Part shown: piece after piece, positions 1 to 11,030 of the stretch
How positions within the stretch are numbered: position 1 is the stretch's first letter
Layout: each line of letters begins with the position of its first letter
NCBI RefSeq assembly: GCF_029504745.1
Contig: NZ_JAQFIQ010000063.1
Location: 1-11,030, forward strand
Direction: 5' to 3'
Source of the DNA: Breznakia sp. PF5-3
GTDB lineage: Bacteria > Bacillota_I > Bacilli_A > Erysipelotrichales > Erysipelotrichaceae
Length of the DNA stretch: 11,030 bases
Notes under the pieces: generated by a model
Database searches by the model: none
What the model was told of the DNA's origin: nothing
What the model saw: only the letters and a program-made list of their open reading frames with translations
Translations under genes and position numbers: made by a program

Positions 1-102
1 ATAATATAAGACATTATCACAATGAAAAAGTAAGAAAAATGGAATCTGAGCAAAAAGTGAATTAGTTTTCCACATAGGATAGAAGATATTATAAAAGAAA
101 TA

Positions 103-127
103 GTCGAATTATGGATTCGACCTTTTT
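103..127 (+). terminator. Rho-independent terminator for a gene lying upstream of the window
   Basis: Stem GTCGAAT (103-109) pairs with ATTCGAC (115-121), with loop TATGG, followed by CTTTTT (122-127). An A-rich run upstream makes it look bidirectional. A frame is open from the window edge to TAG at 63-65, consistent with the 3' end of an upstream + strand gene. Confidence 0.6.
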
Positions 128-167
128 AAGTACTGCAGTTTTACTCAATTTCGACAAAATGGCATAG

Positions 168-226
168 AAAAAAGGCTGTTAACCTTCAAGGCGATAAAAA
201 TCACCTATCTGTCACAGCCTCTTTTA
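168..226 (-). terminator. Compound stem-loop followed by a U-run on the minus strand (orphan terminator-like element)
   Basis: The outer stem AGGCTGT (173-179) pairs with ACAGCCT (214-220). The inner stem 190-195/200-205 is perfect on the minus-strand RNA (GGUGAU-UUUU-AUCGCC, one G-U pair). On the minus strand it is followed by UUUUU (172-168), and on the plus strand by CTTTTATTT. No minus-strand gene ends just upstream of it. Confidence 0.35.
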
Positions 227-347
227 TTTGTTTACAACTTTTATATTCATCATAAATATGCTGGTTCTTCATTCAAAAGAATTGCATTCATTAATACTTT
301 GCACCAACTCCTAAACCCAACGAATCTTAATTTTCATTAAAAAGTAC

Positions 348-376
348 TTGAAAAGTATTTCTAAAGGGCTTATTCT
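348..376 (+). promoter_or_regulatory. Candidate sigma-A promoter of the serine hydrolase gene
   Basis: TTGAAA (348-353), a 17-nt spacer, then TATTCT (371-376), about 20 nt upstream of the ATG at 396. The -10 match is only moderate. Confidence 0.4.
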
Positions 377-395
377 CTAAAAAAGGAGAAAGATA

Positions 396-1391
396 ATGAA
401 AGAAAATATAAAAGATATTATCAAAAAAGAACATTCTAATATATTGGGGATTGTTGCTTACAAAGACAATAAGAAAGTATATGAAGAATATTATAATGAT
501 TCTTATAAAGAAGAATCCATTCATAACTTTTCAATCACAAAAAGTGTAATTTCACTTCTGATTGGAATAGCTATTGATAAAGGATATATAAAAAGTGTTC
601 ATCAGAAAGTTTTAGAATTTTTTCCCAATTACAAGCTAAAAAGAAACCAAGAACAGCTTAATGAAATAACAATAGAAAATTTCTTAACCATGAGTGTACC
701 CTATAAATTTAAATATGAACCATATAAAAAAGTATTTACAAGTTTCAATTGGGGTGAGACTGTACTTGGTTTAATTGGTGGAAAAAAAGCAATTGGAGAA
801 TTTCATTATTCAACTGTTGGTATCCAAGTGTTATCAAATATCCTTGTTATAGCTACCAAAATGAGTGTAAAAGAGTTTGCCCAAAAATACTTATTTGATT
901 TATTAGATATTAAAAATCTATCAAATATAGAAATACCTGGTGCAGAGGATCAAGCAAAATTTTACCATTCTAGAAATATAAGAGGCTGGGTGCAAGATGA
1001 TATGGGGTATCATGTAGCAGGTTGGGGGTTATCAATAACGGCTGATGAATATGCTAAGATTGGCTTATTGTGTTTAAATAAAGGTATTTACAACAAGAAA
1101 AGAATGGTGAGTGAAAACTATATCAAAGAAATGTTTGTTGAAAGACAAGAAAACTATGGATATCTATGGTGGATATACAAGAAAAACAACCAAGTTGAAA
1201 TAATGAAAAAGATTGCGAACACTGGTAAATATGATTCCTATGCTGCGTGTGGTGTTGGTGGATCATTAATCCACATAATACCTGAAAAGCAAATCGTGAT
1301 AAGCATCACATGTTCACTAGTCTATCGTCCAAATCTAAGATTCGATTTAATTAACAAGAATTTGATTCCTCTAATTGATAAACCTTTATAA
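396..1391 (+). CDS. Serine hydrolase, class C beta-lactamase / PBP4*-like family, cytoplasmic (no signal peptide)
   Basis: AGGAG at 384-388 lies 7 nt before the ATG. The SxxK motif is present as SITK (FSITKSVISLLIGIAIDKGYI). The YxN-position motif is present as YST (HYSTVGIQVLSNIL). The C-terminal block ACGVGGSLIHIIPEKQIVISI is typical of the family. Confidence 0.85.
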   Translation: MKENIKDIIKKEHSNILGIVAYKDNKKVYEEYYNDSYKEESIHNFSITKSVISLLIGIAIDKGYIKSVHQKVLEFFPNYKLKRNQEQLNEITIENFLTMSVPYKFKYEPYKKVFTSFNWGETVLGLIGGKKAIGEFHYSTVGIQVLSNILVIATKMSVKEFAQKYLFDLLDIKNLSNIEIPGAEDQAKFYHSRNIRGWVQDDMGYHVAGWGLSITADEYAKIGLLCLNKGIYNKKRMVSENYIKEMFVERQENYGYLWWIYKKNNQVEIMKKIANTGKYDSYAACGVGGSLIHIIPEKQIVISITCSLVYRPNLRFDLINKNLIPLIDKPL

Positions 1392-1413
1392 ATTATACTT
1401 TCAAATTCTCGTT

Positions 1414-2385
1414 TTACATATTTGCTCCTGCCATAATTAACATTTCCACAATCTCAGTAAACCCATTTTCAGAAGCATAATAAATAGCACTGTGTTGATC
1501 ATTATCAACTGTATTAACCTCTACCTCATTTTCTATCAAAACATTTACAACATCATTGGCTCCTACCATGGCTGCTACTATCAATGGTGTTTCTCCTGCT
1601 TCGTTTTTCACATTGATATCTGCTCCATGATTTATCAATGATATACTTGCAAATTTATTATGAAACTTACTTGCATAATGTAATGGTGCATTTCCATTTA
1701 ATAATTTCAAATTACTATCGGCTCCATTTTCTAAAAGCATATCTACCAAATGTAAGTTATTTTGTTTCATAGCCAAAATAAGTGCTGTTTCACCACCATC
1801 ATTTACAGCATTCACCTGTGTACTCTCTTGTTTAAGCAATACTAAAACAACCTCACTTTGGTTGTTGTACACCGCTTGATGTAATGGCCTATTCCCCACT
1901 GCATCACTACTTTGATTTTCCTCACTCAACAAGACAATAATATCTCTTAATCCATTGGCTGTCGCATGATCAAGAGCCTTATGCCCGTTATTATCAGAAA
2001 TACTTTTATCGGCACCTTGTTCCAACAAATATTTTGTCGCTTCACTTTTACCATTTATAACTGCATACATAAGTGCTGTTCTTCCATCTTTATCCGTACT
2101 ATCTATATCCAATCCACTTTGCAATAATAAAGATATAATATCTTTATTTCCATTCATTGCTACTTGATGCAGTGAAGTCATACTCATATTATTTGCTACA
2201 CTTGTATCTGCACCATTATCGATCAATAAACGTACGATGTCTTTTGAACCCTTAGCACAGGCATAAAATAATGCATTGTTACCAAGTGCATCTCGCTTAT
2301 TAATATCCAAACCACCTTTTTTAAGAAATGCTTCCACCACTCCCTTTTGTCCATTCTTACAAGCATTTAAAAATATTTTTTCCAT
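1414..2385 (-). CDS. Ankyrin-repeat protein (about 10 consecutive ANK repeats, 323 aa)
   Basis: The ANK consensus recurs about every 33 aa along the whole protein, for example DKDGRTALMYAVINGKSEATKYLLEQGADKS, NEAGETPLIVAAMVGANDVVNVLIENEVEVN and NGNAPLHYASKFHNKFASISLINHGADIN. AGGAGG at 2390-2395 precedes ATG 2385. There is no signal peptide. Confidence 0.92.
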   Translation of the reverse strand: MEKIFLNACKNGQKGVVEAFLKKGGLDINKRDALGNNALFYACAKGSKDIVRLLIDNGADTSVANNMSMTSLHQVAMNGNKDIISLLLQSGLDIDSTDKDGRTALMYAVINGKSEATKYLLEQGADKSISDNNGHKALDHATANGLRDIIVLLSEENQSSDAVGNRPLHQAVYNNQSEVVLVLLKQESTQVNAVNDGGETALILAMKQNNLHLVDMLLENGADSNLKLLNGNAPLHYASKFHNKFASISLINHGADINVKNEAGETPLIVAAMVGANDVVNVLIENEVEVNTVDNDQHSAIYYASENGFTEIVEMLIMAGANM

Positions 2386-2393
2386 AGTACCTC

Positions 2394-3995
2394 CTATATT
2401 TTCATTAATAAGTATTGAACTAAATTCTCATTATTATTTTCTGTTGCATATGCAAGTGCATTTTTACCTTCATTATTTACTTCATTAACATCCGGTTCTC
2501 CAAATTCAAATAACAAATCGACAAATGCTTTTGCATTTGAATGATTAGCATTTTTCGCTGCATACATCAGTGCTGTATTTCCATCGCTATCTTTTAATTT
2601 CATATCTGCATCTGCTTCCAACAAAGAAAGTAAGATATCTTCCATATATCTACTTTCCCCTAAACATACTGACATCAGTGCGGTTACTCCATTTAAATCA
2701 CATTTATTAACATCTACTTTTTGCTTAAACAATTCTTCTATGAAAACACCTTCAAACGTATAATTGTTATAACCGCTCGCTCGATCAACATTTCTACAAG
2801 TCAATGTTAATAAAGTATCCCCTGTATCATTTATTACCTGATTAAAATCAAAACCATGTTCTTTCATAAGTTTAAAAAGCTGTGGGATAACCTTATTCTC
2901 ATAAACGTTTCCACTTACTGATTTATATGAAGTAAGTGGATATGTTAAAGGAACTTTATCATTACTATCTTTTAAGTTTGGATCTGCATTCGCTTCCAAT
3001 AACAACTTAATAATATCTATATTTAATTTCATACAAGCGAAAGATAAAGGCAATTTACCTTCTAAATCAATAGAATCAACATAATAAGATTCCCCATAAA
3101 ATTCATTTGGATCACTCCCTAACTGCAACAAGCTAGCAACTGCTTCAACATCTTCTTTCGCAATTGCTTGCATCATATTCATTCCTTTGGTTTTGGCTTC
3201 CATAGAATCATCAGCGTCTACACCATTTAAAATTGCAGGAATTCTAACTTCTAAAGATGCAAATGCTATCTCTTTTGCTGTATGTCCATAATTATCCTTT
3301 TGATCAGGATCCAATCCCGCATCTATTAACAATTGAAGTATTTCAATAGCATCATTCATCTTTTTTAAGCTACGTTCATAATGCTCTTTTTGTGATTTTA
3401 AATGATCCTTATGTATCCGAACCAGCACCTCATTGCTTTCATCTATCACTTCATTCATTATCTTTTCATATGCTGGTTTGTCATATTTGTGAAAGCTTCC
3501 AGCTTCTCGTTGTGCATAATCACAAGCAAAATGTAATGCACTTTCTCCATCCTGACTTACAAAATCCAATTTCTTACCAGCATCAATAACCGCTTTAATA
3601 AAATCACGCTTGCCTCGTTGTGCAGCAATCAACAATGCATTCATACCATCATCACTCTTTCGAAGAATACTAACTCCATTATCCAACAACAACATAACAA
3701 GCTTATATTCATCAGCCCAAGAACAATAATCTCGACTATCACCATACACTATTTGATGAAGTATCGTATATCCATTGTGATCTTTGGTAGGAATGCTTAT
3801 TCCTTTGGCTAATAGTTTTTTTAATGAATCATAATCACCATGCTTAGCAATATAGTATGTAAGTGGCATACTATTATACTCTTCATCATAATTCTCTATT
3901 GCATCATATAACTGCCAAACTTCTTCTCTATGATCTTCTTTATCCCGGCTTTTATAAAAACTACTAATTTGGTATACTACATCATTTAAACTCAT
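2394..3995 (-). CDS. Ankyrin-repeat protein, irregular, with long insertions (533 aa)
   Basis: ANK units are present, for example DSDGNTALMYAAKNANHSNAKAFVDLLFEFGEPDVN, NNEGKNALAYATENNNENLVQYLL, SDDGMNALLIAAQRGKRDFIKAVIDAGKKLD and LEGKLPLSFACMKLNIDIIKLLLEANADPN. The start ATG 3995 overlaps the upstream stop (ATGA) and has AAGGAGG 7 nt upstream. Its TAG stop (2394-2396) sits inside the SD of the next gene. Confidence 0.9.
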   Translation of the reverse strand: MSLNDVVYQISSFYKSRDKEDHREEVWQLYDAIENYDEEYNSMPLTYYIAKHGDYDSLKKLLAKGISIPTKDHNGYTILHQIVYGDSRDYCSWADEYKLVMLLLDNGVSILRKSDDGMNALLIAAQRGKRDFIKAVIDAGKKLDFVSQDGESALHFACDYAQREAGSFHKYDKPAYEKIMNEVIDESNEVLVRIHKDHLKSQKEHYERSLKKMNDAIEILQLLIDAGLDPDQKDNYGHTAKEIAFASLEVRIPAILNGVDADDSMEAKTKGMNMMQAIAKEDVEAVASLLQLGSDPNEFYGESYYVDSIDLEGKLPLSFACMKLNIDIIKLLLEANADPNLKDSNDKVPLTYPLTSYKSVSGNVYENKVIPQLFKLMKEHGFDFNQVINDTGDTLLTLTCRNVDRASGYNNYTFEGVFIEELFKQKVDVNKCDLNGVTALMSVCLGESRYMEDILLSLLEADADMKLKDSDGNTALMYAAKNANHSNAKAFVDLLFEFGEPDVNEVNNEGKNALAYATENNNENLVQYLLMKI

Positions 3996-4498
3996 TCCTC
4001 ATCCTCCTTAATCTTTCTCATAATATCATCTATATTCTTATACTCCTTAAAACCAATTTGATTGTTTATTTCAATGATACGTTGCTTGTTTTTCAATATA
4101 TAACAAACATCAACAAGTACTCTTAAAAAACGATCTCTACTCATCTCTTTAAAATGATCTATTTCAAATGTAAACATTGGTTGGCGATAATGATTACTCA
4201 ATTTCGCTTGTGACTGTATCTTTCTCACAATTTCTTCTATAACTGGTTTAGAACTTGTTAATGTTGTTTTTGTAAACAACATTAATCCTTCTTCTAAATA
4301 TTTCAAAGCCTCTTCATGCAATTCACTTTCTAAACAACATAATCCTAGATTAAATAAAATGGACGCATCTTTATTTCTTTCAAGTTTCTGTAACAACAAA
4401 ATCGCTGCCTCTACATATTGATGATTCATCATTAACAAAACAGCATCATCTTTTACAGTTATACTATTTACCATTTTATGACTTTCGCCTAATAACAT
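3992..4498 (-). CDS. Small all-helical TPR-like protein (168 aa), start re-assigned
   Basis: The ORF-track start at 4570 is a GTG with no SD and lies inside a stem-loop. ATG at 4498 (MLLGESHKMVNS...) has GGAGG (4503-4507) 4 nt upstream of the ATG. The TPR-like segment is YVEAAILLLQKLERNKDASILFNLGLCCLESELHEEALKYLEEGLMLF. The family assignment is tentative. Confidence 0.7.
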   Translation of the reverse strand: MLLGESHKMVNSITVKDDAVLLMMNHQYVEAAILLLQKLERNKDASILFNLGLCCLESELHEEALKYLEEGLMLFTKTTLTSSKPVIEEIVRKIQSQAKLSNHYRQPMFTFEIDHFKEMSRDRFLRVLVDVCYILKNKQRIIEINNQIGFKEYKNIDDIMRKIKEDEE

Positions 4499-4527
4499 AG
4501 CTATCCTCCAATTTCTATTCATACCAA

Positions 4528-4575
4528 AATAGGTACATACATACAATCCATAGTGTTTGTAAATATGCACCTATT
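4528..4575 (-). promoter_or_regulatory. Intra-cluster RNA stem-loop (possible partial terminator, attenuator or processing site)
   Basis: On the minus-strand RNA, AAUAGGUGCAUA (4575-4564) pairs with UAUGUACCUAUU (4539-4528). This gives 12 bp including one G-U, with a 24-nt loop, followed by UUGG. It lies in the 113-nt gap between the 150-aa gene and the TPR-like gene. Confidence 0.5.
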
Positions 4576-4611
4576 CTAATAACCAAAGCGTTTACTTCTC
4601 TACTTAAATTC

Positions 4612-5064
4612 TTATTTTCTCTTTGTTTCGCTACATTCAAATACTTTATCTATAAGATTATAACTTATCAGATATTTCTTACCCATTTCCACTTTAAACA
4701 CATTGGTACTTCTTGCTAATGATTTTGCCAGTTTACTAGTTGCCATTTTTTGATAATATTCTAAATCTAGTTCTACTTCTCCAGCAGGAACAAGGATACT
4801 ATTTCGAATTACCTTACCTGGATTTCTATTTATGGAATGTATTACAAATTCACTTTGTCCTGGATTCATAAGTACCTTTTCCTTTGGCAAGACTGGATAA
4901 TCAAAAACAACTTCCACTAAATTAGGATCTGACTCTAACATCTCCTTCTTTTTTTGTTTTTGCTTTTTTCCAGAAACAATCATTAAAACAACTAAACCTA
5001 CACACACGGTGCCAAATACTCCTAAAAACAAGGGAAGGTTATTGGCAATAAAATCTTCATTCAT
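4612..5064 (-). CDS. Single-pass membrane-anchored protein with a polybasic juxtamembrane segment and a roughly 100-aa cytoplasmic domain (150 aa), unknown family
   Basis: GGAG (5071-5074) lies 6 nt before ATG 5064. It has a short acidic N-terminus (MNEDFIANN), a TM segment LPLFLGVFGTVCVGLVVLMIVSG, then KKQKQKKKE. By the positive-inside rule the C-terminal domain is cytoplasmic. I recognise no family. Confidence 0.75.
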   Translation of the reverse strand: MNEDFIANNLPLFLGVFGTVCVGLVVLMIVSGKKQKQKKKEMLESDPNLVEVVFDYPVLPKEKVLMNPGQSEFVIHSINRNPGKVIRNSILVPAGEVELDLEYYQKMATSKLAKSLARSTNVFKVEMGKKYLISYNLIDKVFECSETKRK

Positions 5065-5114
5065 ACGGTTCTCCTTTCAACAATAACTGTTTTTTCTAAT
5101 CCATGGGTCACCCC

Positions 5115-5134
5115 ATAATAGATATGTCTATTAT
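5115..5134 (-). other. Short stem-loop 2 nt downstream of the 340-aa gene stop
   Basis: ATAATAGA (5115-5122) pairs with TCTATTAT (5127-5134), an 8-bp stem with a 4-nt loop. An adjacent, partly overlapping 5-bp stem is ATGGG (5103-5107) with CCCAT (5112-5116). No U-run follows on the minus strand, so it is not a canonical terminator. Confidence 0.4.
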
Positions 5135-5136
5135 TT

Positions 5137-6159
5137 CTAAAGCTCATAAATAAATTGTTTTTGTTTTTTAAATACTACTTCCAAATGATTACATAAGTTA
5201 CCATACTTCATATAATAAGGTAATTGAGGATTTATATATCCAAAGTAATATACATAATTCTTTCCTTGGTATTGAAAGCTCATTGAGCGTTTTTGATTTG
5301 ACATAGCATTATTATATTTTGGAGGTGTTACCTTTACACTTTTCATCTGTGCAATTTCAAATGTTTCTTCATCAATGGTAAGAAATGTATCATCCAATAC
5401 AAGTCGTGATGGAATTTCTTTTGAAATAGCTTTTAATTGTTTTCTAAACGAGAAAAAAGGAATACCTAAACACATCATCAAAATCATTGCTATCATCGCT
5501 AAAAACGGTCCAATCATTTCTGATGAGAATGCGTTGACTCCTGTATTCAATAACACAAGATACAAACCAATGCATATAACTGATGAAAGGCTAAGGAAAA
5601 TAATCCATAATTTCGTTTGTCGCTTATATTCCTTAAGCATCAAATCATCTTTAGGAATATGATAAGTTTTCTTCAACCCTTCTGTTTCTATAACATCCTC
5701 AACCTCTTCATCTTGAGTTGCTTTTTCATTTCTCAACAAGTAAATATCACTAATTAATTTTTGAAACGTCTTTTTTGAAAATCCACTACACCGATAATCT
5801 TTTCGCTTATTATCTCCATGAATCACACGAATATAAAAGGTCTTCCCTGTAGGTAATCCATTTACATAATGGTTTACAATATATGATGAGATAACTGGTT
5901 CATGCATTGATATTTTATGATATGCTCTATTAAAGAGTGAAAAAACAATAGCTTCATCATCTACAGTTACTTTAATATAGTGTAATAGTGCATTCATAAC
6001 TCCTAATACAAAAGCAATCCCTAAAATAATAGTAACCACTTCATCAAGTTTTTTATCCCCTAATAACATAAAAAGAAGTATTAAAATAAAACTACTTACA
6101 AAAATTGCCCAAACAAAATATGAACATAATTTATATACGGAACTTTTATAAACTTTCAT
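5137..6159 (-). CDS. Four-TM membrane protein with duplicated [TM hairpin + soluble module] architecture (340 aa), possibly bPH-like
   Basis: GAGGAGG (6164-6170) lies upstream of ATG 6159. TM1 is LCSYFVWAIFVSSFILILLFMLLG, TM2 is VVTIILGIAFVLGVMNALLHYI, TM3 is LWIIFLSLSSVICIGLYLVLL and TM4 is IGPFLAMIAMILMMCLGIPFFSF. Each hairpin is followed by a soluble module that opens with a similar strand (KVTVDDEAIVFS and RLVLDDTFLTID). Confidence 0.8.
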   Translation of the reverse strand: MKVYKSSVYKLCSYFVWAIFVSSFILILLFMLLGDKKLDEVVTIILGIAFVLGVMNALLHYIKVTVDDEAIVFSLFNRAYHKISMHEPVISSYIVNHYVNGLPTGKTFYIRVIHGDNKRKDYRCSGFSKKTFQKLISDIYLLRNEKATQDEEVEDVIETEGLKKTYHIPKDDLMLKEYKRQTKLWIIFLSLSSVICIGLYLVLLNTGVNAFSSEMIGPFLAMIAMILMMCLGIPFFSFRKQLKAISKEIPSRLVLDDTFLTIDEETFEIAQMKSVKVTPPKYNNAMSNQKRSMSFQYQGKNYVYYFGYINPQLPYYMKYGNLCNHLEVVFKKQKQFIYEL

Positions 6160-6178
6160 ATAACCTCCTCTACTTCAA

Positions 6179-6195
6179 CACTTATCATGTAAGTG
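6179..6195 (-). other. Small stem-loop just upstream of the SD of the 340-aa gene
   Basis: CACTTA (6179-6184) pairs with TAAGTG (6190-6195), a 6-bp stem with a 5-nt loop, in the 63-nt gap between the 153-aa and 340-aa genes. No U-run follows. Confidence 0.3.
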
Positions 6196-6222
6196 CAATC
6201 TAAAAATCAATAACAAGCTTCT

Positions 6223-6684
6223 TTATACAATCAAATCCTGTACTAAATGTTTTTTTATCAAATTCTTTGTCTCTTCCACCGTTGTAGGCCAATTTTCAAA
6301 ACATGCCTTACCCAATTCAACCGAATTCACCATATGAAAAAAAACAATTGGTTTATGGATTCCATCACAAACAATAAATGCGAAATTCTCTTCTTTTGGA
6401 AATGCTTTTGTATTTACAATCCAATCCCCATATTCATAAACGGCATCTCCATATCCTGAAAATATATAACTAATTCTTTCTTCTGGAGGCAATGCATTTT
6501 CAATTCTTATCTTTTGCCATTGCTTCTCTACATATTCAAATTTATCTGGATCTAGATGATAAGAAAGACTCCAAAAAAGCATGGATGGTTTCCCATTTAA
6601 TTTCAAAGTCTTTTCTACCATATCGATACTTTCTTTCATCACTGTTTTTTCTATTACCACTTCATAATATTCTAATTTATCCAC
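6223..6684 (-). CDS. Hypothetical acidic cytosolic protein (153 aa), first gene of the cluster, GTG start
   Basis: The start codon at 6684-6682 reads GTG on the minus strand and is preceded by AAGGAG (6699-6694) with a 9-nt spacer. There is no TM segment or signal peptide, and I recognise no family. Confidence 0.75.
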   Translation of the reverse strand: MDKLEYYEVVIEKTVMKESIDMVEKTLKLNGKPSMLFWSLSYHLDPDKFEYVEKQWQKIRIENALPPEERISYIFSGYGDAVYEYGDWIVNTKAFPKEENFAFIVCDGIHKPIVFFHMVNSVELGKACFENWPTTVEETKNLIKKHLVQDLIV

Positions 6685-6827
6685 ACAAATACTCCTTCAA
6701 ACTATCACCATTTAAAATACCCTCTAATATATAGATGCAAAAAAACATAAATAGGTGCACTTTTTATGTTTTTTTTTACTTATTTCTTTTCGATTATGCT
6801 TTTCTCTTCAGCATAAAAAAGGAATAA

Positions 6828-6836
6828 TGCTATAAT
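6828..6836 (+). promoter_or_regulatory. Extended -10 promoter element (TGCTATAAT) for the FUSC-like gene
   Basis: TG-C-TATAAT lies at 6828-6836. The -35 is only weak (TTCAGC, 6807-6812). The predicted TSS is near 6843, followed by GAGGTGG (6847-6853) and ATG 6858. Confidence 0.55.
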
Positions 6837-6857
6837 AATGTAAATCGAGGTGGTTTT

Positions 6858-7343
6858 ATGCTTCCAGGAGCAAGAATTTATAAAACATTAATTGCAGTTA
6901 CAATATCTTTGATTCTAAGTAGATATATTTTAGGATTATCTGGATTTTATATGACAATTGCAGTTGTACTATCCATGAAAACCGATCCCCAAAAATCATT
7001 GATCTATGGAAAAAACAGAATCATTGGTACCTTGCTTGGTGGTATTCTAGGCTATATTATCATGGTTGTTATCCGCCATACGCCTTTTATAAGTGAAGAT
7101 TCTATTTGGATGCTTTTCATAAATGTAGGTTGTATCTTCTTGTTGCTATGGTTTTCTAAACTTACGCATATGTCGGAAACAGGAGCGGCATTGGGGTGTG
7201 TTATCTTCTTCTCAATCACATTGATTCGCTTTAATGCGCCAATCTTTGACTATGTCTTTATTCGTGTCTTAGAAACAACCATTGGTGTTATTATTGCCAT
7301 GGGAGTAAATTATATAAAACTTCCTAAATCAACTACAAAATAA
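6858..7343 (+). CDS. FUSC / aromatic-acid-exporter (ArAE_1, UPF0421)-like integral membrane protein, membrane domain only (161 aa)
   Basis: The N-terminus MLPGARIYKTLIAVTISLILSRYILGL...KNRIIGTLLGGILGYIIMVVI matches the pattern I recall for this family (xGxRxxKTxIAxxLAxxIA ... RxxGTxxG). It has about 4-5 TM segments. SD GAGGTGG is present. Confidence 0.65.
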   Translation: MLPGARIYKTLIAVTISLILSRYILGLSGFYMTIAVVLSMKTDPQKSLIYGKNRIIGTLLGGILGYIIMVVIRHTPFISEDSIWMLFINVGCIFLLLWFSKLTHMSETGAALGCVIFFSITLIRFNAPIFDYVFIRVLETTIGVIIAMGVNYIKLPKSTTK

Positions 7344-7358
7344 ATGTTGCTTTTTTTA

Positions 7359-7389
7359 TTGACTTAGAGTCCACTCCAACTGATACAAT
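7359..7389 (+). promoter_or_regulatory. MerR-type promoter: -35 and -10 separated by 19 bp, with a dyad in the spacer
   Basis: TTGACT (7359-7364), a 19-nt spacer (7365-7383), then TACAAT (7384-7389). The imperfect dyad TTAGAGT-CC-ACTCCAA spans 7364-7379. It lies 42 nt upstream of the aldo/keto reductase ATG. Confidence 0.55.
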
Positions 7390-7430
7390 TAAGTTATCAA
7401 ATTAGATAAGTAAGAAAGAGGTTTATAAAA

Positions 7431-8396
7431 ATGGAATATTGTAAAATAGGAGTTTCTAATAAGCAAGTATCAAAATTGTGTTTAGGTTGTATGACTTTTG
7501 GAGATAATCAAACACAATTTCATGATTGGACATTGCCTTATGAAGAATCAAAAGAAATCATCAAACACGCACTAGATTTGGGAATTAATTTCTTTGATAC
7601 TGCAAATGTTTATTCAAAAGGAACAAGTGAAGAATATTTAGGAAGAGCATTGAAAGAGTTAGATGTAAATCGTGAAGATGTCTTTATTGCTACTAAAGTT
7701 TATTTTAATGATGGCAAATTATCTAAAGAAGCAATTAATAGAGAAATTGAATTATCATTAAAACGATTACAAACAGATTATATCGATTTATATATTATTC
7801 ATCGTTTTGATAAAACAACACCCATAGAGGAAACCATGAACGCTTTAAATGATTTAGTACAATCTGGCAAAGTTAAAAACATTGGAGCAAGCGCAATGTA
7901 TGGATACCAATTCCATAATATGCAAGAAATTGCTGATAAAAACGGTTGGGCAAAATTTGTGACAATGCAAAATCATTACAATATGCTATATCGAGAAGAC
8001 GAAAGGGAATTAATACCTGTTTGTAATCAATATAAAACATTGTTAACACCTTATAGTCCTCTAGCATCTGGAAGATTAGCGCGAGCTGAATGGCATACAA
8101 ACACAAAAAGAAGTCAAACAGATAATACAGCTGCTCATAAATATGATGGCTTTGAGGAAGCTGATAAAAAGATTGTAGGTAGAGTTTTAGAATTAGCAAA
8201 AAAGTATAATTGTACAATGACACAGATTGCTCTATCCTATTTATTTGAAAAAGGTGTAACAGCACCAATTATTGGGGCAAGTAAAATCAAATATTTAGAC
8301 GATGCATGTGGAGCTTTCCATGTTCATTTAACCATAGAGGATATAGCATACTTGGAAGAATTGTACATTCCCCATTCTATTGTTGGGGCATTATAA
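7431..8396 (+). CDS. Aldo/keto reductase family oxidoreductase (321 aa)
   Basis: The N-terminal block is classic for AKRs: LGCMTFGD...ALDLGINFFDTANVYSKGTSEEYLGRAL. Further family blocks are DYIDLYIIHRFD, GKVKNIGASAMYGYQ and PIIGASKIKYLDD. SD AAGAGG is present upstream. Confidence 0.95.
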   Translation: MEYCKIGVSNKQVSKLCLGCMTFGDNQTQFHDWTLPYEESKEIIKHALDLGINFFDTANVYSKGTSEEYLGRALKELDVNREDVFIATKVYFNDGKLSKEAINREIELSLKRLQTDYIDLYIIHRFDKTTPIEETMNALNDLVQSGKVKNIGASAMYGYQFHNMQEIADKNGWAKFVTMQNHYNMLYREDERELIPVCNQYKTLLTPYSPLASGRLARAEWHTNTKRSQTDNTAAHKYDGFEEADKKIVGRVLELAKKYNCTMTQIALSYLFEKGVTAPIIGASKIKYLDDACGAFHVHLTIEDIAYLEELYIPHSIVGAL

Positions 8397-8443
8397 AGCA
8401 ATAGACAAGTATAAAAAATTAAAGGCCATTCATTTCGCTATAT

Positions 8444-8479
8444 AAAAAAACCAGAATTTTTTTGAATTCTGGTTTTTTT
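8444..8479. terminator. Bidirectional Rho-independent terminator shared by the AKR gene (+) and the WYL operon (-)
   Basis: An A7 run (8444-8450), then stem CCAGAATT (8451-8458) pairing with AATTCTGG (8465-8472), a 6-nt loop, and a T7 run (8473-8479). Confidence 0.9.
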
Positions 8480-8503
8480 ATTAGTCTACACAAGCTAAAA
8501 TCT

Positions 8504-8746
8504 TCAAACTACTTTCAAATCATAAGAACCTTCATAGATTGGAACCAATTGCATAAAGTATGGTTCTAAAAACTCATTGATAACCTTACACAGTTCCTCA
8601 GGTGTTTGTTTTTTATCACCCGTTTGTCTTAATTCCACAACTTCATTGCCACAAGCTCCTGCACTATGTAAACGATATCCAATCTTTTTATTTTCTAAAT
8701 ATTGATTTGCTTGATACATTTTATTAACATCTAAAACTTTACTCAT
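8504..8746 (-). CDS. Hypothetical small protein (80 aa), last gene of the WYL operon
   Basis: GGGTGA SD lies upstream of ATG 8746, and the gap to the preceding gene is 30 nt. The strong terminator lies 25 nt downstream. There is no TM segment, and I recognise no family. Confidence 0.6.
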   Translation of the reverse strand: MSKVLDVNKMYQANQYLENKKIGYRLHSAGACGNEVVELRQTGDKKQTPEELCKVINEFLEPYFMQLVPIYEGSYDLKVV

Positions 8747-8776
8747 ATTATCACCCTGTATGTATCATAGCATAGC

Positions 8777-9391
8777 TTATCGAATAATATCCATCATTTT
8801 GAAAATGTCTTCTGAAGCCATTTGGAATTTAGACTTTTCAATCAAAATATTTTTACCCGTCATGATATACGATGGAAAAATTCGTTTGCCATCATAATAC
8901 AACTCACTATTTCTAAGTTTATATGTTGAAATAGATGGTACTGCATTCTTTTTGCTTGCCTTCTTTGTTATCATATTAAACGCCTTTTTCGCAACATCTC
9001 CCATCAACATAACAACTTCTAAATTTTCAAATAAAGCAAGCTCCTTTTCTAATATCTGAGCATGATCTTTAATTTTTGCTGTTTCAATTGCATATTCATC
9101 CTTTGGTGTTTTCACCGCATTCGTAATATAGATACCTGCATCAATAATTTCCTGAATATCTTCAACCTCTATTCCAGCTGCATGAAACAATGCAATGGTT
9201 GTCTCCATATAGAGAGGATTTTTCTTATCACTATAAAAATCATCTTTTACATCATTCGCTACAACCTCATTGATCATAATTGCTTTTATCTTATCTGGAT
9301 GTATTTCAAAATCAGGTAGATAAGAAAGCATTTTATCTCCATCCACATAATGCTCTTTAATATACCCTTCCAACTCTTTTTTTACATTCAT
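8777..9391 (-). CDS. Uracil-DNA glycosylase superfamily (family 4/5-like fold) protein, divergent at the catalytic motifs (204 aa), start re-assigned
   Basis: It is co-linear by eye with the family-4 UDG blocks: AIMINEVV (position of GEGPG), GIYITNAVK (vYITNxVKc), VVMLMGDVAKKAF (ivxLGxxA) and RIFPSYIMTG (vFPxxHPSxxLR). ATG 9391 has AGGTG 6 nt upstream. The GTG at 9400 in the ORF track has no SD. Confidence 0.65.
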   Translation of the reverse strand: MNVKKELEGYIKEHYVDGDKMLSYLPDFEIHPDKIKAIMINEVVANDVKDDFYSDKKNPLYMETTIALFHAAGIEVEDIQEIIDAGIYITNAVKTPKDEYAIETAKIKDHAQILEKELALFENLEVVMLMGDVAKKAFNMITKKASKKNAVPSISTYKLRNSELYYDGKRIFPSYIMTGKNILIEKSKFQMASEDIFKMMDIIR

Positions 9392-9392
9392 A

Positions 9393-10280
9393 TTAAGCAC
9401 CTACTTTCTTAATTGCTTCTTCGTGAAGCTTTACTATTTTTTGTCTAAGTCTTTCTGGTTTTATAATCTCTACTTCGCCCCCCATTGATAACAAAAAGGA
9501 ATCCATCCATTCATCTATCAATAGGTTTACTTTCACACTTACGCCTGTTGAAACCTCTTCGATTGCACTTCTTGCAAAGATATCATACACACGATAAGCC
9601 ACCCGTTTAGAAAATAGAAATTCACAATATTCATAATCCTTCTTATCCACTTGTACCTCATTATAGGTAAGTCTAGAAAAGGTTTTTTCTTGTACTTCTA
9701 TTTTTAAAATACGAGTAAGTCGAAACATACGCATAGCTGCTCGTTTATGACAATATCCTTCTAAATACCATCCACCTCCTTGATATTTCAAATAGTATGG
9801 GTCTACCATACGTAAAGAATGACCATTTACTCCATGATAGGCAATGATGATTGTTTGTGTTTGCAAGATTGCTTTTTTAAGTTTTTGAAAAAGATCAATA
9901 TCCGCATTTTTATCATCACCCCATCTAGTTAAATCAATTTTCAACCAATCTTCATCTAAATGTTCAAAACCATTTAACTTCGCTAATATCGATTTTATAT
10001 TCCAGTGTTCACTTTCTTCTACAGCTTTTAAAATAGCTAATAAAGATGTCATCTCTTCCTCGTTAAACAACGCTTTATCCAAGATAAAATCATCCTTTAA
10101 ATAGATTCCTCCTTGATAACCAACATTTGCATATATTGGTATTCCAGCTTGACTTAAAGAATCAATATCTCGATAAATCGTTCGTGTCGATACTTCAAAT
10201 TTTACTGCTAATTCTTCAGCAGTAGTTTTTCTTTTTTCCAATAAATAATAAAGAATATAAAACAATCTGCTTTTTTCCAT
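9393..10280 (-). CDS. YafY-family transcriptional regulator: N-terminal HTH, then WYL domain, then C-terminal extension (295 aa)
   Basis: The HTH is KTTAEELAVKFEVSTRTIYRDIDSLSQAGIPIY. The WYL-type core is MVDPYYLKYQGGGWYLEGYCHKRAAMRMFRLTRI. SD AGAGGTG lies upstream of ATG 10280. The TAA stop (9395-9393) lies 1 nt before the next gene's ATG. Confidence 0.9.
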   Translation of the reverse strand: MEKSRLFYILYYLLEKRKTTAEELAVKFEVSTRTIYRDIDSLSQAGIPIYANVGYQGGIYLKDDFILDKALFNEEEMTSLLAILKAVEESEHWNIKSILAKLNGFEHLDEDWLKIDLTRWGDDKNADIDLFQKLKKAILQTQTIIIAYHGVNGHSLRMVDPYYLKYQGGGWYLEGYCHKRAAMRMFRLTRILKIEVQEKTFSRLTYNEVQVDKKDYEYCEFLFSKRVAYRVYDIFARSAIEEVSTGVSVKVNLLIDEWMDSFLLSMGGEVEIIKPERLRQKIVKLHEEAIKKVGA

Positions 10281-10297
10281 AACACACCTCTAAAATT

Positions 10298-10306
10298 ACT
10301 ATACCA
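10298..10306 (-). promoter_or_regulatory. Candidate extended -10 element (TGGTATAGT) for the WYL regulator operon
   Basis: The minus strand reads TG-G-TATAGT at 10306-10298. No good -35 was found. It would give a very short leader that starts at about the SD. Confidence 0.3.
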
Positions 10307-10315
10307 TAATTATCT

Positions 10316-10330
10316 TGACATCTTTTGTCA
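10316..10330. promoter_or_regulatory. Short palindrome TGACA-N5-TGTCA in the divergent regulator/maa control region (candidate operator)
   Basis: TGACA (10316-10320) and TGTCA (10326-10330) are reverse complements. The left arm overlaps a consensus TTGACA hexamer (10315-10320). The arms are only 5 bp, so this could be chance. Confidence 0.3.
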
Positions 10331-10342
10331 TATTGCTATTCA

Positions 10343-10351
10343 TGTTATAAT
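10343..10351 (+). promoter_or_regulatory. Extended -10 promoter (TGTTATAAT) placed to give a leaderless acetyltransferase mRNA
   Basis: TG-T-TATAAT lies at 10343-10351, and the A of ATG 10358 is 7 nt after the last T of the -10. There is no Shine-Dalgarno sequence in between. Confidence 0.55.
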
Positions 10352-10357
10352 CTAACA

Positions 10358-10921
10358 ATGAAAAAGAAAACACTAAGTGAAAAAGAAAAAATGCTCCAAG
10401 GACTTCCCTATAATGCAAGCAATCCTCGCCTTGTCCTAGAAAGAGATCGAGCGGCACGTATTTTAAATCGTTACAATCGAAGAACTTTTCACGAAACAAA
10501 TATGCGTAGTAGAACTTTACGCAAATTGCTCAACACATCTGGTAATTTTTGGATTAAACCACCCTTTCATTGTGATTATGGATATAATATTTTCATTGGA
10601 AAAGATCTCTTATGCAATTATGGTTGTGTAATGCTCGATGTATGTAAGATAACAATCGGTGATAATGTATTATTAGGTCCTGGTGTAAAGTTGTTTACTG
10701 CTGCTCATGCTATTAACCCTATAGAGCGAAAAAATGGAGTTGAATTTGGTAAACCAATCACTATCCATAATAATGTATGGATTGGTGGAGGATCAATTGT
10801 TCTTCCTGGTGTTGAAATTGGTGAAAATAGTATCATTGGTGCAGGAAGTGTTGTTAGTAAATCCATCCCTGCAAATGTCGTTGCTGTAGGAAATCCATGT
10901 AAAGTCATAAAGAATATATAA
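10358..10921 (+). CDS. maa: Maltose/galactoside O-acetyltransferase family (Mac N-terminal domain + left-handed beta-helix hexapeptide repeats), 187 aa, start re-assigned
   Basis: It aligns by eye along its whole length with E. coli Maa as I recall it: SEKEKMLQGLPYNA...RILNRYN, HCDYGYNIFIGKD, CVMLDVCKITIGDNVLLGPGV, GKPITIHNNVWIGGGSIVLPGVEIGENSIIGAGSVV and VGNPCKVIK. The ORF-track start at 10325 is a TTG with an N-terminal extension absent from Maa. I cannot separate Maa from LacA-type specificity. Confidence 0.88.
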   Translation: MKKKTLSEKEKMLQGLPYNASNPRLVLERDRAARILNRYNRRTFHETNMRSRTLRKLLNTSGNFWIKPPFHCDYGYNIFIGKDLLCNYGCVMLDVCKITIGDNVLLGPGVKLFTAAHAINPIERKNGVEFGKPITIHNNVWIGGGSIVLPGVEIGENSIIGAGSVVSKSIPANVVAVGNPCKVIKNI

Positions 10922-10936
10922 AAACAGTCACTATTT

Positions 10937-11030
10937 TGAAGTGAACCCAATTAGTTGGACACAATAATTAAATAGTCGTTAAGGACTGATTCCTGAATTC
11001 CACAGGAGTTAGTCCTTTTAATGTTTTTGT
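10937..11030 (+). mobile_element. Possible left end of an IS3-family (IS150-group-like) insertion sequence, truncated by the window edge
   Basis: TGAAGTGAACCCAATTAGTTGGACACAAT starts with the TG dinucleotide of IS3-family ends. It resembles the pattern TGxAxTGxACCC...GTTGGACA that I recall from IS150-group inverted repeats. No transposase ORF lies inside the window, so this rests on memory of the IR pattern only. Confidence 0.25.
10981..11029 (+). terminator. Strong stem-loop followed by a U-rich tract, probable terminator of the acetyltransferase gene
   Basis: AAGGACTGATTCCTG (10981-10995) pairs with CAGGAGTTAGTCCTT (11003-11017). This gives 15 bp including two G-U pairs, with a 7-nt loop, followed by TTAATGTTTTTGT. 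Confidence 0.5.

Follow-up and report, generated by a model that had tools for sequence, protein, structure and literature searches.

Results

The window analysed here is an entire contig of Breznakia sp. PF5-3 (Erysipelotrichaceae), 11,030 bp in length. Reading of the sequence confirmed the six minus-strand ORFs of the preliminary description, which run from 6684 down to 1414 and each carry an SD site of the GGAG/AGGAGG type 5-9 nt before the start. The first three encode an acidic soluble protein of 153 aa with a GTG start (P153, 6223-6684; pI 5.1), a 340-aa protein with four TM segments (P340, 5137-6159) and a single-pass membrane protein of 150 aa (P150, 4612-5064); we regard these as neighbours outside a conserved cassette. 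The cassette itself comprises, in order, a TPR-like protein of 168 aa (TPR168, 3992-4498), whose ATG start at 4498 agrees with the NCBI annotation, and two ankyrin proteins of 533 aa (ANK533, 2394-3995; Ank_2, E=5e-41) and 323 aa (ANK323, 1414-2385; Ank_2, E=5e-68). The acidity of P153, the TM content of P340 and P150 and the ankyrin character of the last two proteins had all been described correctly.

Both cassette junctions are likewise as first described. The stop of TPR168 and the start of ANK533 overlap in an ATGA (3992-3995, minus strand), an arrangement indicative of translational coupling, and ANK533 terminates inside the SD site of ANK323, ATAGGAGG (2386-2397, minus strand), its TAG stop (2396-2394) lying within TAGGAGG and 8 nt from the ANK323 ATG at 2385. 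The gaps 5' of the TPR gene measure 63, 72 and 113 nt. No terminator-like site was found in the intergenic regions between the six genes, and in Breznakia these could form a single transcript; P153, P340 and P150 may or may not be co-transcribed.

The earlier reading that no catalytic signature is present was borne out by a motif check, in which Walker A, HExxH and GxSxG were absent from all six proteins. In profile searches, only ANK and TPR profiles matched the cassette proteins, and none of the six matched the Pfam Imm, SUKH or SuFu families. Genes for toxins, Rhs or LXG/WXG proteins, T6SS/T7SS and recombinases are absent from the 11-kb contig, as are secretion genes.

Comparison with other genomes divided the six genes into two halves. 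The cassette recurs elsewhere with order and strand unchanged and gaps of a few nucleotides; in one locus with the order of the window (L004), TPR168, ANK533 and ANK323 share 37%, 42% (over the full length) and 66% identity with their counterparts. With crude ORF calling, 26 of the 58 anchored loci carried all three genes, with ANK533 in one or two copies, while 13 showed TPR→ANK323 and nine ANK533→ANK323. A reverse test gave the same picture: independently picked TPR168-family members, 21-27% identical to the window protein, each precede two genes, an ANK gene of ~526 aa and another of 323-325 aa, and ANK genes follow family members in L004, L075, L076 and others. Gaps within the cassette mostly range from -14 to +60 nt in other loci. 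Between the TPR168 and ANK533 equivalents they span -14 to +110 nt (median ~10) in 22 canonical loci, and between ANK533 and ANK323 the median is ~16-21 nt. Furthermore, the three genes co-diverge, with Spearman coefficients of 0.46-0.60 computed on non-independent pairwise distances that inflate the p-values. Fusions, all from MAGs or short contigs, also occur: in L053 an ANK gene is joined to the TPR168 gene (residues 13-418 correspond to the separate L057 ANK protein at 68% identity and 419-565 to its TPR protein at 56%), and P0090 and P0093 are apparent ANK533::ANK323 fusions. Judged by these comparisons, the functional unit is TPR168→ANK533→ANK323 and not the six genes, and the trio is supported as a module of repeat proteins that are not enzymes, function together and are translationally coupled. 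We found no literature on such a TPR–ankyrin–ankyrin cassette.

The TPR signal in TPR168 itself is sub-threshold (23 bits, where the cutoff is 30.1). Its assignment, proposed earlier from the sequence, was confirmed by the family, in which TPR/ANAPC3 profiles match 29 of 41 relatives, and by an all-helical AF2 model of nine helices (pLDDT 92.6). The family has ~40 representatives of 150-183 aa, recognizable by an N-terminal MLLG and by FNLALC, ILRLxVD and KNYxNV motifs. ANK533 is a long, moderately conserved ankyrin protein whose repeats are irregular and which carries a helical insert, and full-length orthologues of 472-545 aa lie immediately upstream of ANK323 in most loci. ANK323 consists of ~9-10 ankyrin repeats behind a conserved N-terminus, MxxIFLNACKNGQKGVV. 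Its orthologues in 64 species are 47-66% identical over the full length, against 25-35% for unrelated ANK proteins. ANK323 is, by mean pairwise identity, far more conserved than its cassette partners (62% against 36% for ANK533 and 28% for the other). The cassette proteins bear no signal peptide and the ANK323 N-terminus is shared by archaea and by bacteria of both Gram types, which argues for a cytoplasmic location.

The upstream genes behave otherwise. Relatives of P153 were found only as domains of larger proteins, namely P0022 (426 aa), which lies in a context without ANK or TPR genes, P0070 (346 aa) and P0078 (1005 aa, DUF6138); no PDB match for P153 was obtained. P340 carries 2+2 TM segments, a layout of two TM segments and a soluble domain occurring twice. 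It has homologues in four clusters among 5.8 billion proteins, an AF2 pLDDT of 41, and no match in Pfam, NCBIfam, PADLOC or PDB. In L001 and L003, which are close relatives, a WYL operon lies on one side of it and a BtrH_N/DUF4872 gene on the other (order WYL operon, P340, BtrH_N, Mac), in L002 its location differs again, and in none of the three is it beside an ANK, TPR, P150 or P153 gene. P150, with one TM segment predicted N-out/C-in, belongs to a small family of ~28 representatives of 143-168 aa, whose members in L005 and L072 stand beside unrelated genes. Single-sequence and family-profile searches found no relative of P340, P150 or P153 in ~70 cassette loci, and their homologues elsewhere never accompany ANK/TPR genes or one another. 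On this evidence P153, P340 and P150 are unrelated, rare, lineage-specific neighbours upstream of the cassette in Breznakia. Thus, of the six-gene cluster first proposed, the three distal genes are linked in dozens of genomes but the upstream three never are; gene order is conserved for three genes and not for six.

Orthologues of ANK323 occur in seven bacterial phyla and two archaeal orders, including complete isolate genomes of Methanolapillus and Methanimicrococcus. Host-associated microbes of the gut and mouth are over-represented among carriers, termite-gut lineages living with protists being part of them, but carriers also include the free-living Pedobacter, Chitinophagales and Saprospiraceae. 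In an NJ tree of ANK323 without support values, archaea are interleaved with termite-gut bacteria, which points to repeated inter-domain transfer, and the window copy falls among Oscillospiraceae, apart from other Erysipelotrichaceae. This distribution indicates exchange of the cassette between members of many bacterial phyla and methanogenic archaea of the gut.

The cassette is flanked by unrelated housekeeping genes. No family turns up more than three times in a non-redundant set of 147 flanking genes, and 20 adjacent co-directional neighbours are mutually unrelated; hence the cassette appears self-contained. None of these 20 neighbours belongs to an Imm family, nor does any recurrent flank family, and the same survey of flank families revealed no recurring chaperone, J-domain or ATPase gene. 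Immunity islands hold one or two of the ~70 cassette loci. On the Bacteroides finegoldii plasmid NZ_OY725934, the only polyimmunity island in which we found it, the cassette lies with two DUF1266 genes inside an Imm5/PoNe-immunity/YfbM array, and in L004 an Imm6 gene is nearby.

DUF1266 (PF06889) is an optional fourth gene and the sole recurrent extra partner of the cassette, present in 18 loci, immediately after ANK323 in several phyla, and absent from the window. We found no PDB relative and no function for it in the literature, where the mention that we found concerns an unrelated topic. In E. coli the DUF1266 genes ybeR and ybeU presumably adjoin Sel1/TPR genes as well as the chaperone genes hscC-djlB/djlC. 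DUF1266 would then be paired with helical-repeat proteins in both settings, although the E. coli cluster lacks ANK proteins.

Discussion

On balance we favour, with some reserve, the reading that the grouping of the six genes is a lineage-specific juxtaposition and that the cassette encodes a mobile, soluble repeat-protein binder that is possibly protective. The cassette genes would be co-translated from one transcript. Their operon structure, co-divergence and few fusions make it most likely that TPR168, ANK533 and ANK323 assemble into a soluble cytoplasmic hetero-oligomer without catalytic activity. Its action would probably be stoichiometric binding, in which ANK323, the highly constrained member, would make the contact with a conserved ligand or partner while the faster-evolving ANK533 and TPR168 would serve as adaptor or specificity subunits.

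The closest known systems are the Imm-Ank and polyimmunity loci of polymorphic-toxin systems, for which Imm-Ank proteins, TPR fusions and heterogeneous loci have been described (Zhang et al. 2012, PMC3482391), together with the Bacteroidales acquired interbacterial defence clusters. Common to these and the cassette are cytoplasmic, non-enzymatic ANK binders, some TPR-fused, tight same-strand arrays, horizontal spread among co-resident gut organisms and the possible absence of a toxin gene. The cassette differs from them in its fixed three-gene order, its steep conservation gradient with an ANK323 that is not fast-evolving, its mostly housekeeping flanks, its presence in archaea, and the want of an Imm profile match or a known cognate toxin. 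Orphan and polyimmunity loci without toxins are on record (PMC3482391), so the earlier dismissal of an immunity role for lack of an adjacent toxin was too strong, yet genomic context lends that role little support.

The whole array could itself be a heterogeneous polyimmunity locus, holding orphan immunity proteins of equivalent function but unrelated structure, each directed against a different incoming polymorphic toxin, with the trio as one conserved sub-block. The array resembles published loci in its single strand, short gaps, lack of enzymes and variable content, and such loci include Imm-Ank proteins, TPR fusions and 2-TM immunity proteins (PMC3482391). All six families are found independently in other contexts, the P153 domain lies inside large multi-domain proteins resembling polyimmunity proteins, and in B. 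finegoldii the trio is embedded in the plasmid array of immunity genes. Even so, we consider this explanation unlikely, given six proteins that match no Pfam Imm, SUKH or SuFu family, a contig devoid of toxin, delivery and recombinase genes, and a trio that elsewhere sits among housekeeping rather than immunity genes and extends into archaea.

The strong purifying selection on ANK323 across domains of life suggests a conserved cellular ligand, and the cassette might instead serve a conserved cellular machine as an accessory module of the chaperone, assembly or adaptor kind, in which a co-chaperone-like TPR protein and ANK scaffolds would be partnered by DUF1266 and have no part in conflict. 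Its loci among housekeeping genes rather than islands, and the presumed E. coli setting of ybeR/ybeU beside chaperone genes, would suit such a role. The closest structural neighbours of the TPR168 model are the Hsp70/Hsp90-tail-binding TPR domains of CHIP and Sti1; these matches are weak (E≥0.02), and Foldseek returned only generic TPR folds, as it would for any TPR domain. The patchy, horizontally transferred and habitat-structured spread is, however, more typical of accessory or conflict genes, and no chaperone-type gene recurs by the cassette. We hold this account to be distinctly doubtful.

The preliminary description had argued for a complex on the cytoplasmic face of the membrane and, as speculation, for an Abi-like defence system (a repeat-protein sensor coupled to a membrane effector) or a scaffold that recruits a partner. 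On this reading all six proteins would form one system, in which the ANK and TPR proteins would be sensors or scaffolds docked on the cytoplasmic domains of P340 and P150. The genes do share a strand and good SD sites, no terminator-like site was found in their gaps, and the charges flanking the TM segments fit cytoplasmic soluble domains for P340 and P150, as had been argued. Nevertheless, the comparative data largely refute this reading and we give it very little credence: P153, P340 and P150 are not part of the cassette's system, their homologues inhabit unrelated contexts, the P340 neighbourhood differs even in close relatives, and the cassette travels through all its phyla and archaeal orders without a conserved membrane partner. 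Nor did we find an effector, a defence-island context or a defence-specific PADLOC match. ANK323 and ANK533 match the ANK portions of the PADLOC models PDC-M72A and MzaA (MZA system), but the repeat region alone aligns (e.g. profile positions 232-373 of 392), and a sigma-factor or effector domain and the partner genes of those systems are missing.

Eukaryote-like ANK effectors are familiar from Legionella, Wolbachia and sponge symbionts. That the cassette ANKs are such effectors, acting on host or protist cells, would suit the gut and termite-protist distribution and the top NCBIfam and phage-collection matches (Dot/Icm effectors AnkX/Y/G/H of Legionella/Coxiella and phage WO ANK proteins of Wolbachia), but is scarcely credible given similarity at repeat level only (25-35% identity; scores no more than a quarter of the cutoffs, e.g. 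144 against 600), no secretion system or signal, an N-terminus shared by monoderms, diderms and archaea whose export routes differ, free-living carriers, and a small TPR protein as obligate partner in the operon, which is unlike known effectors.

Observations that touch on protection run in both directions. The NZ_OY725934 array, the Imm6 gene near the L004 cassette and the published Imm-Ank/TPR fusions (PMC3482391) hint at it; a fixed, stoichiometric set of three genes and an ANK323 under strong purifying selection are unusual for immunity proteins, which as a rule act singly and evolve fast, and no delivery of bacterial toxins into methanogens is known.

Returning to the mobile binder that we prefer, the likeliest function, as a guess, is a protective one: the complex would sequester a protein, incoming or endogenous, in the manner of an immunity protein or antitoxin. 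The cassette is a self-contained accessory module spread by numerous horizontal transfers, some of them between Bacteria and Archaea whose members share arthropod and vertebrate gut habitats.

Gene arrangement and protein families

Six open reading frames occupy the minus strand, each with GGAG or AGGAGG as a Shine-Dalgarno site 5' of its start, in the order P153 (6223..6684), P340 (5137..6159), P150 (4612..5064), TPR168 (3992..4498), ANK533 (2394..3995) and ANK323 (1414..2385), the names giving the lengths in residues. The window is an entire contig of 11,030 bp, shared by Breznakia sp. PF5-3 and its sister isolates, and its proteins are identical to NCBI entries MDF9825811-15. The stop of TPR168 and the start of ANK533 share an ATGA (3995..3992), and the stop codon of ANK533 lies in the Shine-Dalgarno site of ANK323 (TAG within TAGGAGG), with the ATG of ANK323 8 nt further on. 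P153 is acidic, P340 possesses 2+2 transmembrane (TM) helices and P150 a single one; the charges flanking the TM segments predict that the soluble parts of P340 and P150 are cytoplasmic. Walker A, HExxH and GxSxG motifs are absent from all six proteins, as are nuclease, pore, NADase and ATPase domains in Pfam and NCBIfam. Scans for operon boundaries were uninformative, promoter-like sites being fewer than in shuffled sequence and terminator-like sites intragenic only; a weak promoter candidate lies at 4602-4573, within the 113 nt that precede TPR168. The preliminary description of these genes is correct at the level of sequence; the six-gene 'system' that it proposed is not real as a unit, and its complex at the cytoplasmic face of the membrane is not supported.

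With ankyrin membership defined as multiple 33-residue repeats above the Pfam gathering thresholds, both distal proteins are ankyrin proteins as originally described, with strong Ank_2 matches of 139.5 bits (ANK533) and 226.2 bits (ANK323) against a cutoff of 27.3. Relatives of ANK323 carry 'ankyrin repeat domain-containing protein' as their sole source name, and ankyrin proteins unrelated to it share only 25-35% identity with it. An extra Pfam family, PF28177, on some ANK323 homologues was considered and did not yield a fused functional domain. The naming of TPR168 as TPR-like holds for the family and the structural model, but not for the protein's own score. Its best match, TPR_12, scores 23 bits where the cutoff is 30.1, but 29 of 41 members of its family match ANAPC3/TPR profiles (best E=4e-10). 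This family, according to an exhaustive HMMER search of 1.84 billion representatives, is one of proteins of about 165-170 aa. In the AF2 model (pLDDT 92.6) paired helices make up an all-helical repeat, for which the top Foldseek matches are all TPR domains, albeit weak (E≥0.02); searches of PDB and BFVD returned generic TPR matches and nothing more specific.

The three upstream genes are unrelated passengers

Relatives of P340, P150 and P153 never accompany ankyrin or TPR genes in other genomes. Single-sequence and family-profile searches alike found none of the three families in about 70 ankyrin-carrying cassette loci, which speaks against the six-gene unit and leaves the membrane complex built upon it unsupported. 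Searches of Pfam, NCBIfam, PADLOC and PHROGs gave nothing meaningful for any of the three, nor did PDB sequence searches for P153 and P340.

P340 is represented by four 90%-identity clusters only among 5.8 billion proteins. Its homologues in loci L001, L002 and L003 have no ankyrin, TPR, P150 or P153 gene alongside; in L001 and L003 the homologue has a WYL-UDG-80aa operon on one side and, on the other, a BtrH_N/DUF4872 gene and then the gene for a Mac acetyltransferase, and L002 presents yet another context. The AF2 model of P340, built on four sequences, reached a pLDDT of 41 and was left out of the fold search; after each TM hairpin it shows only a strand-rich segment and then a helix. As to a possible relationship of P340 to the bacterial PH (bPH/YdbT-like) membrane proteins, Pfam gave no match at E≤0.1, and the halves of the protein show no detectable similarity that would indicate internal duplication. 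By exhaustive HMMER search of the 1.84 billion representatives, P150 belongs to a small single-TM family of about 145 aa, whose members in L005 and L072 have unrelated neighbours. The same search matched P153 solely as a domain within three larger proteins, and the neighbours of one of these, P0022 (locus L073), are likewise unrelated. The sequence of P153 is that of an unnamed domain family. The three upstream Breznakia genes are unrelated passengers. Good Shine-Dalgarno sites and same-strand adjacency over-predict 'systems', and comparative testing leaves half of the proposed cluster.

The P153 domain, of about 120 aa, is N-terminal, in the middle or near the C-terminus in P0022, P0070 and P0078. 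P0070 and P0078 continue from it into a common helical C-terminal region, and it occurs once together with DUF6138 in a larger uncharacterised protein.

Elsewhere in the window, genes for an HTH-WYL-WCX regulator, a protein of the UDG superfamily and a protein of 80 aa make up a three-gene operon (8504-10280, minus strand), in which there is an overlap at 9393-9400; the operon is kept in the relative L001 (5002-6767) at 48-74% identity. The Mac acetyltransferase gene (10325-10921, plus strand; 9208-9795 in L001) is directly adjacent to it in the window, the two together spanning 8504-10921. In L001 and L003, operon and acetyltransferase are separated by an insertion of P340 and a BtrH_N/Peptidase_C39-like/DUF4872 gene, which makes the WYL/Mac junction a variable site of insertion. 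The plus strand at 6858-7343 encodes a 161-aa FUSC_2/ArAE_1-like membrane protein; members of this family are typically much longer. The gene is divergent from that of P153, and the 173-nt AT-rich spacer between the two must hold both promoters.

A conserved TPR-ankyrin-ankyrin cassette

The remaining three genes constitute a self-contained, enzyme-free repeat-protein cassette. In L004, the locus of the closest TPR168 relative, a TPR gene is followed by genes for a 540-aa and a 323-aa ankyrin protein and by a DUF1266 gene, the first three being 37%, 42% and 66% identical to TPR168, ANK533 and ANK323, respectively. Because the TPR168 family alignment is too divergent for a locus scan, loci were anchored on ANK323. 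Among 58 loci with a called anchor, 26 possess TPR168, one or two ANK533 genes and ANK323, a further 13 have TPR168 followed by ANK323, and nine have ANK533 followed by ANK323 (three of the nine at contig edges). The cassette genes in these architectures are all on the same strand, with gaps mostly of -14 to +60 nt. As a guard against anchoring bias, the search was reversed and begun from three divergent TPR168-family members; in 3/3, wherever the contig allows, an ankyrin gene of about 526 aa and then a gene of 323-325 aa were found, and in L075 DUF1266 was also present, 5' of the TPR gene. The tight coupling first noticed in Breznakia is thus borne out from both anchors, with order, strand and spacing kept across distant taxa.

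ANK323 is the most constrained member, with a mean pairwise identity of 62%, as against 36% for ANK533 and 28% for TPR168. Divergence is correlated among the three genes, with Spearman coefficients of 0.46-0.60, for which p-values are not meaningful given the non-independence of pairwise values. In L053, from a Methanomethylophilaceae metagenome-assembled genome (MAG), ankyrin and TPR168-family genes that are separate in L057 (8298-9987) form one 572-aa open reading frame (6786-8504), whose ankyrin part is 68% identical to the product of the 409-aa ankyrin gene of L057 and whose TPR part is 56% identical to its counterpart there. This is either a Rosetta-stone fusion or an artefact of the MAG having lost a stop codon. 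Two database proteins encoded on short contigs, P0090 and P0093, resemble fusions of ANK533 to ANK323 and contain no further domain. These fusions, which come from metagenomes, support physical association of the cassette proteins.

DUF1266 (PF06889) is the only recurrent extra partner, being present in 18 loci and lying directly 3' of ANK323 in Oscillospiraceae, Odoribacteraceae, Campylobacteraceae and Methanoplasma; a PDB sequence search with it returned nothing meaningful. Clade-specific additions are a TetR gene in Methanomassiliicoccales, which suggests regulated expression of the cassette in that clade, and a TPR+DUF4261 gene in Methanimicrococcus. The Methanomassiliicoccales loci L055, L057, L059, L064 and L067 read TetR, 410-aa ankyrin, TPR168-like and ANK323; downstream, on the opposite strand, they have an ANK533-like gene and DUF1266. 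Four loci of Methanimicrococcus and related Methanosarcinales (L010, L012, L015 and L018) have a tandem pair of ANK533-like paralogues separating TPR168 from ANK323, and the TPR+DUF4261 protein, of about 500 aa, directly 5' of the cassette. An HTH-WYL-WCX regulator lies about 1.5 kb 3' of the cassette in the unrelated metagenomic L075 (9670-10498), and that of the window (9393-10280) is a few kb from the window's own cassette; with n=2, this may be coincidence.

Distribution and transfer

With each GTDB species represented by one genome, a scan found full-length ANK323 orthologues, at 47-66% identity, in 64 species. The bacterial carriers belong to Bacillota, Bacteroidota, Spirochaetota, Fusobacteriota, Elusimicrobiota (Endomicrobia), Synergistota and Campylobacterota, and the archaeal ones (19 genomes) to Methanosarcinales (Methanimicrococcus, Methanolapillus) and Methanomassiliicoccales. 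Complete isolate chromosomes are among the archaeal carriers, and MAG contamination is therefore not the explanation. In a neighbour-joining tree of ANK323, the archaeal sequences fall at no fewer than three places among those of termite-gut bacteria; Methanimicrococcus is next to Endomicrobia, Methanolapillus to Breznakiella and Methanoplasma to Treponema. The Breznakia copy clusters with Oscillospiraceae and not with other Erysipelotrichaceae. This tree, which is without support values, indicates repeated habitat-structured transfer, between domains as well.

Neither 50,697 phage records nor IMG/VR contain an orthologue. The only true plasmid with a copy is the 44-kb NZ_OY725934.1 of Bacteroides finegoldii (L070). 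The PLSDB 'plasmid' record NZ_CP084075.1 (L071) of Fusobacterium vincentii, 2.1 Mb long with a single annotated feature, is almost certainly a mislabelled chromosome.

Discussion

Our findings reduce the proposed cluster to a trio whose products would form a cytoplasmic complex acting by binding, with ANK323 providing the conserved contact and ANK533 and TPR168 serving as variable adaptors. Literature searches found no description of the TPR-ANK-ANK cassette, which is apparently undescribed so far and unusually mobile.

What such a complex might do can be weighed against its genomic settings. A protective or immunity-like role, the likeliest of those considered, is a tentative reading. It draws on the Bacteroides plasmid, where the cassette and two DUF1266 genes are annotated inside an array of Imm5, PoNe-immunity and YfbM genes, and on an Imm6 gene near the cassette in L004; residence in an array of polymorphic-toxin immunity (Imm) genes is weak there and full only on the plasmid. 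These two loci led us to consider the polyimmunity-locus model, which lists Imm-Ank and TPR fusions (Zhang et al. 2012, PMC3482391). As a general rule, immunity-island residence was rejected: the plasmid pattern fails across 147 non-redundant flanking genes and 20 immediately adjacent co-directional neighbours. Of the latter, 0/20 belong to an Imm family; among the former, every family occurs three times at most, those that recur are housekeeping families, and the top 25 listed include no Imm family. The window itself contains neither a toxin nor an Imm gene. The same-strand array that holds the plasmid cassette is headed by a 1685-aa 'Imm5 family immunity protein' (5930-10987 in record coordinates), probably a giant polyimmunity protein.

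The suggestion of an abortive-infection-like or anti-phage system fared no better. PADLOC matches only the ankyrin portions of PDC-M72A, Ankyrin and MzaA, at scores far short of the cutoffs, with no meaningful match for the four non-ankyrin proteins of the window, and a defence-island context is contradicted by housekeeping flanks and by the absence of copies from phage and viral contigs.

The same binding proteins could instead act as a chaperone or adaptor, which we consider unlikely. An effector role is most improbable: similarity to Dot/Icm ankyrin effectors is at the level of the repeat only (NCBIfam scores of 55-145 bits against cutoffs of 450-1400), and the ankyrin proteins have no signal peptide and the window no secretion gene.

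Returning to a protective role, we may speculate, with considerable doubt, that TPR168-ANK533-ANK323, with or without DUF1266, is a previously unrecognised enzyme-free system traded between Bacteria and Archaea in gut communities. To safeguard its carrier, it would sequester a conserved invader or toxin protein or shield a universal cellular target. Were this true, it would represent a new 'binder-only' class of conflict module working in both domains of life.

If the three proteins do form a functional complex, they would constitute an enzyme-free module that has been strongly selected while crossing bacterial phyla and gut-sharing methanogenic archaea, and therefore one that cleanly marks gene flow between domains in gut ecosystems. 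Such a complex would offer a candidate mechanism, protective or adaptor-like, that is independent of cell-envelope type, and would provide the first functional handle on the orphan families TPR168 and DUF1266.
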